From positions 96,001 to 160,000 of the forward strand of contig PSPG01000001.1 in assembly GCA_003193925.1 (NCBI GenBank): a stretch of 64,000 nt of DNA, written 5' to 3'. Below the pieces are notes generated by a model that saw only the letters and a list, made by a program, of their open reading frames with translations, ran no database searches and was not told the DNA's origin. Positions 1 through 64,000 of this stretch are shown here, piece by piece (positions within the stretch are counted from its first letter, which is position 1; every line of letters begins with the position of its first letter). This stretch comes from Candidatus Thalassarchaeum betae (GTDB lineage: Archaea > Thermoplasmatota > Poseidoniia > Poseidoniales > Thalassarchaeaceae). The position numbers and the translations under genes were made by a program.

Positions 1-86
1 CGAAGGTCGGCACCGGCCAACTCGGCCCCCCTGAGGTCGGCATCGATATGTGATGTGAAGGACCAGTCCTTCGGCGGTTCTGTCAC
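1..86 (-). CDS. Pentapeptide-repeat protein, N-terminal fragment (runs off the window)
   Basis: Manual translation from GTG at 86 gives MTEPPKDWSFTSHIDADLRGAELAGADL, containing A(D/E)Lxx pentapeptide repeats. It starts 9 nt downstream of the 96..638 ORF. Confidence 0.7.
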   Translation of the reverse strand, partial: MTEPPKDWSFTSHIDADLRGAELAGADL

Positions 87-95
87 GGTATCAAC

Positions 96-638
96 TCACA
101 GCGACATCTTCTCGAGGTGGTCGATACCAGCGTCAGTCAAGACGACGTAGCGATTCTTCTCGGGCATGTCCTTGGGATATTCCAACATGGGTGACTGATC
201 CGAACCCCCCTCTAGCATCCGGCTGATGTACAGCGACAGGTTCCACTTCGAAACGTCCTCTTCCGTCCACTTCTTGCTCTGGGAGATTAGTTTCCTCAGG
301 TCGCGTGGAGGCGTGTCTGACTCCTTTTCGACGGACCTGAGGTAGTGGATGGCGGCTAGAATCACGTTGCTCTTCTTCTCGATACCACAGGTGTCGATCA
401 GGCGCCTGAAGGCCGAGCCGCGCTCCGGTATGCCGCTCCTTATCGCGACTTCGCGCGCACTCTCGATGGCTTCCTGCCTAGCCACGCGTATTCTAGAGAG
501 GGTCGACTGCCAAGTGTCCTGTTTGGTGATGTTCAGCCATGCGTCGTTCACTTCACGGGCGGAGCCCGAGAGGTCAATCTCCTCAGATCCCGCCCTGATG
601 TATATTCTGCCCACGCCACTGCTTCTGATTCCGCCCAT
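96..638 (-). CDS. Hypothetical protein, possible C-terminal winged-helix domain
   Basis: 180-aa ORF ending RYVVLTDAGIDHLEKM, a wing plus LTxxG pattern typical of wHTH domains. Confidence 0.6.
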   Translation of the reverse strand: MGGIRSSGVGRIYIRAGSEEIDLSGSAREVNDAWLNITKQDTWQSTLSRIRVARQEAIESAREVAIRSGIPERGSAFRRLIDTCGIEKKSNVILAAIHYLRSVEKESDTPPRDLRKLISQSKKWTEEDVSKWNLSLYISRMLEGGSDQSPMLEYPKDMPEKNRYVVLTDAGIDHLEKMSL

Positions 639-772
639 GCTACCCCCCGGCTATGCGTCTTCGATGTTAATTTGTCGCTGCGTTCCATAACAGGGAGCAA
701 CGCGAATCCGGGGGCTATGGGAGTCATGTTCATCGGGGGATTCAATAAACCCCGATTGAGGGGAGCAGTTCG

Positions 773-1543
773 ATGGAAGAGTACTCGAGCGGCGCCTACC
801 CTCTCGTGCTTCACGCAGGGGCCGATCCTTCTCGTCTGGGCGGTACCGCCGTGTGCGGCTTCTCCACCGTGGGGTCCGTAGGCGTCATAGCGACCTCCCA
901 CCTCATCCAGACTCTGGAACTGAGCCCGATGGGCACAGTCATGCACCCTAAGTTCCCAGCCATCGCGCTGATTCACGATACCGTTCCGAAGCATCCTGTT
1001 CGCGTGTATCAGGGTGACGGAATCGGCGTCTTCACCGCCGAGATACAGTTCCCGAGCGAGAACGACGTCTACTTCGGAGAGACGGTCTTGGAGTGGTTCA
1101 CCAAGGGCGGCTTCGACCGTCTGATTGTAATTGACGGCGTTGTCAGCAACGATCTAGGAATCAAGGAGGACAGCGATCTTTGGGGAGTCGCCTCGACTCA
1201 GATGAGCCGGGACCAGCTCGACGATGCCGGCATCCAGCAGATCCAGCAAGGCATCGTCGCAGGAATAGCCGGCTACCTGATTGCAGAGGGCGAGAGGAGA
1301 GGACTGGATGTCACTGCTCTACTCGCCGAGTGCAATCCGATGTACCCCGATGCCAGAGCCGCGCTCATCGCGGTCGAGGGGCTGAGCGAACTGGTGGACC
1401 GGGAAATCCCCGTTCAGGGACTTCTGAACGACGCTCGCAACATCGAGGAGCGTGTGCGAGATGCCTTCGAGCGAGCACAGTCGATGGCTCTGCCGCCTCC
1501 TGATTCGGACGATGATGACGACAATGTCCCAATGGTCTCCTGA
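773..1543 (+). CDS. PAC2-family proteasome assembly chaperone
   Basis: GFSTVGSVGVIATSHLI, PVRVY, YPDARAA motifs and an acidic C-terminal tail. Confidence 0.88.
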   Translation: MEEYSSGAYPLVLHAGADPSRLGGTAVCGFSTVGSVGVIATSHLIQTLELSPMGTVMHPKFPAIALIHDTVPKHPVRVYQGDGIGVFTAEIQFPSENDVYFGETVLEWFTKGGFDRLIVIDGVVSNDLGIKEDSDLWGVASTQMSRDQLDDAGIQQIQQGIVAGIAGYLIAEGERRGLDVTALLAECNPMYPDARAALIAVEGLSELVDREIPVQGLLNDARNIEERVRDAFERAQSMALPPPDSDDDDDNVPMVS

Positions 1544-1544
1544 C

Positions 1545-2117
1545 CTAGTAGAATGGGTTAGTACCAGCAGCGTGGTCGGTGGCGTCGACGACCTCGGAGA
1601 TTCCGGGTACATTGTCAATGATCATGCCCTCGACGCCCTGCTTGAGGGTGACATCCACCATGCCGCACCCCTGACAACCACCGCCGAAAGCGATGATGGC
1701 CTTGCCCTCATCGACCCCTATCAGGTCGACGTGGCCACCGTGTGAGGCGACTACGGGGTTGACCTCGCTTGCGATAATCTCGGCCACGGCCTCGGAGAGT
1801 TCGTCCATCCACAGTGGGTTCGGGTTGTCGAAGCTGAAGCCGCCCCCCATGAGCGTCTCCTTGTAGTCGAGGGTGGTACCCTCGAGATACTTGGCGCTCC
1901 TTGCGGCGACCAGGATTCGCATGCCCTCGATTTTCAACTCGATGTCATCCTCCTTGGTATCCTTTGTCCCAATGAACTGCAGGTCGTACTGGAAGCCCTT
2001 GGGACCCCTTCCGATTATCTCGACTCTGAGGCACAGCTCGCTGGCCTCATCGGCCTGCGAGGCGAATTGGTCGAGCATCTCGCGTGCCTTCGGGCTGATA
2101 CTCAGCATGGGACTCAA
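1545..2117 (-). CDS. nfuA: NfuA-type Fe-S cluster carrier (degenerate A-type domain plus Nfu domain)
   Basis: N-terminal HesB-like domain (GGGFSFDNPN). C-terminal NifU-C domain VASHGGHV...GGGCQGC...TLKQGVE. Confidence 0.88.
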   Translation of the reverse strand: MSPMLSISPKAREMLDQFASQADEASELCLRVEIIGRGPKGFQYDLQFIGTKDTKEDDIELKIEGMRILVAARSAKYLEGTTLDYKETLMGGGFSFDNPNPLWMDELSEAVAEIIASEVNPVVASHGGHVDLIGVDEGKAIIAFGGGCQGCGMVDVTLKQGVEGMIIDNVPGISEVVDATDHAAGTNPFY

Positions 2118-2195
2118 TAGCCGGCTGGTGCAGCCCTTTATTCAACCTGTCCGAGAACAGGCAAGCCTCATCACCGGAAGGCCCCACGCTGTAAC

Positions 2196-3206
2196 ATGAC
2201 CGACTCGGGAGTGCTCGACCAACTGGGCAGACCCCTCCGAGACCTGCGGATATCGGTCACTGACAGATGCAATTTCAGATGCAGGTACTGCATGCCCCGA
2301 GAGCGCTTCAACGAGGACCACACCTTCTTGCCCCGGCGCGCTTACCTGTCGTTCGACGAGATTGAGAAGGTGGTGCTCGCCTGCAAGCCGCTCGGGCTGG
2401 AGAAGGTCCGCATAACCGGCGGCGAGCCCCTGCTGCGCCCCGACCTGCATGAATTGGTCAGACGCCTTTCCTCCACCGGCGTCGAGGTCGCTCTGACAAC
2501 AAATGCCTCCCTGCTGCCGAGGCAGGCGGCCAGACTTGCCGAGGCCGGTCTCGACCGAGTCACTGTCAGCCTCGATGCGCTGGACTCGAAAATTCACTCG
2601 CAGATGACGGACAGCAGCATCCCGGTCGAGACCGTGCTCGAGGGCATCGATGCGGCACTGCGGTCCGGTTTGGCTCCCGTCAAGGTGAACTGCGTGGTGC
2701 AGCGCGGCGTCAACGAGACAGAGGTCGCACCGCTGGTCCGGCGCTTCCGCGGGACCGGGATTACTGTGCGTTTCATCGAGTACATGGACGTGGGCAGGAC
2801 CAACGGATGGCAGCTCGGGCATGTCGTCCCTTCCGCAGACCTGCTGGGATACCTGCAGGGCGAGTTCGACCTGACCCCGGTCGAGTCCGACAGGCCCAGT
2901 GATGTCGCCCGCCGCTGGGCTCACTCGGATGGCTCGGGCGAGATTGGCTTCATCTCATCTGTCACCGAGCCGTTCTGCGGAGATTGCGTGCGAGCGCGCC
3001 TGTCGGCCGATGGCAGGCTCCACACCTGCTTGTTCGCTTCCGGTGGCCATGACCTCAGGGCCATCGTAGAGAATGGGGCTGAGGGGCAGCAACTGACCGA
3101 GGCGATCGCTGCGATATGGAGAAGGAGAGCCGACCGTTACAGCGAACTGCGCTCGGAGGAGACGTCCGCCCTGCCTCGGATCGAGATGTCTTACATCGGC
3201 GGCTGA
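2196..3206 (+). CDS. moaA: GTP 3',8-cyclase (molybdopterin biosynthesis radical SAM)
   Basis: LRISVTDRCNFRCRYCMP, TGGEPLLR, FCGDC-x13-C second cluster and C-terminal MSYIGG. Confidence 0.96.
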   Translation: MTDSGVLDQLGRPLRDLRISVTDRCNFRCRYCMPRERFNEDHTFLPRRAYLSFDEIEKVVLACKPLGLEKVRITGGEPLLRPDLHELVRRLSSTGVEVALTTNASLLPRQAARLAEAGLDRVTVSLDALDSKIHSQMTDSSIPVETVLEGIDAALRSGLAPVKVNCVVQRGVNETEVAPLVRRFRGTGITVRFIEYMDVGRTNGWQLGHVVPSADLLGYLQGEFDLTPVESDRPSDVARRWAHSDGSGEIGFISSVTEPFCGDCVRARLSADGRLHTCLFASGGHDLRAIVENGAEGQQLTEAIAAIWRRRADRYSELRSEETSALPRIEMSYIGG

Positions 3207-4522
3207 GGCTTGGTCGAGGCGCCTACGATCGCATCCCAGGGAGCATCGGTACGGAAGGCGGGCTTGCCGTAGTGCGCGACTGCCGCTCTATGACCAGCCT
3301 CGCGGAGAGCGTCGACCATGGCTCTCGGGCTGGGGGGGGAGCCGGAGCCGAGCCAACTCGACAGGTCATCGACCAGAATCAGGTGAGCAGCGTCGATGAC
3401 CTCTGCCTCCTGTGAGATGTGCCTGACACTGCGCGCGACGCGCCTGCACTCGTAATCGAAGTCCCGGTCCGACCAGCCGACTGGATCGTCCTCGGCAACG
3501 GGGGGGCCACACATCTCCAGAGCCCGCTCCTCGGTGAGCGAAGCCATCGCATCGCGCTGGCCGATGGACCCGATCCACAGCGGCCCGGAGACCCGCTCGT
3601 CAGAGCGTCCGATGGGGTGAGATAGGGGTAGAAAGCAGTGCATCGGCAGCGAGTCCAGAGAAGTCTGGGGATGCAACCCAGTTGAAATCGACGAGCCGAC
3701 CTCTTCTGCGGTCGGTGAGCTGACCCTCCAGCCAAGTGAGTCCTCGACTTCATTGGCCCCCTCGACGCCGCGCCTCACACAGACCGAGACCCTGAGGAGG
3801 TGGGAATCCCAGATCGACATCAGTGGCTCAATCGATCTCTCATGCCGCGCGGCCGCCCTCGCAAGCGTGGCCAGAAGCACCCGAAGGCCCGAGTCGTGCG
3901 CCAGCCCGTCCGTTCGCACACGCGCTCCATAGCGGCGCAGTAGCGCGCTTTTCGAAGAGCCGGTCAGAGCTGCGCTGTCCGTCGCGCTGACTTCCATCAC
4001 GCCCCTCCTGGCCAGTGACTGGATGGCTGTGTCGAGGAAGGGGAGGGGAGGCCCGTACGGGTCGATGTCGACCCAGTGCCGACCGTGCTCCAGCACGGCT
4101 GTTCTCAGGTCGCCTAGGTGCGCAATCAACTCGCCCTCGCCGTGCTCGGGCGGGAACTCCTCGTGGCACCTCATAGCCCAGTCCAGAGCGACAGGATCCA
4201 TGTCGCCCATCGTCGCGCTGATGCGGGCGGCGCTGTCCGCCGGGAGCTCGTTCAGCCAGCGTCTGGCCCGCAAGCCAGAAGCGGACAATCCGTCCAGAGC
4301 GTAGAGCGTTCCTTCACCGAGCAGGCCAGCCTCGATTGCATGCTGCATCAGCAGGACGCTGCGGGTCCTGCTGCCGGCCATCGCGGGGTTGTGGAAGACC
4401 GCTCCCTCACCCTTCGCAGCAGGTCCCAACCCCGCCCCCGCAGGATCGACTGCCAACCGGCACAGAGTACGCCCCTCGCGGTGCAGCACACCGGGCCAGC
4501 CTTCGGGCTCTGGCGATTCCAT
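3191..4522 (-). CDS. trm1: tRNA (guanine-26 N2,N2)-dimethyltransferase
   Basis: VFHNPAM, LDGLSASGLRARR, VDIDPYG, VSATD, GPLWIG and FRTDAP motifs. Confidence 0.9.
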   Translation of the reverse strand: MESPEPEGWPGVLHREGRTLCRLAVDPAGAGLGPAAKGEGAVFHNPAMAGSRTRSVLLMQHAIEAGLLGEGTLYALDGLSASGLRARRWLNELPADSAARISATMGDMDPVALDWAMRCHEEFPPEHGEGELIAHLGDLRTAVLEHGRHWVDIDPYGPPLPFLDTAIQSLARRGVMEVSATDSAALTGSSKSALLRRYGARVRTDGLAHDSGLRVLLATLARAAARHERSIEPLMSIWDSHLLRVSVCVRRGVEGANEVEDSLGWRVSSPTAEEVGSSISTGLHPQTSLDSLPMHCFLPLSHPIGRSDERVSGPLWIGSIGQRDAMASLTEERALEMCGPPVAEDDPVGWSDRDFDYECRRVARSVRHISQEAEVIDAAHLILVDDLSSWLGSGSPPSPRAMVDALREAGHRAAVAHYGKPAFRTDAPWDAIVGASTKPQPPM

Positions 4523-4572
4523 GCTGGCCCGAGAAGCCTATCGCACAAGGTATTGACGACGCCGAAAACGGC

Positions 4573-5697
4573 TCAGTAGTGCTCGAAGACCACACTCTGA
4601 TCAGAGTGGGTGACCCTTCTGCCACTGTCCTTCACGACCCCTATCCTGCGAGTCCCCGGAAGCCGCTCTGCCAACCACCGTGTGACCGAGTCAGCCACAG
4701 TCTCGGAGACAGCGAGGACCATCCCCATCCCCATGTTGAAGGTGCGGTGCATCTCCCTGCTCTCGATCGAGCCTGCCTCGGCTAGCCATCCGAACTCGGC
4801 AGGCACAGGCAGTGGATCGTCGATGTGCCATCCCAGAGTCTCGTGCAGCCTCAGCAGGTTGGACAGGCCACCCCCGGTGATATGCGCCATCGCCTTGAGA
4901 TCGGCCGATTCGCAGGGCCCGTCGCCGTTCCTGCAGGCCAGCACTAGGTCGACCAGCGGGTCGACGTAGATCCGAGTAGGATTCAGAAGCACCTCTCCGA
5001 GGGTGATGGGACCCTCGCTTCCGCGACCCCGTACGATTCCTCGAGCATCGTGTTCTGGATCAAAGGGAGCAGCCTCGTCGAGTGAGGCGCCAGAGCGCTC
5101 GACCACCGCACGTACCAGTGTGTAGCCGTTGGAGTGGATGCCGCTGCTCGGAAGCCCAATCAGGACGTCGCCTCCTTCCAGCCCCTCACCGGTGATTGCA
5201 TGACCGGCGGGGAACCATCCGAGGGCGGTGCCCGAGAGGTCCAGTTCGGTGACTATCCCCGGAAGGGTAGCCGTCTCTCCCCCGGCCAGCGTAACTCTGG
5301 CCGCCCGGCAGCCTTCAGCCAGCGAGACCCCGAGTACCGAGTGGACCTCCGGATCAGTCTTGGGGACGGCGATGTAGTCGACGAAGGCGAGTGGCTCAGC
5401 ACCCACGCAGATCAGGTCGTTGACGTTCATCGCGACGCAGTCGATTCCGACCCCCTCCAATCTCCCCAATTCACTGGCCAACTGGAGCTTGGAACCGACC
5501 CCGTCGGTAGCCAGCGCGAGCGAAGAGTCTCCGAACTCGACGATGCCCCCGAATCCTCCTGGCAGAGGCACGGGCGCACCCTTCTGGCCCGGGGCCCTCG
5601 TAGAGGAGCCCAGAGAGTCAATCAGGCTGGCGACCGCACGGCTCTCGGCATCGATGTCCACACCGCTGGAAGCGTAGTCCATCGGCTTGTCTCCCAC
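4573..5697 (-). CDS. purM: Phosphoribosylformylglycinamidine cyclo-ligase (AIR synthetase)
   Basis: DYASSGVDID, TDGVGSK, AMNVNDL, GGETA, SSGIHSNG, HITGGG, TFNMGMG. Start is GTG 5697 (GGAGG upstream) or ATG 5682, not 5781. Confidence 0.95.
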   Translation of the reverse strand: MGDKPMDYASSGVDIDAESRAVASLIDSLGSSTRAPGQKGAPVPLPGGFGGIVEFGDSSLALATDGVGSKLQLASELGRLEGVGIDCVAMNVNDLICVGAEPLAFVDYIAVPKTDPEVHSVLGVSLAEGCRAARVTLAGGETATLPGIVTELDLSGTALGWFPAGHAITGEGLEGGDVLIGLPSSGIHSNGYTLVRAVVERSGASLDEAAPFDPEHDARGIVRGRGSEGPITLGEVLLNPTRIYVDPLVDLVLACRNGDGPCESADLKAMAHITGGGLSNLLRLHETLGWHIDDPLPVPAEFGWLAEAGSIESREMHRTFNMGMGMVLAVSETVADSVTRWLAERLPGTRRIGVVKDSGRRVTHSDQSVVFEHY

Positions 5698-5884
5698 ACC
5701 CCTCCGGGAGGGGCTGCACCCCATCATCCTCACTATCGCCGAACCTCGCGCAGGCCCCTGGGAACACCCGAAATCGCACATTTCTCGCCAATATTATTGA
5801 CCCAAACGGTTTACCTGTGGTAATACTCACGAATCTCTATAACCGGTACACATTGTCGCGGGCGCCACTGGAGCGTGAAACGCT

Positions 5885-8800
5885 ATGGAAAATAAGAAAA
5901 TAATTGCAATGATGCTTACCCTGAGCATGCTGACGGCTGCGTTCGTCGGTTGCCTAGGCGGAGATGATGACGAACCGGAACCAGAGATGGTCATGGGTTG
6001 CACGGACGCGGCTGCGAACAACTACAACGCCGACGCGACGATGGACGATGGCTCGTGTACGTATGACCCGACATGGTCCCTGACACCTGCTTCAGGTGTT
6101 AGTGCTGTGTGGGTGACCTCGGACTGGGACCCCATCATCCCCAACCTGATTGCGGGAGATATGTGTGATGCTATTCTCTCGGCAATGACCAAGACGGATG
6201 AGAGAGACCTTGTGGTCGATTTCACTCGTGGCTACTACACCAGCAGCCAAGGAGTCATTGGAGCTAGCGGAGCCGCTGCCATCTCTGGCATCGGCGATTT
6301 GAACGCGGCTGGAACTACGATTGCCCTGCAATCTGGAACCACCTCAGACATCTACGCTCAGGATAACCTGGACGCAGCTACGATCCAAGCCTATCCGGAC
6401 TTCCCCTCGGTAATCGCAGCCATCAACAACGGAGATGCGGACTACGCACTCGGCGACGCACCTGTGCTCGCATTGGAGGGGACTCTTCTGACGACCTTCT
6501 CCGATGAGACATTCGGTCTGGCTATTCGCGAGGGCTCTGACGAGCTCGAAGATGCTCTGAACGTCGCGATAACCGCTCTAGTCGACGGTGGCCAGTACGA
6601 CGCCATCTTCGGAGCCTGGTTCGAGGGCGCGGTCGTCCTGACGGATGACAGAGACGCCAACACAGCGACGGCTTACCCGACACCCACTGAGGGCAGCACC
6701 CTAACCGGTGTCCTCGAGTCTGGTAACCTGAACTTCTGCACGGACCCGTTCTACCCGCCGTTCGAGAACCTCGACGCGGATGGGAACGCAGAGGGCTTCG
6801 ATGTCGATGTCGGCAACGCGATCGCTGAGGAAATGGCCGCCCACTACATGGGTGCGGCCAACCCCGATTTCGTACCGCCTGTTGTTGTGACCACGAAGAT
6901 CGGACTCCTGAACCCACTGACGGGCCCGATCGCTGTCTACGCACCGCCCTTCACTATCGCTGCACAGATGGCGATTGACGACCTGAACGCGGCGGGTGGC
7001 AACTTCGAGCTGGTCGAGGCCGACTCTGGCTGCAGCGGCGATGTCGCTGCTGGAGCCGCCCAGTCCCTAGTGGACGCGGGCGTGGTCGGCGTGGCAGGAG
7101 CTGCCTGCTCCGGTGCTTCGATGGCCGCTAACGCGGTCCTCCATGCTGCCGGTGTCGTGCAGGTCTCCTATGCGAGCACCAACCCCGGTCTGAGCGATGC
7201 AGATGCCTACCCAGGCTTCTGGCGAGTCGTGCCGAGCGATGCCATACAGGGCCCTGCCATGTCTGACATGGTGGCCGCTGCTGGTGCGTCCAACCCGGCA
7301 CTGATCCACATGACCAACGACTACGGTTCTGGTTTGGCAGACGCCTTCGAGGGCGCATGGGGCACTGACAACCTGTGCATCAAGGTCGGCTACGCGGACG
7401 ACCAGACCGACTGGACTGCCGAGGTTCAAGCAATAGGCGACGCTAACTGTGGCTCGGTCGTCATGGTGAGTTACTCCACTGATGGAGCAGCTATCCTTGA
7501 GACAATGGCCGTGGGAGGTATTTCACTACCTACTTTCGGTGCTGACGGCATCGCTGACGCCGCCTTCTTGGACGACTTCAGCGTACCTGCTATCGCTAAC
7601 GGCGTTATGGCTACCAAGCCGCGCGCTGGCTCGAGCGCTGGTGACTTCAACGAGCGCTGCGCTGCGGATGCAGACTGCGCTGGTGGTATCTACACCGCTG
7701 AGACCTACGACGCTGTGATGATGATCGGCGCCGCGTACAACGCGGGCGGCGACATGGCCGATAGCCTCAACTCGGTCGGAGTGGGCTATGGTGGAGCCAG
7801 TGGCTCCCACACGTTCCTTCCGAACGGTGATGTGGCTGGCGCTGGATACGACATCTGCAAGTTCGATGCCCTGTCATCTACTGACATCTACTTCACTTGC
7901 ATGCAGTGGTGGTCAGCGATCGACGGCATCCAGGACACACCCTTTGCGGGTATGACGGTGAAGATCGGCTTCCTGAACCCGATGACGGGCCCGATCGCGG
8001 TCTACGCACCGGGCTTCGGTGTCGCCGCTAACATCGCCCTAGGCATGATGAACATCGCCGGATGGGGCAGCGGACTGCAGTTCGAGTTGGTAATGGTCGA
8101 CTCCGGGTGCAGCCCCGAGACCGCTGCAACCGGCGCCCAGTCCCTACTGGACGCAGGCGTAGTCGGTGTGGTCGGAGCTGCGTGCTCCGGCGCAACGATG
8201 GCCGCCAACGGAATCCTCTCGGCTGCCGGCATCCCGATGATCTCGTACGCGAGCACCAACCCCGGACTCAGCAACGCTACGGCTTACCCGTTGTTCTTCC
8301 GCGTGGTGCCGAGCGACGCCATCCAGGGCCCTGCTCTGGCTGACGTGGTCACCGCCGACGGCGGTTCCGATGTCGCTCTGCTGTACATGACCAACGACTA
8401 CGGCTCGGGTCTGGCAGACTCGTTCGCAGCCGCATGGGAGGGCGCAGGCAACACCCTGTGCGCATCGATAGGCTACGAGGACACAACCACTGACTTCACC
8501 TCGCAGGTGCAGGCCGTGACGGACAACAGCTGTGGCAGCGTTATGCTAATCTCGTACGCTGCTGATGGTGCAGCCATCGTCGAGGAGCTCGCAGCTCAGA
8601 GCTTCTCCGGACAGATCTTCGGAGGCGACGGAATCGCTGAGGAGGGCCTGTGCGCATCTATGGCAGACCCATCCCTGTGCGACGGAATCGTGGCTACCAA
8701 GCCCGCTTCTCCGACGCCGAACGAGCGCTCGGTGGCATTCGGTGCCATCTGCGCTTCGATCCCGGACTGCGCTGGCGGTATCTACACCGCCGAGGCGTTC

Positions 8801-9040
8801 GATGCCATGATCATCCTGGGATACTCTGTGTTCGCGCAGTTGTCCAGCCCCGGAGCGACTCTGGCGCAGATGATCGGCGCCGTCGGTCAGGGATTCGTAG
8901 GCGCCAGTGGCGTCCACACCTTCACCGCTGATGGCGATGTAGGAGGCAGCGGTTACTGTGTTGGCACGTTCAGCATGGTCGACGGTGCGCCTTCCTTCGA
9001 CTGCACCCGCTCGTGGACATTGAGCGGCGGCATAATCTGA
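5885..9040 (+). CDS. Multidomain ABC substrate-binding lipoprotein: permuted family-3 (polar amino acid) domain plus two LivJ/LivK-type domains
   Basis: Lipobox FVGC and GCTDAAANNYNADATMDDGSC motif. Family-3 motifs (ILSAMTKTDER..VDFT; YPPFE..GFDVD). Two copies of KIGxLNPxTGPIA...GAACSGA...ISYASTNP...FxRVVPSD. Confidence 0.9.
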   Translation: MENKKIIAMMLTLSMLTAAFVGCLGGDDDEPEPEMVMGCTDAAANNYNADATMDDGSCTYDPTWSLTPASGVSAVWVTSDWDPIIPNLIAGDMCDAILSAMTKTDERDLVVDFTRGYYTSSQGVIGASGAAAISGIGDLNAAGTTIALQSGTTSDIYAQDNLDAATIQAYPDFPSVIAAINNGDADYALGDAPVLALEGTLLTTFSDETFGLAIREGSDELEDALNVAITALVDGGQYDAIFGAWFEGAVVLTDDRDANTATAYPTPTEGSTLTGVLESGNLNFCTDPFYPPFENLDADGNAEGFDVDVGNAIAEEMAAHYMGAANPDFVPPVVVTTKIGLLNPLTGPIAVYAPPFTIAAQMAIDDLNAAGGNFELVEADSGCSGDVAAGAAQSLVDAGVVGVAGAACSGASMAANAVLHAAGVVQVSYASTNPGLSDADAYPGFWRVVPSDAIQGPAMSDMVAAAGASNPALIHMTNDYGSGLADAFEGAWGTDNLCIKVGYADDQTDWTAEVQAIGDANCGSVVMVSYSTDGAAILETMAVGGISLPTFGADGIADAAFLDDFSVPAIANGVMATKPRAGSSAGDFNERCAADADCAGGIYTAETYDAVMMIGAAYNAGGDMADSLNSVGVGYGGASGSHTFLPNGDVAGAGYDICKFDALSSTDIYFTCMQWWSAIDGIQDTPFAGMTVKIGFLNPMTGPIAVYAPGFGVAANIALGMMNIAGWGSGLQFELVMVDSGCSPETAATGAQSLLDAGVVGVVGAACSGATMAANGILSAAGIPMISYASTNPGLSNATAYPLFFRVVPSDAIQGPALADVVTADGGSDVALLYMTNDYGSGLADSFAAAWEGAGNTLCASIGYEDTTTDFTSQVQAVTDNSCGSVMLISYAADGAAIVEELAAQSFSGQIFGGDGIAEEGLCASMADPSLCDGIVATKPASPTPNERSVAFGAICASIPDCAGGIYTAEAFDAMIILGYSVFAQLSSPGATLAQMIGAVGQGFVGASGVHTFTADGDVGGSGYCVGTFSMVDGAPSFDCTRSWTLSGGII
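6896..9030 (+). repeat. Intragenic tandem duplication of the LivJ/K domain (period about 1065 nt)
   Basis: aagatcggactcctgaacccactgacgggcccgatcgctgtctacgcaccg at 6896 matches aagatcggcttcctgaacccgatgacgggcccgatcgcggtctacgcaccg at 7961, with further near-identical patches. Confidence 0.85.
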
Positions 9041-9077
9041 GTCCTAAAAGTGACTGAATGAAAACTGGGAACGTAAA

Positions 9078-9156
9078 GCACCACTGCGGGCTAACTGCCC
9101 GCCGTGGTGCCCCCCAACAATGATTACCGCACACAGACAGCGTCGAGCGTGCGGTA
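9078..9156 (+). terminator. Two intercistronic stem-loops between the binding-protein and permease genes
   Basis: GCACCAC-T-GCGGGC/TAACT/GCCCGC-C-GTGGTGC (9078-9110) and TACCGCAC...GTGCGGTA (9125-9156). Function is inferred. Confidence 0.55.
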
Positions 9157-9165
9157 GCGCCGCGG

Positions 9166-12100
9166 GTGACGCCGATGCTTGGACCAGTATTCGACAGGTG
9201 GCACTCGCTCTCCAGAGGGCAACGCAGGACAGCCATCGCCCTGCTGATTCTCATAGACGCGAACATCGGCCTGCTGTACGGTTCAGGCCTGCTCAATCAG
9301 TTCGATTCGATATCAGGAGGCAAGATACCCAACGACATGGTCTGGCTTCTCCAGGCCATCGAGTCGATATCCGGCGGATTCTTTCTGGTCAAGATCCTGT
9401 TCGACGACGTCGCGGCCAGTTGGCCCAGATCAATCGGCATCGCTCTGTCCCCCCTGTTCATCCTGTTCATCGTGGGAATGACCCTGGACAACCTGTTCAA
9501 GGGCCTAGATGACGATGTGAGGATCACACTCGATCTGATTTCCATCTCCACTTCCACTCTGACTTGGTCGTCGACCTACCTCGCGATTGCGGTCGGCCTC
9601 ACTCTGACCTACAAGGTCCAGCGCTACGGTAACTTCGCCCAGAGCGAGCTCTTCATGATGGGGATGTATCTCTCTATGGTGATGGTATGGAGCGATTACT
9701 TCTTCCCGCTGTACGACGCACCCAGAGACGGCACTCTGGCCTGGTCCCTGCTGCTCTGGACTGTGCTGGCAGCCTTCGTCCTGACTGGCATAGCTGGCAT
9801 AATCATCGACCGCCTGGTCTACCGGGGCTTCCGCAAGAAGGAAACCAAACCTCAGGTGATGATGATAGCGTCTCTGGGTGTCGCACTCATTCTCAGGGCC
9901 ATCGTCTACCTGCGCTTCGGGGCGGGCAAGAAGATGTTCGAGCCGGATGCGGACTGGAGGGTGCCCACCCTCAGGTGGGACATACCCACACATAAGCTGC
10001 GCCTCAACCTCGGCAACAGGGATCTCGAAGAGGGCCAGACGTACACCCACGGTCCCACCATAGGGGAATGCACCGAAATTGACGGCGCCCTTCAGCCAGA
10101 GGTCAGTGGCTCCACGCCCCTTTTCGATCTGTACAACGCGGCCAACGACTGCGTAACCGAGGCCACCACCGGCTACGCGTACTACAAGGGCGCCATGCCC
10201 CTGGTGATATTCTCCTCTGTCCTCCTTCTGCTAATCCTGCTGAGGAAGACCCGCTTGGGCCGCAGGATGAGGGCGGTCGCCGACAACCCCGACCTCGCAG
10301 CGAGCAGCGGCATCAACGTGGAGAACATCCAGATGACCAGCGCCTTCCTGTCCGCTGGCATCTCGGGAATGGGTGGGGCCATCTTCGCGATGACGCTGAG
10401 GTTCGCCCCCGAGACCGCTTTCACCCTCCTCTTGCCGTCGTTCGCCATCATCGTCCTCGGCACCATCGGCTCGATTCCCGGAGTCCTGGTCGGCTCGCTG
10501 ATCGTCGGATTCGTCAGAGCACTGTCTTCGCCGGTGCTGATTGCCATTGGCCAGCCCCTGGGCCGCTCCAATTACACCGCGCTCGACGGGGTGATGCCCT
10601 ACATCTTCCTCATAGCAATCCTGATGATCATGCCGAGCGGCATCGGCGCCGCCTACGAGAAGTGGAAGGTCGACAGGTTACGCAGACGAGCCGAGGAGCA
10701 GCCATCCAAGCGATTGGGAGGACTCCTCGCCATTTCCCCGTTGGGTGCTTTGGGGGCGCATAACTTCCAGCAGAGGAAGAATGCCCGCGGCGAGTCGATG
10801 ATGATAGTCTCAGTCGGCGCCTACGTATTCAGCAGGATCACCCGCTTCATCAGCGGCAACTCCTTCGCCGACGGCTCGTGCTCGAACGACTGCCAAGCCA
10901 GTGAGTCCTCTGCCACCAACTTCGAGATGGTGACCGGCAGGACGGAAGGCGACTTCATTCTGGAGGACTCGCCATTCTCCCTCTCAGACGTGCCAGACCC
11001 CCCCGACGGTCTGGACGCAACGTTGCACGACCAATGGCTCACCGACGCTCTGAGCGAACTCAACAACTCGTGGTTGGACCTGATGAACACCGAGCTGGGC
11101 CTCGTGGACAACCTCGTGAGCCTCGGCGACGCCCTGTGGCCCGCCGTGCCCCTCCTAGTATGGATAATCGCAGCATTCGAGGGACTTTACCTGCTACAGG
11201 GTCGTGACGAGGACGCCCTGCGGCCCGCGACCGAGTTCCTGAACAGTCTCCTGGCCCCCGTCATGCAGTCGAGAAACTCCGGCTCAGTAGCGATGACCCA
11301 GGCTCTCGGCTTGGCCAAGGCCCCCCTCGATTCGTTCCACACAGCGCTGTATGACAGTCTGGACAGGTTCCAGTCGGGCTTCGACCGTAATCAGAAGTAC
11401 ATGCTCCTAGCAGTCTTGGTGATAGTTCTAGTTTCGGAGTTGCCGCCGTTCTTCGGAAAAGCCCTCCTAGTGCTCGGCTTGCTCTGGCTCGTCGGACTAA
11501 CTATCCTAGCATGGCGCTCAGGCGAGGGGCCCTTGGGAGAACTGAGGCGCCTCTCCCCGCACGGCAGAGAGAGCCCCATCGGTTCGTGGGTGCTCTTCCT
11601 CTCGGTACTGGTATTCCTTCTGCTGTTCGTGGAGTGGCTGCCTGTGGCCGAGGTAGAGAATCATGACTTCATCAAGGCGCTCCAAGTCTCCAACGTCCTG
11701 ACCACTCTGGCCATCTTCACCCTGATGGCTTTCGCCCTGAATCTGCATACGGGCGTAACTGGAATGGTTAACTTCGGCATCATCTTCTTCGTTGGGGTCG
11801 GGGCGATCACCGTCGGCCTCCTCACCGCCCCCAAGGACCTGCACGGGTACGACTGGCCCGTTTTCTGGGCCGTTGTCGCCGCCGTGCTGATCTCAGCAGG
11901 CTTTGGCTGGCTGCTCGCCTATCCCACAGCCAGGCTGAGGATGGACTACTTCGCTATCGTGACGATATCCCTCGGCGAGATTGCCCGCGTCCTCTTGATG
12001 GGGGAGCCACTGCTCAGAGCAGGCTCGTGGGGCTCGGCGATCGGTATCTCGAGGTACAAGCTGCCGTTGAAGGACTGGTGGTTCTGCGGTAGCGGTGAGC

Positions 12101-13062
12101 ATCTGAGCGAAGCGGGAGGGTTACTTAGTTCGGATGAGTGCCGCGGGGTGGTGGGAATCGGCAGCCCGGCGGAGAAGCTCGGCCGCTCTGACATCCCAGT
12201 GCTCGATGACAGGGGAGGAGTCATCGATGGGGAGTTACTTTACGAAGCGACATGGTTCTCGATGGATCTTGGTGAGCCCGCGCCCTACATGATGGTGCTC
12301 GCCATCATCGGCGTCGTCAGCCTGATTCTGATCTGGTGGCTCTTGGAGACGCTGCTCAAGTCCCCGTGGGGGCGGATCCTGCGTTCGATCAGGGAGGACG
12401 AGGAGGTCGCTCAGCACCACGGGCACGATGTGCTCACGCACAAGGCGGCCAGCCTCGCTCTGGGCGCTGGGATAGCAGCCTTCGCCGGTGCCCTGTGGGC
12501 GTGGAAGCTCACCGGCTTCCAACCGTCCTTCATGGCCCCGGCGAAGTCGACCTTCCTGGTCTGGGCCGCGTTCATCGTCGGCGGGGCGGCCAACAACAAG
12601 GGCATGGTGGTGGGAGCGTTCATCATAGTACTCATGGAATTCGTGTTCAATGTCTTAGTTGCCGGCCAAGGCTCGTCAGACCTGCCGCTGCACGAGACCG
12701 CGGCGAAGATTGACCAGCTCTTCGAGTGGCTGGTCACAGGAAGCGATCTGTGGTTCTGGCCCCACACCACCCCGATCGAGACGTTCCTGCTGCTCGCTGC
12801 ATTGGGACTGTTGATCAACAAATCAGCGATGGTCGAACTAGGATTCTCGGGAGTCGCCGTGTTCATGGCAACCTACCTGCTTCTGGGCGAGCGCTCCATC
12901 GACGAGTCGTTCGTCGGCGGCAGCATCCTCGCCAACATGGCCTATGTCAAGGTCTTCCTAGTCGGGTGCCTCATCCTGCTCTCGCTGAAGTACAACGCCA
13001 GGGGCATACTGCCTGAGGTGCCCGTCAGACCACCGAGGCCAACGGAAGGTGATGCGGAATGA
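9166..13062 (+). CDS. Branched-chain amino acid ABC permease, LivH-LivM fusion with extra membrane segments
   Basis: LivH motifs (AVGLTLTY..NFAQSE; TRLGRRMRAVADNPDLAASSGIN) followed by LivM motifs (LNLHTGVTGMVNFG; RLRMDYFAIVT; SPWGRILRSIREDE) in one 1298-aa frame. Confidence 0.9.
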   Translation: MTPMLGPVFDRWHSLSRGQRRTAIALLILIDANIGLLYGSGLLNQFDSISGGKIPNDMVWLLQAIESISGGFFLVKILFDDVAASWPRSIGIALSPLFILFIVGMTLDNLFKGLDDDVRITLDLISISTSTLTWSSTYLAIAVGLTLTYKVQRYGNFAQSELFMMGMYLSMVMVWSDYFFPLYDAPRDGTLAWSLLLWTVLAAFVLTGIAGIIIDRLVYRGFRKKETKPQVMMIASLGVALILRAIVYLRFGAGKKMFEPDADWRVPTLRWDIPTHKLRLNLGNRDLEEGQTYTHGPTIGECTEIDGALQPEVSGSTPLFDLYNAANDCVTEATTGYAYYKGAMPLVIFSSVLLLLILLRKTRLGRRMRAVADNPDLAASSGINVENIQMTSAFLSAGISGMGGAIFAMTLRFAPETAFTLLLPSFAIIVLGTIGSIPGVLVGSLIVGFVRALSSPVLIAIGQPLGRSNYTALDGVMPYIFLIAILMIMPSGIGAAYEKWKVDRLRRRAEEQPSKRLGGLLAISPLGALGAHNFQQRKNARGESMMIVSVGAYVFSRITRFISGNSFADGSCSNDCQASESSATNFEMVTGRTEGDFILEDSPFSLSDVPDPPDGLDATLHDQWLTDALSELNNSWLDLMNTELGLVDNLVSLGDALWPAVPLLVWIIAAFEGLYLLQGRDEDALRPATEFLNSLLAPVMQSRNSGSVAMTQALGLAKAPLDSFHTALYDSLDRFQSGFDRNQKYMLLAVLVIVLVSELPPFFGKALLVLGLLWLVGLTILAWRSGEGPLGELRRLSPHGRESPIGSWVLFLSVLVFLLLFVEWLPVAEVENHDFIKALQVSNVLTTLAIFTLMAFALNLHTGVTGMVNFGIIFFVGVGAITVGLLTAPKDLHGYDWPVFWAVVAAVLISAGFGWLLAYPTARLRMDYFAIVTISLGEIARVLLMGEPLLRAGSWGSAIGISRYKLPLKDWWFCGSGEHLSEAGGLLSSDECRGVVGIGSPAEKLGRSDIPVLDDRGGVIDGELLYEATWFSMDLGEPAPYMMVLAIIGVVSLILIWWLLETLLKSPWGRILRSIREDEEVAQHHGHDVLTHKAASLALGAGIAAFAGALWAWKLTGFQPSFMAPAKSTFLVWAAFIVGGAANNKGMVVGAFIIVLMEFVFNVLVAGQGSSDLPLHETAAKIDQLFEWLVTGSDLWFWPHTTPIETFLLLAALGLLINKSAMVELGFSGVAVFMATYLLLGERSIDESFVGGSILANMAYVKVFLVGCLILLSLKYNARGILPEVPVRPPRPTEGDAE

Positions 13063-14084
13063 AGAACGCGCTGAAGGTCGAGAACCTGCGAATGGAGTTC
13101 GGCGGGCTGGTCGCTGTCAAGGACGTCTCCTTCGAACTCGGCGAAGGCGAGTTCGTGGGCCTCATCGGACCTAACGGATGCGGCAAGTCGACCATCTTCA
13201 ACTGCATCAGCGGCCTGCTTGACCAGACCACCGGAACGGTCGAGGTATTCGGTCAGGACGTCTCCGAGAACAGACCGGATGAGATTCAGAAGCTCGGCCT
13301 CACCCGAACCTTCCAACTCACCAGGCTATGGCGTCAGATGACGGTGGTAGAGAACCTCATGGTGCCTCCGAGAAAGCAGTTCCTCTCCCCCGAGTCCGAA
13401 GCTCCGATGCACCGCGCGTACTCCCTCCTCTCGGTCTTCGCCGTACTCGCCTCCCTCTCGGTAGTGGCGTATTATGCGATTGGGAACGGGGTGTTCTGGT
13501 CGTTGTTCAATCTCATAGCGGCCCTCGGATTGCTCACCGGCGTCATCGCATTCAGGCTGATCGAGGGTAAATCGGAGTTCGACGCAGCCACAGATCGGAT
13601 TGAATCGGCATTCCTCCCCCCGCTGTTCGTACTGCACGCTCTGTTTAGGCCGGGCAGCCGAGCCGCTGAGGAGGAGCGGCTGGCCAAGGCGTACTCGGTG
13701 CTCGACCAGCTCGAGATCCCCCACATGGCTCACAACCTGACCAGCGAGCTCTCCGGCGGTCAGAGCAAGCTCGTCGACATTGGCCGCTCGATGATGGGCG
13801 ACCCACAGTTGCTGCTGCTAGACGAGCCGGTGGCGGGAGTCGCTGGCCCGCTCGCACTGAAGATATTCAACAATCTGAGGAAGATAGTAGATGACACCGG
13901 CATCTCCGTGCTCATCATCGAGCACAACATGGACTTCATCCTCAGGCAGGGAGTCGACCGGATCATCGTCATGAAGGAGGGCGAGATACTGATGCAGGGC
14001 ACGCCCGACGAGGTCAGGGGCAACAGAGCGGTCATCGAGGCCTACCTCGGAGCCGCAGGAGAGCCCCAGGAGGTAGAGGAATGA
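13059..14084 (+). CDS. livG: Branched-chain amino acid ABC ATPase (LivG type) with a hydrophobic insertion
   Basis: FGGLVAV, GPNGCGKST, RTFQ, LSGGQ, LLLDEP, IEHNM, VIEAYLG. ATGA overlap with the permease stop. Confidence 0.9.
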   Translation: MKNALKVENLRMEFGGLVAVKDVSFELGEGEFVGLIGPNGCGKSTIFNCISGLLDQTTGTVEVFGQDVSENRPDEIQKLGLTRTFQLTRLWRQMTVVENLMVPPRKQFLSPESEAPMHRAYSLLSVFAVLASLSVVAYYAIGNGVFWSLFNLIAALGLLTGVIAFRLIEGKSEFDAATDRIESAFLPPLFVLHALFRPGSRAAEEERLAKAYSVLDQLEIPHMAHNLTSELSGGQSKLVDIGRSMMGDPQLLLLDEPVAGVAGPLALKIFNNLRKIVDDTGISVLIIEHNMDFILRQGVDRIIVMKEGEILMQGTPDEVRGNRAVIEAYLGAAGEPQEVEE

Positions 14085-14800
14085 CCAGAGTCCTGGAAAT
14101 CAAGAACCTTGAGGCAGGCTATGGCTCGGTACAGATCCTGCATGGCATAGACATGCATGTCGACGAGGGCGAGTTCGTCACCGTCATCGGTCCCAACGGC
14201 TGCGGCAAATCCACCCTGATCAAGACCATATTCGGGATCGCCACCTACTACCGCGGCGACATCGAGTATCGCGACAGGGACGTCTCGGGATGGAGGACAG
14301 ACCAACTCGTGAATCACGGGATAGCATACGTCCCCCAAGTCGACAACGTGTTCCCATCGCTTTCAGTCGAGGAGAACCTGCAGATGGGTGGCAACACGCT
14401 GGACACCAGAACGCTCAACGAGAGGATTGAGAGATCACTCACCATGTTCCCAGACCTGCGAAACAGGGTCCACGACCTAGCAGCCTCGCTCTCGGGCGGC
14501 GAGCGCCAGATGCTCGCCATCTCGCGCGCGCTCATCTCCGACCCGAACTTCCTGCTTCTCGACGAGCCCACCGCCGCGCTCTCACCGCTCTACCAGCAGC
14601 AGATCATCGAGCGCATCGACTCCCTGCGAAAGGACGGAATCACCGTTCTCATCGTCGAGCAGAACGCCCGTCTCTCCCTGTCGCGCTCCGACCGCGGCTA
14701 CATCATGGCCAACGGCAAAATCGTCCACACCGGCGATGCCCAGCACATCCTCACAGACCCTGAGATCGCCGAGTACTTCCTCGGCGGGACCTCCGACTAG
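14081..14800 (+). CDS. livF: Branched-chain amino acid ABC ATPase (LivF type)
   Basis: AGYG, GPNGCGKST, LSVEENL, LSGGERQMLA, LLDEP, VEQNA and YFLGG. Confidence 0.93.
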   Translation: MTRVLEIKNLEAGYGSVQILHGIDMHVDEGEFVTVIGPNGCGKSTLIKTIFGIATYYRGDIEYRDRDVSGWRTDQLVNHGIAYVPQVDNVFPSLSVEENLQMGGNTLDTRTLNERIERSLTMFPDLRNRVHDLAASLSGGERQMLAISRALISDPNFLLLDEPTAALSPLYQQQIIERIDSLRKDGITVLIVEQNARLSLSRSDRGYIMANGKIVHTGDAQHILTDPEIAEYFLGGTSD

Positions 14801-14825
14801 CCAGGCCGCTCGCGTAGGTGACTTT

Positions 14826-15263
14826 TCAGGGAATATCGCAGAAGGACAGCCTCAGGAACTCGCTGTCGGTAGCCACCCTCTCGAACGGACCCCGGTTTGC
14901 TCCACTAAGGTCCCTGAGGTGGATCTCGGCGGTCACCGCCACTATAGCACTGATGAGGTGGCCGCCGCGGACCACATGCCCATCATCGGACAGAACGACG
15001 TGGATGTGCGTGAAAGGGCCATCCGGTCCGGGAGCCAGATTCCCCTCAGTCGAGAGCAGTTCCATCGCGTCCACGTGAAGCGCGGTGCGGTAGGACCCAT
15101 CACCATCCAGATAGCCCATTTCCGTATCTCTCACGCGGCCGATGCCGCTGGTTATGGCGGCGGCCGTGATCCCATGCTGCGACAGACTGCGCAGCGACTC
15201 GTGCAACTCCTCGCCCGGATCAAGCCTGACGAAGACGTCTTTGCCGTCCTGCGCGAACTCCAC
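14826..15263 (-). CDS. PPC/DUF296 domain protein
   Basis: RLDPGEEL, SGIG, ELLSTEGN, HIHVVL and GGHL motifs. Confidence 0.88.
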   Translation of the reverse strand: MEFAQDGKDVFVRLDPGEELHESLRSLSQHGITAAAITSGIGRVRDTEMGYLDGDGSYRTALHVDAMELLSTEGNLAPGPDGPFTHIHVVLSDDGHVVRGGHLISAIVAVTAEIHLRDLSGANRGPFERVATDSEFLRLSFCDIP

Positions 15264-15393
15264 GCACGCCCATCGTGCCCCGACGCTTGAATGCCACCCA
15301 ACGCCGATTTCCTATGGGCCCGGCGGGCTTAGTCCGTGTTCTGCAGTGGAAGCCTCCAGTGCCTCATTCGCAAGCCCGCACGAGTCGATTCTC

Positions 15394-15413
15394 TCCACTG
15401 GAACAGCAGGGGT
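15394..15413 (+). promoter_or_regulatory. ORB-like (Orc1/Cdc6 recognition box) element upstream of mcm
   Basis: TCCACTGGAACAGCAGGGGT resembles the archaeal ORB pattern TCCAGTGGAAACAAAGGGGT (recalled consensus). Partial copies TGCAGTGGAA at 15342 and TCCAGTG at 15355. Confidence 0.45.
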
Positions 15414-15481
15414 AGGAATTCCCTTCCGCACTGTTCATAGGCCCCCTTGACGGACCCGCAAGGCCCGGCGGTAAGAAACGT

Positions 15482-17626
15482 ATGACGATGGCTGCTCACG
15501 ACTCATCGGCCCGGTGGCGCACATTCCTCACCGAGGCCAAGGAGGATGACATCGTCATGCTGGTCTCGAAACAGGCTCCCCCGTGCATAGAGATCCCCTT
15601 CCACGAGTTGCAGGGATTCGACCCCGAATTCGCCGATGACGTCCTCGAGCACCCCCGCCAGATCCTCAGCAGGGGCTGCCAGACTCTGAGCGAGATCTGC
15701 CGGGAGAGGGGCGAGGAAATAGACGCGGTGCTGCGCGTCGGAGAACTGCCTCGGGACAGCCGAAGGTCACTGCGCGACATCGGCGCTGCCGATATCGAGC
15801 GGCTGCGCAGCGTCGATGCCATCGTCACGAAGATATCCGAACTAAAGCCCCGTCTGCACCGGGCTGTATTCACCTGCGAGGTGTGCGACAAAATCATCGA
15901 GGTCGAGCAGGAGAACGAGAGGGAACTCATCGAGCCCCTCCAATGCCCGGGGTGCGAGAAGAGTGCAGGCCGCTCGAGAGAGACCAGGTTCACTCTGGTG
16001 GTCAACATCTCGAAGATGGTCAACAACCAGTGGATAGAGATTCAAGAGCTTCCCGAGAACGTTCCCAGTGGGGCTCAGCCGACAAGGGGCTCCGTCCTAG
16101 TCGAGGGGGATAAGGTCAACCGGCACCTCCCGGGCGAGAGGATAGTCGCCAACGTCATGCCCGTGGTCCGTAGCGAGGTCCGCCGCAACAGGAAGACGCC
16201 TATGTTCGACATCATCTATCATCTGGTAAGCTCCGAGCACGAGAACACGCCCTTCACCGAGTTTAAAATCAGCGAGGAGGAAAGGGAACAGATCCTAGAG
16301 ATCTCTCGCCGTGAGGACCTGCTGAGGCTCATGCAGCAGTCGATCGCACCGTCCGTCTTCGCGACCGGCGTCATGCACTACGTGAAGCGCTCTCTGGCCT
16401 TGCAGCTCTTCGGTGGTGTCTCGAGGATCAATCCGGACAGGACACGCTCCCGTGGTGAAATCCACGTCCTGCTGATGGGAGACCCTGGCGTAGCCAAGTC
16501 GCAAGTGCTCGATTACATGTCCAAACTCTCGCCCCGGGGCAAGTTGGCCTCGGGAGGAGGGGTGTCGCGAGCCGGGCTGACCGCGGCTGCGGTGAGGGAT
16601 GCCTTCGGTGACGGCAGATTCGCCCTCGAGGCTGGCATCCTGCCGCTTTCCGACCGCGGACTAGCCGCCATCGACGAGTTCGACAAGATCAACGAGGAGG
16701 ATCGCCGGGCTATACATCCGGCGATGGAGCAGGGGATGATACACATTTCCAAGGGGGGAATAACGGCCACGCTGCCTGCGAGATGCGCCATTCTGGCAGC
16801 CGCCAATCCGAAGGACGGTCGCTTCTCCAAGCGCGGCCCGAACCAGAGCGTCATACGCTCCTACAACGAGACCGGTCTCCCTCCCCCCCTCGCCTCCCGC
16901 TTCGACATCATCTGGATGATCAGGGATGAGATCAGGGTCGAGGACGACGAGAGGATCGCCAGGCACATCCTCGCGGTCCGTACTCAGGGAGTCAGCGAGA
17001 CGAAGGTCGATGAGTCTCTGGATCTAAATCCAATGGAGGGGCGGGAGGACCAGATATTCGCAACCGGGGCGGACGGAACCGAGCATCTCACCATTGAGTT
17101 CCTGCGCAAGTTCATCGCATACGCCAAGCGCAACATCCATCCCGACCTCAGTGAGGACGCCAGAGCCCTCATACTCGAGTACTACACGGACGAGCGACAG
17201 TCCTTCGGCCGTGAGGATCAGATGGGCGAGTCCGAGGTCATCCCGATTACCGCTCGCGCCCTCGAAGCTCTGATTCGACTGACGGAGGCCCACGCTAAGA
17301 TGCATCTCAGGGAGATCGCTACAGCCGACGACGCGAAGGTCGCCCTCGCCGTCTTCAGGCATTGGAGGGAGGAATCCGGAATCGAGGACGAGTCGGAGTT
17401 GTACTCCGGTGTCTCGGCGAGGGTTCGCAGTGCGAATGCCGTCGTGCGGCAGGTCATCAGGGACATCTGCGCCGAGCGGGACGGAATCGCCCACGTCACC
17501 GAGATCTACAACAGGGCCGCATCCAGAAACGTGCCTGACACCAACGTGGACGAGGTCCTTTCGAGGATGCGGATGAGCGGCGAACTGTTCAGTCCTCGCA
17601 ATGACGAGTATTCATTCGCCCGTTGA
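15482..17626 (+). CDS. mcm: Replicative MCM helicase
   Basis: C4 zinc finger (CEVC..CPGC), GDPGVAKSQ, IDEFDK, AMEQ, AAANP, SRFD arginine finger, ITARALEALIRL, C-terminal winged helix. No intein. Confidence 0.97.
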   Translation: MTMAAHDSSARWRTFLTEAKEDDIVMLVSKQAPPCIEIPFHELQGFDPEFADDVLEHPRQILSRGCQTLSEICRERGEEIDAVLRVGELPRDSRRSLRDIGAADIERLRSVDAIVTKISELKPRLHRAVFTCEVCDKIIEVEQENERELIEPLQCPGCEKSAGRSRETRFTLVVNISKMVNNQWIEIQELPENVPSGAQPTRGSVLVEGDKVNRHLPGERIVANVMPVVRSEVRRNRKTPMFDIIYHLVSSEHENTPFTEFKISEEEREQILEISRREDLLRLMQQSIAPSVFATGVMHYVKRSLALQLFGGVSRINPDRTRSRGEIHVLLMGDPGVAKSQVLDYMSKLSPRGKLASGGGVSRAGLTAAAVRDAFGDGRFALEAGILPLSDRGLAAIDEFDKINEEDRRAIHPAMEQGMIHISKGGITATLPARCAILAAANPKDGRFSKRGPNQSVIRSYNETGLPPPLASRFDIIWMIRDEIRVEDDERIARHILAVRTQGVSETKVDESLDLNPMEGREDQIFATGADGTEHLTIEFLRKFIAYAKRNIHPDLSEDARALILEYYTDERQSFGREDQMGESEVIPITARALEALIRLTEAHAKMHLREIATADDAKVALAVFRHWREESGIEDESELYSGVSARVRSANAVVRQVIRDICAERDGIAHVTEIYNRAASRNVPDTNVDEVLSRMRMSGELFSPRNDEYSFAR

Positions 17627-17664
17627 GTCTATGGAACAGGGCCGCCTCTGCGCCCTTGAGCGCA

Positions 17665-19767
17665 ATGGAGCCGCTGGGTGACGTAACTGACTCGGGAAAC
17701 CTAGATCCAGTCGGACTGGGCTTCATGTGCGGGCTTGAGATACACCAGCAACTGGCTACGGGAAAGCTGCATTCCAGAATGCCCAGCAAGCTCTTCGACC
17801 ACAGCATCGATGAGGTCCCAGATGACTGGTCGCGTTCGAATCGGCGCCTCAGGGCCTCCGAGGGCGAGGCTGGACAGATCGATGTAGCCGCCCGCTTCGA
17901 GCAGCGCCGAAACCGCTCCTTCGTCTACGTCCAGCCGCCCAACGCCGGGCTGATCGAGTTGGACGAGGCCCCTCCGCTCGAGCACGATCCCGAAGCGGTC
18001 GACGTCGTTCTGACCATGGCCGCGATGATGGAAGCCAAACCGGTCCCTGCGCTTCAGGCGATGCGCAAGACCGTGGTCGACGGCTCCAACACCAGCGGAT
18101 TCCAGCGAACCACCCTTATCGCGACTGATGGCAGCGTAGTGACCCCAACAGGAGAGGTGGGCGTCGATGTGATATGCCTGGAGGAGGATTCTGCGAGGAG
18201 GCTCGACACCCAGTCTTCCTCATCTGGAGAGACCGTGGTTTACACCCTCGACAGGTTGGGGATGCCGCTGGTGGAAGTCGCAACCGCTCCAGATGTCCAG
18301 ACTCCGGAGCATGCCAAGGAGACCGCTCTCACTCTCGGAACTCTGCTGAGGGACACACGCAGGGTCAGAAGGGGTCTCGGCTCGATCCGCCAGGACCTCA
18401 ACGTGAGCATCGCCTGCGGAGACAGGGTAGAGATCAAGGGATGTCAGGATCTCGACTGGATACCACGGATAATCAGCCTCGAGATGGCTAGGCAACTGCA
18501 CATGTACCGACTCGCCAACCAACTGCGCGACGAGGCAGCCCTTCCGCCTCTGCCCCCGAACAGGGACGATGACGAGGTCCCAGTGGAGAATCGGGTGGCA
18601 GCGGCGGCAACCTCTCGTCTGCCTCTGGAGATTCACGACCTCTCGGACTTGTTCGCGAACTGCGAATCAGACGTGGTCCGGCGCTCTCTGGGTGACGGCT
18701 CGGTCATGCAGGGAGTGGCTCTAGCCGGCTTCGCCGGAAAGTTGGGCAGAATGGAAACCGACTCCGAAGGCGCCCAACTACCCCGGCTCGGCAGGGAGCT
18801 GGCAAGCGCGGCCAAGTTGGCCGGGGTCGCGGGGATCTTCCATTCTGACGAGTTGCCCGCCTACGGAATCACTGAGCCCGAGGTAGGCGCAGTGCGTGAC
18901 TCCCTGTCACTCGACGACTCGGATGCGTTCGTCCTGTGCGTTGCGCCGGCATGGCAGTCAGAACTCGCCTTGGAGTCAGCCATCCAGCGCGCGAGGCGAG
19001 CCTATCATCGGATACCTCGCGAGGTCCGCAACGTGGTCATCCGCAGGGGCCAGCCGGAGGACGGCACCACAACCGCGATGCGCCCCCTACCTGGTGGAGC
19101 CCGAATGTACCCAGAGACCGACATTCCTGTGCTGGAGATTACTTTGGAGCACTGGGACGGCATCCGAGAGAACCTCCCTCTCAACGGCGAGCAGAGGAGA
19201 GCGCGACTGCACAAGCACGACCTCTCTGACAACCAGGTGGAGGCGATTCTGGGTGCCGAGTTGGACGACGTCCTGATTACAGCAGTCGAAGGAGGTCCTT
19301 GCGGCTGTCCGCCCCTGCCAGCCAAGGCATGGGCATCGACTCTCTTGGAAAATGCGCGTGCGGGAGTCGCCGAAGGCACCGATCGCTCCGAGGACGAAGT
19401 CCCGTGGCCAGTCCTAACCCTAGCTGTGCACGCGCGCGAGGAGGACATCATCACCCGCGAGGGCTTGATCCCACTAGCACGCAAACTCTGGCTGGAGGGC
19501 CCCTCATTCACCGACACCGAATTCGATCAGCGACTCGAGTGGTTCGCCGCCCAGGCCGAGGAAGCCGGGTTCACCCCCGCCGACACAGGGGCCGTCGAGC
19601 TGGCTGTCGACGAAGCCATTGCAGAGAGCATGGACATGATCAAGGAACGAGGAATGAGTGCAATGGGACCATTGATGGGCTTCGTGATGCAGAAACTAGG
19701 GGGCTCAGCAGACGGCAAGACGGTGAGCGAAATCCTGCGTAGGAAGATATCCGAGTTGGATGGCTAG
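17665..19767 (+). CDS. gatE: Glu-tRNA(Gln) amidotransferase subunit E
   Basis: CGLEIHQQL, MRKTVVDGSNTSGFQRT, CLEED, RGLGSIRQDLNVSI, RPLPGGARMYPETD. ATG 17665 preferred over TTG 17623. Confidence 0.96.
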   Translation: MEPLGDVTDSGNLDPVGLGFMCGLEIHQQLATGKLHSRMPSKLFDHSIDEVPDDWSRSNRRLRASEGEAGQIDVAARFEQRRNRSFVYVQPPNAGLIELDEAPPLEHDPEAVDVVLTMAAMMEAKPVPALQAMRKTVVDGSNTSGFQRTTLIATDGSVVTPTGEVGVDVICLEEDSARRLDTQSSSSGETVVYTLDRLGMPLVEVATAPDVQTPEHAKETALTLGTLLRDTRRVRRGLGSIRQDLNVSIACGDRVEIKGCQDLDWIPRIISLEMARQLHMYRLANQLRDEAALPPLPPNRDDDEVPVENRVAAAATSRLPLEIHDLSDLFANCESDVVRRSLGDGSVMQGVALAGFAGKLGRMETDSEGAQLPRLGRELASAAKLAGVAGIFHSDELPAYGITEPEVGAVRDSLSLDDSDAFVLCVAPAWQSELALESAIQRARRAYHRIPREVRNVVIRRGQPEDGTTTAMRPLPGGARMYPETDIPVLEITLEHWDGIRENLPLNGEQRRARLHKHDLSDNQVEAILGAELDDVLITAVEGGPCGCPPLPAKAWASTLLENARAGVAEGTDRSEDEVPWPVLTLAVHAREEDIITREGLIPLARKLWLEGPSFTDTEFDQRLEWFAAQAEEAGFTPADTGAVELAVDEAIAESMDMIKERGMSAMGPLMGFVMQKLGGSADGKTVSEILRRKISELDG

Positions 19768-19804
19768 GATTGTTCAATAACTTGTTTTACCGACCCGAAA
19801 CTCC

Positions 19805-20425
19805 GTGTCCGAACTAATCGGTCTGGCAGTTCTGCTCATCCTTCTATCTCTGGTCGTAGCCTCCTCCTCCGAGGAGGAGAACAGGCTCAAGGCGCTGTCA
19901 GTCGCATGGGTGGTCTTCTTGCTTCTGACATTCTCTACCATAGCCACCGAGTGGGCTAGGATGACCGCAGTGCTAGTCAATCAGGAGGATGACCCGCACT
20001 ACGGCCTGCCCGACCTCTGGGATGGTAAGCAGGTCGTCTGCCTCCACTTCTCGGGGGGCAACGTGCCCGCAGGTTTCGATGACGGGCGTCATCACATCGA
20101 CTACGACGGCACGGATTTCATGACCGACGTCGAATGGAACGAGACCGGGGCCTGCATCGGGGGCTTCTCTGGATTCGAGAACGGATGGGACCTGCTCGAT
20201 GCGGCGATCAACGCGACCGGCGATGACTTCGCCGTCACCACGACGTCCTACTCATTCGGGTTGATGATCGACTCCATCGCAGGTGTGGATCCGAGCACGA
20301 TGGCGGGCGAGTTCAACGGCGCCTATTGGTCACTGTATCACAACGGGGCGTTGTCTATGGTTGGGATAGCCGATCTCGAATTGGACCCAGACAGCGTCGT
20401 GACATGGCGTGTGGACACTTGGTGA
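19805..20425 (+). CDS. Membrane-anchored DUF4430 (transcobalamin beta-domain-like) protein
   Basis: Two N-terminal hydrophobic helices. C-terminal FGLMIDSIAGV...YWSLYHNG..SMVGIADLEL..VVTW matches the DUF4430 pattern. Confidence 0.72.
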   Translation: MSELIGLAVLLILLSLVVASSSEEENRLKALSVAWVVFLLLTFSTIATEWARMTAVLVNQEDDPHYGLPDLWDGKQVVCLHFSGGNVPAGFDDGRHHIDYDGTDFMTDVEWNETGACIGGFSGFENGWDLLDAAINATGDDFAVTTTSYSFGLMIDSIAGVDPSTMAGEFNGAYWSLYHNGALSMVGIADLELDPDSVVTWRVDTW

Positions 20426-20472
20426 AACCAAACCATCAAGTGCAAGGCAACTCCACTGAGTAAGGGGCGCAT

Positions 20473-21129
20473 ATGTTCGATGCACACGCGGTGGCACTGG
20501 GACCCCATGGCATGCTCGCTGTCAACGTCGCAATGCTCTCGATCATCGGCTGGGCGCTGTGGAGGGCGGAGCAGAAACTCTCCTTCGGTAGCGATTGGAT
20601 CGCACTCTCCATGCTGGGCGTATTCGCCATCGCCGGACGCGTGCTGCTCGACCCCATACCGAACGTCCAGCCCGTGACAGTAATCGTCCTGCTGGTAGGA
20701 ATCCACTTCGGTGCGACCCGCTCGATCGCCCTGGCGACCGCCGTCGCGCTGGGCTCCAATCTGATTATGGGTCACGGACTGTGGTCCTTCTACCAAGCAA
20801 TAGGATGGTCTGCCGTCGGAATCGCAGGAGCTCTGCTAGCGGACCGACTCTATGTGGACGGACGCCTCGCTCTGCCTGCTCTTGCCGGGGTCGCTGCCAT
20901 CTCTGCCTTCGCCTTCGACTGGATAGTCTCCCTCAGTGCTCTCCACTCTCTGAGCGCAGACGTGTTCCTAGTGTACCTGATGGCCGGTATCCCGTACGAT
21001 CTCCTGCACGCCGTTGGCAATGTGGCCTTCGTCGCTTGGCTCGCGAACTCGCTCAGCGACATCATGACCAGGCACGTTGCAATCCCGGCCGCAATGGCGG
21101 TGAACGACGTTGCCACGAACCGAGTCTGA
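20473..21129 (+). CDS. ECF transporter S component (CbrT-like, putative cobalamin)
   Basis: About six TM helices. GRVLL.PIPNVQPVT, SNLIMGHGLWSFYQAIGW and GIPYDLLHAVGN. Confidence 0.8.
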   Translation: MFDAHAVALGPHGMLAVNVAMLSIIGWALWRAEQKLSFGSDWIALSMLGVFAIAGRVLLDPIPNVQPVTVIVLLVGIHFGATRSIALATAVALGSNLIMGHGLWSFYQAIGWSAVGIAGALLADRLYVDGRLALPALAGVAAISAFAFDWIVSLSALHSLSADVFLVYLMAGIPYDLLHAVGNVAFVAWLANSLSDIMTRHVAIPAAMAVNDVATNRV

Positions 21130-21481
21130 GATCACGATGGTATTGGTCACGCGCAGTGACCTTGAGCTCTCGAGAGGCAAACTGGCGGCTCAATGCGGCC
21201 ACGCCGTAGCGGAATGCGTGCTCAAGGCCAAGCGCGAGGCGCCACGGATGCTCAAGCGCTACATGAGGGAGGGAGCGAGGAAAGTCGTCTGCACCGCTCC
21301 GAACCTCGAAGCCCTCAGGAGGTTGTTCGGTGATGCCAGAGTGTGTGGCTTGGTCTGCTACATGGTGACGGATGCAGGCCACACTGAGATTCCTGCTGGC
21401 ACAGTCACCGTCGTGGGGATAGGCCCTGGGCCGCGCTCTGAAATCGACGCCTTGACGAGCAGCCTTCCGCTAGTCAAGTGA
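21110..21481 (+). CDS. pth2: Peptidyl-tRNA hydrolase Pth2
   Basis: RSDL..SRGKLAAQCGHA, KVV, DAGHTEIPAGTVTVVGIGP. Confidence 0.95.
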   Translation: MPRTESEITMVLVTRSDLELSRGKLAAQCGHAVAECVLKAKREAPRMLKRYMREGARKVVCTAPNLEALRRLFGDARVCGLVCYMVTDAGHTEIPAGTVTVVGIGPGPRSEIDALTSSLPLVK

Positions 21482-21564
21482 GAAACGAGAGAAAACCCAC
21501 CGTGAGCGAACGCTCTAGACGGTGGGTAATGCGGCTGGACTGGGAGGCGCTTGCCCCCCAGTCC
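21482..21564 (-). terminator. Double hairpin plus pyrimidine tract in the 3' UTR of the MIP-like gene
   Basis: Minus strand: GGACTGGGGGGC/AAGC/GCCTCCCAGTCC, then ACCCACCGT..GAGC/GTTC/GCTC-ACGGTGGGT, then TTTCTCTCGTTTCT. Confidence 0.65.
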
Positions 21565-21604
21565 GCCTTACGTAATTCTGCCATTCCAGTTTCCCAGAAT
21601 GATA

Positions 21605-22162
21605 TCAGGCCATCTCTGCGATCTTGACCGAAGCCAAGGCGCCGACACCGACCAACACTCCGTCAACAAGCCAGTTGCTGACGGATGCTCCGATGTCCCC
21701 GCCGCTACCAACGAGGGCACCAGCCATGTCGGATGATCCCCCGACCATGGTACCTAGCGCCAGTACGACGAAGGCGGTGACCCATGCGTCACAGCGGTCA
21801 TAGACGGTCCACAGCAGTGCACCACCGGCAATCATGCCAAGCGCGCCCCACATGTCGAAGGACCACATGTCTGCGGCCACGACATCACCTACGTCACCAG
21901 AGTTCACCAGCATCAGTGCGAGCACTGCGCCGATAACCTGGCTGACAAGGCGTGTGCCGTTGTCCATCCAACCGTCCGAGTCACTTAGGTCGCCAGTCAT
22001 TATGTGGCCCCAAGTGATCATCGGCAGTATGTGGGCGCCGCTAATAGCCATCCAAGCCGCAGCTAGGACTAGGGCTCCCCCAAGGTCACCCACGCCACCT
22101 GCGAGCCAGGCAACCATGAAGGCCCCGCCCATTTCGTTCATCATTGTCTCTGTATTCATCAT
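21605..22162 (-). CDS. Divergent MIP/aquaporin-like membrane protein without NPA motifs
   Basis: EMGGAF (MIP ExxGTF), ISGAHILPMIT (ISGxHxNPAVT) and SQVIGAVLA (AQxxGA). Strong SD upstream. Confidence 0.65.
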   Translation of the reverse strand: MMNTETMMNEMGGAFMVAWLAGGVGDLGGALVLAAAWMAISGAHILPMITWGHIMTGDLSDSDGWMDNGTRLVSQVIGAVLALMLVNSGDVGDVVAADMWSFDMWGALGMIAGGALLWTVYDRCDAWVTAFVVLALGTMVGGSSDMAGALVGSGGDIGASVSNWLVDGVLVGVGALASVKIAEMA

Positions 22163-22166
22163 TTTT

Positions 22167-22214
22167 TCCTCCTCACCTCAGTGAGTGGTTGCCGGCTTTC
22201 ATGGCGATTTATAA
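22167..22214 (-). promoter_or_regulatory. TATA box and Shine-Dalgarno of the MIP-like gene
   Basis: TTATAAAT at 22214-22207 and GAGGTGAGGAGGA just upstream of ATG 22162. Confidence 0.6.
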
Positions 22215-22417
22215 TAGAATCCTACGAAATCCGGAAACCAACCCCCCCTTGAGGGTTTTTTCCGAATGCCGGTGTTCCCAACAACACCTGATTTTCTCCG
22301 CCACACCAGGTGTCTTTCACCACTTCGGTGCTATGCACCGGGCACGACTCCCCGCGATCCTGAATCAGGATTCCTGCTCAGTAATCGTCATGAGGGACCC
22401 GCCACCCTGACGGGACA

Positions 22418-22942
22418 ATGGTCACTCAGGTAGCACTCGAACCTGAGGCTCGAAACGAACTCCTCTCGGAGTGCTCAGGCCTTTCAGGCCTGGTGGAGTG
22501 GCTGGATTCCATCGACAGGAGACCCGGCCTCGATGAGTTGGACCAGCGCCTCAGATCGACCCAAGTCAACCTCCCAGCACTCAAGGAATGCATCGGCTAC
22601 GCCGATGTCGGCTACCAGAGGAACGTAATCAAGAGGTCCGAGTTCTACGAACTCGTCGTCATCTGCTGGATTCCGGGCCAAGAGACCCCCATCCACGACC
22701 ACGTCGGCAGCGACTGTGCCTTCCTCATCGTCGACGGGGTCTCGACGGAGACGATCTACGAGACCAACGAAGAGGGCCTAGCACACCCGATAACCGTCAA
22801 GCGTTATCAGCCCGGAGATGTATGTGCGGCTGAGGAGCCGGACATCCACAGGGTCTCGAACGACACCGACTCCGAACTGGTCAACTTGCACATCTACTCG
22901 CCGCCGCTGTCCGCGTACAACATCTACGCCCCTGCAGAGTAG
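22418..22942 (+). CDS. Cysteine dioxygenase-family cupin
   Basis: YQRN, W.PGQETPIHDH..SDC, IHRV and LHIYSPP. Confidence 0.88.
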   Translation: MVTQVALEPEARNELLSECSGLSGLVEWLDSIDRRPGLDELDQRLRSTQVNLPALKECIGYADVGYQRNVIKRSEFYELVVICWIPGQETPIHDHVGSDCAFLIVDGVSTETIYETNEEGLAHPITVKRYQPGDVCAAEEPDIHRVSNDTDSELVNLHIYSPPLSAYNIYAPAE

Positions 22943-24190
22943 TCAGCATTCTACCCCGTGCTCCCTGAACAGCTCCTCGAGGCGAGTCAGCCCAAGGTCC
23001 ACGTTGTCGTACGGGGGTCCGAAGGAGAACCGCACCCACTGGCGGAACGGGCTCTCACCGCTTCTCTCACCTCCCGGATTGACGTCGAAGAACTCGCCGG
23101 GCACCGTCATCACCTGCCTGTCGAGGGCGGCCCAGAACAGCCCCATCCCGTCGTTGAGCGGCTCGGGCAGGTCCTCGACACATGCCCAGACGTAGAACGT
23201 CGCTGCCCCCGGCAGGCACCTCATCCCCATCTTGGTCAACCGCTCGACCATCATGTTCCGCTTCTTGACGAAGGCCACCCGCAGAGCACTCGTCTCCTGC
23301 TCGGCGTAGGCTGGCTCGAGCGCTCTGAGAGCCATGCGCTGCACGATGCGGCTGGGCCCGCCGTCGATGGCACTGGCGGCACGGCCGAGGGTCTCGACTA
23401 TCTCCGGTGGGCCGAGCACCCACCCCATCCTCCAGCCGGGGTAGCGGAACGACTTGGTCAGACCGTCGATGACGAGTACCGGGTCGATATCCGGGTCCTC
23501 CACGAATTGGGCGGAGGAGACAGGACCGCGTCCGGGATGGTCACCCTCGTAGATGAAGTGCGAGTAGAACTCGTCCATGATCAGGGTGCAGCCCTCGCGG
23601 CGGGCGGTCTCGCAGTAGGAGGCGAGTTCGTCGCCTTGGATGACGTGGCCGGTCGGGTTGCACGGGTTGGAGATGAGGAAGGAGTCGAGCCTCTTCGCAG
23701 CCTCAGCGAACTCGGCGGCAGGGATAGAGAAGTTGTTCTCCTCCGCTGTCGGGATGAGGACCGGCTCCAGCCTCGAGGCGGCGTAGTCCATCATGTCCTG
23801 ATAGGCGGTGTAGTCTGGGACCTGGTAGCCCATCCTGCCCTGCACCGACCCGAACACCCGGCTGAGCATCACCCGGCCGCCCTGTGAGATGCCGACGTTG
23901 GCAGCGGTGTACGGCTTCTTGCCGCGGCGGTAGTAGCGGTTGTAGTGATCGGCTACCGCCTGGCGCATCTCATCGGTTCCGTTGATCGGACCGTAGGCCT
24001 GGTCCTCGGGCTCGATGACCACGGAGCGCAGACGGTCTGGAGCACCCTCCATCTCGCCGATCTCCGGTTGGCCCTGACCGAGGTTGCACCAGTCCGGGTT
24101 GCCGTTCCAGAAGCCGCGCTTGTGGGCCTCGGCGACGACCCAGATGACACCCATGTAAGGGACCTCGCGGAACGCTCCATCCCCCGCCAT
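22943..24190 (-). CDS. PLP-dependent class I/II aminotransferase
   Basis: NLGQGQP, SNPCNPTG, DEFYS, GLTKSFRYPGWRMGW and VRFSF. Start set at ATG 24190. Confidence 0.9.
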   Translation of the reverse strand: MAGDGAFREVPYMGVIWVVAEAHKRGFWNGNPDWCNLGQGQPEIGEMEGAPDRLRSVVIEPEDQAYGPINGTDEMRQAVADHYNRYYRRGKKPYTAANVGISQGGRVMLSRVFGSVQGRMGYQVPDYTAYQDMMDYAASRLEPVLIPTAEENNFSIPAAEFAEAAKRLDSFLISNPCNPTGHVIQGDELASYCETARREGCTLIMDEFYSHFIYEGDHPGRGPVSSAQFVEDPDIDPVLVIDGLTKSFRYPGWRMGWVLGPPEIVETLGRAASAIDGGPSRIVQRMALRALEPAYAEQETSALRVAFVKKRNMMVERLTKMGMRCLPGAATFYVWACVEDLPEPLNDGMGLFWAALDRQVMTVPGEFFDVNPGGERSGESPFRQWVRFSFGPPYDNVDLGLTRLEELFREHGVEC

Positions 24191-24297
24191 GGCTCTCCGT
24201 GACGCTGGGGACAAATGAGTTTGACTTCTCGGAGCACGCAGCGTGCTCCAAGGGTGCACGAACAATTGTTAAATCTCGACAGGGTAGTCAAGGTGCG

Positions 24298-27200
24298 ATG
24301 CGCCGACCCACCCGACCCTCAAACGCCCTCTCGATAACCCTAGTCGTTCTGCTACTGGGAATGTCGGCCTCGCTTGCCATTGACTCAGGTGACAGAGCCG
24401 AATTGGCCGTTGACAAGCCCGTCCTTGAGACCCATTCGAATCTGTACTTCCCCGGGTCTCAGGAAGGCTCGATTTATTCCGATTCGACACTAGCCGCGTC
24501 CTCTTTTCACACATGTGTAGTGATGGACGATAAAAAAATGAAATGTTGGGGGGACGGAGTCTCCGGGAAACTAGGAAACGGCTCCTCCCTAGACAAGTAT
24601 GTGCCAGAATACGTCGCATTGGGAGCAAATGGTGGGCCATCTCTAGCCACCGAGCATTTCTCTTACGGGCATTTCTCCCTGGCGCGTATGATTGATGGTT
24701 CAATCCAAGGCTGGGGTGAGAACGGCCAAAACAATATCGGGTGCGATACCACTACCTGCTGGTGGGGAGGAGGACAAAACTTGCCACTTCAAACGAAGAT
24801 GCCAGCCACAAGAACAGCCATACAGGTCTCACCTGGCTTACACCACTCTTGCGCTGTCATGGATGACCTGTCGGTGTGGTGCTGGGGGCAGAACAACTAC
24901 GGGCAGGTAGGAAACGGATACGCCCCTCAGGATGTGACTCAAGGACCGACCAACATCCCCATGCCCACAGGCCGCACCGCCATTGCACTAGCAGGTGGCT
25001 CCCAATACTCCTGCGCCGTCCTCGACGACGGTAGTGCGATGTGCTGGGGCAGTAATGACTACGGCCAACTAGGCACTGGAAATTACGTTGATGTGGACGA
25101 ACCGACAGCAGTCACAGCCGTCCCTTCAAACCGTACTATAGCCGCGATTTCAGCAGCACAGAAGACGACTTGCGCAATACTGGATGACGGCAGTTTGGTC
25201 TGCTGGGGGCGCGGCGAACTCGGCCAATTCGGAGATGGAACCTACACATCATCGTCAACCACCGCTAGGTATGTCTCTCTACCAGCGGGCCGAACTGCGA
25301 TTTCGATTACTACGGGAATGGAACACGTCTGTGCAGTCCTGGATGACCACAGCGCTTGGTGCTGGGGAAACAACTCCTATGGCCAAATCGGTGATGGGAC
25401 CACTACAAACCGACCCATGCCGACTAGTGTCTCCTTCCCAGCAGGTCTGACCGTATCCGTTATCACTACAGGCAGTACTCACACCTGTGCGATTGCATCC
25501 AACGCCTCGGTGTACTGCTGGGGATCGCACGAAGAAGGAGAGCTCGGTTTGGGTCAGCTTAGCACTGGCTATAGAAGAGATAGCGACATCCCTGCGTGGG
25601 TCAACCTGTCGGGTGGAGGGGCTGGACCTGGAGCCCATGCCTCCGTGGGTGAGAGGGACCCTGACCACGACGGCATCATCTCGATCTTTGATTCGACTCC
25701 ATGGCCTGCCGATTCGTGCCCTCCGGGCCAGTATCTGTGGGACCTCCATTGCGTTGACGCGTCTCCGGGTCACTACGTTCCTTACCATGGTATGACCGAG
25801 GAATTCCCTTGCCCCGAGGGGACCTTCAACCCCGATACCGGACAGAGTTCGTGCTACGATACTACCCCCGGTCACTACACAAATTCAACCGGCTCCAGCA
25901 CCCAGACCGACTGTCCGCCAGGTACCTACCAACCGGACTATGGACAAACCTCGTGTTTGGATGTCGATCGCGGCCATTACAGCAATGCAGGTTCAGCCTC
26001 TGGGATACTCTGTCCACCGTCAACCTACCAGCCCGACACCGGACAGCCATCCTGCTCGGATGCCGATCCAGGGCACTACGTCTCCGAGACTGGGCAATTC
26101 GACCAGATCCAATGCTCGCCCGGCACCTACCAGCCGGTGGCCGGTCAGACCAGCTGCTTCTCAGCATCGGAAGGGTACTACGCACCGGGCTTCGGCTCTG
26201 CGGAACAGTTGGTCTGTGAGCCCGGGGCATACTCCCCCTCCACCGGCCTGGACTCCTGTTACCCTGCAGATCCGGGCTACTATGTATACGAGGAACTGGC
26301 GACTGGCCAGACGCCCTGTCCAAAAGGGTCCCATCAGCCTACTCCGGCATCGATAGGGTGCTCGCTGGTCAATCCCGGGCACTACGCTCCAGCACCGGGA
26401 ACCGCATTCGAGATTCCCTGTCCCGCGGGAACCTACCAGCCCGATTCGGGCGCCGACCACTGCATCGACGCCGACATAGGCCACCACGCATCCGGCCCTG
26501 GCAATTTCGATCAATCCCCATGCGATCCGGGAACCTATGCATTCGAGGGTGGCACGGGTGACTGTCTGGCCGCAGACCCCGGGTATTACGTACCCGACTC
26601 AGGGGCGAGCAGCCAGACAGCCTGCGAAGTTGGAGAGCACCAACCGGACTCCGGTGCCCCCACATGCTTGGATAACGAGATCGGGCACTATACCGACCAG
26701 ACCGGGACTGCGGAGCAGATACCGTGCTCACCCGGTACTTACCAGTCTTCGATTGGCCAAACCGCCTGTATAGAAGCCGACTTCGGATTCCACGTACCCT
26801 ACTCAGGCTCTGCTGGGCAGATACCATGCTCGCCTAGTACCTACCAGTCCTCGACCGGTCAGGTGTCCTGCACCGACGCCGAGCCCGGCTATTTCGTCTC
26901 CGAGCACGAAGCCTCAGTGCCATCCGCCTGCGAGCGCGGAACCTATCAATCGGAGGGCGGCCAGACCGAATGCGTAGACGCCGATCCCGGATACTACGTC
27001 CCTTCCATGGGATCACCTTCCCAGACCCCATGTGAGAGGGGAACCTACCAGACTTCAGGTGGACAGCACGAATGCATTGAAGCTGGGCCGGGGTACTACG
27101 TTTCCACGAGTGCAGCACTGTCCCCTACGTCCTGCAGTCCAGGGACCTATCAGGACAGCACCGCCATGATGAGTTGCAAAGAGGCAGATGTGGATCACTA

Positions 27201-27480
27201 CGTCGCTGAATCGGCTGCGGCTGGCCAGAGCAAGTGCGCCGATGGAGACAGCCAACCTGAAAGAGGGCAGACCAGCTGCATAGGGGCCGACAACACGATG
27301 CTCATCATGGGAGGGGTCGCGGTTCTCGCGGTCCTTGCCCTCACTGTGATGTACAGAAACTCGCAGAAGCAGAAGCCCGCGCCGAAGCAGCGGCGTAAGA
27401 AGCGACCGCCTGAAGGCAAGCAACGCAGGCGCAGGCCACCGAAAGGGAAGCGGAGAAAACGCCCTCCGAGCAGCGAGTGA
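24298..27480 (+). CDS. Cell-surface protein: RCC1/BLIP-II beta-propeller, Cys-rich (ephrin-receptor-like/GCC2-GCC3) repeat stalk, C-terminal TM anchor and basic tail
   Basis: Signal peptide, about seven HxCAxxDDGxxxCWGxNxxGQxG repeats, CxPGTYQ repeats, TM segment MLIMGGVAVLAVLALTVMY and a K/R/P-rich tail. Confidence 0.85.
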   Translation: MRRPTRPSNALSITLVVLLLGMSASLAIDSGDRAELAVDKPVLETHSNLYFPGSQEGSIYSDSTLAASSFHTCVVMDDKKMKCWGDGVSGKLGNGSSLDKYVPEYVALGANGGPSLATEHFSYGHFSLARMIDGSIQGWGENGQNNIGCDTTTCWWGGGQNLPLQTKMPATRTAIQVSPGLHHSCAVMDDLSVWCWGQNNYGQVGNGYAPQDVTQGPTNIPMPTGRTAIALAGGSQYSCAVLDDGSAMCWGSNDYGQLGTGNYVDVDEPTAVTAVPSNRTIAAISAAQKTTCAILDDGSLVCWGRGELGQFGDGTYTSSSTTARYVSLPAGRTAISITTGMEHVCAVLDDHSAWCWGNNSYGQIGDGTTTNRPMPTSVSFPAGLTVSVITTGSTHTCAIASNASVYCWGSHEEGELGLGQLSTGYRRDSDIPAWVNLSGGGAGPGAHASVGERDPDHDGIISIFDSTPWPADSCPPGQYLWDLHCVDASPGHYVPYHGMTEEFPCPEGTFNPDTGQSSCYDTTPGHYTNSTGSSTQTDCPPGTYQPDYGQTSCLDVDRGHYSNAGSASGILCPPSTYQPDTGQPSCSDADPGHYVSETGQFDQIQCSPGTYQPVAGQTSCFSASEGYYAPGFGSAEQLVCEPGAYSPSTGLDSCYPADPGYYVYEELATGQTPCPKGSHQPTPASIGCSLVNPGHYAPAPGTAFEIPCPAGTYQPDSGADHCIDADIGHHASGPGNFDQSPCDPGTYAFEGGTGDCLAADPGYYVPDSGASSQTACEVGEHQPDSGAPTCLDNEIGHYTDQTGTAEQIPCSPGTYQSSIGQTACIEADFGFHVPYSGSAGQIPCSPSTYQSSTGQVSCTDAEPGYFVSEHEASVPSACERGTYQSEGGQTECVDADPGYYVPSMGSPSQTPCERGTYQTSGGQHECIEAGPGYYVSTSAALSPTSCSPGTYQDSTAMMSCKEADVDHYVAESAAAGQSKCADGDSQPERGQTSCIGADNTMLIMGGVAVLAVLALTVMYRNSQKQKPAPKQRRKKRPPEGKQRRRRPPKGKRRKRPPSSE
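25717..27290 (+). repeat. About 15.5 tandem 34-aa (102-nt) Cys-rich coding repeats
   Basis: Consensus CxPGTYQPxxGQxxCxxAxPGxYVxxxGxxxQxP counted from the translation. Confidence 0.85.
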
Positions 27481-27523
27481 GAGTCGAGCGCACTTGATAT
27501 GTGCGCGGTCCTCCGCGCCTTCC

Positions 27524-28573
27524 GTGCGAGACTACCCGAGCGACCGCGTCGACCTGCGAAGCGACACTGTCACGCAGCCCACACCCGCGATGCGCGAGGT
27601 GATGGCAGCGGCAGAGGTCGGCGACGACGTATTCGGTGACGATCCCACAGTCATAGAGCTACAGAATCGAATAGCAGAGATGCTCGGAAAGGAGGCTGCG
27701 TTGTTCGTGCCTTCCGGGACGATGTCGAACGCCGTCGCAATCAAATCGCAGACTAGGCCCGGCGATGAGATCGTCACCCATCGCAGGAGCCACATCTACA
27801 TGTACGAGGCCGGCGGCTATGCCGTACTCTCTGGGTGCTCGATATCTTTGGTCGAAGGCGATTGGGGAATGATGTCGCCTGAGGACGTCCAGAATGCCAT
27901 CCGCAAGGTCGAGGGCAGTGATTCGCACTACCCCGAGTGCACCCTGATCTGCGTCGAGAACACCGCCAACGTGGGCGGCGGCTCAATCTACGAGCAGGAC
28001 ACCATGGACGCCATCTGCGAGGTCGCGCATTCGAACGGATGCCGAGCCCATCTCGATGGCGCAAGGCTGTTCAACGCCGTAGTCGCAAGCGGAGTCGATG
28101 CCGCTCGGATGGTCAGGGACTTCGACACCATCTCGATCTGCTTCTCCAAAGGGCTCGGAGCCCCAGTGGGCTCAGTCTTGGTAGGTGACGCCGCGATCAT
28201 CGCAGAAGCTCACAGGTGGCGCAAGATGTTCGGTGGCGGGATGAGGCAGGCGGGTGTGCTTGCAGCTGCCGGGATATACGCCTTGGAGAACAACATCGAG
28301 CGGCTGGCAGAGGACCACGCACGCGCCCGCCGGCTGGCAGAGGCGGTGAACTCGATGGACGGCTACTCGGTGGACCTCGGGGCAGTCCAGACGAACATGG
28401 TATACGTCTCCTGCAAGGAAGGCGGTGCGAGAGCACTCGTCGCGAGCCTCGCTGAGCAGGGCGTCGATGTGCTCGACCTCGAGGAATCCACAATCAGGGC
28501 GGTAATGCACCTGCACATCACCGACGAGGACACCGACAGGGCAATCGCAGCCTTCGAGAACGCTCACATCTGA
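27524..28573 (+). CDS. ltaE: Low-specificity L-threonine aldolase
   Basis: DLRSDTVT, VGDDVFGDDP, SGTMSN, VENT, HLDGARLFNA, CFSKGLGAPVGS and GGGMRQAG. Start uncertain (GTG 27524 or TTG 27494). Confidence 0.93.
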   Translation: MRDYPSDRVDLRSDTVTQPTPAMREVMAAAEVGDDVFGDDPTVIELQNRIAEMLGKEAALFVPSGTMSNAVAIKSQTRPGDEIVTHRRSHIYMYEAGGYAVLSGCSISLVEGDWGMMSPEDVQNAIRKVEGSDSHYPECTLICVENTANVGGGSIYEQDTMDAICEVAHSNGCRAHLDGARLFNAVVASGVDAARMVRDFDTISICFSKGLGAPVGSVLVGDAAIIAEAHRWRKMFGGGMRQAGVLAAAGIYALENNIERLAEDHARARRLAEAVNSMDGYSVDLGAVQTNMVYVSCKEGGARALVASLAEQGVDVLDLEESTIRAVMHLHITDEDTDRAIAAFENAHI

Positions 28574-28611
28574 CCCAAGCCTTTGAGAGCGGGACAGAGC
28601 GGCGATTCACC

Positions 28612-29505
28612 ATGCGAGGCCGCATAGCGCTCGTCCTCATCATCGTGCTGCTCACGCCCGCACCTGGGCAGGCAACCGAGGCAGTCGACCTCTCAGAGAG
28701 CAGAGGCATCGTGGGCGGCCTCGTCATCGACCTCGGACTCGGCGAGCAGGATACCTCGGTCAGTGCTCAGGCCGAGGACCTGCCTCGGGTGGTCGAGGTG
28801 TACACGGCTACGTGGTGCGCTAACTGCGTCGGCGCCGAGCACGCGCTCGACGAGGCGATTGAGGGCGAGAACGCCGTGGTCCTCTCTCACCACCGTTCGA
28901 TCGGCGAGGTCGAAGACCCCTTCGGCACACAGGACGGGGACTGGCGCTGGGAAGACCTGTACGGTAGTGCCTCCCAAGAGGTAACCGGGCTCATGAGAGC
29001 CGCCCCGACCATGGTCTTCGACGGCTGCAGGGTCAAGGTCGGGACCTCTCCCAGCGGAGACTCGCTACAGACGGATTACGAAGAACTCCTCGCATTGCCG
29101 ATGCCCGTTTCAGGTGCGGAGTCATCGACTCTGACTTGGACGGGTAACAACAACTCGGGCACGGTTGGCTGGGGCTTCTCCTTCGCCCCCGCGGAGACGA
29201 CCAGTTGGGTTCACCGGTTGATGGTCGTCGAGGCGGTCGCGAACTTCCCCGAGGGCAGCAACGGCTTAGAGGACTACACCACCGTCGTCAGGGAGGTGGT
29301 GACTCTCAATGGAGACGATGGCAGCATGGCGCTGGAACTGCCAGCGGCCTGGGATGGAGACGACCTCTATCTGGTTCTGCTGCATGAGTGGACAACTGTG
29401 GCTGAGGAGGCTGACGGCGGCATTCTCAGCGCTCTTCCAGGCCTTGGAATGCTCACTCTCCTGCCAATCCTGGCAGCTCTCCTGCCTTCCCGCAGAGAGC
29501 GCTGA
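28612..29505 (+). CDS. Exported thioredoxin-fold (CxxC) protein with a PGF-CTERM-like C-terminal anchor
   Basis: Signal peptide, VEVYTATWCANC, cis-Pro motif APTMVFDG. Ends LPGLG, hydrophobic stretch, RRER. Confidence 0.75.
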   Translation: MRGRIALVLIIVLLTPAPGQATEAVDLSESRGIVGGLVIDLGLGEQDTSVSAQAEDLPRVVEVYTATWCANCVGAEHALDEAIEGENAVVLSHHRSIGEVEDPFGTQDGDWRWEDLYGSASQEVTGLMRAAPTMVFDGCRVKVGTSPSGDSLQTDYEELLALPMPVSGAESSTLTWTGNNNSGTVGWGFSFAPAETTSWVHRLMVVEAVANFPEGSNGLEDYTTVVREVVTLNGDDGSMALELPAAWDGDDLYLVLLHEWTTVAEEADGGILSALPGLGMLTLLPILAALLPSRRER

Positions 29506-29580
29506 TTTCTTACCTGCGGCTACTTCTCCTCAGGTGGGTTGAATAACCCCGCCTTGCCATTGCGCATGCTCGGTGATGCC

Positions 29581-32500
29581 ATGACTTCCACACCTCCACT
29601 TCAAGTGACCAGCGAGGAGGTCTCCCGCGGAGCTACCCCGTCTTGGCTGATGGAGCACATGATGCATCAGGCGCTGGGTCCGACGGACACCGAATCAGGT
29701 GGCTCCGGGCGAATTCTGGTAGTCTATCCGACTGAGGAGTCCCGCAGGCAGACCATGTCTCTGCTCGATGGAGCAGGCACCGCTGTCGACCGGACACTGC
29801 ATCACACGGTCGAGTCGCTGAAGTCCTCCCTAGTCGCAGACCTGCGACTGCCGAGGGTGTTGACCAAGGGGGGCGCCTTCGATCTGATTCTGCACGAGGC
29901 GTGCCGTCAGGGGGCGGCGGGACTCGCCTTTCCGCTAATCAACCCTCTGCCCGACATGAACTGGGGTAGGGGGAAGACGGCGGCTCTGGCAGAATTGCAC
30001 TCGTTCCTGTCTAGCGAGTCCGCTGCTGGGAGCTGGGAGGGGCCCGGTATCACCTCCTTCAGGATGATTCTCAGACGGCTTGAGAAGGAACTCCGGGGAA
30101 CGCATCCCGACATGGTCGCGTCGCGCATCGTTGAGGGGCTGGAGAGCGGGTCAGAGCCGTTCACCCTCATCGACGTCGATGGCATCATCATGCTCGACCA
30201 TCCTCCAGGAACCCCCCGCGCACACACGGAACTCATGCTGGCTCTGTCGAGGCATTGCCCGGTGCACCAGTTGGCCTACCCGGGCAACTTCCGACTAGGC
30301 CACCACGGCCACCTGCTGCTGGACGAGCACCCGCTCAAGAGATCAGCCGAACTGCCGAGTTGGGTTCCGAACCACGAGCCCGACGCATCGGATTCCCTCA
30401 GCGGCGCCTCGCGCCTGCTTCTGCACAGGGAGGAGCATTCATTCGATGCGGCAATCGGCCTAGCGCGAGAGCGCCTGGAGTCGAGCAAGGAAGACCGAGT
30501 GATCATCGTCGATCCGGCCTTGGAGTCCAACATGCCCCGTTGGGAGCGCGCTCTGCGCGACCTCGGAATCCCGGCCACTCCCTCGCAGGTACCAGTCTCC
30601 TCGCACTCACTGGGACACTGGCTCGGCTCACTCGCCAATCTGGCACACGGAGCCGACGCATTCTCACTGGAAAGCCTGCGCTCGCTCTCCCTGCAGCGCT
30701 CAATCAGCGCCCTCGACGAGCCCGAGCAGCACCCGTCCGAGGGCAGGGTCAGTCCACATGCGGATTCGGACCTGCTCACCGAGCTCGCCCGCGGTGAGCA
30801 CGTCCTGGGCGGTCCCGGCGCTCTCAGGAGATGGCTCCAGACGATGTCGAGGCCTACGCTCTCGGAACGAGACGGCATCAGGAAGGAGTCCACCCAGTGG
30901 TGGCTCCTATGCGTGGCCAATTCACTGAGGCCGCTGCTCAGCGGCGAGGACTGCGCGGCTTTGCAGGAGGAGCATGTCAGGGTCGGCTGTCACACCGGAG
31001 CGATTCTGCCTTTGAGTGAGCCGACTCGGAGCGGAGATGCATGGCTGCTGGCCACACTCGGACTGATCGACCTCGAATCGGCGATGGAGTTGTGCGATGG
31101 TGAGGGCACTTCGCCGGCCGCGGTGGTCCAGGCTGTAGTCAGGGACCACAGCGCCCTGAGGGCGATGCAGGGCAATATCGGACAGGAAACCCCTCGCATC
31201 GGTCCCGACTGGGTCGACGAGTTCACTTCCCTGATTCAATCCTCGAGCATCCAACAAGGTGGCTCCAACGCCACCAGCAGGGTCAGGGTATTGACTCCCT
31301 CTGATGCTCTGGGTTGCACTGCCGAGCTGGTCATCCTCACAAATCTGTCCAGTTCCTCCTGGGACCTCAGGGTCCCTAAGATGGCCTTCCTCGGCGACGA
31401 GGAGCGCCATTCGCTAGATCTCCTCCGACCCGACGGGCCAGTGCGCGACGCCCGCCACCATCTCGAGCACCTGCTCGCGGCTGCCCCGGAGACCATCCTG
31501 CTGGACCCGAGCCTCGATGACGCATCTCCTGCCGCTGCGCCGATCAGGGAATGGGCAACCGCCAACGACCCCGACGACGAGGCGGAGATCCTCGACTCCC
31601 GCCCCAGCCACCCAGTGAGTCCCCGTGACTTCCGCCAGTCTGATGGAATCCTACTCAGGAGCATGAGACCCCCTATCCACCCGCCGATCAATCCCAACTC
31701 GGTCTCGATATCGATGGACCTGCAGTTGCAGCGCGACCGTGAGAGGAGGCAACCCAGTCGCTCGGAGGATGACGGCTACCTGCCTGACGGCGTCGCACCA
31801 CACCTCTTCTCAATCGAGTTTGGGGACCTGTTCCGCAAGACTCCAGCAGGGGTCGAGCCGCCCCGTGCGCATGCGAGGTGGCCGCTCGTCGGAGGCTACA
31901 CACAGGGTGGCAAGAGGACGCCCACCATCGATCCCCGCCCATTCTCCCCCGCAGCCTCGGGCTCGATGGTCAGCGACTCGAGGCACGGCCACTCCCCGGG
32001 GGCAGAGCAGGACGTCGCGATCTGGTCGGCCAGCAGGCTCCACGAGTGGCTGCAATGCCCTAGGAGGGGATGGCTGTCAAGGGGGCTCAAGGCGGAGCAG
32101 GAGGAACTGCAGGCCGAGGACCTTGATCCTCGTACCCACGGAGAGCTCCTGCATCTCGTCCATCACGACATGCTGTGCGAGATCCTCGACCTCGATATCG
32201 GGGACGAGCGCGAGTTCGGGGGAAACGGATCAATCAGGAGTATCGCTCAGTCGGGAACCGATGAGAACGAGTTGATGCGAATAGCCCTCGAGTCACTCGA
32301 TTCCAGAGCGCCATGGCTCGACAGGACCGACGCGGTGTCCACCCACAGGCTGAGGCTCCTCACCGGGATGGACCGCGGAGCCTGGAACAGTTGGCTGGCC
32401 GACCCCAGGCCAATTCCACCGGCCGGAAGGGTCGGCACCATCGTGAGGGCCGAGAGCAGGCTCGGCGATGCTGCTCCGGTCTGCCTCGAGTGGAGCATGA

Positions 32501-33162
32501 CGAGCCACGACGAGGCGGGCATCGAGGTCTCTCTTCCCGCTGAGCTGACCTGTGGGGGGGAAGAACTCCCCACCATCCGGGTGCGGGGCTACGTCGATAG
32601 AGTGGACATTCTGCCTATGGACGAGGAGGGACTCGTATGGATGGATGCTGACGGGAACGAAAGCGTTGCCCCGATCAGAGTCCACGAATCAGGCTGGAAG
32701 CCCCGCCGACTGGTCGCAATCAGGGATCTCAAGACGTCTGAGTCCAAGTCGGCAAAGGACCGCCACTCTGGCGGTCTGCTGGATGAGTTGCAACTAGCCC
32801 TCTACGCAAGAGCATGGGAGATCGCCCACCCTGGTGACTTGGTAGTGGCAGCCGGTATCTCTCTCTTCAGTCACAACACCGAGCACATGCTCGAGATGTC
32901 CACATGGTACTCCGCTTCTCACGCAGAGTTGCAAGTGGGTACCCGCACCGATGTCACTGCGAGTCTGCACAGGTTCGCTGACGAGGGGCCCTCGCCGGGC
33001 AGTGACCACTTCAGGGCATGGCTGGCACAGCGTCTGTCCGTTGCTCTGGGGGTTGCTGCCGGGGCGGCTTCAGGCAGCGTGCACCCGACCCCGTCGAAGG
33101 GGGTATGCAGGTACTGCCCTGTCAGCAACACCTGCGAAGTCAGAATGGAGGATGATTACTGA
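29581..33162 (+). CDS. AddB/AdnA-like subunit: inactive helicase scaffold plus C-terminal PD-(D/E)XK nuclease with four Cys
   Basis: WSASRL..WLQCP, GELLH, GYVDRVD, DLKT, QLALY and CRYCPVSNTC. No Walker A. Start approximate. Confidence 0.82.
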   Translation: MTSTPPLQVTSEEVSRGATPSWLMEHMMHQALGPTDTESGGSGRILVVYPTEESRRQTMSLLDGAGTAVDRTLHHTVESLKSSLVADLRLPRVLTKGGAFDLILHEACRQGAAGLAFPLINPLPDMNWGRGKTAALAELHSFLSSESAAGSWEGPGITSFRMILRRLEKELRGTHPDMVASRIVEGLESGSEPFTLIDVDGIIMLDHPPGTPRAHTELMLALSRHCPVHQLAYPGNFRLGHHGHLLLDEHPLKRSAELPSWVPNHEPDASDSLSGASRLLLHREEHSFDAAIGLARERLESSKEDRVIIVDPALESNMPRWERALRDLGIPATPSQVPVSSHSLGHWLGSLANLAHGADAFSLESLRSLSLQRSISALDEPEQHPSEGRVSPHADSDLLTELARGEHVLGGPGALRRWLQTMSRPTLSERDGIRKESTQWWLLCVANSLRPLLSGEDCAALQEEHVRVGCHTGAILPLSEPTRSGDAWLLATLGLIDLESAMELCDGEGTSPAAVVQAVVRDHSALRAMQGNIGQETPRIGPDWVDEFTSLIQSSSIQQGGSNATSRVRVLTPSDALGCTAELVILTNLSSSSWDLRVPKMAFLGDEERHSLDLLRPDGPVRDARHHLEHLLAAAPETILLDPSLDDASPAAAPIREWATANDPDDEAEILDSRPSHPVSPRDFRQSDGILLRSMRPPIHPPINPNSVSISMDLQLQRDRERRQPSRSEDDGYLPDGVAPHLFSIEFGDLFRKTPAGVEPPRAHARWPLVGGYTQGGKRTPTIDPRPFSPAASGSMVSDSRHGHSPGAEQDVAIWSASRLHEWLQCPRRGWLSRGLKAEQEELQAEDLDPRTHGELLHLVHHDMLCEILDLDIGDEREFGGNGSIRSIAQSGTDENELMRIALESLDSRAPWLDRTDAVSTHRLRLLTGMDRGAWNSWLADPRPIPPAGRVGTIVRAESRLGDAAPVCLEWSMTSHDEAGIEVSLPAELTCGGEELPTIRVRGYVDRVDILPMDEEGLVWMDADGNESVAPIRVHESGWKPRRLVAIRDLKTSESKSAKDRHSGGLLDELQLALYARAWEIAHPGDLVVAAGISLFSHNTEHMLEMSTWYSASHAELQVGTRTDVTASLHRFADEGPSPGSDHFRAWLAQRLSVALGVAAGAASGSVHPTPSKGVCRYCPVSNTCEVRMEDDY

Positions 33163-36100
33163 TGCGTCTGAACACGGCTCAGCGACTCGCACTGAATCTG
33201 GATGCTCACATCGTCATCGACGCGGGGGCTGGCACAGGCAAGACCAGCACCATCGTCGACCGGGTCATCGAGCATTATCTCACCGAAGACCAGCGAGCGA
33301 CCCGCCTCCTGCCCAAGCCGGAGAGGCCGTCGAGGCTCCAGGGGGGGATGATCACGCCTCCCTCCTCCGAGCGCATGGACCTGCGCGAGTGGGGCGGGCT
33401 GCTTCCCGGAGAGGTCGTTCTGCTGACCTTCACCAACCGGGCGGCCGACGAGATGAGGGACCGCCTGCGTCGAAGCATCGCCCGCCTGCGGCCCGGTCCC
33501 GTGGGCGACGACGGAACTCACAGGAGCGACCCGCGAATCAGGCACGAGGGCTTCGGCGAGCAGTTACTGACCCTGCTCGAAGACGCCCCGATAGGAACCA
33601 TCGACTCGTTCCTCAATCAGCTTGTGGCACCCTATCGCGGCCTACTGGGCGACGCGCTCAGCCGCGAGAACATCTCGGACGCGGGCAGGATACTACTGGT
33701 CGATTCCGCACTCAACACCCTGTGGAGGCTGCCCAGTTCCCTATCGCACATCGGCGAGGCCGTGGATGCGGGGATACCCGCCCACATCGCCTCGGAGGTG
33801 CTTGCCGCGCGCGACAGAATCGCCCGCCATTACTCGGGGCGCAGGTCAGCCGCTGGCGTCCTGCGCAGCCTCGTAGGGCGCTCCGTGTTCATCGAGGAGG
33901 CTGCGCGCAGGATCATGGACGAACAAGGCAGGATCACCCCTGAGCTGCTGCGCCAGCAGATCATGGCGACTATCGATCCCGGTGACATCGCCGAGCACAC
34001 GCATGAGGTTCATGGGATCATCGCGGAGTTCTGCGAGCTGGTCAGGGAGAACATCGCGGTACTCGCGGCAGGGGGATGGCCGGCCGAGTCCCGAATGGCC
34101 TGCCTGGACTCCCTAGCGAGTGACGGCCCACCAGACGATGCATGGGGACAGTTGACATGGCTTAGCCACGTTCTCATTTGCACGGTCAGCGCCGCCAGCC
34201 TGATGGGAAGGAATCTGACGTTCTTCCCCAACACACAGTTCCCAGATGACTCTTGGGTGCCTGGAATCGGGAAGTTCTCCGGAATCCGCGACAAGAGCAC
34301 GAAAGAGCATGTCCGAGACAGCATGAAGCGCAGCATATCGACTCTGAAGGAGGCGTGGTCGACTGACCGGGGCAAGCTCCTGCTGCACTTCTCACGCATC
34401 GCCCTGCTGCTGGACGACTCCTCCCCCCCGGCAACCCCCGCCGATTGGGAGCCCCCCCTCACCCCACTGCCCGACCCCGTGCCAGAGCGACTCCAGAGGA
34501 CCAGAGCTGACCAGCACTACTTCACGTTCGAGGCAGAGGTGCGCAACCTGCAGGACCTGTACATCATCCATCAGGGATTCCAGGGCGTCATCCAGAAACT
34601 CAAGGAGCATGACGAGGTACATGACTTCGATGACATACAGAGACTCGCGGGCGACCTCCTCCTCGCCAACTGCCCGGCAACCTGCAGGGCCTTCTACCAT
34701 CCCTCCATCCAGAGCGCCTTGGACTCCATGGCTGACAGCCCGTGGCGCGACGACCACGTAACCGCAGCCTTCGCAGCTCTCGCCGCACTGGAGGCCGAGC
34801 CGAGCAGAGCGGGAGACTCCGCTGGCCATTTAGGCGCAATACGCGCCGACCTGGAGAGCAGGTGCGACCTGCTGAGAAGGATCAGGAGGAGGTACCGTGC
34901 CTTCGTCATCGACGAGGCCCAGGACAACTCCCCCCTGCAGTGGAGACTCCTGTCGAGGCTTTGGGGCGAGCGTCAGACCGAGGACGGCGACCCACAGACC
35001 CCCGACACGCCTTGGCAGCCTACCGTCTGCTACGTCGGCGACGTCAAGCAGAGCATCTACGCCTTCAGGCAGGCCGAGGTCACGGGTTTCCTAGAGTACG
35101 CAAGGTACCTCAGGACGGTCAACATCCACGAGTTTTCTAGCGTCGCCGAACTCACTCGCAAGCCCGCACTCAGAAGCGAGTCCCACAGCCGCGACCCGCG
35201 CAACGCCCACGCGGTCACCATCGCGACTGCCACCGAGCACATGGAGAAGGGAGGGCGCGATCTGATTGCTTGGATCCCCTTCGACGCGTCCGATAGGAAT
35301 CTCCCCTCGCCTGACGGTGCGGAGGTAGACGCACGCAGGGAGGGACTGATTTCGCTTCAGGTCAACTACCGCACCGAGGGCGGGTTGCTGAGAGCGATGA
35401 ACGAGTGGTGGAACGACGTCTTCTCGCCGAGGCACCGCCATTTCCCCAACGGAGACTTCTACGCAACTCCCCAGACCCTGTTCGGCAGCCCCGAGAAGCA
35501 CGACAACTCCGGCTCGATCGAGTGGCTCTGCCCATTGAGCACCGGCGGCGACAGCGATCCCACTACCGACCTGTCCATCCCGCTGGACCCCTTCGGCCCG
35601 GGCAAACCCGACTCCCTGGAGAGACAGGGGATGCTCATCGCCTTGCGCGTGCGCAGCCTGATCGAAGGCTCTCCGGTCAGGGTCCGCTCGGCGGACGGGC
35701 GCTGGCATCGAGTCGACGCCGAGGAAATGGTCTCGCCCAGTGACATCATGATCCTGCTGTCGAGCAGGAGTAAGATCAGGGACATCATCATCCGACATCT
35801 CCATGATCTGGGGATACCAGCCCAAGCGGACCGCGAGGGAGGCCTGCTCGACAGACCGGCCGCTCATGCTCTGGAAGGACTCCTGCAATTCATCGCCAGA
35901 CCGCGCTCCCGTCATCACGCCGCGTGGGTCGCGCGCTCCGTCCTCATCGGTCTGGATGACGCGCAGTTGCAGGATTTCATCGGTGGCTCGGAGCGCGGCG
36001 AGGACCTATTGACCAGGCTGTTGGAGCATACTGTCAACGAGCGGCAGCGAGCACTGGTGGCGAGATGGAGCGAGCTTTCCAGCGCTGGCCGTCTCATCGA

Positions 36101-38093
36101 CCTGCTGGAGGAGACCATCGACAGGTCGGACATCCTCACCGCGTACCCCGACCTAGTCTCACGTCAGGACGTCGAGCAGATAGTCGAGGTCATCCGCGCC
36201 CTGTCCATCGAGGTAGGGGGCGACCCGATGGTCCTAGCAGACAGGGTTCGCGACCTGCGCGAGCGCAGCTCGGACGCCTTGGAGGCAGTCACCGTGCCCC
36301 CCAGCGACGCTGTGAGGGTGATGACCATCCACGGCGCGAAGGGTCTCGAGGCGAAGGTGGTGATACTGGCCGACGTGTTCTCGAACAGACTGACCAACCT
36401 GAACATCGAGGACCGCAATCGCCTCATCGTCAGTCCAGAGCTCTTCGCCGGCAACCCGAAGCCCTGGTCCAACGAGAAGTCCCCGAAGTCCGCCCTCTGG
36501 TCGCACGTCAGGATGATCCACCGGGCTCGCAAGAGTGCCGAGGCCCGCAGACTGCTCTACGTCGGTGCTACGAGGGCCGAGGAGCGCCTGATTATCGTAG
36601 GCTCGACGAGAGGGACAGACTGGTCGGACGGCGAGGGTCTGAGGGTGCCATGGACATACGACCGGGCTATGCCGCAAATCGGCCAGATGTGGATTGAGTC
36701 ACTGCGTCAGGGCTCATGGCGTCGTGGTGAGACCGATTCGCCATGGCTCGATACGGACGACGGCGAGGAGCAGCCCGGGATCAAGACTCGGGGGCATCGG
36801 GTCATCGATCCTGCGAGGATGCTCTCAGGAGGCTCGCTGGGAGAGGACTCCGCCCTTTCCAGAATGCTCGTCATTCACCATCCGGACTGCTTCGACGCCG
36901 AAGACGGCGATCCTACCGGCGTCCTGACCCCACTCCAGCGCATCGAGAGGCTCGATGATGCCACTCGCACCTCCGTTGAGGAGGCTGCACCGGGGTTCCC
37001 GAAGCCTCGGCAAGAGCCAGCCCCCCGAATCCGAATCACGCCCAACAGGCTCCCGGCCTTCCAGGAGTGCGGCCGCCGCCACTGGTTCGAGACCAGGGGC
37101 GGCTTGGAACCTGATCCCATCATTCCCCGGGGCGAATCAGTAGCCGACGATGGGATGCCCGAGGGCGTCGACCCCGCCACCTTCGGCACCATCGTCCACA
37201 GAGTCATGGAAATCGGAATCGGCAACCCCGGTTCCAGTGAGGACGGACTCAGCAGCCCCCTCCTCAGATCATGGACCTCCCTCATTGAGGACCGAATGGC
37301 CGACCCGGATATCCACCGCACCGTTTTCTTGGAACTCCTGCCTACGGGAGCGGACGAGGAGCACACTGCCCGACTCGTGGAGACCATGGTCGAACATCTG
37401 CAAGCCGGCCCTCTGGGCGCCTTGGTTTCAGGAGACGCTGTGGATGGCCACAAGCTCGAGGGTCTGCGAACCGAGATGCCCTTCCACATCGCACTGACTG
37501 TGCCTCTTGGGGGGATGGTTCGACACAGATGGACTCCGGATGGGCCAGAGCCCCTCACGAGACTGGATGAAGCTACGGTCGAGATGAGCGGCATAATCGA
37601 CCTCGTCCTGTGCACCAGGACATCAGAATCCTCGACGATCCGGCCGGTCGACCTCAAGACCGAAGGAGCCGGGAGGATGTCCGAGGGAGGCTCGAACGAG
37701 CTTCTCGCTGCATTGGGTTCCGAAAAGACCGGGCCAGCCTGCGAGGCTGAGGAGGCGACTCTGAGGCAGCACAGGATGCAACTGGCTCTGTACTACCGCG
37801 CCCTGAGCAGCATCGAGCACGCTAGGCAGGAAGCAGGTCTGCCCCACAGGGAGGTGCTGCGACCGGCCATCCTCATCGGTGTCACGGGCAGGATGGTCGA
37901 GTATCCCGAGGACATGCTGAAGGAGTCATTGGATGAGCTCGATGAGTTACTGGCCAGCACGGCTCGCATGGCCCTCTCCTCCGATATGCCGATCTCGCAC
38001 TTCGCCAGATTGTCAGGAGAAGCCGCTTCGGCCTGCGAGAAGTGCCCCTTCCATCGAGGCTCTCTGCCGATATGCGGGCCAGCCGAGCAGTGA
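33162..38093 (+). CDS. AddA/AdnB-like UvrD-family helicase-nuclease
   Basis: LNTAQ, AGAGTGKT, TFTNRAADEM, TIDSF, DEAQD, VGDVKQSIYAFRQA, NYR, MTIHGAKGLE, RLLYVGATRA. Nuclease motifs GIIDL, DLKT, QLALY. TGATG coupling to the upstream gene. Confidence 0.92.
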   Translation: MRLNTAQRLALNLDAHIVIDAGAGTGKTSTIVDRVIEHYLTEDQRATRLLPKPERPSRLQGGMITPPSSERMDLREWGGLLPGEVVLLTFTNRAADEMRDRLRRSIARLRPGPVGDDGTHRSDPRIRHEGFGEQLLTLLEDAPIGTIDSFLNQLVAPYRGLLGDALSRENISDAGRILLVDSALNTLWRLPSSLSHIGEAVDAGIPAHIASEVLAARDRIARHYSGRRSAAGVLRSLVGRSVFIEEAARRIMDEQGRITPELLRQQIMATIDPGDIAEHTHEVHGIIAEFCELVRENIAVLAAGGWPAESRMACLDSLASDGPPDDAWGQLTWLSHVLICTVSAASLMGRNLTFFPNTQFPDDSWVPGIGKFSGIRDKSTKEHVRDSMKRSISTLKEAWSTDRGKLLLHFSRIALLLDDSSPPATPADWEPPLTPLPDPVPERLQRTRADQHYFTFEAEVRNLQDLYIIHQGFQGVIQKLKEHDEVHDFDDIQRLAGDLLLANCPATCRAFYHPSIQSALDSMADSPWRDDHVTAAFAALAALEAEPSRAGDSAGHLGAIRADLESRCDLLRRIRRRYRAFVIDEAQDNSPLQWRLLSRLWGERQTEDGDPQTPDTPWQPTVCYVGDVKQSIYAFRQAEVTGFLEYARYLRTVNIHEFSSVAELTRKPALRSESHSRDPRNAHAVTIATATEHMEKGGRDLIAWIPFDASDRNLPSPDGAEVDARREGLISLQVNYRTEGGLLRAMNEWWNDVFSPRHRHFPNGDFYATPQTLFGSPEKHDNSGSIEWLCPLSTGGDSDPTTDLSIPLDPFGPGKPDSLERQGMLIALRVRSLIEGSPVRVRSADGRWHRVDAEEMVSPSDIMILLSSRSKIRDIIIRHLHDLGIPAQADREGGLLDRPAAHALEGLLQFIARPRSRHHAAWVARSVLIGLDDAQLQDFIGGSERGEDLLTRLLEHTVNERQRALVARWSELSSAGRLIDLLEETIDRSDILTAYPDLVSRQDVEQIVEVIRALSIEVGGDPMVLADRVRDLRERSSDALEAVTVPPSDAVRVMTIHGAKGLEAKVVILADVFSNRLTNLNIEDRNRLIVSPELFAGNPKPWSNEKSPKSALWSHVRMIHRARKSAEARRLLYVGATRAEERLIIVGSTRGTDWSDGEGLRVPWTYDRAMPQIGQMWIESLRQGSWRRGETDSPWLDTDDGEEQPGIKTRGHRVIDPARMLSGGSLGEDSALSRMLVIHHPDCFDAEDGDPTGVLTPLQRIERLDDATRTSVEEAAPGFPKPRQEPAPRIRITPNRLPAFQECGRRHWFETRGGLEPDPIIPRGESVADDGMPEGVDPATFGTIVHRVMEIGIGNPGSSEDGLSSPLLRSWTSLIEDRMADPDIHRTVFLELLPTGADEEHTARLVETMVEHLQAGPLGALVSGDAVDGHKLEGLRTEMPFHIALTVPLGGMVRHRWTPDGPEPLTRLDEATVEMSGIIDLVLCTRTSESSTIRPVDLKTEGAGRMSEGGSNELLAALGSEKTGPACEAEEATLRQHRMQLALYYRALSSIEHARQEAGLPHREVLRPAILIGVTGRMVEYPEDMLKESLDELDELLASTARMALSSDMPISHFARLSGEAASACEKCPFHRGSLPICGPAEQ

Positions 38094-38137
38094 GGGGCCG
38101 TCGAAGAGTCCTTGTGCTCAAGGTCGCACACAAGGCC

Positions 38138-39550
38138 ATGGAGCCAGACCTCGACGCGCTGCTCCAGCGCAGCGATGAACTCTGGGAGGAATCCATCCTG
38201 CCCAGCTTGTCAGGGTTCATTGAGATACAGGCGCTATCGCCGCTCTTCGAGCCGAACTGGGCCGAGATGGGCGAGCTGGATGCCGCCATCAACTTGTTCT
38301 GCGGCTGGCTCGACGAGCAGACCATATCGGGCATGAGTTATGACGTTCACCGCATCGACGACAAATCTCCCGTCCTTCTCGTTACGATAGAGGGCACAGG
38401 TCCGGGTGAGGCCATCTTCTACTCACACCTCGACAAGCAACCCTCCAAACCTGAGCTTTGGTCCGAAGGCCTCCACCCATTGAAGGCAGTTCGCAGGGAT
38501 CCTTGGCTATACGGCAGGGGTTCAGTCGACGACGGCTATGGGGGATATCTCTGTGTGACATCAATTCGCCTGCTCCAGGAGGCAGGTATTCCGCACCCAC
38601 GGTGCGTTTTCCTCATTGAGACTTGCGAGGAATCTGGCTCATTCGACCTCCCCCCGTACTTGGATGCATTGAGCGAGCAACTCGGTAATCCCGACATGAT
38701 CGTTGTGTTGGACAGTGGCGGCCCTGACTACGACCACGTTTGGATGACAGAAGCTCTCAGAGGGCTGGTCTCGGGGACGCTATCCGTGCGGGTATCACAC
38801 GAGGGCATTCACTCAGGGACCTCAGGCGGCTCGATAGCCTCCTCCTTCAGGATTCAGAGGGTGCTGCTGGACAGGGTCGAGGATTCCACTACTGGAGAGG
38901 TATTAATTCCAGAGATGCACGTCGAGATTGACGCCGGTATTCGTGACAAGGCAGGAGCTCTTGCCGAGGTGGTCGGAAACAGCGTGTGGGATCAACTTCC
39001 CACTGTCGATACTCTAGTACGAGTCGCTGATTCAACCGAGGACATGATCCTCGCGATGAACTGGCAGCCCACCTTGTCCATCATCGGCGCTGACGGCATG
39101 CCACCCGTCCAAATCGCGGGCAACGTCCTGCGAACGAACACTGACCTAAAGCTAAGCTTCAGGATTCCCCCTGGAGTTGATTCCGAGTCGGTTCTTGCAA
39201 AGGCCAAGCAGATCCTTGAGGCGAATCCACCCTACGGGGCCGAGGTCACATTCACCGCGGACTCTTGCGCCGACGGCTTCCACGCTCCGCCCCTAGCGGG
39301 TAATGTCAGCAATGCAATCCACGACGCCTCAATGGCACTCACCGGCTTGCCGCCGCTGGCATCTTGGACAGGTGGTACAATTCCATTCATGGCAATGATG
39401 CAGGGCAAGTATCCGGAAGCCATGTTCCTCTGCACTGGCTCCTCCGGCCCCGGCAACAATGCCCACGGGCCCGACGAGAAACTGCATATCCCATCCTCAA
39501 AGAGGCTCACTGCGGTGCTGTCGGCAACCATAGCCGCGGTTTCAAGATGA
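38138..39550 (+). CDS. M20-family metallopeptidase (dipeptidase/ArgE-DapE-like)
   Basis: YSHLDKQP, LYGRGSVDD, EESGS, LRG, GGTIP and NAHGPDE. Start at ATG 38138. Confidence 0.9.
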   Translation: MEPDLDALLQRSDELWEESILPSLSGFIEIQALSPLFEPNWAEMGELDAAINLFCGWLDEQTISGMSYDVHRIDDKSPVLLVTIEGTGPGEAIFYSHLDKQPSKPELWSEGLHPLKAVRRDPWLYGRGSVDDGYGGYLCVTSIRLLQEAGIPHPRCVFLIETCEESGSFDLPPYLDALSEQLGNPDMIVVLDSGGPDYDHVWMTEALRGLVSGTLSVRVSHEGIHSGTSGGSIASSFRIQRVLLDRVEDSTTGEVLIPEMHVEIDAGIRDKAGALAEVVGNSVWDQLPTVDTLVRVADSTEDMILAMNWQPTLSIIGADGMPPVQIAGNVLRTNTDLKLSFRIPPGVDSESVLAKAKQILEANPPYGAEVTFTADSCADGFHAPPLAGNVSNAIHDASMALTGLPPLASWTGGTIPFMAMMQGKYPEAMFLCTGSSGPGNNAHGPDEKLHIPSSKRLTAVLSATIAAVSR

Positions 39551-39632
39551 CGCCGGCTAACCCCGCGCTGGCATGAGAAAGACTCCGCCGAGGTTAAAGC
39601 AGATGCACCGGTCGAGCCCCTTGAGGGCTCGT

Positions 39633-40271
39633 ATGAGTGAAGATGAGGAAGGCACCATCACGCCTGAGCTCCGTATCAGCCAACTCGAGGAGAGGCTGAC
39701 CGAGGAGACCGACCGCCTGGAGAAGCTGTACGTCGCTTACAAGAAGGCCGAGCAGGAGCTCGAGGAGAGGAACGCGATTATCGAAGTCCTCGAGAAGGAG
39801 GCCATAGACAAGGAGATCGACAAGGAGGGACTGGAGTCCCTGCTCTCGAACAAGGAAGCGATAATCCACGACATCGAGATTGAGGGCGCCAAGACGGCCA
39901 AGCGTGTCGAGCACCTAGAGCCCGAACTCGAGAAGATGGAGGAGATGTACACTCGCGAATCAGCCCGCCTCGGACGCGTCTTCGAGGTCGCCGAGGAGCT
40001 GGACGAGGCCAATCGCGTCGCCAACGCCGAATTGGGCGCCCGCGACGACTGGTACGTCCAGCACATGCAAGTCTTCGAGCAACTCAACGAAGCGATCCAG
40101 ACCCGCTACTCTATGATTGACCGAGCAGTCGAAGCCGCAAAGGAACTGCTCGCCAAGCAGGACACCTTCAAGGAGCGCATGGAAGAGGCGCTCGAGTCGG
40201 TCAAGGAAACGGCCGAGGACCTCATCGATGGCGATGACGACGAGGAAGAGAGCGACCAGGACGAGTCCTGA
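39633..40271 (+). CDS. Acidic coiled-coil hypothetical protein
   Basis: E/K/L-rich heptad pattern over about 190 aa with an acidic tail. Confidence 0.7.
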   Translation: MSEDEEGTITPELRISQLEERLTEETDRLEKLYVAYKKAEQELEERNAIIEVLEKEAIDKEIDKEGLESLLSNKEAIIHDIEIEGAKTAKRVEHLEPELEKMEEMYTRESARLGRVFEVAEELDEANRVANAELGARDDWYVQHMQVFEQLNEAIQTRYSMIDRAVEAAKELLAKQDTFKERMEEALESVKETAEDLIDGDDDEEESDQDES

Positions 40272-40991
40272 TTACTCCGGTTTGGTCCCATCAGCCAATC
40301 TGATGCACCTCGCGGGTACCCCACCCCATACTTCACCCACTGGGATGTTGGTCCACTTCGGGACGACCGCCCTCGAGGCCACAACCGCGCCCTCGCCGAT
40401 CACGCAACCGGGCTGCACGATGCTTCCTGTGCCGAGCAGGGCGTTGTCCCCCACTCGAACCGGCGAGAGCACCAACTCGCCTTTCTCCGTGAGGTGGGCA
40501 TTGATGGTCGCATGTCCTCCCATCACTACCCCAGCTCCTAGTGTCACCATCCCTGCATCGTTGATGTTGTCCGTGTTGAGTTGCGCTCCCTTGCCGATCT
40601 TGGCTCCCATCAGCCGGTAGTAGGTGTTGCCGAGGAACGAGGGCACTATGACCCACAGGAAAAGCAGGGCCGACCTGTGGAATATCATCGACCAGGCCCA
40701 CCGGATGGTGGTGAAGGACTCGATAGGTACCCTGCCCTCCTCGAGCCTAGGTCTCGACAGACCTCCTAGGAAGCCGCAGAGAAGGACCATGCAGATTCCC
40801 CAACAGAGGTAGCCCAAACCGAGTCCGACACCCGTCCCGACTGCTTCCAGCAGCAGGCCCTCACCGACGACACGACTCCTGATTTCCATCACGATGAGGT
40901 AGCCGGGAGCAGCCGATATCCCCCATATGACGGCGATGAACAGCATCACTACGACTGACAGGACGTTCTGAATCAGGTGGAAACCCCTCAT
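40272..40991 (-). CDS. Membrane-bound hexapeptide-repeat (left-handed beta-helix) acyltransferase-like protein
   Basis: N-terminal TM helices, YYRLMGAKIGKG, VRVGDNALLG..PGCVIGEGAVV and WGGVPA. Confidence 0.82.
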   Translation of the reverse strand: MRGFHLIQNVLSVVVMLFIAVIWGISAAPGYLIVMEIRSRVVGEGLLLEAVGTGVGLGLGYLCWGICMVLLCGFLGGLSRPRLEEGRVPIESFTTIRWAWSMIFHRSALLFLWVIVPSFLGNTYYRLMGAKIGKGAQLNTDNINDAGMVTLGAGVVMGGHATINAHLTEKGELVLSPVRVGDNALLGTGSIVQPGCVIGEGAVVASRAVVPKWTNIPVGEVWGGVPARCIRLADGTKPE

Positions 40992-41079
40992 GTCACCGCT
41001 GCCTGCGCCTCAGACACCTGACTTCCCCCTAAAGCATCGTCTACGGCATCCTCAAGGCGTCGCCAGCAGCGGCACGCTC

Positions 41080-42213
41080 ATGGCACAGGCCTCGGGCATG
41101 CTGGGCGACGGCTCGAAGTCCGTCAAGGTCCACCACCTGGTCAAGGCCCCGGAGAACACCGCCGACTCGGTTCGGAAACGCGAGTCATGGGACGCGACCG
41201 AGCCCGCGACTGTCTACAAGACTCCCGAGGTGCTGCCTGACGGGACGCCGTGCACCGCGGCCACGGTGATCTTCCGAACCCGCGGTTGCGTATGGTGGTG
41301 GAAGTCCGGATGCACCTTCTGCGGATACTTCAACGACGTGCGTGACGATGTGACCGCCGACGACCTGTTCGCCCAATGGGAGGAGGCGAAGCGGAGACTC
41401 GATGACTTCGAGGGCTGCAGCATGGTCAAGGTGTACACCTCCGGTACCTTCTTCGAGGACCGGGAGAATCCACCTGAGTGGCAGGAAGCCATCCTCAGGG
41501 AGACCCACGAGCGTGGACTTCACCTGGTAATCGAGGCGCAGGCGCAGTTGTGCACTCCAGAGAAGCTGGCTTGGGTGGCCGAGCGCCATCCGGGCTGCAC
41601 GGTGGCGGTAGGCTTGGAGGCCTATGACGACGCAGTGCTTCGATTCCACGTCAACAAGGGCTTCTCCACGAAGCAGTGGCACCGCTCCGTCGACATGCTG
41701 AGGGATAACGGGCTGCGAGTCAAGACCTACCTCCTGTTCAAGCCCCCCTTCATGTCCGAGGGCGACGCACTCGAACTCACCAGCAGGTGGATCAGTCAGG
41801 TCGCACCCCTCTCGGACGATGTCTCGGTCAATCCGATGAACATCCAGAAGCGGACCATCGTCGAGCGCCTATTCCGCAACCGCGAGTACCGCCCGCCTTG
41901 GCTGTGGTCGCTGGTCGAGATGATGGAGCGGGTCCACGACGACATTTCGGAGGCGCAGACCCGTATCATAGTTCACCCAACTGCGGCGGGCCGGATCAGG
42001 GGAGCTCACAACTGCGGAGCCTGCGACGCAGAAGTGGTCGCAGCCATCGAGCGATACTCAGTGTCAGGCGACACCCGCGAATTCGCAGACTTGGACTGCG
42101 ATTGCAAGAGGGTCTGGAGGGCCGAGGTAGACAACGACCTGAGCCTGCCGGCGCCTCTGGGCACTGGGGTCGACAGACGAGGCGCCCCCGTCGACCTCGC
42201 CCGCGCACCTTAG
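41080..42213 (+). CDS. Archaeosine biosynthesis radical SAM protein RaSEA
   Basis: FRTRGC-x6-CTFCGY, KVYTSG.F, GLE, NKG, YLLFKPP, YRPPWLWS and RGAHNCGACD. Confidence 0.88.
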   Translation: MAQASGMLGDGSKSVKVHHLVKAPENTADSVRKRESWDATEPATVYKTPEVLPDGTPCTAATVIFRTRGCVWWWKSGCTFCGYFNDVRDDVTADDLFAQWEEAKRRLDDFEGCSMVKVYTSGTFFEDRENPPEWQEAILRETHERGLHLVIEAQAQLCTPEKLAWVAERHPGCTVAVGLEAYDDAVLRFHVNKGFSTKQWHRSVDMLRDNGLRVKTYLLFKPPFMSEGDALELTSRWISQVAPLSDDVSVNPMNIQKRTIVERLFRNREYRPPWLWSLVEMMERVHDDISEAQTRIIVHPTAAGRIRGAHNCGACDAEVVAAIERYSVSGDTREFADLDCDCKRVWRAEVDNDLSLPAPLGTGVDRRGAPVDLARAP

Positions 42214-42301
42214 CGCGAGGGACTGCGTCCCTCGCCCAATGCTTAAGGGGCAATCTCCGGTGGTAGCGCCATTCCCATTGGGTCACGGGCGAGGGACGAA
42301 G

Positions 42302-42580
42302 ATGTCTGATGACGGCTCCGAAGCGATAGGCGAGTTCCTGCAGGGGGAGCATGAGCCTGCGTCATCCTGGATCGTTCTGGCTTTCGGGCTGGTCACAGCA
42401 CTGGTATTGCTGGTTCTCCACAGCATCCTCTACCCGGGACGGGAGTTGCCGGTGATAGCCGAGATCCTCCCTGTATTCGAGGGCGTATTCGACTCCGGAA
42501 TCTGGTTCTTCATCCTAGGAGTCATGCTGGGGGGGTTCGCGATAATCGCCACCATGCTGACGGAGGCCACCAGCGAGTGA
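42302..42580 (+). CDS. Small two-TM membrane protein
   Basis: 92-aa ORF from ATG 42302 with two hydrophobic segments, 9 nt upstream of the next gene. Confidence 0.7.
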   Translation: MSDDGSEAIGEFLQGEHEPASSWIVLAFGLVTALVLLVLHSILYPGRELPVIAEILPVFEGVFDSGIWFFILGVMLGGFAIIATMLTEATSE

Positions 42581-42589
42581 GGGATTCCC

Positions 42590-44254
42590 ATGGATGAGGT
42601 TCTCACAACCATGGCCGTCTTCTGGGCCCTCATGCTCCTGACTTACTTCCTGATGCAGAACGGCCTGTCGATATTCAATGACGTCGCCAAGAGCATGGGG
42701 ATGTTCATGCTCGAGAAGGCGCTGGGGCCGGCAATCGACCTCGTCGAGGGAAGGCCCGGCTCCGCCTCGAAGGCCTGGTTCATGCAGGGCCTGCTTTGGC
42801 TGTTGGCGGCATCCACGTTGACCTTTGAGGGACTCTGGTTGATGCATGAACCGGCGGCCCTGCACAGTCTGTCCGCCTGGGGCTACAACCCCACTTCCGA
42901 CTCCCTCCTGTACGCCGGCAACTACGCCGTTCTCTATGGCGGCATCGGGATGCTCCTGATAGGCGCCGGTCTGCATATACTACCGCGACTAGCCCGAACC
43001 GAGCTTGCCAGCGAGAAGAACGCGGTACTGGTCTCCTTCCTTTGGACCCTCTCCGTGATGGTCTTGGTGATTGGTGCACACGACTCCGTGATACTCGGTG
43101 TGAACATCATATTCCTAGGCACGGCGATGCACGTACTCGCATTCTCCGCCGTGGTCATCAACCAGCTTCTGACTGTCTCCAAGCGCCAAGGCGCACTCGC
43201 GATTCCGGGATGGCTGATCATCTTCGGACTGCTGGCAGATCCAGTCGCGACGGCTGCGACGTTCATCTCGGGCTCTATCGAGACCGGTGTGGGCCAGTGG
43301 CTGCTCGGCCACATGGTCGGCGGCACCTTCTTCTTCGCCTCGGCTGCGGGAGTAGCACTCTACGCCGCGTCCAGCGCAACCGGCAACCCGCTGTGGTCCA
43401 AATCGCTCGCAGCAGCGGTCCTGGTCGGGTCAATGGCCACCATCAATCCGATGGGGGAGATCGACGGCAGGATGGCCGCGGACATGCTCGGGCTGAGTCT
43501 CGGGGACTTTCAGTTCACCACTGAGGACAATCTGGTCGCCGCCTTCCTGATGGCTCTGGCGACCATACCAATCATGGCCTTGGCGGCCAATGTCCTCATC
43601 ACGTTGAGAGGCGGCGATGCCTTCGTCGAGAATCCTGACTCCGCAGGCACTGCGGAACTGAATCTGGGAGCCTCCATGCTGCTGCCTCTCGCCATAGGCT
43701 CCATGTTCATCCAGTCGGATGCGTTCGCGGCGTCCCCAGAACTCTCCGGACTCGCTCCCTCTCTGATGCTGATAGGGATCTGGTTGGTCTTCGTGCCGAT
43801 CTCGCTCGGCGCTGCTCTGCACCTGTTCCCCGCCGTCACCGGCCGGCATCTGCTATCTCGCAATCGCGCCCGATGGGCCTTCTGGATGATGGGAGGCGGG
43901 GCTTTCCTCGGCCTGACGGTGACGATGATGGCCGATATGATTGACATGGCGCTGATAGAGGCGACTGTCGGGGATCCGAGTTCTCTGGCCGGTGAGCTCC
44001 GAGTGGTCGGCGCGGTACTCTTCTACGGCACCGTCGTCGGCGCAGTGCTGCATACTCTCAACGCCGTCAGCGGTCTGTTCCGTGGAACCAGGGTGGACTC
44101 TGAGAGGGAGACCTCCAGCAGCCTCTCGCCGGAGTCGTACTCGCTCGCCTCCCCTACTTCTGTGCGCAGGATTCTAGCCAGCGGAGCGAACCTGGAAACA
44201 ACAGTGGTACCCGTCGGGGAGAGCGATGATGCCGGTAGCGCCACAGAACTATGA
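42590..44254 (+). CDS. Heme-copper oxidase subunit I (CcoN)-like polytopic membrane protein lacking most His ligands
   Basis: About 12-13 TM helices. Three pseudo-repeats ILPRLARTELAS / SATGNPLWS / LFPAVTGRHLLS. QWLLGH matches CcoN QWWYGH. Confidence 0.65.
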   Translation: MDEVLTTMAVFWALMLLTYFLMQNGLSIFNDVAKSMGMFMLEKALGPAIDLVEGRPGSASKAWFMQGLLWLLAASTLTFEGLWLMHEPAALHSLSAWGYNPTSDSLLYAGNYAVLYGGIGMLLIGAGLHILPRLARTELASEKNAVLVSFLWTLSVMVLVIGAHDSVILGVNIIFLGTAMHVLAFSAVVINQLLTVSKRQGALAIPGWLIIFGLLADPVATAATFISGSIETGVGQWLLGHMVGGTFFFASAAGVALYAASSATGNPLWSKSLAAAVLVGSMATINPMGEIDGRMAADMLGLSLGDFQFTTEDNLVAAFLMALATIPIMALAANVLITLRGGDAFVENPDSAGTAELNLGASMLLPLAIGSMFIQSDAFAASPELSGLAPSLMLIGIWLVFVPISLGAALHLFPAVTGRHLLSRNRARWAFWMMGGGAFLGLTVTMMADMIDMALIEATVGDPSSLAGELRVVGAVLFYGTVVGAVLHTLNAVSGLFRGTRVDSERETSSSLSPESYSLASPTSVRRILASGANLETTVVPVGESDDAGSATEL

Positions 44255-44314
44255 GCAGCCGTAGCCGACCGTCACCTTGAGAGCGAGTGCCCCGGTTCAC
44301 TCAGGGGGGATGCC

Positions 44315-45601
44315 ATGCGAATAGGGCTGGTCGGCAAGCCGAACGTGGGCAAGTCTACCACGTTCTCCGCGCTGACGGAGACACCGGTCGATATCGCCAA
44401 CTACCCGTTCACGACCATCGAGCCAAACGTCGGGGTGGCTTGGCTGCCTCTCCCCTCGCCCTGCGCCTGCGCCGAGTTGCGCAGACGCAAGGAGGCGGCC
44501 GGACGACTGGAGCCATATTCGGACGACGACCCTCGAAGGGGCAGCATCTGCATTCCCAACTCGGGCTCCTGCACCGCTCACCGGCGGCTCGTCCCGGTGA
44601 CTATCGTCGATGTCGCGGGGTTGGTCCCGGGTGCGCACGAGGGTAGAGGCAGGGGGAATCAGTTCCTCACGGACCTGGCCCGCTGCGACGCCCTGATCCA
44701 GGTCGTGGACATCTCGGGGTCGACCGATATAGACGGCAATCCCGTCGGTAGCGGCGGCTCGGACCCGATCGAGGAGCACAAGTTCCTCGTCGAGGAGCTG
44801 GAGGCTTGGATCGTCGGCATCCTGAGCGTAGGCTGGAAGCGCGGGGCGAGACGGGTGCAGGCCGAAGGCGACCGGGCTCTGATGGAATACGTCGTCGACC
44901 AGCTCACTGGCATAGGGGCCACCGAGCAGCATGTCTCGGCCGGCTTCAACGCGGTTCGCTCAAAGCACCCTGATTCCGGGGTCCCGTGGAGTTGGGGCGA
45001 TGCGGAACTCACTGCAATGGCATCGGCTATCCGATTCGAGTTGTTCCCTATCTCCATCGCTGCGAACAAGGCCGACAGAGCCCACTCTGGCTCATGGGCG
45101 CCCCTGTCGGAGATGATCACCAGAGAGGGAGGCATCCTCCTGCCTACCAGTGCCGAGGCCGAACTGGCTCTGAGCAGGGCCTCACAAGCCGGACTGATCG
45201 AGCACAGTCCCGGCGAGCCTACATTCGAAATCACGCCGGAGGGTGAGGAGAAGCTCTCGCAAGCACAGAGGAGAGCGCTCTCCTCGATAGCGGAGTCACT
45301 CGGCTCGTGGGAGGGCGGCGGCCTTTTTGGCCTGCTCTCTCAAGTTGTATTCGGGACACTGAGCCGCAGAGTAGCCTATCCGGTTCAGGACGAGACACAT
45401 TGGGTGGACGGCGAGGGCAACATGCTCCCAGACGCGCTCCTCGTGCCACAGGGAACAACTGCGAAGGGACTGGCCTACGCTGTCCACACCGACCTCGGTG
45501 ACGGCTTCATCCGCGCGGTCGACGCCCGTAGTTCGAGAGTCATCGGAGCAGAACACGAAATCCAGAACGGCGATGTCATCAGCATCTACGCCAAGACGTG
45601 A
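44315..45601 (+). CDS. ychF: Obg-family YchF-related (Ygr210-type) GTPase/ATPase with TGS domain
   Basis: GLVGKPNVGKST, ANYPFTTIEPN, DVAGLVPGAHEGRGRGNQFL, ANKAD, PTSA and TGS (VHTDLGDGF). Confidence 0.9.
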   Translation: MRIGLVGKPNVGKSTTFSALTETPVDIANYPFTTIEPNVGVAWLPLPSPCACAELRRRKEAAGRLEPYSDDDPRRGSICIPNSGSCTAHRRLVPVTIVDVAGLVPGAHEGRGRGNQFLTDLARCDALIQVVDISGSTDIDGNPVGSGGSDPIEEHKFLVEELEAWIVGILSVGWKRGARRVQAEGDRALMEYVVDQLTGIGATEQHVSAGFNAVRSKHPDSGVPWSWGDAELTAMASAIRFELFPISIAANKADRAHSGSWAPLSEMITREGGILLPTSAEAELALSRASQAGLIEHSPGEPTFEITPEGEEKLSQAQRRALSSIAESLGSWEGGGLFGLLSQVVFGTLSRRVAYPVQDETHWVDGEGNMLPDALLVPQGTTAKGLAYAVHTDLGDGFIRAVDARSSRVIGAEHEIQNGDVISIYAKT

Positions 45602-46279
45602 TCAGGTCTCGACCTCGACGACCGGCTCCAGCACGAGCTCGTAAGTCATCGCCGTCCAAGTGATGTCGTACTCCTCGTCGGAATCGACGATGGAGCCCAC
45701 AGGACCGGGCAGCGCGTTGATGTCAGCAGTGATGGTTGCAGCCCATGTCCCCTCTCCGAACCCACCGTCGTTCCACAGCGAACGGAGCTCCCCCTCGCTC
45801 ATGTTCTCGACAGTTATGTTCTGGCCTGTGTAGTTGTGAGTCACGTCCCACCTCATCGTGAAGCCGGAGTCGCCCCCCGAGCACGGACCGCTCGCCTCTT
45901 GGTCCTCGAACTCCCCCTCCGCCCCACTGACATCGCTGCTCCCATCGGCGCTGTCGGTGAACCCGGGTCCGGGGTCGTCGTTGTCGTTGCAGTCGACATC
46001 CAGCTCGATGTAGCCGATGTCGAGCTCGGTCGTCACGTCGAAGTAGGTGTCATGTGTGTCACCGTCACCGAGCACCTGGTGCTCCTCCATGATGATAGGA
46101 GTCTCGGAGAAGCTGACCGTCCACTTGCCAGACGGACCTGAGGAGCCGCCGCTCATCAGGTCGTCGTCGATCAATGACGGCATAATCTGGAAATAGACCG
46201 GGAAAGCAATCAGGAAAGCAACGCTGATGCTCAGAATGCGTATCTTGCGAGGGGTGTTGACAAGGTCCTCGAAGTCCAT
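45602..46279 (-). CDS. Hypothetical membrane-anchored acidic beta-rich protein
   Basis: Single N-terminal TM and a D/E/G-rich exterior domain with two Cys. Confidence 0.65.
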   Translation of the reverse strand: MDFEDLVNTPRKIRILSISVAFLIAFPVYFQIMPSLIDDDLMSGGSSGPSGKWTVSFSETPIIMEEHQVLGDGDTHDTYFDVTTELDIGYIELDVDCNDNDDPGPGFTDSADGSSDVSGAEGEFEDQEASGPCSGGDSGFTMRWDVTHNYTGQNITVENMSEGELRSLWNDGGFGEGTWAATITADINALPGPVGSIVDSDEEYDITWTAMTYELVLEPVVEVET

Positions 46280-46391
46280 TGCTGTCCCGTTTCGCGGTCA
46301 TCACCCTCCCTATCAAACACTCTCATTCTGCGATTGCGACAGATTCGTTCACGAACCCCCGGTACAACAGTCGGCTGTAAGCGGCTTCGAC

Positions 46392-47519
46392 CTAGGAGTT
46401 GTCCCCACTATCGTCATGGCCACCACCAAGCCCCCCCGCCTCTTCCCAGCACGAGTCTTCGAGGTTGCTCTCCGCCCCATCCTGCTTCAGGCACGGGTGG
46501 TGGTTGGTGAAGACGTCGAATTGGGTGAGCCACGGCTCGATGATCCATGCGTGAGTCATCCAGTAGTCGTCTAGGTGCACGTTGGTCCCATCCATGGAAT
46601 GGCACTGCTCGTCGCTGATGTCCTGGCCGACCACTTGGAAACTGGAGTTCGTGAAGCAGAGCACCTCGTGGACATGCCACCAGTCGTTGCCACCAGGGAA
46701 CCCGGCCGGTGGATTCTCTGAATCAGTCCTCACGTACCATGCGAACCCAACTAGCACTGCATCCTGTGCGCTGCTGGCGTACATCAGGAACTCAGGTCGT
46801 TCGAAATCGAAATCCTCGTCCATCCTAGTGCCGGGGAACTCTGGGTTGAGGGGGTCGAAGCCGTCGGGCTCCATCGAGAAGCCCTCGAGCCTGATGTGAT
46901 GCGTGCCCATGCCCTTGACGTAGTCCACAGCCATGTGGAAACCGTCCGCTTCGGCATCGGCGACTGTGGGCCACTGCATCGCCCACTCGATAGCAGCCTC
47001 GAACTGCTCTGAAAGGTCGAGACAGTCCTGCCATGACAGCATCCCCTTCGTCATACCGTGATAGGCAGGGGCGAGGTGGTCGCCGTGCTCTTGACCATCG
47101 CCGTGACCGGTGCCCATCGAGTGGCACCACCATGGGCGCATCGACATGTCGACCTCGACATCCGCGCAGCCGTCACTGGCCGCTGTCTCGTTAGCAGGAG
47201 TCGATGGGCAGGAGTCGTCCGCGTCGACGAGACCGTCACCGTCACTGTCCCTCTCAGTAGCGCCACAGCCAGATCCGTCCACAACTTCACTGACCGGGGT
47301 CGTGGCGCATTCATCGATGGCGTCTGAGACGCTGTCACCATCCCCATCTAGCTGAGTTGCCGAGCAACCGTCCTCGTCGACCAGTTCCTCAATTGGGGTC
47401 AGAGAGCACAGGTCGAGCTCGTCGGTGACGCCGTCATCGTCCTTGTCGGGAGGTCCGACGCAGCCGGCTAGCGAGCCGCACAGCAGTAGCAGGGCCATCA
47501 GCGCGGCTCGGAGACTCAT
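46392..47519 (-). CDS. Lipoprotein with thrombospondin type-3-like Ca-binding repeats and a His-rich C-terminal domain
   Basis: Lipobox LAGC, three DxDxDGVxDxxDxCxxTP repeats, and MGTHH, WHVH and WMTHAW motifs. Confidence 0.75.
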   Translation of the reverse strand: MSLRAALMALLLLCGSLAGCVGPPDKDDDGVTDELDLCSLTPIEELVDEDGCSATQLDGDGDSVSDAIDECATTPVSEVVDGSGCGATERDSDGDGLVDADDSCPSTPANETAASDGCADVEVDMSMRPWWCHSMGTGHGDGQEHGDHLAPAYHGMTKGMLSWQDCLDLSEQFEAAIEWAMQWPTVADAEADGFHMAVDYVKGMGTHHIRLEGFSMEPDGFDPLNPEFPGTRMDEDFDFERPEFLMYASSAQDAVLVGFAWYVRTDSENPPAGFPGGNDWWHVHEVLCFTNSSFQVVGQDISDEQCHSMDGTNVHLDDYWMTHAWIIEPWLTQFDVFTNHHPCLKQDGAESNLEDSCWEEAGGLGGGHDDSGDNS

Positions 47520-47552
47520 GCTGGGAAGAAGACTCGATGGGTGATAAATCCA

Positions 47553-48056
47553 TCATGCGCGCGACCCGCCGCCCTGCCAATTGTCGATATCGATTCTCTC
47601 GCCCCGGAAAAGCACTCTGGAGCGACGGAACTCAGGCAGGAAATAACCGATCATCGAACGCTCACCGAAGCTCCACTTCCAAGGACAGCGAGGCAGCGAA
47701 TCGCTCCACTCCCTCAACAGAGAAGTCCAGCTCTCGCCCTCTAGTTGACGGGGGACCTCGAAGGAGACCGTCGAGAGCCTGCCGGCTGAGCCAGGAATGT
47801 AGGACCAGGAGCGTATCGAGAGCCCAACGGCCTCACCGTCGTCCACAACTAAGCCGAGCACCCTTGCCTGCCTCGATAGGGGGACCACGATCGCCCATCT
47901 GTGAACCATCCTTGACTCTTCGATTCGGTGCATGCTCCAGCCGCGCGACTCACCGATCAGCCGCAGAGCGCGGATGGCATCGGTAGGGGCGATGCTGACA
48001 GGAATCTCAAGCAGGCGGCTCGGCGCCATCGAGATACCCTCTAGGCTCTCGCCCAT
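47553..48056 (-). CDS. Hypothetical protein
   Basis: 167-aa ORF filling the gap between rpl12 and the lipoprotein on the same strand. No motif recognised. Confidence 0.55.
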   Translation of the reverse strand: MGESLEGISMAPSRLLEIPVSIAPTDAIRALRLIGESRGWSMHRIEESRMVHRWAIVVPLSRQARVLGLVVDDGEAVGLSIRSWSYIPGSAGRLSTVSFEVPRQLEGESWTSLLREWSDSLPRCPWKWSFGERSMIGYFLPEFRRSRVLFRGERIDIDNWQGGGSRA

Positions 48057-48088
48057 AGCGGCTTCGCGTAAGTCGTGTCTGTGCGGGT

Positions 48089-48406
48089 TCAGCCGAAGAG
48101 CGAGCCGAGGCCCTCGAAGCCCCCGCCCTCTTCCTCAGGCTCTTCCTCTGCAGCCGCTTCCTCAACCGGAGCCGCCTCAGCAGCCCCACCGCCACCAGCG
48201 GCGGCAGGTGCGGCTGAAGCCACCGGGGCTGCCACGGCGGTAGCCATGGCCTCACCAATGTCGACAGAGCCCAAGGATGCGATCAGAGCCTTTACACGGG
48301 CTCCGTCAGCATCCACCCCAGCGGCGGTCAAGACCGCGCTGACAGCGTCTTCGTCGATGTTCTTCTCAGCAGAGTGCAGTAGCATTGCAGCATATACATA
48401 TTTCAT
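48089..48406 (-). CDS. rpl12: 50S ribosomal stalk protein P1 (L12p)
   Basis: MKYVYAAMLLH, Ala-rich hinge, C-terminal GLGSLFG. SD AGGTGA. Confidence 0.96.
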   Translation of the reverse strand: MKYVYAAMLLHSAEKNIDEDAVSAVLTAAGVDADGARVKALIASLGSVDIGEAMATAVAAPVASAAPAAAGGGGAAEAAPVEEAAAEEEPEEEGGGFEGLGSLFG

Positions 48407-48459
48407 TTTTTTTCACCTTTCCTTCAACCGAAGAGATCGCCCAGTCCGTAGAACCCGGC

Positions 48460-49407
48460 TCACTCCTCTTCCTCCTCTTCCTCCTCGGGAGGCGCCTCAG
48501 CACCAGCATCCAAGTCAGCCGCATCGGAGGCGGCGGCGTCAGCGCCCTCGAGCGCTGAGGAATCTAATTGGCCAGCGATGGCCAGAGCACGGGCGCTCGC
48601 CCGCGCGACGAGCATGGAAGCGGTTTCGTCGTTGACGACTCCGGCTTCGATGGCCACTGCCATGGCCTCGCTGCTGGCCTTGGACAGCAGGGCGGGCACG
48701 GTGGCAGTGGAGAACCAGCGAGTGTTGCACGCTAGGTTGAAGGCACCCGAGGTCGCTGTCATGACATCGTTTCGGAAGCCTTCGAAATCGAGTTTGAGCG
48801 AGGAGGCTGGGAACACGAAGCCGCCCTCGATGGCCCCGGTCAGGATGAGCCCGATCTCGATTGGTGTGATTCCCAGCTTGGCCAGCATGATACCCAGGTC
48901 ACCAGTGATTGCCTCGCCCTCGTTGACGACCGTCACGGTCCTCTGGATGGCGACCTTGCCCCTGTCTATCTTGGCTGGGATCCCGACGGCGTTGAACTCC
49001 CCGACGATGGGGCCGGGACCGAACTCGGTCGGCCCCTTCTCGACGACGATGTCTACAGGGGCCAACTCACCTTCCTTGGCAACTCGCCCCTGACGGGTCT
49101 TCTCCAGCTCGGCGAACAGCTCGAAGGCGTTCAGGGATTCCGAGTGAACTACACAAGGCTGGGCGGCGCCCTCGAACAGTTGCTCCAATTCCACCTCGGA
49201 GCGACCAGCCTGCTCCCAAGCGAGCTTGATCAGCGTCTTCTTCGCCACGGTCATCGTCATCTGGTCGCGCAGCGAGCTGCGCATGTCGAGCATATTGCCC
49301 GCAGGGACCCCGCTGATGTCCACGATGCCGACTATGCCATCGCCGCTGAGTATCTCGGCGAGCTCAGAGACGCGGTCTTTCTTCCAAGGGGCTGCCTTGG
49401 CTATCAC
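48460..49407 (-). CDS. rplP0: 50S ribosomal protein uL10 (P0)
   Basis: APWKK, VAKKTLI, AKEGELAPVDIVV..GPTEFGPGP and acidic tail. GTG 49407 overlaps the rpl1 stop (GTGA). Confidence 0.94.
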   Translation of the reverse strand: MIAKAAPWKKDRVSELAEILSGDGIVGIVDISGVPAGNMLDMRSSLRDQMTMTVAKKTLIKLAWEQAGRSEVELEQLFEGAAQPCVVHSESLNAFELFAELEKTRQGRVAKEGELAPVDIVVEKGPTEFGPGPIVGEFNAVGIPAKIDRGKVAIQRTVTVVNEGEAITGDLGIMLAKLGITPIEIGLILTGAIEGGFVFPASSLKLDFEGFRNDVMTATSGAFNLACNTRWFSTATVPALLSKASSEAMAVAIEAGVVNDETASMLVARASARALAIAGQLDSSALEGADAAASDAADLDAGAEAPPEEEEEEEE

Positions 49408-50048
49408 TCGACCACCTCCACCTTGACAGAGGGCCCCATCGAGGTCTTGACGTAGCAGGAGCGAATGTTGCCCGCACCGCGCTCCAACTTGCCTGTGACC
49501 CTGTTCCATACGGCCATTGCGTTAGCAGTCAGTTCGTCGAGACCCTGCTCGCGCGAGCCCACCGCGGTGTGGAAGGTGATTCTGTCACGCGACCTGATGA
49601 CCGCGGTGTCCTTGAGCCCCGCAGCGATCCTAGCGGGATCGAGGTTGGGAGGGACCGGGCGCGGCATCTTGCCACGCGGTCCCAGAACCACTCCGAGGAA
49701 CCGCCCGACGGTTCCCATGTGAGGGATCTCGGAGAGGAAGAAGTCGCTTTTGTTCGCGATCTTCCTAGCCATCTGGCGGTTGCCGCCGAGGTCCTCGATG
49801 GTCGCGGGGTCGATCACATCGATTCCTGCGGCCTTGGCTTTGGTGGCCATCTCGCCGCCGGCGAACATCGTGATGCGAATCGGCTTGCCCCTCCCGGAGG
49901 GCAGCCTGACTTCCTCTTGGATTCTGTTTGCGGGGTTCTTCAGGTCGACGTCCTTCAGGGTGAACGCGATTTCGATGGATTCGACGAACTTGCGCTCAGG
50001 AGATTCATCGAGCGCCCGTTGAATCGCTGTCTGGATGTTTTCCTGCAT
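49404..50048 (-). CDS. rpl1: 50S ribosomal protein uL1
   Basis: RKFVESIE, DVDLKNP, LGPRGKMPRP and YVKTSMGP. Confidence 0.97.
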   Translation of the reverse strand: MQENIQTAIQRALDESPERKFVESIEIAFTLKDVDLKNPANRIQEEVRLPSGRGKPIRITMFAGGEMATKAKAAGIDVIDPATIEDLGGNRQMARKIANKSDFFLSEIPHMGTVGRFLGVVLGPRGKMPRPVPPNLDPARIAAGLKDTAVIRSRDRITFHTAVGSREQGLDELTANAMAVWNRVTGKLERGAGNIRSCYVKTSMGPSVKVEVVE

Positions 50049-50061
50049 TTTTCCTCACCTC

Positions 50062-50090
50062 TGCGGTCAACGAGGAAACCCTCTCCCGCA
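50062..50090 (-). promoter_or_regulatory. Putative uL1-binding translational operator in the rpl1 leader
   Basis: UGCGG-GA-GAGG(GUUU)CCUC-GUUGA-CCGCA: two stems around an asymmetric GGGAG...A loop, directly 5' of SD GAGGUGA. Confidence 0.65.
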
Positions 50091-50100
50091 ACTCGTGTCC

Positions 50101-50379
50101 TCAACTGAAATGTTCGCTAAACTCTCCCTCACTCATCGCTTGCAGGGCATCCTTCGGAGTCATGCCCTCCACGTGCACTCGCATCGAGACGCAGGTGCCC
50201 ATCACCTCGCGGCACCGAGCGTACAGGTCAGCACCGGTCAGACGGTCCTTCTGATCCTCTGCGATTTCCTTGACTTGATCCATGGTCAGATTCTCCGAAG
50301 CCTCCTCCCAGGAGCCGTTGCAAGTCTTCTGCCCCAGCATCTGAATCACCTTGTGCGGTGTTTCGTTACGTGCAGACAT
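50101..50379 (-). CDS. rpl11: Ribosomal protein uL11, C-terminal rRNA-binding domain only (92 aa)
   Basis: NLTMDQVKEIA..K..L...L....REVMGTCVSMRVHVEGMTPK, in the canonical spt5-rpl11-rpl1 position. GGAGG SD before ATG 50379. Confidence 0.82.
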   Translation of the reverse strand: MSARNETPHKVIQMLGQKTCNGSWEEASENLTMDQVKEIAEDQKDRLTGADLYARCREVMGTCVSMRVHVEGMTPKDALQAMSEGEFSEHFS

Positions 50380-50465
50380 TCGTGATAGCCTCCTGTAAGT
50401 GCGCCCCGCCGACCTGCTTTCCATATTTGAGAGTGATGCAACGCCCGCAGGGCGTGCTTCTAGGG

Positions 50466-51332
50466 CTACTCCACGCGCTGAGTCACTCGAACCTGATCGG
50501 CGCGCACGGTCAGAGCCACAGGAACAGCGGCCTCAAAGAGCTCGACCGTGACTTCCTCCTTGGATTCGGTGACCCGTGTCACGCGAGCAGCCTGGCCGCG
50601 GAAAGCACCACCGTGGATCTCCACGATGCAGCCTTCCTCGATGCCGGCGGTGGCCGCCTTCGGCTCGAGGTACGGCAGGACGTCACCTAGAGGCGACTCG
50701 CCATCGAGCACCTTGCGGCAGTTCTTCATCGGCGTAGTGGACACTCCTACGCGCCCGATGAGCTTCTCGACATGGTGCAAAGCGGAGGCCTCGACGAAGA
50801 TGTAGCCGCGCATGAAGTGCGGGCTCAGGACTCCGAAGATCTGGTCTTGGATCTCCTTGAGCGAGCCGGTCCCAGAGAGTCTTGCGCGGATCTCCTTGGC
50901 GACGTTCTGCTCCTGGCCGATCGAGGTCTTGAGGATGTAGAGGAACGAGGCGACATCGCCATACATCTCACGGAGCTGCGGGGTAGCGTACTTCTTGTCT
51001 TGAATGCTGCCGGGGTCGACCCACTCGAATGCCGTGTACAGGCCTCGCGGATCGACTTCCTCGGCAGAGCTGGCGAATAGCACCGGGGTGACCTCGTTGA
51101 GGCGGTTGCCGAAGGCGAGGCCGCGAGCCTCGCCCGAGCGGACGAACTCCAGATTCTCGGCATCTATTCCGGTGACTTCGGTGATTCTGGCGGTGACGGC
51201 GTCCGCATCTTCCGGGTCGCCGACGCCGTAGATGCCATCCCAAGCCCCGGGGAAGTCTGCAACCCCGTCTGCTCGCTGCATCAGCAGGACCCTCTCCCCG
51301 TTGCGGATGAAGACAGTGAACGCGTCCGACAT
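50466..51332 (-). CDS. spt5: Transcription elongation factor Spt5 (NGN plus KOW) with an N-terminal Nudix-like domain
   Basis: NGN (KTSIGQEQNVA, GYIFVEA) and KOW (GCIVEIHGGAFRGQAARV..VTVELFEAAVPV), plus 125 extra N-terminal aa (RVLLMQR..FPGAWDGIYG..EVTGI..FEWVDP). Confidence 0.9.
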   Translation of the reverse strand: MSDAFTVFIRNGERVLLMQRADGVADFPGAWDGIYGVGDPEDADAVTARITEVTGIDAENLEFVRSGEARGLAFGNRLNEVTPVLFASSAEEVDPRGLYTAFEWVDPGSIQDKKYATPQLREMYGDVASFLYILKTSIGQEQNVAKEIRARLSGTGSLKEIQDQIFGVLSPHFMRGYIFVEASALHHVEKLIGRVGVSTTPMKNCRKVLDGESPLGDVLPYLEPKAATAGIEEGCIVEIHGGAFRGQAARVTRVTESKEEVTVELFEAAVPVALTVRADQVRVTQRVE

Positions 51333-51341
51333 GTACCCACC

Positions 51342-51608
51342 TCATGTGCCGGTGAGCCAACCGAAGAAGGACGGGAAGGCGCTGTCCATCAGCCACAGTA
51401 TCACAAATCCAATGGCGCCGAGGATGAACATCCCGATACCGCAGACTATCACGGTCTGGCGGAACTCCTGCTTCGTTGGCTTCCTAGCCATCTTGAGGAT
51501 TCGGGCGTAGGATCCGGTCTGGAGGCTTCGAACGCGTCCCTCGATCTCGTCCTGCCAGCCCTGCACGGTCTCTTCGATCGGACCGACATTGGAACTCTCG
51601 ATAGCCAT
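51342..51608 (-). CDS. secE: Protein translocase SecE/Sec61-gamma
   Basis: YARILKMARKPTKQEF plus TM GIGMFILGAIGFVI, in the ftsZ-secE-spt5 synteny. TATA-like CTTAAAT about 40 nt upstream. Confidence 0.93.
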   Translation of the reverse strand: MAIESSNVGPIEETVQGWQDEIEGRVRSLQTGSYARILKMARKPTKQEFRQTVIVCGIGMFILGAIGFVILWLMDSAFPSFFGWLTGT

Positions 51609-51662
51609 GACTAACCCTCGAAGCGACCCGGCGACCGACAGACCCCATTTAAGCACGCCGGG

Positions 51663-51680
51663 CGAGCCCTAAGGGGCTCG
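51663..51680 (-). terminator. Short hairpin downstream of ftsZ
   Basis: CGAGCCC-TAAG-GGGCTCG, a perfect 7-bp stem. Confidence 0.35.
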
Positions 51681-51700
51681 AAATCCATTGTCGACCTCAT

Positions 51701-52819
51701 TCAGTTCACGAACTCGACGGTGCGGTCCCTAAGGTTGCGCATCTGGGTGTGCAGCGCCGCACCGTGAATTTGCTCGCTCTTCACGCCGGTCAGCACGAGC
51801 AGGACCCTGATTTCGTCTCCCATCGAATCATCGGTGGTAGCACCCCAGATTATCCGAGCGTAGGGATTGATCTTGTCGCGAATCAGCTTGGCGCACTGCT
51901 CGGCGTCCCCGAGTGACAGGGTAGGCCCGCCGACGACGTTTACCAGAGCGCCGCGGGCATCGGAGATGTCGATGTCCAGAAGCGGTGATCGCAGAGCCTC
52001 CTCCGTGGCCTTCTCGGCGCTGCCTTCTCCTCTCGCCTCGCCGAGCCCGATCATCGCCACGCCGCCTCCGTTCTCCATGACGGAGCGGAGGTCCTCGAAA
52101 TCAAGGTTGACCACGCCCTCTTTGGCAATCATCTCGGAGACTCCGGCGATGCTCCTCATCAGCAGCTCATCGGCGACGCGGAATGCAGCGTCGAGGGGCA
52201 GGTCCCGTACCCCGTCGACTTCAAGCAGGCGCTCGTTGGGAAGCACGACTACCGTGTCGCACACCTCCCGCAACCTCTCCAAACCCCATTCCGCATTCTG
52301 CTTTCGCATGGCCCCCTCCGAGAGGAAGGGATAGCTCACCACAGCGATGGTCAGTGCTCCGGCTGTACGAGCCAGCCGGGCAACTACGTGGGCACTCCCT
52401 GTCCCAGTGCCACCTCCCAATCCCGCTGTGATGAATGCCAGGTCGCACCCGTCGACCTCTGTCTTGAGCGCCCGCTCCGACTCGTATGCGGCCTGCTCCC
52501 CCTTCTCAGGGTTACCGCCTGCGCCTCTGCCTCTAGCGGAGCGCCCAATCAGCACCTTGTTCTCGACGCTGACCGTCAGCAGGTGCTGGGCGTCGGTGTT
52601 GACGGCCAGACCCTTGACGTAGGTCCCGTCAAACAGCCCCTCGAGCTCGAGCCTCGCTACGGTGTTAGAGCCGCAGCCTCCGCAGCCGAACACTCGTATC
52701 TTAGGTTGCAGCGACCTGAGGAGACTCTTCAGCTCCGAATCGCTCTCCGTGCCGACCGGGGCCTTTGGTATCCCCTCGTCATCATGGAGTTCCAGAACTC
52801 TATCGATGAGGTGCTTCAC
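51701..52819 (-). CDS. ftsZ: Cell division protein FtsZ
   Basis: GCGGCGSN, NTDAQHL, GAGGNPE, GLGGGTGTG, NLDFEDL, SPLL and IIWGA. Confidence 0.97.
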   Translation of the reverse strand: MKHLIDRVLELHDDEGIPKAPVGTESDSELKSLLRSLQPKIRVFGCGGCGSNTVARLELEGLFDGTYVKGLAVNTDAQHLLTVSVENKVLIGRSARGRGAGGNPEKGEQAAYESERALKTEVDGCDLAFITAGLGGGTGTGSAHVVARLARTAGALTIAVVSYPFLSEGAMRKQNAEWGLERLREVCDTVVVLPNERLLEVDGVRDLPLDAAFRVADELLMRSIAGVSEMIAKEGVVNLDFEDLRSVMENGGGVAMIGLGEARGEGSAEKATEEALRSPLLDIDISDARGALVNVVGGPTLSLGDAEQCAKLIRDKINPYARIIWGATTDDSMGDEIRVLLVLTGVKSEQIHGAALHTQMRNLRDRTVEFVN

Positions 52820-52906
52820 GAGGTCGAGGCGAGTCGTAGAGAGGATAACCGTTACCCCCCGCCTCCGGCGGGACAGGCGTGTTTCAGCGGGTGCTCCACG
52901 AGCCCA

Positions 52907-53587
52907 CTAGCCGAGCAGTTGACTGCGAGTCTTGACGAAGCGGGAGAGGAAGGTGTAGACTCCGCCCCAGGCAGAAATCGCCAAGGCGGCGGTCATGCCG
53001 TTCAAATTGGAGTTGCCCAGCATCAGCCAGTCGGCGTAGTCGATGCCGCTGACGTCGATGCCGGCTCCGCCGGAGTATGCTTGCCAAGCGGCCGCAATCA
53101 GACAGGCGAGAGTGAGGACCAGACGGTCCGCCCGGGAGAAGCCGCCGTAGATCCGGTCGAGTCCGACAGACTGGGATTGTGTTCCCATGTAGGAGCCGAT
53201 CAGAGTCAAGACGGCGGCGACCAAGCCGGAACTCAACTCGTCGACGAAGGCGGCATTCATTCCGATGGCGATCAGGAGGCCGACGTCGACGACCCTGTCT
53301 ATCGTGTGGTCGAGGAAGTCGCCGTACGGCCCATCGACGCCCTGGTGTCGAGCCAGAGCCCCATCTAGGGCGTCGAGCACCCCGGCGAGCATGATGAGCA
53401 GAACGGCTCCGCCAATCATCGTCGCGCCATTGCCGTCGAGCCCAGCTCCGGCGAGCAGCCAGAAGGCCAAGAGTGCGACGACCAGGCTACCCCAAGTCAG
53501 AACATTGGGGTCGAGATTGCCCAGCCTCAGCACGAGGGGCTCGATTGCCTTGCTCCAAGTGCCCCTCATCTTCTCGAACATACTCAC
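52907..53587 (-). CDS. CDP-alcohol phosphatidyltransferase (archaetidyl-inositol/glycerol phosphate synthase-like)
   Basis: DPNVLT and the signature DALDGALAR..GDFLDHTIDR. Confidence 0.92.
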   Translation of the reverse strand: MSMFEKMRGTWSKAIEPLVLRLGNLDPNVLTWGSLVVALLAFWLLAGAGLDGNGATMIGGAVLLIMLAGVLDALDGALARHQGVDGPYGDFLDHTIDRVVDVGLLIAIGMNAAFVDELSSGLVAAVLTLIGSYMGTQSQSVGLDRIYGGFSRADRLVLTLACLIAAAWQAYSGGAGIDVSGIDYADWLMLGNSNLNGMTAALAISAWGGVYTFLSRFVKTRSQLLG

Positions 53588-54153
53588 TCCTCCATCAGGG
53601 CAACCCAGTCAATCACCGAGCCCGGGCTTGCTGGCTTGAAGCCATCTGCTATCCAATGCGACAGAGCAGCAACGATGGAGCCGGCATCGCTGTCCGTGCT
53701 GTCGAACTCGATCCACGGGGCATCTCCTTCGCGCTCGTTCCACGCCCCACCGAGCAACTCCCATTCCCAGTTGGCCTGCGTCTTCTCGGCCGAGTACCCC
53801 CTGCTCGCGAGCCTCTGCTCGAGGACGTCGGGCGAGCAGCGCAGCACAGCCACGGCATCGCTGGGAAGGTGGTGAGACAGGTGCCCGTCGACGATGAGTG
53901 GTTCTGCGGGTGGCGAGGACCACTCTGGGGCCAGCGAGTCGTACAATCTGTCGAGGTCGACCGGCCTGGCCCCGTCGGCTGGGTCGAGCTCGCCCAGACA
54001 GCCATGCTCCTGCGCGAGGGACTCGACTGAAACCATCGTGTATCCTCTCACCTTGAGCATCTCCGCTATGGTGCTCTTCCCAGTACCCGGGGTACCGGTG
54101 AGGGCGAGGCGAAAGCCACCTGTCACATAACCCCCGGCTGGTAAGGAAGCCAT
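53584..54153 (-). CDS. AK6/Fap7-type adenylate kinase
   Basis: LTGTPGTGKST, IVDGHLSH and LRC.P..L..RL..RGY...K...N. Start is ATG 54153 or GTG 54126. Confidence 0.88.
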   Translation of the reverse strand: MASLPAGGYVTGGFRLALTGTPGTGKSTIAEMLKVRGYTMVSVESLAQEHGCLGELDPADGARPVDLDRLYDSLAPEWSSPPAEPLIVDGHLSHHLPSDAVAVLRCSPDVLEQRLASRGYSAEKTQANWEWELLGGAWNEREGDAPWIEFDSTDSDAGSIVAALSHWIADGFKPASPGSVIDWVALMEE

Positions 54154-54219
54154 GAACGCTACGCGTCGCCGGCGCAACATTGACCTTCTCCTCCGGGCCC
54201 GCACGGGGTCGAGAGAGCC

Positions 54220-55350
54220 ATGGGAGAGGGCGAAGTCAATTGGATGAGAGCGATGGACCCGCGTCAGTCCAAGCTCAATCTCATGCTTCTGGCGATTCCA
54301 GCAACCTTCTACTTCGCGTACGTGTCAGGAGACCAGACAGCTGCCTTCTTCGCCTCGATGGTGGCGATAATGCCGCTCGCCTTCCTGATGGGCTTCGCAA
54401 CCGAGGAGATCGCCCTGCGGACCTCGGATTCGATTGGCGGTCTGCTCAACGCCACCTTCGGCAATGCGGCCGAGTTGATCATCGCGACATTCGCAATATG
54501 GGCGGCCTACCAAGCTGGTGCCGGCTCTGAGACTGCAGACGTCATGGTGCACATCGTCCAAGCCAGTCTGATAGGAAGCATCCTCGGCAACCTCCTGCTG
54601 GTGATGGGATTGGCATTCGTCTGGGGTGGAATCCATCACAAGGTTCAGACCTTCAATGAGACCCAATTCGTCGCCAACAGCTCGCTGCTGCTGCTCGCGG
54701 TGATTACCCTGGTCGTCCCCACCGTGTACCACCTCACCGTGGGAGGGGAGGAAGGCAACGCAGGGGTGGTTAATCTCTCGAGGGCGGCCGCGCTGGTCCT
54801 GCTCGGGATGTACGTTCTGTTCCTGCTGTTCCAACTGCGCACGCACTCCGACCTTTTCGCCACCGACGGCATTAATGACGAGGAGCCCCAGATGAGCAAG
54901 CGCGACGCGGTCGTGCTTCTCCTAGTCGCCACGGTGTTCGTCTCTTGGATGGCTGAGATTCTCGTACACTCACTGGAGACCGCGGCCAATGAGGTCGGCC
55001 TGTCGTACCTCTTCATCGGAGTAATCCTGGTCCCGCTTTTCGGCAACGCGGCCGAGCACTTCACCGCGGTGACCGTCGCAGGCAAGGACAAGATGGACCT
55101 CTCGTTCGCCATCGCTATCGGCTCGAGCACCCAGATCGCGGTGTTCGTAGCCCCCTTGATGGTGGTCTTCGCCTGGATGCTCGGCGTCGGGCTGACCTTT
55201 GAGTTCGGGATCTTGGAAACGGTCGCCGCCTTCCTCGCCGTGATGATCGTCAACGCCATCGCAGCGGACGGCAAGAGCAACTGGCTTGAGGGCGCGATGC
55301 TTCTGGGAGCCTACACCGTCTTGGCTCTGGCCTTCTGGTTCCATCCCTGA
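54220..55350 (+). CDS. cax: Ca2+/H+ exchanger (CAX family)
   Basis: GGLLNATFGNAAE, GSILGNLLLV, GNAAEH, GSSTQIA and DGKSNWLEG. Confidence 0.93.
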   Translation: MGEGEVNWMRAMDPRQSKLNLMLLAIPATFYFAYVSGDQTAAFFASMVAIMPLAFLMGFATEEIALRTSDSIGGLLNATFGNAAELIIATFAIWAAYQAGAGSETADVMVHIVQASLIGSILGNLLLVMGLAFVWGGIHHKVQTFNETQFVANSSLLLLAVITLVVPTVYHLTVGGEEGNAGVVNLSRAAALVLLGMYVLFLLFQLRTHSDLFATDGINDEEPQMSKRDAVVLLLVATVFVSWMAEILVHSLETAANEVGLSYLFIGVILVPLFGNAAEHFTAVTVAGKDKMDLSFAIAIGSSTQIAVFVAPLMVVFAWMLGVGLTFEFGILETVAAFLAVMIVNAIAADGKSNWLEGAMLLGAYTVLALAFWFHP

Positions 55351-55443
55351 ACAGAGGAACGCGTCTAGTTCGTCCCATATAGATCAAACAAATATTAGCA
55401 GTTGAAGATAGATATTTTATGGAAAAAACGGTTGCCTGAAATC

Positions 55444-55677
55444 ATGATGTTCGAATGCAATATAGACGCGAGAGGTAAGGCGTATCGCCTCAAGCTCGGA
55501 ATCATGGGGGTCGTAGTTGGGTTGGTATTGGCGGCAGTCTTCTACTTTGCAGGAATCGATTGGGGTGTTCTACGGTTAATTCCTATGGCAATCATAGGCG
55601 GAGGAGTATTTTCTATTTTCGAAGGCCTGGCTGGGTGGTGCGTTGTACGAGCATTGGGATTCCGAACTCCTCTGTGA
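55444..55677 (+). CDS. Small YgaP/DUF2892-like two-TM protein
   Basis: CNID..G...R, two TM segments, FEGLAGWCVVRALGFRT. Lies in an AT-richer patch. Confidence 0.7.
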   Translation: MMFECNIDARGKAYRLKLGIMGVVVGLVLAAVFYFAGIDWGVLRLIPMAIIGGGVFSIFEGLAGWCVVRALGFRTPL

Positions 55678-55834
55678 GAGAAATCAGATACTCCTCCGCA
55701 TGCCCAGAGGGTCCCTCAGTGCGGACTCAAGATCTTCGTGCACAAAGTCGTAACTCTCCTTCTGCATTGACTGTGGTTGTGTGTTAATATTTGTAAAATT
55801 AATCACCTCAGTTTCTACTTGGGTACCCTCTGAT

Positions 55835-57085
55835 TCAGATTTTCGAGTAGTATTCTGAGACTGCGTCTTCTAAATCGGAGCCCGCACGGCTCTCGTCGAT
55901 GCTCACAGTCACACCGTCACGACGGATTGCTTGACCTCCGACCAGTACGTCGAGACACCTCGTTCCGCTGTAGATCAGGTTGGCCAGCAGCCTCCTGCCG
56001 TCACGGCCCCACGGCCGCATCCTGATGTCGTCGAGATCCCAGGTGACCCAGTCGATGGAACCCTTGGTGGCCAGTTGCCAGGTTTCCACGGGGTTGAGGA
56101 TCCTCGCATCCCAGTGGTCGTGCCTCTGGATCAGACTCGCCACCTTAGCCTCGGCACGCATGTCGAGGCTGTTGTTGCTGGCGGCGCCGTCGGTCCCTAG
56201 ACGGATGTCGACGCCGGCCTCGCGCATAGCCGGGTAGGACATGGTGCCGCCGCAGGCGAGCTTCTGGTTGCTGTTCGGACAGTGGACGGCGTGAGCCTCG
56301 TGACCTGCGAGTATGCGCATCTCCTTCTTGGTGACCCAGCCGCAGTGGGCGCACACCGTGCCCTCCTGGAAGTAGCCGATGGAGTCGAGGTACTCGACGG
56401 GGTACATGCCGTGCTCGGCGTGGCAGTCGGCGACCTCCTTGCGGGTCTCGCTGGTGTGTATGTGGAGTCTGCAGCCGAGCTCAGAGGCCATCTCGGCAGC
56501 CTTCAGCAGCGTCTCCTCGCTGCAGGTGTAGACCGCGTGGGTGCCGATCCCGTACTCGACTCGGTCGGACGGTACTCCTCCTCTCAGCAGACCACCCATC
56601 TTCTGCAGGGCCTCGGCCCCGCCAGAGGGGTAGGAGGGAGTCGGGAAGTCGGTGATCGGCCCGCAGGCGACGCCTCGCATGCCAGCCTCGACTAGGACGC
56701 CGGCCACCACGTCCGGGTGGTAGTACATGTCACAGGCGAAGGTCGTGCCAGTGGCAATCATCTCAGCCGCAGCTGCTCTGGTGCCCGCTTCGACGAACTC
56801 AGCAGTTAGGCCCTTCTCCACAGGGAAGACCGAGGTCTCGAGCCACTCCATCAGCGGCAGACCCTCGCCCATCGAGCGATTGAGGATCATCGCGAGGTGG
56901 GTGTGCCAGTTCTGCAGGGAGCGCGTCACCAGGCGCATCGTACCGTCAATCGTCTCGGCCACGTCCTCGTCGCCATTGCTCGCACAGTACGAGCCGTCTG
57001 GGTGGAGTAGGAAATCGCCGTGCTGGACTGCACCATCATGGTCAACCAGGCGCGTTCCTGTGACCCGTCGCACACCCCCGTCCAT
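55835..57085 (-). CDS. Amidohydrolase (MTA/SAH deaminase-like)
   Basis: NWHTH, GTTFACDMY, HAVYTCS, HIHTSET, AHC, HCPNSNQKLA and GTDGAASNNSLD. Confidence 0.88.
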   Translation of the reverse strand: MDGGVRRVTGTRLVDHDGAVQHGDFLLHPDGSYCASNGDEDVAETIDGTMRLVTRSLQNWHTHLAMILNRSMGEGLPLMEWLETSVFPVEKGLTAEFVEAGTRAAAAEMIATGTTFACDMYYHPDVVAGVLVEAGMRGVACGPITDFPTPSYPSGGAEALQKMGGLLRGGVPSDRVEYGIGTHAVYTCSEETLLKAAEMASELGCRLHIHTSETRKEVADCHAEHGMYPVEYLDSIGYFQEGTVCAHCGWVTKKEMRILAGHEAHAVHCPNSNQKLACGGTMSYPAMREAGVDIRLGTDGAASNNSLDMRAEAKVASLIQRHDHWDARILNPVETWQLATKGSIDWVTWDLDDIRMRPWGRDGRRLLANLIYSGTRCLDVLVGGQAIRRDGVTVSIDESRAGSDLEDAVSEYYSKI

Positions 57086-57123
57086 GGACGAGCGAGCGGC
57101 CCGCCCGACTCAAGTGTTCTCCA

Positions 57124-58152
57124 TCAGTAGTCGTAGACCATCTCTGAGAAATGCAGCAGGTTCCCCTCCCTCGCGTTCTCCGACATGTACTGGATGAAGT
57201 AACGCGCTCGCGCGCCCTGATCGAAGGTTATCTCGCTACGCTCACCATAGCGGCTCATCAGATTGGTCACCGAGGGATTGTGCTGGTCGACGGTGCACTG
57301 AGCGACCTCGCTGGGCTCTTGGCCGGGCTTGTAGCCCTCGTAGAGGTCGCTCGCGTTGCAGCCGATATCATCCTCACACCAGGTATAGCAGTCGTAGGGG
57401 GTCGAGCAGATGAAGTCGCCAGTGCGGTAGCATTGGTCGGTGGGAGTGACCCAGTCCTGCGTCCAGATGAATGCCCGCGAGAGGTCCGAGTCCGAGTTCG
57501 GATCGTCGTGGAACTGGTGGGTGTGGTAGAGGCCGAGGAAGTGCCCGAGTTCGTGGCTCGGAACGGGGCTTGTCGCGAATGTCGAAGCGCGCACCGTGCT
57601 GAAGTAGTATTCTCGCGAATACCACGGATACATGCTGTAAGATCCCCAGCCGTTGCTCTGCATGACGATGTTGACATTGGCTGGGTTGTAGCCTTCAACG
57701 AAGGCGTCGCCGAGTTGGGATATCGAAATCTGGTCACCGAAATCACCACCGTCTTCGCTCGAGTTGTTGAGTGTGCCCGGCTTCTCACCCTCCTCCCCTT
57801 CCTCCTCGTCTTGGACGTCGGGGAAGGCGTCGTCGACCCAGATTATCTCGTCGAGGACGAAGTCGATTCCAGAGGGGTTGTAGACCGAGTTAATCATTTC
57901 GATTCCGGTGGCGATGGAGGTCTCGTTGATGAGCCATTCGACACCGTCGTTGTCTCGATAGACGAAGATGGTGATGGAGAGTTGTCTCACTGGCCCTGCC
58001 TCGCAATCTAGTCCCGGGTAGGGCGAGTCCTCGGTGATTTCTACCCAGTATCCCTGCTCATCGCAGCCTTCCGGCTCCGCCTCGCCACCGAGGCAGCCCG
58101 AGAGAACGGGTGCGACGAGAATCAGCACGAGCAAGGCGGCAGCTCTTCGCAT
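57124..58152 (-). CDS. M43 (pappalysin/ulilysin-like) metzincin lipoprotein
   Basis: Lipobox LSGC, HELGHFLGLYHT, CxxxGDxICxTP, Met-turn NLMS and TFDQ..R. Confidence 0.85.
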   Translation of the reverse strand: MRRAAALLVLILVAPVLSGCLGGEAEPEGCDEQGYWVEITEDSPYPGLDCEAGPVRQLSITIFVYRDNDGVEWLINETSIATGIEMINSVYNPSGIDFVLDEIIWVDDAFPDVQDEEEGEEGEKPGTLNNSSEDGGDFGDQISISQLGDAFVEGYNPANVNIVMQSNGWGSYSMYPWYSREYYFSTVRASTFATSPVPSHELGHFLGLYHTHQFHDDPNSDSDLSRAFIWTQDWVTPTDQCYRTGDFICSTPYDCYTWCEDDIGCNASDLYEGYKPGQEPSEVAQCTVDQHNPSVTNLMSRYGERSEITFDQGARARYFIQYMSENAREGNLLHFSEMVYDY

Positions 58153-58197
58153 GAGCCTGACTCGAGGTGGTAGGGCTAAACCCTTGCTGGCCCGGCT

Positions 58198-58893
58198 TCA
58201 GTTGCTGGACTTCGGCATGAACGGTATCAGCTTGCCCGCCAGCGCTTCGATGTTCCGAGTTTGGATCCAAACCTTGCCCGCTCCTGTTAACCGCAGTACA
58301 AAACCTTCGCCTCCGAACATGGTAGTCTTGAGTCCTCCCGACGGAGCCACACCGTAGGACACCCCCTCAGTGAAGGCTACGAGGTGTCCGTTGTCCACAA
58401 TTATCGGGGCATCTGGTGTTACTTCGAGCTCCTTGACAGCCCCGTAGGAACTGTAGAAAACCTGACCGGGACCACCTTGTGAGAATGCCCTCAGGAAGAA
58501 GCCTCCTTCTCTGGACAGGAGCGCCTTGGCACCTTGGAATTTGGTATCGTACTCCACGTTCGGCGAGCAGGCCATGAAGGCCCCCCCTTGCATGTACAGT
58601 CCTTCACCCGGGACCAAGTCAAATGTTGAGACATCTCCCGGAGCTGAAGGAGCCATCGATATCCATCCACCAGAAGGTCCTGCGGTGTATGTGTTGACGA
58701 AGAACGACTCCCCGCCCACTACGGCCTTGAAGAGACCCCTCATCAGTCCCCCCTTACTTGCTCTGCCTGTGCTGACACTCACATCAGATGACTGGGCCAC
58801 CATGGCACCGGGTTCGACCTTGATTGACTCTCCAGGTCCGAGGTTGGCGGTCATCAGTGTGAAGGCTGGTTGGAACTCGCATTCTGCGTCCAT
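58198..58893 (-). CDS. TIGR00266/AIM24-family protein
   Basis: EPGAMV, GGESFFVN, PGDV, VDNGHLVAF, GGEGFV...G.GKVWIQTRN. Start at ATG 58893. Confidence 0.9.
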   Translation of the reverse strand: MDAECEFQPAFTLMTANLGPGESIKVEPGAMVAQSSDVSVSTGRASKGGLMRGLFKAVVGGESFFVNTYTAGPSGGWISMAPSAPGDVSTFDLVPGEGLYMQGGAFMACSPNVEYDTKFQGAKALLSREGGFFLRAFSQGGPGQVFYSSYGAVKELEVTPDAPIIVDNGHLVAFTEGVSYGVAPSGGLKTTMFGGEGFVLRLTGAGKVWIQTRNIEALAGKLIPFMPKSSN

Positions 58894-58937
58894 GACAACT
58901 CTCTGGAAGCACGGCTTTTTAATTGAATGGGGATGGA

Positions 58938-59558
58938 TTAGACAACGCATTTCGCATTGAGGAGGCTGACCGTCTCACCTTCGGAGTTCTTCATCCATGC
59001 CTCCACTACATCCCCCTCATGCATCGGTCCGACGCCTTTCGGGGTGCCAGTCCAGACAAGGTCGCCCGGTGAGAGATCGTACCAGCCCTTGAGGTGGCTG
59101 AGAATTGACTCGACAGAGTGCACCATCAGCTCGGTCGAGGCCTGCTGCCTCACCTCGCCATTGACCGACATCCCGATCTCGACCGGTCGAGGATCCCAAG
59201 CCGTCCAGGTCCCGAGCACTCCCGAGCCTGCGAAGCCCTTGCCCTCGAGCCAGGGCCAGCCATTGTGCTTGGCATGTGTCTGACGAGTCCTGTTGGTGGT
59301 GTCGTTGCCTACGCACATCTCGACCGGCTCCAACTCATCACCGAGTCGGATGACCAACTCGACCTCGTGGTCGATGTGCTCCTCAGCCACCCCGAGTGCG
59401 ATCACGTTGTTGCCGTTCTCGTCGGCCTCGATGAGAGCGGTCGGTGGCATCAGGAAGAAGCGGGGGTAGTCGGTGATGTCCCCGTGAATCTCCTTGGCGT
59501 GCCCCACGTAGTTGCGGAAAACAGCCCAGCCGACGCCCACGGCGCCGCCAGCGAACAC
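58938..59558 (-). CDS. Fumarylacetoacetate hydrolase-family protein
   Basis: RNYVGHAKE, DHEVELVI, NDTTNR, GWPW..GKGF, VNGEVRQ and PGDLVWTGTPKGVG. Start estimated at GTG 59558. Confidence 0.88.
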   Translation of the reverse strand: MFAGGAVGVGWAVFRNYVGHAKEIHGDITDYPRFFLMPPTALIEADENGNNVIALGVAEEHIDHEVELVIRLGDELEPVEMCVGNDTTNRTRQTHAKHNGWPWLEGKGFAGSGVLGTWTAWDPRPVEIGMSVNGEVRQQASTELMVHSVESILSHLKGWYDLSPGDLVWTGTPKGVGPMHEGDVVEAWMKNSEGETVSLLNAKCVV

Positions 59559-59628
59559 AGCACCATTAGCACATCGGTGCCAATCACCCTCCGAGGGTTG
59601 AAGGCTCTCCCTCCGACCAAAGCGCTCG

Positions 59629-60615
59629 ATGGCCGAGGACCCGTACCGCGTTCTAGGCGTTTCTCCCGACGCGACAGACGCGGAAATCAAGCGGGCCTAC
59701 CGCAAACTCGCCCGGCAGTACCACCCCGACCGCAACCCGGGTGACGCAGCGGCCGAGGAGCGGTTCAAGGCGATTCAGGCTGCCTACGAGGCCGTAGGAA
59801 CGGCCGAGGCGCGCAAGGAGAACGACCAGCGCCGCCGGATGGAGGAGATGTTCGGAGGCGGAGGCTCCCAGGGCAACCCGTTCGGAGGGGGCTCCGGAGG
59901 AGTCGACCTAGGCGACATCATCTCGCAGTTCATGGGTGGACGGGGGACATCGACTCCTGGCTTCGATTTCAGGTTCTCTCAGGGCTTCGGAGGCAGGCAG
60001 ACCCAGCAGCCCAGGAGCGAGCCCACCGAGCCATCTAGGGGAGCGGTCATCGAGGCTGGACTCGATGTCTCGCTCGAGCAGGCCTCGAGCGGTACCGAGG
60101 TCAAGTTCGCCCACCGCAGACTGAAGCGCTGCGACAAGTGCAAAGGCTCGAGTTTCGGCACCTCGAAGCGCTGCGCTCCGTGCAACGGCACAGGGGTCCA
60201 GACCAAGGGAAGCACACTCGCGGTGAAGGTGCCCCCGAACGCTAGCCACGGGCAACTGCTCCGACTGAAGGGAATGGGCCACGAGCACCCGCAGGGCGAG
60301 CCGGGGGACCTGCTTATCACCCTGAGGCTCGACGCCGAGGAGGGCCGCCGCTGGGAGGACGGCAGGCTGGTCCAAGAGGTCCCCATTCCCATCACCACAC
60401 TGTTGCTCGGCGGCAAGGTTAGAATCAGCACTCCTGTCGGCAAACGGGTGCAGATCGATGTGCCAGAGGGGACCCGGGTAGGCGACCGCCGGCGACTGCA
60501 GGGCCACGGCCACTCAGGGGGCCCTCTGGACATCGAATTCACGCTCGCTGAGCCAGACAAACTGACCAAGTCCCAGCGCGACGCCTTAGAGAGCCTGCGG
60601 GACAGCGGCCTGTGA
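59629..60615 (+). CDS. DnaJ-family co-chaperone (J domain, G/F linker, single zinc finger, C-terminal domain)
   Basis: DPYRVLGV, YHPDRN, CDKCKG..CAPCNGTG, LRLKGMG and GDLLI. Confidence 0.9.
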   Translation: MAEDPYRVLGVSPDATDAEIKRAYRKLARQYHPDRNPGDAAAEERFKAIQAAYEAVGTAEARKENDQRRRMEEMFGGGGSQGNPFGGGSGGVDLGDIISQFMGGRGTSTPGFDFRFSQGFGGRQTQQPRSEPTEPSRGAVIEAGLDVSLEQASSGTEVKFAHRRLKRCDKCKGSSFGTSKRCAPCNGTGVQTKGSTLAVKVPPNASHGQLLRLKGMGHEHPQGEPGDLLITLRLDAEEGRRWEDGRLVQEVPIPITTLLLGGKVRISTPVGKRVQIDVPEGTRVGDRRRLQGHGHSGGPLDIEFTLAEPDKLTKSQRDALESLRDSGL

Positions 60616-60666
60616 CCGCGGAGCCATCCACGGAAGGATTGAAGCCAGCGATTCAGAGGCTCGCGC

Positions 60667-63600
60667 GTGGAGCAGGTGCGCGACTTCAGCAAGCTCGCCG
60701 GGCTTCTGCTCGAGCGGCGCCCACAGGTGCACATCACCATCCTGCTGGTCTCGCTACTGATGATTCCCGGAATGCTCGCCAGCCTGACTCCGATAGACAT
60801 CGAGTCCTACGACATGGAATCCCCCGAACTTACTGCTTACAAGGTGCTCAACGAGGAATTCGCCTCCGCTGAAGTGATGTACGGGATGATGGTGTCGATT
60901 CGCGACCCAACGCATTATTCGAGCGGTCCCGAAGCCCCTCACCGCGACGCTGATGGGAACGTTCTGACGGAACAGCTCCCCCAGATTGAGGAGAGGATTG
61001 CCTATCCCGGGGACAATGCCGGACTGGTCGGTGAGGGAGTTCCCATCGGTGGTATACTGAACCTCACGGTTCTGCGTGAGATTGACGGGAAGGCCGCTGA
61101 GATACGCGCCGACCCCATCTCAGAGTTCTCCCGCCCCATGGTCAGCGAACTGACGGGAGAGGGGAGCGATGGGGTGCTGGCTCTGCCGGACCAGTTCCGC
61201 TCGTTCATGTCCAATCGCTCTATGCTGACTCGCGACACGGTGAACGAGTTCGGGCAATTCGTGCCTGCCCGCACCAATTGGACCGACTGCTGGCCGCTGG
61301 AGTGTCTCGAGTTCGATGACCCGGGAATCACCCAGTCCCACATCGACCTCGCAGCCCATCGCATGATTGCCTCGAGCGAAGGCGTCTTCATGCGCTGGAT
61401 GTCCACTGACCGAGGATTCACCTCCGATCCCAGCAGCCCGGTCATTGGCCCGATCGGTGGTAGGATTACCGAGGACGGCACCTTCGAGGGTGCGGAATGG
61501 GGACCGGGTCGTTGGTCGGCCTCTACGACTTGGATGCTCCTGCAAGTCAGCCGCGACGCGATGGAGGAAAGCGGTTTCACCCATTCCTGGAGCAACGCCA
61601 GATCGGAGCCGGATGGCTGGTCATATCATGGCCTGCAGCTTCTCACGACGCCCCCTCACCGAACCACAGAGGAGTGCAGGGCGCTAGTGGAGGGAGGAGG
61701 AGCCCCCTGTGCGGCCGAGTGGGCCATAGTCGCGCTCGAGGAGAATATCCGAACCACCGACCAGTTGACCGTTTCGATGATAATCGGCGAGGGGATCAAC
61801 GTCGAAGTCAACCGAGAGCTCCAGGAATCCGCGATTCTGCTTGCCGGGATGGCCATAGCGATACTCGTGCTGCTTTGGTTCAGCCTCCGACGCCTCTCCG
61901 ACGTGGCAATCGTCGGCGCCACCTTGGTATTCAGCCTCCTGTGGATGCAGGGCCTTATTGGCTGGGGCATAATCGTCGGAAGCGAATTCGACCTCAAGAT
62001 CATCAGCCGCAGCCAGTTCTCCATTCTGCTACCGATACTGATATTGGCTCTCGGTATCGATGATAGCCTCCACGCGCTTCACCGATACAAGGAGGAGAGA
62101 CGGAACGGCAAGCCTCCCGAGGACGCCGCCCGCGTCTCGCTCACGCGCGTCGGCCGCGCGATAATGCTCACCTCGTTCACCACCATGGCGGCCTTCGCCG
62201 CCAACTTCACGTCGGAAATACCGGCCCTGCGCTCGTTCGGCTTGGAAGCGGCGTTCGGCGTAGGCTCCGCATTCATTCTCACAGGGCTCTGGGCTCCGAT
62301 TATCAGGTTGGACTGGGATTTATGGATCTTGAAGCGCGGTGAACTTGGAGAGGAGGACGGGACCACTTTGCACATGATTCGGGAGGAATGGCTCGCAGAG
62401 GTCGCGGGAACCTCCTCGAAGAAGTCCTCGCTCATCTTGGCTGCTGTATTGGTCCTCTCAGCGCTGGCCGTGCCGATGATGCTCGGTCTCGAGGGCGATT
62501 TCAAAGTCGAGGACTTCTTGGACGGTGAGAGCGATTTCGCCCAAGGCGTCGAGATAGTCAACACGCGGTTCACGGACGAAGGGGAGCCTGCTGCCATCGT
62601 CATCGAGGGCGACATGCTCGACCCAAGGGTGTACGCGGCGATCGGCGCCACCAGGGAGAACATGCTAGATGCCTCTGAGGACGACCCCCAGAGATTCACT
62701 CGCACTCCTCTGGGGGTGCCGGAGTTGCACGGCGTGGACGAGCTCGCTCTGTTCGCGATGGCCAGCATGGGGGCGAATGCCACGCCCTTCATCGAAGCGG
62801 GTTGGGCTTCTGAATCGAACAGCGGTTGCGCTATCACCTCCAACGGCCTGCCTGAGACTACAGACCGAGACTGCCTGAGGTTCCTGTACGGCTTCCTGTT
62901 CACACACGGCATCCCTGAGGGAGGGCTCATCCCGCACATTCCAGCCAGCATAATCGCGTTGTACATCCTGCCCTCATGCGAGTTGGACCCACAGGCAGTC
63001 CACCTCTGTTCTGACGGCAGCGGTCCGAGTTACGAGCGGATGACCCTGCGCTGGGGTGTCAGCGACGCCGAGAAGTTCAACTTGGTCGAATTGACTCTGG
63101 CGGAGCTCGAGAGGGACATGGCTCCGTTCCAGGAGTTGGCCGGTCAGGACATCTCGCTCCGTGTGCCCGTCAGTGAGGCCAGTGAGGAGTTTCCAGTCAC
63201 GTGGGCGATACCGACGGGTGATCCTGTGACCCGGTACGTCGCCGCCTCGAGCATGCAGAACGAGCTGCAAGGGACCCTGATGCTCGGAGTCGTGTTCTGC
63301 CTGATTACGCTGTGGTGGGGATTCAGGAGGGTTGGCGCCAGTTTGAACTCGTACTCAAAGCGCGAACTCGTTCTCTCTCTGCCGGTCATCGCAGGCATTG
63401 CCTACTTTGTTCTCTGGTCGACCGGCTCCGCGACCATCTGTGCCGTGATCACTGTCTGGCTACTGCTCAATGCCGGGCTCTGGGGGACTCGTGCGCTCAG
63501 TATGGCGATGGTCACCACCACCCCCATCATCGTAGTGGTCATCTGGCTCTACGCGATCATCTACCTAGCCGGATACGGGCTCAACATGGTCACCGTCGCC

Positions 63601-63918
63601 ATCGCGGCGATGTCTCTCGGGGTCGGTATCGATTACGTCATACACGTCGTCGAGCGCTACCGTGAGGAACACTCGCGCGGTGCGAGCTCAGAGATGGCGG
63701 TTCGCGCCGTTGGCGGAGCCGCGGGGCTGGCGCTGTTCGGCTCCGCCGTATCCGACGTGACTGGATTCCTCATCATAGCCCAGTCGCCGATGGGCTTCTT
63801 CTCATCTTTCGGCCTGTTCTGCGCCGCGATGATCGGCCTCTCTCTACTCGCGGGCCTAGTGCTCACGCCGGCGTTGCTGAGCACCATCAACAGACATCCG
63901 TCCAACAACTCAGTCTGA
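60667..63918 (+). CDS. MMPL/RND-family transporter
   Basis: Two RND half-modules (LALGIDDSLH..RY.EE; LGVGIDYVIH..RY.EE), each with a large extracytoplasmic loop. Confidence 0.9.
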   Translation: MEQVRDFSKLAGLLLERRPQVHITILLVSLLMIPGMLASLTPIDIESYDMESPELTAYKVLNEEFASAEVMYGMMVSIRDPTHYSSGPEAPHRDADGNVLTEQLPQIEERIAYPGDNAGLVGEGVPIGGILNLTVLREIDGKAAEIRADPISEFSRPMVSELTGEGSDGVLALPDQFRSFMSNRSMLTRDTVNEFGQFVPARTNWTDCWPLECLEFDDPGITQSHIDLAAHRMIASSEGVFMRWMSTDRGFTSDPSSPVIGPIGGRITEDGTFEGAEWGPGRWSASTTWMLLQVSRDAMEESGFTHSWSNARSEPDGWSYHGLQLLTTPPHRTTEECRALVEGGGAPCAAEWAIVALEENIRTTDQLTVSMIIGEGINVEVNRELQESAILLAGMAIAILVLLWFSLRRLSDVAIVGATLVFSLLWMQGLIGWGIIVGSEFDLKIISRSQFSILLPILILALGIDDSLHALHRYKEERRNGKPPEDAARVSLTRVGRAIMLTSFTTMAAFAANFTSEIPALRSFGLEAAFGVGSAFILTGLWAPIIRLDWDLWILKRGELGEEDGTTLHMIREEWLAEVAGTSSKKSSLILAAVLVLSALAVPMMLGLEGDFKVEDFLDGESDFAQGVEIVNTRFTDEGEPAAIVIEGDMLDPRVYAAIGATRENMLDASEDDPQRFTRTPLGVPELHGVDELALFAMASMGANATPFIEAGWASESNSGCAITSNGLPETTDRDCLRFLYGFLFTHGIPEGGLIPHIPASIIALYILPSCELDPQAVHLCSDGSGPSYERMTLRWGVSDAEKFNLVELTLAELERDMAPFQELAGQDISLRVPVSEASEEFPVTWAIPTGDPVTRYVAASSMQNELQGTLMLGVVFCLITLWWGFRRVGASLNSYSKRELVLSLPVIAGIAYFVLWSTGSATICAVITVWLLLNAGLWGTRALSMAMVTTTPIIVVVIWLYAIIYLAGYGLNMVTVAIAAMSLGVGIDYVIHVVERYREEHSRGASSEMAVRAVGGAAGLALFGSAVSDVTGFLIIAQSPMGFFSSFGLFCAAMIGLSLLAGLVLTPALLSTINRHPSNNSV

Positions 63919-63999
63919 GTTGTCGAGCACCGAGAACTTGGAAAACTCCCTTCCCACCCATTGCGAGTGCGCGTCAGTCATCATACCCCCCCCCAGGCT
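63910..63999 (-). CDS. Possible C-terminus of a convergent gene entering from beyond the window
   Basis: Open frame SLGGGMMTDAHSQWVGREFSKFSVLDNSD-stop, overlapping the MMPL stop by 9 nt. Confidence 0.3.
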   Translation of the reverse strand, partial: SLGGGMMTDAHSQWVGREFSKFSVLDNSD

Positions 64000-64000
64000 A

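Follow-up and report, generated by a model that had tools for sequence, protein, structure and literature searches.

The spt5 gene of Candidatus Thalassarchaeum betae lies on the reverse strand of the window (the whole stretch of DNA that was analysed, 64,000 nucleotides), in the gene order secE-spt5-rpl11-rpl1-rpl10, which is a conserved operon position. The host lineage is Poseidoniales, and homologues appear in their sources under the names 'Candidatus Thalassarchaeum betae' and 'Poseidoniales archaeon'. The secE stop codon (TGA, 51342-51344) is followed by nine bases and then by the ATG of spt5 (51330-51332). A previous interpretation of this DNA (hereafter the sequence-only reading) had placed an spt5 gene of 288 codons in the canonical secE-spt5-rpl11 position, with a start 9 nt past the secE stop and a GAGGTG motif overlapping that stop. 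The ORF, the Pfam matches of the neighbouring genes, and the sequence around the start codon agree with this description (Table 1).

Table 1. Features of the spt5 locus, in positions of the window.
Feature	Positions	Strand	Remarks
spt5 ORF	50466..51332	-	288 aa plus stop, ATG start; Nudix-like domain, NGN, and KOW
Predicted Nudix-fold domain, N-terminal	50949..51332	-	Residues 1-128; acidic
Degenerate Nudix box	51165..51227	-	Residues 36-56; defined by alignment with canonical relatives, residue counts over 25 sequences
Met123 codon	50964..50966	-	In the final Nudix helix, seven residues ahead of NGN strand 1
NGN	50754..50942	-	Residues 131-193; PF03439 (Spt5-NGN), E = 2.6e-10
KOW motif	50541..50627	-	Residues 236-264; PF00467, 19.2 bits, under the cut-off of 22.3
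Shine-Dalgarno-like GAGGTG	51338..51343	-	Overlaps the secE stop, 5 nt before the ATG
secE	51342..51608	-	PF00584; start taken as the Met aligning with the ORFs of relatives; open frame reaches a GTG at 51656
rpl11, short	50101..50382	-	About 92 aa, L11 C-terminal RNA-binding domain only; context, outside the fusion

Archaeal Spt5 is typically a protein of about 150 residues consisting of an NGN domain and one KOW motif, and residues 129-288 of the protein encoded here are an ordinary archaeal Spt5. The NCBIfam Spt5 profile TIGR00405 matched residues 132-286 with 108.3 bits (cut-off of 69.95) over 142 of its 145 positions. The KOW stretch lies inside this match, which runs to residue 286, and the PF00467 label was precomputed on one close homologue (P0049). 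Gene order, copy number, and the presence of Spt4 are also shared with other archaea. No Spt5 match other than the ORF at 50466..51332 was found in the genome, indicating a single copy, and Spt4 is encoded elsewhere in the same genome (PF06093, 45.8 bits, C16:76474-76665). Replacement of Spt4 by the additional domain was rejected since the Spt4 gene is present. The Poseidoniales form differs from other archaeal Spt5 by approximately 128 extra N-terminal residues with a predicted Nudix fold. The analysis confirmed that, in this organism, the sole Spt5 has a Nudix-fold domain, the box of which is degenerate, joined to it in frame.

Distribution and reading frame of the fusion

The survey of Spt5 proposed in the sequence-only reading revealed the extra domain in all 151 sampled genomes of the Poseidoniales (22 genera in 3 families), 145 of which gave a single uninterrupted full-length match, and in none of 165 other Thermoplasmatota, the sister order included. 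In a second sample, the fusion was matched in 278 of 301 genomes of the order and in all 66 genomes of high quality. In all 48 Poseidoniales loci examined, spt5 started immediately after the secE stop. Of the 165 Thermoplasmatota genomes outside the order, 163 matched at positions ~125-288 only; the three earlier-starting matches (G263, G172, and G184) had acidic or low-complexity leaders containing no Nudix domain. Spt5 of the sister order matched over the core only (loci L049 and L050), and short acidic leaders precede the NGN strand at loci L049, L050, and L056, which represent the sister order and other Thermoplasmatota. Since the architecture is conserved in 151 of 151 genomes, an origin of the fusion by chance or artefact is excluded. 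The case that had been envisaged against the fusion, namely its absence from relatives together with a lost stop codon or a misassembly, is thereby set aside.

In one representative of 385 residues (P0128), the N-terminus was extended by another acidic stretch, in which Cys and His follow a C2H2-like pattern. The first ~70 residues of this protein had no match in the 301 genomes of the order.

The Nudix-like domain is under purifying selection. The median dN/dS was 0.109 (0.038-0.163) for this domain versus 0.015 for the Spt5 core, as estimated from 14 close pairs among 29 sequences of equal length, indel-bearing sequences being left out. The 25 diverse sequences used for residue counts were mostly saturated for this purpose (dS < 1.5 in 10 of 300 pairs). 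At the RNA level, one contig assembled from an RNA library (X1 record 2, 50775-51010) extends across the junction between the Nudix-like domain and NGN, DNA carry-over being a possible source. Contigs of the same type bridge secE and spt5; they do not provide transcript ends. These data consist of Logan contigs from 4 runs, all of which leave positions 50394-50769 uncovered, a gap that has no bearing on expression.

Translation might conceivably be initiated within the ORF. Met123 is located where other archaeal Spt5 proteins start, seven residues ahead of the first NGN strand, and source annotations of the protein give the NGN domain alone. Both observations would fit a functional Spt5 beginning at Met123, the preceding 122 codons being a separate or decaying frame, or the production of both long and short isoforms. 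This explanation appears highly improbable. Codon 123 is ATG in 20 of 25 aligned loci and a Leu codon in the other five (TTA in two, TTG in two, and CTC in one); because TTG is a possible start codon too, internal initiation is strictly excluded in three of the 25. A Shine-Dalgarno-like 5-mer was present at -16 to -4 of the ORF start in 19 of 25 loci versus none of 25 upstream of codon 123. In addition, none of the 145 full-length matches contained a stop between the domains, the dN/dS of 0.11 opposes a decaying frame, and residues Y124 and G125, which are invariant, belong to the C-terminal helix of the Nudix-like domain. The start at the internal Met near 50964, considered in the sequence-only reading as a possible objection, was therefore not retained in view of the purifying selection, the conserved Shine-Dalgarno motif and start, and the lack of such a motif at codon 123. 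A short form initiated at Met123 is very unlikely to be the sole product; a minor short isoform may be made besides the long form. Met123 is probably the ancestral start of Spt5.

Predicted fold and degenerate box of the N-terminal domain

The Pfam profile NUDIX (PF00293) matched isolated residues 1-125 with 28 bits (cut-off of 21.1, E = 2.4e-6), and it matched 11 of 25 diverse N-terminal domains at E <= 0.01. The same profile was not listed in Pfam scans of full-length proteins (three of three tried). The AlphaFold2 model of residues 1-128 had a pLDDT of 92.3, and a Foldseek search of the PDB with this model returned 345 matches at E <= 1e-3, all belonging to the Nudix superfamily among the matches listed. 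The closest folds, within ties, were those of NTP pyrophosphohydrolases, RppH, and Ap4A hydrolases. Comparison of a profile of the N-terminal domain with PDB sequences gave weak matches, not significant alone, to NudC (E = 0.061) and to a MutT-related protein (E = 0.072). The modelling thus predicts that residues 1-128 adopt a Nudix fold. The first ~125 residues had been described as Nudix-like from their motifs, with the proviso that no Nudix-fold match might be found; the AlphaFold2 model and the Foldseek matches bear out the description. The model of the full-length protein had a pLDDT of only 30-45 over residues 129-213, in the NGN part, and the geometry between the domains could not be read from it. 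Approximately 4 residues separate the last Nudix helix from the first NGN strand.

The canonical box of Nudix hydrolases, GX5EX7REUXEEXGU, contains Glu residues that bind metal, the individual roles of which were defined by work on MutT. The domain fused to Spt5 does not have this canonical box. The position of the first of the clustered Glu residues (E15) is occupied by R49, with Arg in 24 of 25 sequences and Cys in one. Position E19 corresponds to V53 and is held by Ala, Cys, Val, Ser, or Thr in all 25 sequences, with no acidic residue. Only position E18 (E52) is largely kept (Glu in 21 sequences, Asp in 2, and Ala in 2). Arg was never found at position R14, which is Lys in one sequence, and the loop of the box is shorter than in canonical relatives by 2 to 3 residues. 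Outside the box, two motifs of canonical relatives, HPxLF and WEH, have also been altered, their respective His and Glu being replaced. These counts agree with the sequence-only reading, which had quoted the box at residues 36-56 and pointed out that most of the metal-binding Glu residues were gone. The domain has gained invariant residues of its own, D32, Y99, and D106, to which R49 may be added (24 of 25 sequences), and R10 and R20 are invariant among the 25 sequences. Since the residues at R14, E15, and E19 and the HPxLF His and WEH Glu have been lost, the domain is probably inactive; judged by the box residues alone, hydrolase activity has probably disappeared.

The nearest relatives of the domain are canonical enzymes. 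Searches of 1.84 billion proteins identified, as the nearest relatives other than Spt5, canonical Nudix proteins that were either standalone or fused to IF-2B-family domains. The best of these matches to the N-domain profile were small archaeal Nudix hydrolases (E = 1e-14 to 1e-11), to which HVO_1934 would also belong, going by its name. These hydrolases (~130-140 residues, or fusions to IF-2B-family or ribose-1,5-bisphosphate-isomerase-like domains) share with the Spt5-fused domain the motifs LLxKRS, WxGxxG, ETG, P-LF, and W-V/I-xP and the C-terminal helix. They have kept the canonical box (K/R-E-I-x-E-E-T-G) and the outside His and Glu. In the Spt5-fused domain, by contrast, all of these are replaced, the box loop is shorter, and the acidity is far higher. 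In each of 36 Poseidoniales genomes, the A2 profile matched exactly once, at the domain fused to Spt5. In 57 of the 165 other Thermoplasmatota, it detected a standalone Nudix protein of 133-180 residues encoded elsewhere in the genome, and the box was canonical in the five copies examined (two from the sister order and three from other Thermoplasmatota). Most likely, a single fusion event took place in the ancestor of the Poseidoniales. A small standalone archaeal Nudix gene would have been captured upstream of spt5, the old Spt5 start persisting as Met123, and the standalone copy would subsequently have been lost in the order.

This ancestry, together with the closest folds given above (NTP pyrophosphohydrolases, RppH, and Ap4A hydrolases, within ties), raises the question of whether the domain is still an enzyme, which would act through a non-canonical site on the 5' ends of nascent RNA (ppp-, NAD-, or Np4-capped) during transcription, or on the nearby nucleotide pool. 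The conservation of E52 and the invariance of D32 and D106 are in favour of this possibility, and D32, D106, and D39 could form a non-canonical metal site with the kept E18. We regard an enzymatic role as quite unlikely, nonetheless, because two of the three box Glu residues (E15 and E19) are replaced in 25 of 25 sequences, R14 is lost, the loop is shortened, and the His and Glu conserved outside the box of canonical relatives are replaced as well. The domain is also attached to the N-terminus of NGN rather than on the RNA-exit side, where KOW lies, and its strongly acidic surface is unfavourable to RNA.

Acidity and possible role on RNA polymerase

The net charge of the Nudix-like domain had a median of -13 over ~130 residues among 25 homologues (range of -7 to -19, pI of 4.3) versus a median of -2 for the Spt5 core. 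This strong acidity argues against a general RNA-binding role. In structures of RNA polymerase bound to Spt4/5, the N-terminus of NGN is expected to be nearer to the clamp and upstream DNA than to the RNA exit channel. Several Nudix folds are not catalytic: CFIm25 is one example, and the NrtR and AraR regulators and the C-terminal domain of MutY were among the fold matches of the domain studied here.

The interpretation that we prefer, with confidence and doubt about evenly balanced, is that the domain is a non-catalytic accessory module of RNA polymerase that binds a phosphate-bearing small ligand or a protein partner and modulates elongation. The domain would ride on the polymerase whenever the NGN of Spt5 sits on the clamp. 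The former active-site cleft, remodelled and presumably containing R10, R20, and R49, would bind the phosphate-bearing ligand; alternatively, the domain would dock a protein partner. Either event may then modulate the effect of Spt5 on elongation.

It is also possible, if on the whole doubtful, that the domain binds no small ligand and is purely structural or protein-docking, as a folded acidic appendage elaborating the short acidic leaders found in the Spt5 of related orders. It would be comparable to the N-terminal region of eukaryotic Spt5, which is acidic and disordered, and would contact basic surfaces of chromatin or polymerase or keep NGN soluble and placed. The median net charge of -13, the pI of 4.3, the leaders of the sister order and of other Thermoplasmatota, and the disappearance of the catalytic residues are consistent with such a role. 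So is the location of R49, formerly a metal-binding Glu, beside the invariant D32, as a salt bridge between them could fill the old site. The parallel with eukaryotic Spt5 resides in an acidic extension located N-terminal to NGN on a polymerase-bound elongation factor; the eukaryotic region, however, is not a Nudix domain and has no homology to that of the Poseidoniales. Against a purely structural role, the most conserved positions map, according to the general topology of the fold, to elements of the substrate cleft (box helix and strand ends), and the presence in an acidic domain of invariant R10 and R20 and of R49 in 24 of 25 sequences exceeds what bulk charge would require. Handling of histones would moreover lack a partner, as no match to the histone fold (PF00808) was found in the genome, which is 92% complete, and this particular role was dropped on that ground.

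A more specific form of the preferred accessory-module interpretation is that Spt5 reads a nucleotide-type metabolite (ADP-ribose, NAD, Ap4A, or a ribose-bisphosphate) in a remodelled, metal-free Nudix pocket and thereby sets elongation and pausing genome-wide, a change to which the loss of the L11 N-terminal domain may belong. We consider it unlikely. The inclusion of ribose-bisphosphate is based on the IF-2B-fused relatives, which hint at compounds of this type.

Significance for the Poseidoniales

To our knowledge, no transcription factor other than Spt5/NusG is conserved across every domain of life, and the NGN and KOW architecture of its archaeal form is, as far as we know, regarded as nearly invariant. 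The Poseidoniales (Marine Group II) are uncultured and rank with the most abundant archaea in surface waters of the ocean. Here, throughout an order, the single Spt5 is endowed with an additional conserved domain, so that all elongating polymerases of these cells are expected to bear it. Routine annotation is blind to the domain, since the protein is named plain Spt5 or NusG, NGN alone is listed, and full-length Pfam scans miss the Nudix match. No published description of a fusion between Spt5 and a Nudix domain was found in the texts searched, which included passages of PMC9258230, PMC6741140, PMC4215014, and PMC8576121. This is in keeping with the sequence-only reading, whose author knew of no such coupling in archaea. 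That interpretation held in part, as regards a real fusion of Nudix and Spt5, a degenerate box, and a canonical locus; its further suggestion, that the domain senses nucleotides or RNA 5' ends, is a conjecture.

The neighbouring L11 protein lacked its N-terminal domain in all 41 genomes of the order that were inspected, indicating an order-wide loss. No published description of this truncation in Poseidoniales or Marine Group II was found in the texts searched. The loss suggests that the expression machinery of this lineage has changed in another specific respect; it may also affect completeness estimates based on marker genes. Together with the Spt5 fusion, it may belong to a single change in the way transcription and translation are regulated.

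The Nudix-like domain is small, confidently folded in silico, and suitable for expression by itself, and its ligand or partner can be sought experimentally without culturing the organism. If the pocket does read a metabolite, an elongation factor of universal occurrence would also serve as a metabolite sensor in these archaea, and both ends of gene expression would have been rewired at one operon.

A Nudix fold ahead of the Spt5 core

Candidatus Thalassarchaeum betae belongs to the order Poseidoniales of the phylum Thermoplasmatota. The ATG of its spt5 ORF is located 9 nt downstream from the TGA of the upstream ORF, which encodes SecE, and a GAGGTG motif overlaps this TGA; the downstream ORF matches the RNA-binding domain of L11. 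The sequence-only reading, which had described a 288-aa ORF in this very arrangement between secE and rpl11, is therefore correct on both the ORF and its neighbors. The archaeal Spt5 equivalog TIGR00405 covers residues 132–286 (108 bits for a cut-off of 69.95), and near-identical proteins are named at source 'transcription elongation factor Spt5 [Candidatus Thalassarchaeum betae]' or 'Poseidoniales archaeon'. No second match to the fusion protein was found in the same genome (1.48 Mb, 23 contigs, 92% complete), which still encodes Spt4.

The first 125 residues analyzed alone passed the Pfam threshold for NUDIX (28 bits versus 21.1), and 11 of 25 diverse homologous N-terminal domains matched NUDIX at E ≤ 0.01. 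An AF2 model of residues 1–128, based on an alignment of 25 sequences, had a pLDDT of 92.3 and a pTM of 0.86. With Foldseek, 345 chains in the PDB reached E ≤ 1e-3, and all of the matches listed belong to the Nudix superfamily, including RenU (TM 0.79), Methanosarcina MutT (0.76), and RppH (0.75). In a language-model atlas, the protein's own family ranked first and Nudix clusters accounted for 27 of 30 matches. These results identify the N-terminal domain as a Nudix fold, as its layout had suggested. NUDIX was absent from the Pfam output for three of three full-length proteins (window 50469..51332, minus strand; L035; L031), and precomputed labels in a large protein collection and public annotations report the NGN domain alone, which is the likely reason that the Nudix domain has escaped notice.

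Features of the fusion protein, its neighbor, and its relatives
Feature	Position	Strand	Remarks
Nudix-like + NGN + KOW ORF	50466..51332	-	288 aa; ATG start
NGN domain	residues 131-193	-	domain match
KOW	residues 236-264	-	weak match
Short rpl11, C-terminal RNA-binding domain alone	window 50101..50424	-	PF00298 from ~residue 6
Nudix-loop insertion	alignment A1 columns ~120-140		loci L029, L030, L041, L042, L044 and all family-f3 loci
Basic 9-residue insertion, NGN-KOW linker	alignment A1 columns ~222-230		family f3
Standalone canonical-box Nudix gene	L072:1488-1898	-	sister-order genome
Standalone canonical-box Nudix gene	L073:1492-1914	+	sister-order genome
Box position 14 (canonical K/R)			fused domain: A, S, T and others
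Box position 15 (canonical Glu)			fused domain: R in 24/25, C in 1/25
Box position 18 (canonical Glu)			fused domain: E 21/25, D 2/25, A 2/25
Box position 19 (canonical Glu)			fused domain: A, C, V, S or T in 25/25

Distribution and translation of the fusion

The fusion protein was matched in all 151 sampled genomes of Poseidoniales (3 families, 22 genera). All but six gave one uninterrupted match, from query residues 1–5 to 279–288, at identities as low as 51%. Among the six exceptions, G005 and G143 carry the complete fusion, enlarged by an insertion in a loop, and the remaining four (G095, G084, G098, and G124) gave partial or weak matches. A larger second sample, searched with a different query, gave matches in 278 of 301 Poseidoniales genomes, including 66 of 66 high-quality ones; the 23 misses listed were genomes 72–87% complete. 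The start codon directly follows the secE stop in the 48 Poseidoniales loci examined (ATG in 46, GTG in one, TTG in one). Among 165 Thermoplasmatota genomes from outside the order, 163, including the two from the sister order of the same class, had matches restricted to the region from about residue 125 on. No Nudix domain was found in three outside-order matches beginning at residues 90–105, the leaders of which are acidic or of low complexity. This survey of relatives establishes that the fusion is order-wide rather than the product of a lost stop codon or of misassembly.

Some insertions are lineage-specific: the loop preceding the last Nudix helix is longer by 8 to 17 residues in several genera, as well as in each of the eight aligned sequences of family f3. 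One homolog (P0128, 385 aa) has a further putative N-terminal extension of about 87 residues ahead of the Nudix-Spt5 part, which is acidic and contains a C-x2-C...H-x4-H pattern resembling that of a C2H2 zinc finger; no match to the initial ~70 residues of this protein was found in 301 Poseidoniales genomes.

Met123 coincides with the point at which other archaeal Spt5 proteins start, and it probably represents the ancestral initiation site. Codon 123 is a Leu codon in five of 25 sequences (TTA in two, TTG in two, CTC in one), TTG being a codon that can also act as a start. A Shine-Dalgarno-like 5-mer at positions -16 to -4 preceded codon 123 in none of the 25 sequences and the real start in 19. 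Y124 and G125 are invariant and form part of the last Nudix helix. Nei-Gojobori estimates for 14 close pairs (0.1 < dS < 1) drawn from 29 equal-length sequences gave a median dN/dS of 0.109 for the N-terminal domain versus 0.015 for the core, indicating that the domain is translated and constrained, although less tightly than the Spt5 core. Contigs from RNA libraries, which cannot reveal transcript ends nor exclude DNA carry-over, spanned the Nudix-NGN junction in one run and the secE-spt5 junction in two. Thus, dN/dS, the Shine-Dalgarno counts, and the Leu codons support translation of the whole N-terminal domain rather than initiation at the internal Met; a short isoform may also be made from Met123 as a minor product. 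The fusion is genuine and ancient and has been maintained.

Degeneration of the Nudix box and probable origin of the domain

We compared a profile of the domain with 1.84 billion representative proteins. The E < 1e-30 tier consisted of eight proteins, every one a Spt5 fusion or a fragment of one. The next tier (E of 1e-14 to 1e-11) comprised canonical Nudix proteins, which were standalone (128–140 aa), tandem, or fused to IF-2B-family (ribose-1,5-bisphosphate-isomerase-like) domains. Aligned with these relatives, the fused domain retains the family framework but departs from it at catalytic positions. Its box loop is 2–3 residues shorter, and the HPxLF His and the WEH-motif Glu of these relatives are likewise replaced. 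The counts over 25 fused-domain sequences (see the table) confirm that the box is degenerate and that most metal-binding Glu residues are gone, E18 being kept in 21. D32, Y99, and D106 are invariant in the fused type, and residue 49 is Arg in 24 of 25. The Nudix box consensus and the importance of its Glu residues are known from MutT-type enzymes; since most of these residues are replaced, canonical pyrophosphohydrolase activity has probably been lost. The fused protein belongs to the Spt5 family and to the Nudix fold superfamily, but does not match the box by which Nudix hydrolases are defined.

Across 36 Poseidoniales genomes, the domain profile matched once per genome, in the fused protein, and no standalone copy of this Nudix subfamily was found. 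Standalone members occur away from spt5 in 57 of 165 other Thermoplasmatota genomes (location compared by eye for 11 genomes), and all five copies examined retain the canonical box. Two of the standalone genes come from sister-order genomes (L072 from G176, L073 from G309), and both are flanked by L10e (uL16)-like and isopentenyl-phosphate-kinase-like ORFs, as judged by eye from translations. In the simplest scenario, a single capture in the Poseidoniales ancestor would have placed such a Nudix gene upstream of spt5, the free copy would then have been lost, and catalysis would have been lost as well.

The neighboring rpl11 is also altered. L11 is about 92–98 residues long in the same genome and in four of four other Poseidoniales loci scanned (short L11 loci L031–L048, compared with L049 and L050). 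The L11 N-terminal domain PF03946 was matched in none of 41 Poseidoniales genomes but in 34 of 40 from the class's other orders and in all 14 controls. In the sister order, L11 has the normal 156 residues and both domains, and adjoins a short Spt5. Thus, two adjacent expression-machinery genes, spt5 and rpl11, changed architecture on the same branch.

Possible role on the polymerase

The N-terminal domain is strongly acidic: its net charge ranges from -19 to -7 (median -13) and its pI is 4.3, the net charge of the Spt5 core being -2. Such acidity speaks against general binding of RNA or DNA and, therefore, against the 5'-end-sensing part of the sensor proposed by the sequence-only reading. A histone fold (PF00808) was not found in the Ca. 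T. betae genome, 92% complete, and three histone-bearing archaeal controls were matched.

Short acidic leaders precede the first NGN strand in Spt5 of other Thermoplasmatota (L049, L050, L056, and L058), and in L058 (genome G184) a long Pro/Ala/Glu-rich open frame lies upstream of Spt5. Because these leaders occur in related orders, an acidic N-terminus may be ancestral to Spt5 and may have been elaborated into a folded domain in Poseidoniales. They also speak for the main alternative, that of a purely structural acidic domain. Against an acidic tail stand three conserved Arg residues in the domain (R10 and R20, invariant, and R49), which we take, from the general topology of the fold, to be located on elements forming the Nudix substrate cleft.

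Full-text literature searches, supplements aside, turned up no account of either the fusion or the truncated L11, in keeping with the initial impression that such a coupling had not been described in archaea. The domain would work most like the non-catalytic Nudix domains of NrtR, AraR, the MutY C-terminal domain, and CFIm25, although no specific kinship to any of them was found; none of these is known to be joined to an elongation factor, whereas the Poseidoniales domain is. An enzyme of a non-canonical kind is a lesser alternative. Together, degeneration of the box, acidity, and conserved Arg residues on putative cleft elements favor a non-catalytic accessory module, which would bind a ligand or a partner and be present on every Spt5-bound polymerase.

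Follow-up and report, generated by a model that had tools for sequence, protein, structure and literature searches.

To our knowledge, no transcription factor other than Spt5/NusG is shared by all domains of life, and archaeal Spt5 is usually treated as a minimal protein of one NGN and one KOW domain, of which the KOW domain, not the N-terminus of NGN, faces the RNA exit side in known complexes. The N-terminal region of eukaryotic Spt5 is largely disordered. Among Nudix-fold proteins, the repressors NrtR and AraR bind DNA, carry a winged-helix domain, take ADP-ribose and arabinose as their effectors, and have degenerate catalytic motifs. The spt5 gene described here lies in a window of 64,000 nucleotides (the whole stretch of DNA that was analysed) from Candidatus Thalassarchaeum betae, and joins an Spt5 to a Nudix-fold domain that has lost its catalytic box.

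The original prediction, made from the letters of the window, had placed an spt5 of 288 aa between secE and rpl11, with a start 9 nt past the secE stop, a GAGGTG overlapping that stop, and Nudix-layout motifs, including the box G36–I56, in the first ∼125 residues. All of these are present: the open reading frame 50466..51332(–) gives a 288-aa protein in a single stop-free frame, its ATG at 51332 follows the secE stop by 9 nt, every motif quoted is found in the translation, and SecE and L11 matches flank the gene (Table 1).

Table 1. Features of the spt5 locus, in window positions
Feature	Position	Strand	Basis or remark
secE	51342..51656	-	upstream neighbour; stop TGA 51344-51342; PF00584 SecE 28.2 bits (cut-off 22.7)
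Shine-Dalgarno-like GAGGTG	51338..51343	-	overlaps secE stop, 5 nt ahead of spt5 ATG
Pseudo-Nudix domain (predicted fold), aa 1-128	50949..51332	-	PF00293, AF2 model, VIA structure matches, dN/dS
Degenerate Nudix box, aa 36-56 (G36-I56)	51165..51227	-	alignments with box-intact relatives and 32 orthologues
Spt5 NGN domain, aa 129-215	50688..50948	-	PF03439, DSSP of model, 3lpe_A alignment
NGN-KOW linker and KOW domain, aa 216-288	50469..50687	-	TIGR00405, PF00467, 3p8b_B and 9bct_G alignments
spt5 stop codon	50466-50468	-	end of ORF
rpl11	50101..50424	-	downstream neighbour, outside the fusion; L11 C-terminal rRNA-binding domain only

The NF002232 match of the downstream gene rpl11 covers just positions 82–158 of the 164 in the profile, and an alignment of 29 orthologues puts the conserved start probably at Met16 (50379), which gives 92 aa. 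The L11 N-terminal domain (PF03946) was found in 0/41 genomes of the order, a six-frame search with PF03946 found none encoded elsewhere, and neither did a full-length L11 query from the sister order in five genomes, of which two are single contigs. Throughout the order, rpl11 has lost the entire N-terminal domain.

Residues 129–288 form an ordinary archaeal Spt5, with NGN followed by KOW, as in the proteins of Pyrococcus furiosus (3p8b_B), T. kodakarensis (9bct_G), and M. jannaschii (3lpe_A/4zn1_A). Pfam places NGN (PF03439) at aa 131–193 with 40.5 bits and KOW (PF00467) at aa 236–264 with 19.2 bits, under its cut-off of 22.3, and the archaeal Spt5 profile TIGR00405 matches aa 132–286 at 108.3 bits (cut-off 69.95). 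Residues –1..82 of 3lpe_A superpose on 128..225 of the model (Z 13.9, rmsd 1.4), and 3p8b_B and 9bct_G on 128/129–287/288 (Z 13.9); the comparison with archaeal Spt5 gives 36% identity. The secE–spt5–rpl11 order and a genome-encoded Spt4 are likewise common to the fusion protein and the references; Spt4 (PF06093) scores 45.8 bits in the same genome and is encoded in 61/61 genomes of the order. A role of the Nudix domain as a substitute for Spt4 was ruled out, because Spt4 is still encoded in all 61. The references begin at the position equivalent to residue 128–130, whereas the fusion protein has 128 additional N-terminal residues that make up a separate fold. The expectation that an archaeal Spt5 measures ∼150 aa has to be qualified: other Thermoplasmatota bear a different N-terminal domain on Spt5.

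By model and structure comparison, aa 1–128 form a Nudix fold, as the original prediction had proposed for the first ∼125 residues. The AF2 model (pLDDT 76–96 by 10-residue blocks over aa 1–130; pTM 0.65) predicts the alpha/beta/alpha arrangement of about 130 residues that defines the superfamily, and a VIA structure search aligned 117–129 of its residues with many Nudix chains at Z 14–16 and rmsd 2.1–2.5 Å. The top matches for model residues 1–∼131 were 6dt3_B (Z 16.0) and 3grn_B (15.5), and non-catalytic Nudix folds were also matched, namely NrtR (3gz8_A, Z 15.1), AraR (5bs6_D, 13.9), and the C-terminal domain of MutY (4ypr_A, 14.1). At the level of sequence, membership is marginal and is carried by the excised domain, by phmmer links to Nudix proteins, and by structure. 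PF00293, whose cut-off is 21.1, scores 28.0 bits (E 2.4e-6) on the excised aa 1–125 and 24.4 bits on fragment P0121; it is not listed by a Pfam scan of the full-length protein, and Pfam gave no NUDIX match at E ≤ 0.001 in P0127, P0129, and P0133, three orthologues that are full or partial sequences. A profile of 18 orthologues and 5 box-intact relatives, the latter tilting it toward Nudix matches, found 24 PDB sequences, led by 3grn (E 5.8e-8); almost all of the molecule names listed denote a Nudix hydrolase or a protein of Nudix fold. The profile was needed, since a single-sequence phmmer search of aa 1–130 against PDB sequences gave two chance-level matches only (E 0.19 and 0.44).

Closest in sequence to aa 1–128 is a set of archaeal Nudix proteins whose GX5EX7REUXEEXGU box is intact; they stand alone or are fused to eIF-2B-like domains, and phmmer aligns them across the entire domain at 30–38% identity (E 1e-11 to 1e-4); the name HVO_1934 for this family is taken from a table (PMC8576121). 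The NUDIX+IF-2B architecture occurs in 16/35 representatives scanned; the partner is a domain of sugar-phosphate-isomerase or eIF-2B fold in these relatives and NGN in the Spt5 fusion. Fused domain and relatives have R10, R20, W31, G33, G36, T54–G55, P83, and W104 in common, but the relatives retain the canonical box together with the His of the VHP strand, the Ser before the box Gly, and the GEP turn, all of which the fused domain is without. Its box end reads ARITEVTGI where that of the relatives conforms to REUXEEXGU, and G36 and G55 are 19 residues apart (17 in family f3) versus 21, which leaves the box 2–4 residues shorter. Box positions retained are G36 and G55–I56; R15, E16, and E20 are replaced by A48, R49, and V53, and the E7 position is D42, missing in family f3. 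The E19 position, E52, is the sole acid kept of three, and even it varies (E/D/A/Q) across 32 orthologues. The degeneracy of the metal-binding box that had been read from one sequence is thus borne out by orthologues and box-intact relatives alike. Neither the box with metal-binding Glu of active Nudix hydrolases nor the marks of Nudix enzymes that act on RNA 5′ ends (an intact box and, for NudC, an extra N-terminal zinc-motif domain) are found: the pseudo-Nudix domain is a minimal 128-aa fold with nothing preceding it. Elsewhere in this genome, a different Nudix gene has kept a canonical box. The best reading of these sequences is that the domain would no longer be able to perform canonical Nudix hydrolysis. 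Nudix-superfamily enzymes that function without the canonical box do exist, so residual chemistry is conceivable.

Standalone Nudix proteins of the P0147 type match in 186/301 genomes of the phylum, including 5/8 in the sister order, and in the listed Poseidoniales rows the match coordinates fall within the spt5 gene itself. In a quick tree the fused domains of Marine Group II (MGII) fall into a single clade with SH-aLRT 100, whose stem measures 1.11 substitutions per site. As read by eye from ORFs, the neighbourhoods of the standalone relatives gave no consistent functional hint: the upstream neighbour is purQ-like in L058 and, judging from an identical ORF start, in L059, in three others it is an unrelated ORF of 483 aa, and a kinase-like gene recurs on the opposite strand. 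The fusion probably had a single origin in the ancestor of the order, from a family of small box-intact archaeal Nudix proteins that still stand alone in sister lineages; fast evolution, loss of the metal-binding box, and strong acidity would have followed.

Assembly error does not explain the fusion. A match is present in every one of the 151 genomes sampled from the order (named Poseidoniales at their source), which cover three families and 22 genera, and 145 of them encode one stop-free piece from residue 1/2/4/5 to at least 279. Both halves lie within one open frame in G005 and G143 and in two frames in G095, while G084, G098, and G124 hold contig-end fragments; there are zero clean losses of the domain. 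Database proteins matching at E ≤ 0.001 number 791, and the best 120 measure 285–292 aa. Neither the sister order nor the matches listed from 237 other Thermoplasmatota genomes showed an Spt5–Nudix fusion, and in a search for longer Spt5 proteins the matches listed were all near-identical orthologues of 285–290 aa. Selection acts on the added part in frame: dN/dS, taken only from pairs with estimable dS, is 0.06–0.18 for the Nudix domain versus 0.01–0.07 for NGN–KOW, with a dN several-fold higher in the former. Across 28 sequences, twelve residues of the domain proper (F5 to D106) do not vary, nor do M1 and the junction Y124–G125; R10, R20, W31, D32, and D106 are invariant, and E52 is kept at 90% or more. 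In 28/32 orthologous loci an SD-like motif lies ahead of the upstream start, and the internal Met123 (near 50964) is Leu in 6/32 orthologues, which, together with the purifying selection, argues for translation from the upstream Met. Among contigs assembled from four RNA libraries, those of runs X3 and X4 connect secE with the spt5 start and those of run X1 cross the Nudix–NGN boundary; this cover leaves the gene partly bare, may include DNA carry-over, and holds no start or strand information.

In the DSSP assignment of the model the last Nudix helix (aa 120–127) is followed by two residues and then by NGN strand b1 (aa 130–136), and no indels occur between residues 117 and 160 in the 32 aligned orthologues, so the two-residue linker is of fixed length. 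In M. jannaschii Spt5 the lining of the clamp-binding depression includes Ala-4, and the A4R variant no longer binds polymerase (PMC2896526); the equivalent of Ala-4 by the 3lpe_A alignment is about residue 133. The model therefore suggests a domain joined to the NGN strand that lines the clamp-binding pocket, from which we infer its position on the polymerase: it would sit beside the hydrophobic NGN pocket that grips the clamp coiled-coil of RNA polymerase. The Nudix domain is strongly acidic in 32/32 orthologues (net charge –8 to –17, pI 4.1–4.6), and the net charge of NGN–KOW is –5 to +1.

Taken as a whole, the domain is probably a non-catalytic binding module that rides on the elongation complex. 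The leading guess at what it binds is a tentative one by analogy: a nucleotide-derived small molecule may occupy the dead pocket and alter the seating of Spt5 on the clamp, for which NrtR, AraR, and the NUDT9H domain of TRPM2 provide models. Against a nucleotide ligand stand the loss of all box acids but one, the loss of the His, the Ser, and the GEP turn, and the great acidity of the domain. That acidity lends itself to another analogy, ranked close behind and about as tentative, in which the module would face proteins or chromatin in the manner of the acidic N-terminus of eukaryotic Spt5; however, a folded domain with invariant Arg10, Arg20, Trp31, Asp32, and Asp106 exceeds what a purely electrostatic role would ask of an acidic tail. 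An extension of the small-molecule analogy, improbable as it stands, would make Spt5 a metabolite-gated and possibly auto-inhibited elongation factor: because the two-residue linker fixes the domain to the clamp-depression strand, a nucleotide-derived metabolite in the dead pocket would open or block the grip on polymerase, similar to RfaH, which hides its polymerase-binding site until triggered. If so, global elongation and processivity in these abundant ocean archaea would track nucleotide or energy status.

Other roles fare less well than a non-catalytic binding module. The original prediction proposed a module that senses nucleotides or 5′ ends; on this view the domain would read or process the nascent RNA 5′ end (a triphosphate or an NAD or NpnN cap), or respond to nucleotides of that sort, and would couple 5′-end status to the elongating polymerase by analogy with RppH, NudC, Dcp2, and CFIm25. 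Tethering to the elongation complex comes by construction, and BdRppH (3ffu_B, Z 14.1) and the profile matches to 3ees (E 6e-6) and NudC (5iw4/1vk6, E 0.002) agree with such a role, although these RNA-acting enzymes match no more closely than do dozens of further Nudix proteins. Yet the catalytic box is lost and shortened, several conserved non-box residues of the relatives have gone with it, the NudC-type extra domain is absent, the net charge is unfavourable for polyanionic RNA in every orthologue, and attachment is at the clamp-binding end of NGN while KOW faces the RNA exit. Sensing of this kind, whether of 5′ ends or of nucleotides, is somewhat disfavoured, and the whole proposal has a small chance of being right.

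About as poor are the prospects of a neutral or merely stabilising relic (aiding solubility, for example) kept within the fold of an essential protein without a specific partner. The Spt5 N-terminus does tolerate additions, since Spt5 of other Thermoplasmatota has there either an N-terminal domain of quite another kind or short tails of acidic character, and the Nudix domain evolves faster than NGN–KOW; however, the absence of clean losses across 151 genomes and 22 genera, a dN/dS well under 1, invariant residues across the entire fold, and the fixed linker length all speak for constraint. Still less credible is an enzyme acting through non-canonical residues, as do the box-poor IPP isomerase and GDP-mannose mannosyl hydrolase. 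The invariant polar R10, R20, D32, and D106, together with the nearly constant E52, would suit it, and IPP isomerases are matched both in structure (1hzt and 3hyq, Z 14.0–14.1) and weakly by NCBIfam profiles (18–22 bits). But these scores are far under their cut-offs (105–127 bits) and reflect the common fold, E52 is not invariant, and the long stem branch with the raised dN of the domain fits released catalytic constraint. Finally, an artefact, whether a lost stop or misassembly joining a Nudix gene to spt5 or a true start at Met123 leaving a normal 166-aa Spt5, has an internal Met near 50964 in its favour and RNA-library contigs incapable of revealing a transcription or translation start, but is hardly tenable beside one uninterrupted frame in 145/151 genomes of three families and hundreds of independent database entries, in-frame purifying selection on the upstream part, the Leu and SD-like motif noted above, and (weakly) the bridging contigs.

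In the literature searched (titles and the starts of abstracts of the papers listed) no description of an archaeal Spt5–Nudix fusion was found, in keeping with the original prediction, to which no such coupling in archaea was known; Spt5 was found in the Marine Group II literature only as a marker gene, and nothing related was found on L11 of Poseidoniales in titles and abstract starts. The listed public entries are named plain Spt5 or NusG and have a precomputed Pfam NGN only (one entry also KOW), so the Nudix part is unannotated in them. An entire globally abundant, uncultured order has added a conserved, selected pseudo-enzyme domain at the NGN end that touches the polymerase clamp. Should that domain prove to bind a metabolite or partner, elongation control would have a new input, amenable to study with recombinant protein even though the organisms are uncultured. 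The order-wide loss of the L11 N-terminal domain and the unrelated N-terminal domain on Spt5 of other Thermoplasmatota point to unusual remodelling, in the phylum, of the secE–spt5–rpl11 locus and what it encodes.

Known systems offer partial precedents. NrtR (3gz8) and Bacteroides AraR (5bs6), whose structural similarity to the fused domain is as high as that of active enzymes, likewise place a Nudix fold on a domain that addresses the transcription machinery, but their partner is a winged-helix DNA-binding domain and their effector is known, whereas the partner here is a polymerase-binding NGN in a fusion known from sequence and model. Eukaryotic Spt5 also carries an acidic module before NGN, although that region is unrelated in sequence to the Nudix domain, which has a compact, confidently predicted fold. 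Within the phylum, Spt5 of the sister order has short acidic tails, and other Thermoplasmatota carry a second, unrelated beta-sandwich extension at the N-terminus. That extension and domain II of Aquifex and Thermotoga NusG (1m1g, 2xhc) demonstrate that lineage-specific domains can be added to the NusG/Spt5 scaffold, but those are Ig-like or beta-sandwich folds, the bacterial ones at different insertion points, and none is a Nudix fold.

The first 128 residues of this Spt5 are a conserved Nudix fold that is under selection, is predicted to be catalytically disabled, and is attached through a rigid junction to the end of the protein that binds the clamp. Its gene occupies the canonical secE-spt5-rpl11 position that had been claimed for it, with a SecE ORF upstream and L11, L1, P0 and P1 downstream (the last three read from ORF order and sequence). 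The window sequence also bears out an uninterrupted frame that starts 9 nt past the secE stop, with a GAGGTG SD motif overlapping that stop. A Pfam scan of the full-length protein places NGN at aa 131–193 (40.5 bits) and KOW, below the Pfam threshold, at aa 236–264, and the NCBIfam Spt5 equivalog TIGR00405 matches aa 132–286 at 108.3 bits (cut-off 69.95). NUDIX is not listed in the full-length scan and is matched when aa 1–125 are scanned alone (PF00293, 28.0 bits, cut-off 21.1). This is probably why public orthologues are named 'Spt5' or 'NusG' and carry, in hundreds of precomputed Pfam annotations, NGN only, with KOW added in one entry; the domain is therefore effectively unannotated in public records.

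Coordinates of spt5, rpl11 and other Spt5 genes of the phylum (window positions, or positions within extracted loci where an L handle is given)
Feature	Location	Strand	Remark
spt5 ORF	50466..51332	minus	288 codons, without interruption
rpl11	50101-50424	minus	C-terminal rRNA-binding domain only; same downstream of spt5 in L002-L032
sister-order Spt5 with acidic tail	L043:1189-1725	minus	
sister-order Spt5 with acidic tail	L044:1423-1986	plus	
Spt5 with different extension	L041:635-1441	plus	
Spt5 with different extension	L045:605-1465	plus	
Spt5 with different extension	L046:542-1438	plus	
Spt5 with different extension	L049-L057		

The Nudix assignment agrees with an AlphaFold2 model built with 28 orthologues as input (mean pLDDT 83.7, pTM 0.65; ten-residue block means of 76–96 over aa 1–130). 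Foldseek with this model returned P. furiosus Spt5 (3p8b_B, E 1.7e-13) together with Nudix hydrolases, and VIA gave 6dt3_B (Z 16.0, rmsd 2.3 Å over 127 residues), 3grn_B (Z 15.5) and dozens more Nudix chains at Z 14–15, all on model residues 1 to ~130. Non-catalytic Nudix folds are among the VIA matches: NrtR (3gz8_A, 15.1), AraR (5bs6_D, 13.9) and MutY (4ypr_A, 14.1). Reference archaeal Spt5 chains cover model residues 128/129–288 in VIA and therefore begin where the extra domain ends.

A database search with the protein, which considered 4148 candidates, left 791 at E<=0.001; the 120 best of these are 285–292 aa long and at least 88% identical. One match at 99% identity is named Candidatus Thalassarchaeum betae, and further ones are named Poseidoniales. 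Spt5 is matched in all 151 sampled genomes of this order (three families, 22 genera), and a single full-length piece without stops in 145 of them argues for a fusion over a misassembly or a lost stop. Elsewhere the two halves share one open frame with an insert (G005, G143), lie in two frames (G095) or are fragments at contig ends (G084, G098, G124). A start at the internal Met123, the proposed alternative, is made unlikely by Leu at that position in 6 of 32 aligned orthologues and by an SD-like motif upstream of the first codon at 28 of 32 orthologous loci. RNA-library contigs from separate studies, which cannot prove transcription or the start, bridge secE to the start (X3, X4), and one, likewise no proof of transcription, bridges the Nudix–NGN boundary (X1). 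That the fusion is an artefact is scarcely credible.

Against 1.84 billion cluster representatives, aa 1–130 gave 161 matches at E<=0.001, of which 27 also pass E<=1e-10 and three pass E<=1e-30. The nearest beyond orthologues and their fragments are 30–38% identical across the whole domain and form two groups, proteins of 400–480 aa and small Nudix proteins of 128–165 aa. By Pfam, 35 representatives divide into NUDIX with IF-2B (PF01008; 16), NUDIX only (14), Spt5 fusions (three), NUDIX with AcnX swivel (one) and no hit (one). One fusion protein comes from Halobellus. The relatives keep the canonical box, and the alignment upholds the predicted loss of most metal-binding Glu residues, with ARITEVTGI where relatives have REUXEEXGU and the only acidic box position left, E52, varying as E/D/A/Q among orthologues. 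The spacing between two box glycines is two residues shorter in the window's family and four shorter in family f3, and the relatives' conserved His, Ser and GEP turn are lost. A useful internal control for this degenerate box is an ordinary 150-aa Nudix gene of the same genome with a perfect GX5EX7REUXEEXGU box, ~12 kb past the window's right end (contig C7; L065:1288-1740, minus strand); the ORF beside it (L065:1730-2611) is undecaprenyl-diphosphate-synthase-like by eye. Among loci with an intact-box standalone relative, in one (L058:653-1899) the Nudix gene overlaps the end of what by eye is a purQ-like glutamine amidotransferase gene, and in another (L059:573-1914) the upstream ORF shares its start sequence with that of L058. 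The purQ-like link is not consistent, because at three other such loci the upstream ORF is an unrelated one of 483 aa.

When 134 domains are placed in a quick maximum-likelihood tree, all those fused to Spt5 group in a single clade (SH-aLRT 100) whose stem measures 1.11 substitutions per site, with the other 95 on its far side. Of 301 sampled Thermoplasmatota genomes, 186 have a standalone Nudix protein of the type of database protein P0147, and these include 5 of 8 from the sister order (open frames of 151–165 aa). Among the matches listed, P0147-type coordinates in Poseidoniales fall within the Spt5 gene, and Spt5 matches outside the order begin at query residue 95–131. The simplest history is that the two parts were fused once, in the ancestor of the order, and that catalysis was lost afterwards.

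In the model the last Nudix helix (120–127) is followed by two residues and then by NGN strand b1 (130–136), and the junction is constant in length, no indel falling within aa 117–160 in any of 32 orthologues. Insertions are limited to the loop near aa 109 and the NGN–KOW linker. Both are lineage-specific: 11–23 aa after the DPG motif in f3 and some genera of family f1, and 9 aa in the linker in f3 only. Ala-4 of M. jannaschii Spt5 lines the NGN depression that contacts the RNA polymerase clamp coiled-coil; PMC2896526 places the depression opposite the Spt4 face and reports that A4R abolishes binding. Structural alignment puts Ala-4 at about residue 133 here, so that only five or six residues would separate the extra domain from the surface that binds polymerase. 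All 61 of 61 genomes still encode Spt4. In five genomes of two genera (G029, G037, G039, G041, G047) its match is confined to the last 41–61 of 77 Pfam positions within open frames of 125–137 aa, and its N-terminus may be altered or extended there.

The adjacent rpl11 product, ~92 aa from a conserved Met at 50379, begins at the interdomain hinge and matches NF002232 at positions 82–158 of 164 only; orthologous L11 proteins of ~90–105 aa start at this hinge in 29 of 32 loci. The L11 N-terminal domain (PF03946) is present in 34 of 40 genomes of the sister orders and 14 of 14 controls, whereas a search of 41 genomes of the order found it in none; in five genomes, two of them single-contig, a full-length sister-order L11 query finds only its residues 68/73/77–156. 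A near-universal ribosomal domain is lost order-wide, and this loss and the Spt5 fusion fall on one and the same branch. In the open-access library searched, no description of either the truncation or the fusion was found.

Known Nudix domains that have lost catalysis have, for the most part, nucleic acids or ligands derived from nucleotides as binding partners, as in NrtR, AraR, TRPM2 NUDT9H, CFIm25 and the MutY C-terminal domain. We infer that the Nudix domain of Spt5 is a binding module, and because of these precedents a small-molecule sensor is tentatively ranked first. A protein- or chromatin-facing module is ranked close behind; it is favored by the acidity of the domain (net charge −8 to −17, pI 4.1–4.6 in 32 of 32 orthologues, with NGN–KOW near neutral), by acidic tails on sister-order Spt5 and by the absence of pocket residues that the relatives keep. 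It is improbable that the domain reads RNA 5' ends, and a neutral relic is as hard to credit; dN/dS (Nei–Gojobori), for pairs with estimable dS, several others being saturated, is 0.06–0.18 in the Nudix part vs 0.01–0.07 in NGN–KOW. Residual catalysis by a domain with this box is very unlikely.

The sensor reading aside, the Spt5 N-terminus has been a site of repeated extension. The expected difference in Spt5 length held within the order, where full-length proteins are fused; outside it, the figure of ~150 aa has to be qualified, since two sister-order proteins have 179 and 187 aa, and those of other families 269–299 aa. The latter carry a different extension of ~120–150 aa with no significant match in Pfam; it is predicted to be a beta-sandwich and scores Z 10–11 to beta-sandwich domains. 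Across the phylum, 50 of 301 sampled genomes have it, among them all 36 of one family, and 0 of 63 Poseidoniales do. Since this extension is unrelated to the Nudix fusion, the Spt5 N-terminus has been extended at least twice within the phylum. Another family's Spt5 (L042, start uncertain) apparently also has a short acidic N-terminal tail. In the two sister-order proteins, short and very acidic tails precede NGN b1, and these recall the acidic N-terminus of eukaryotic Spt5.
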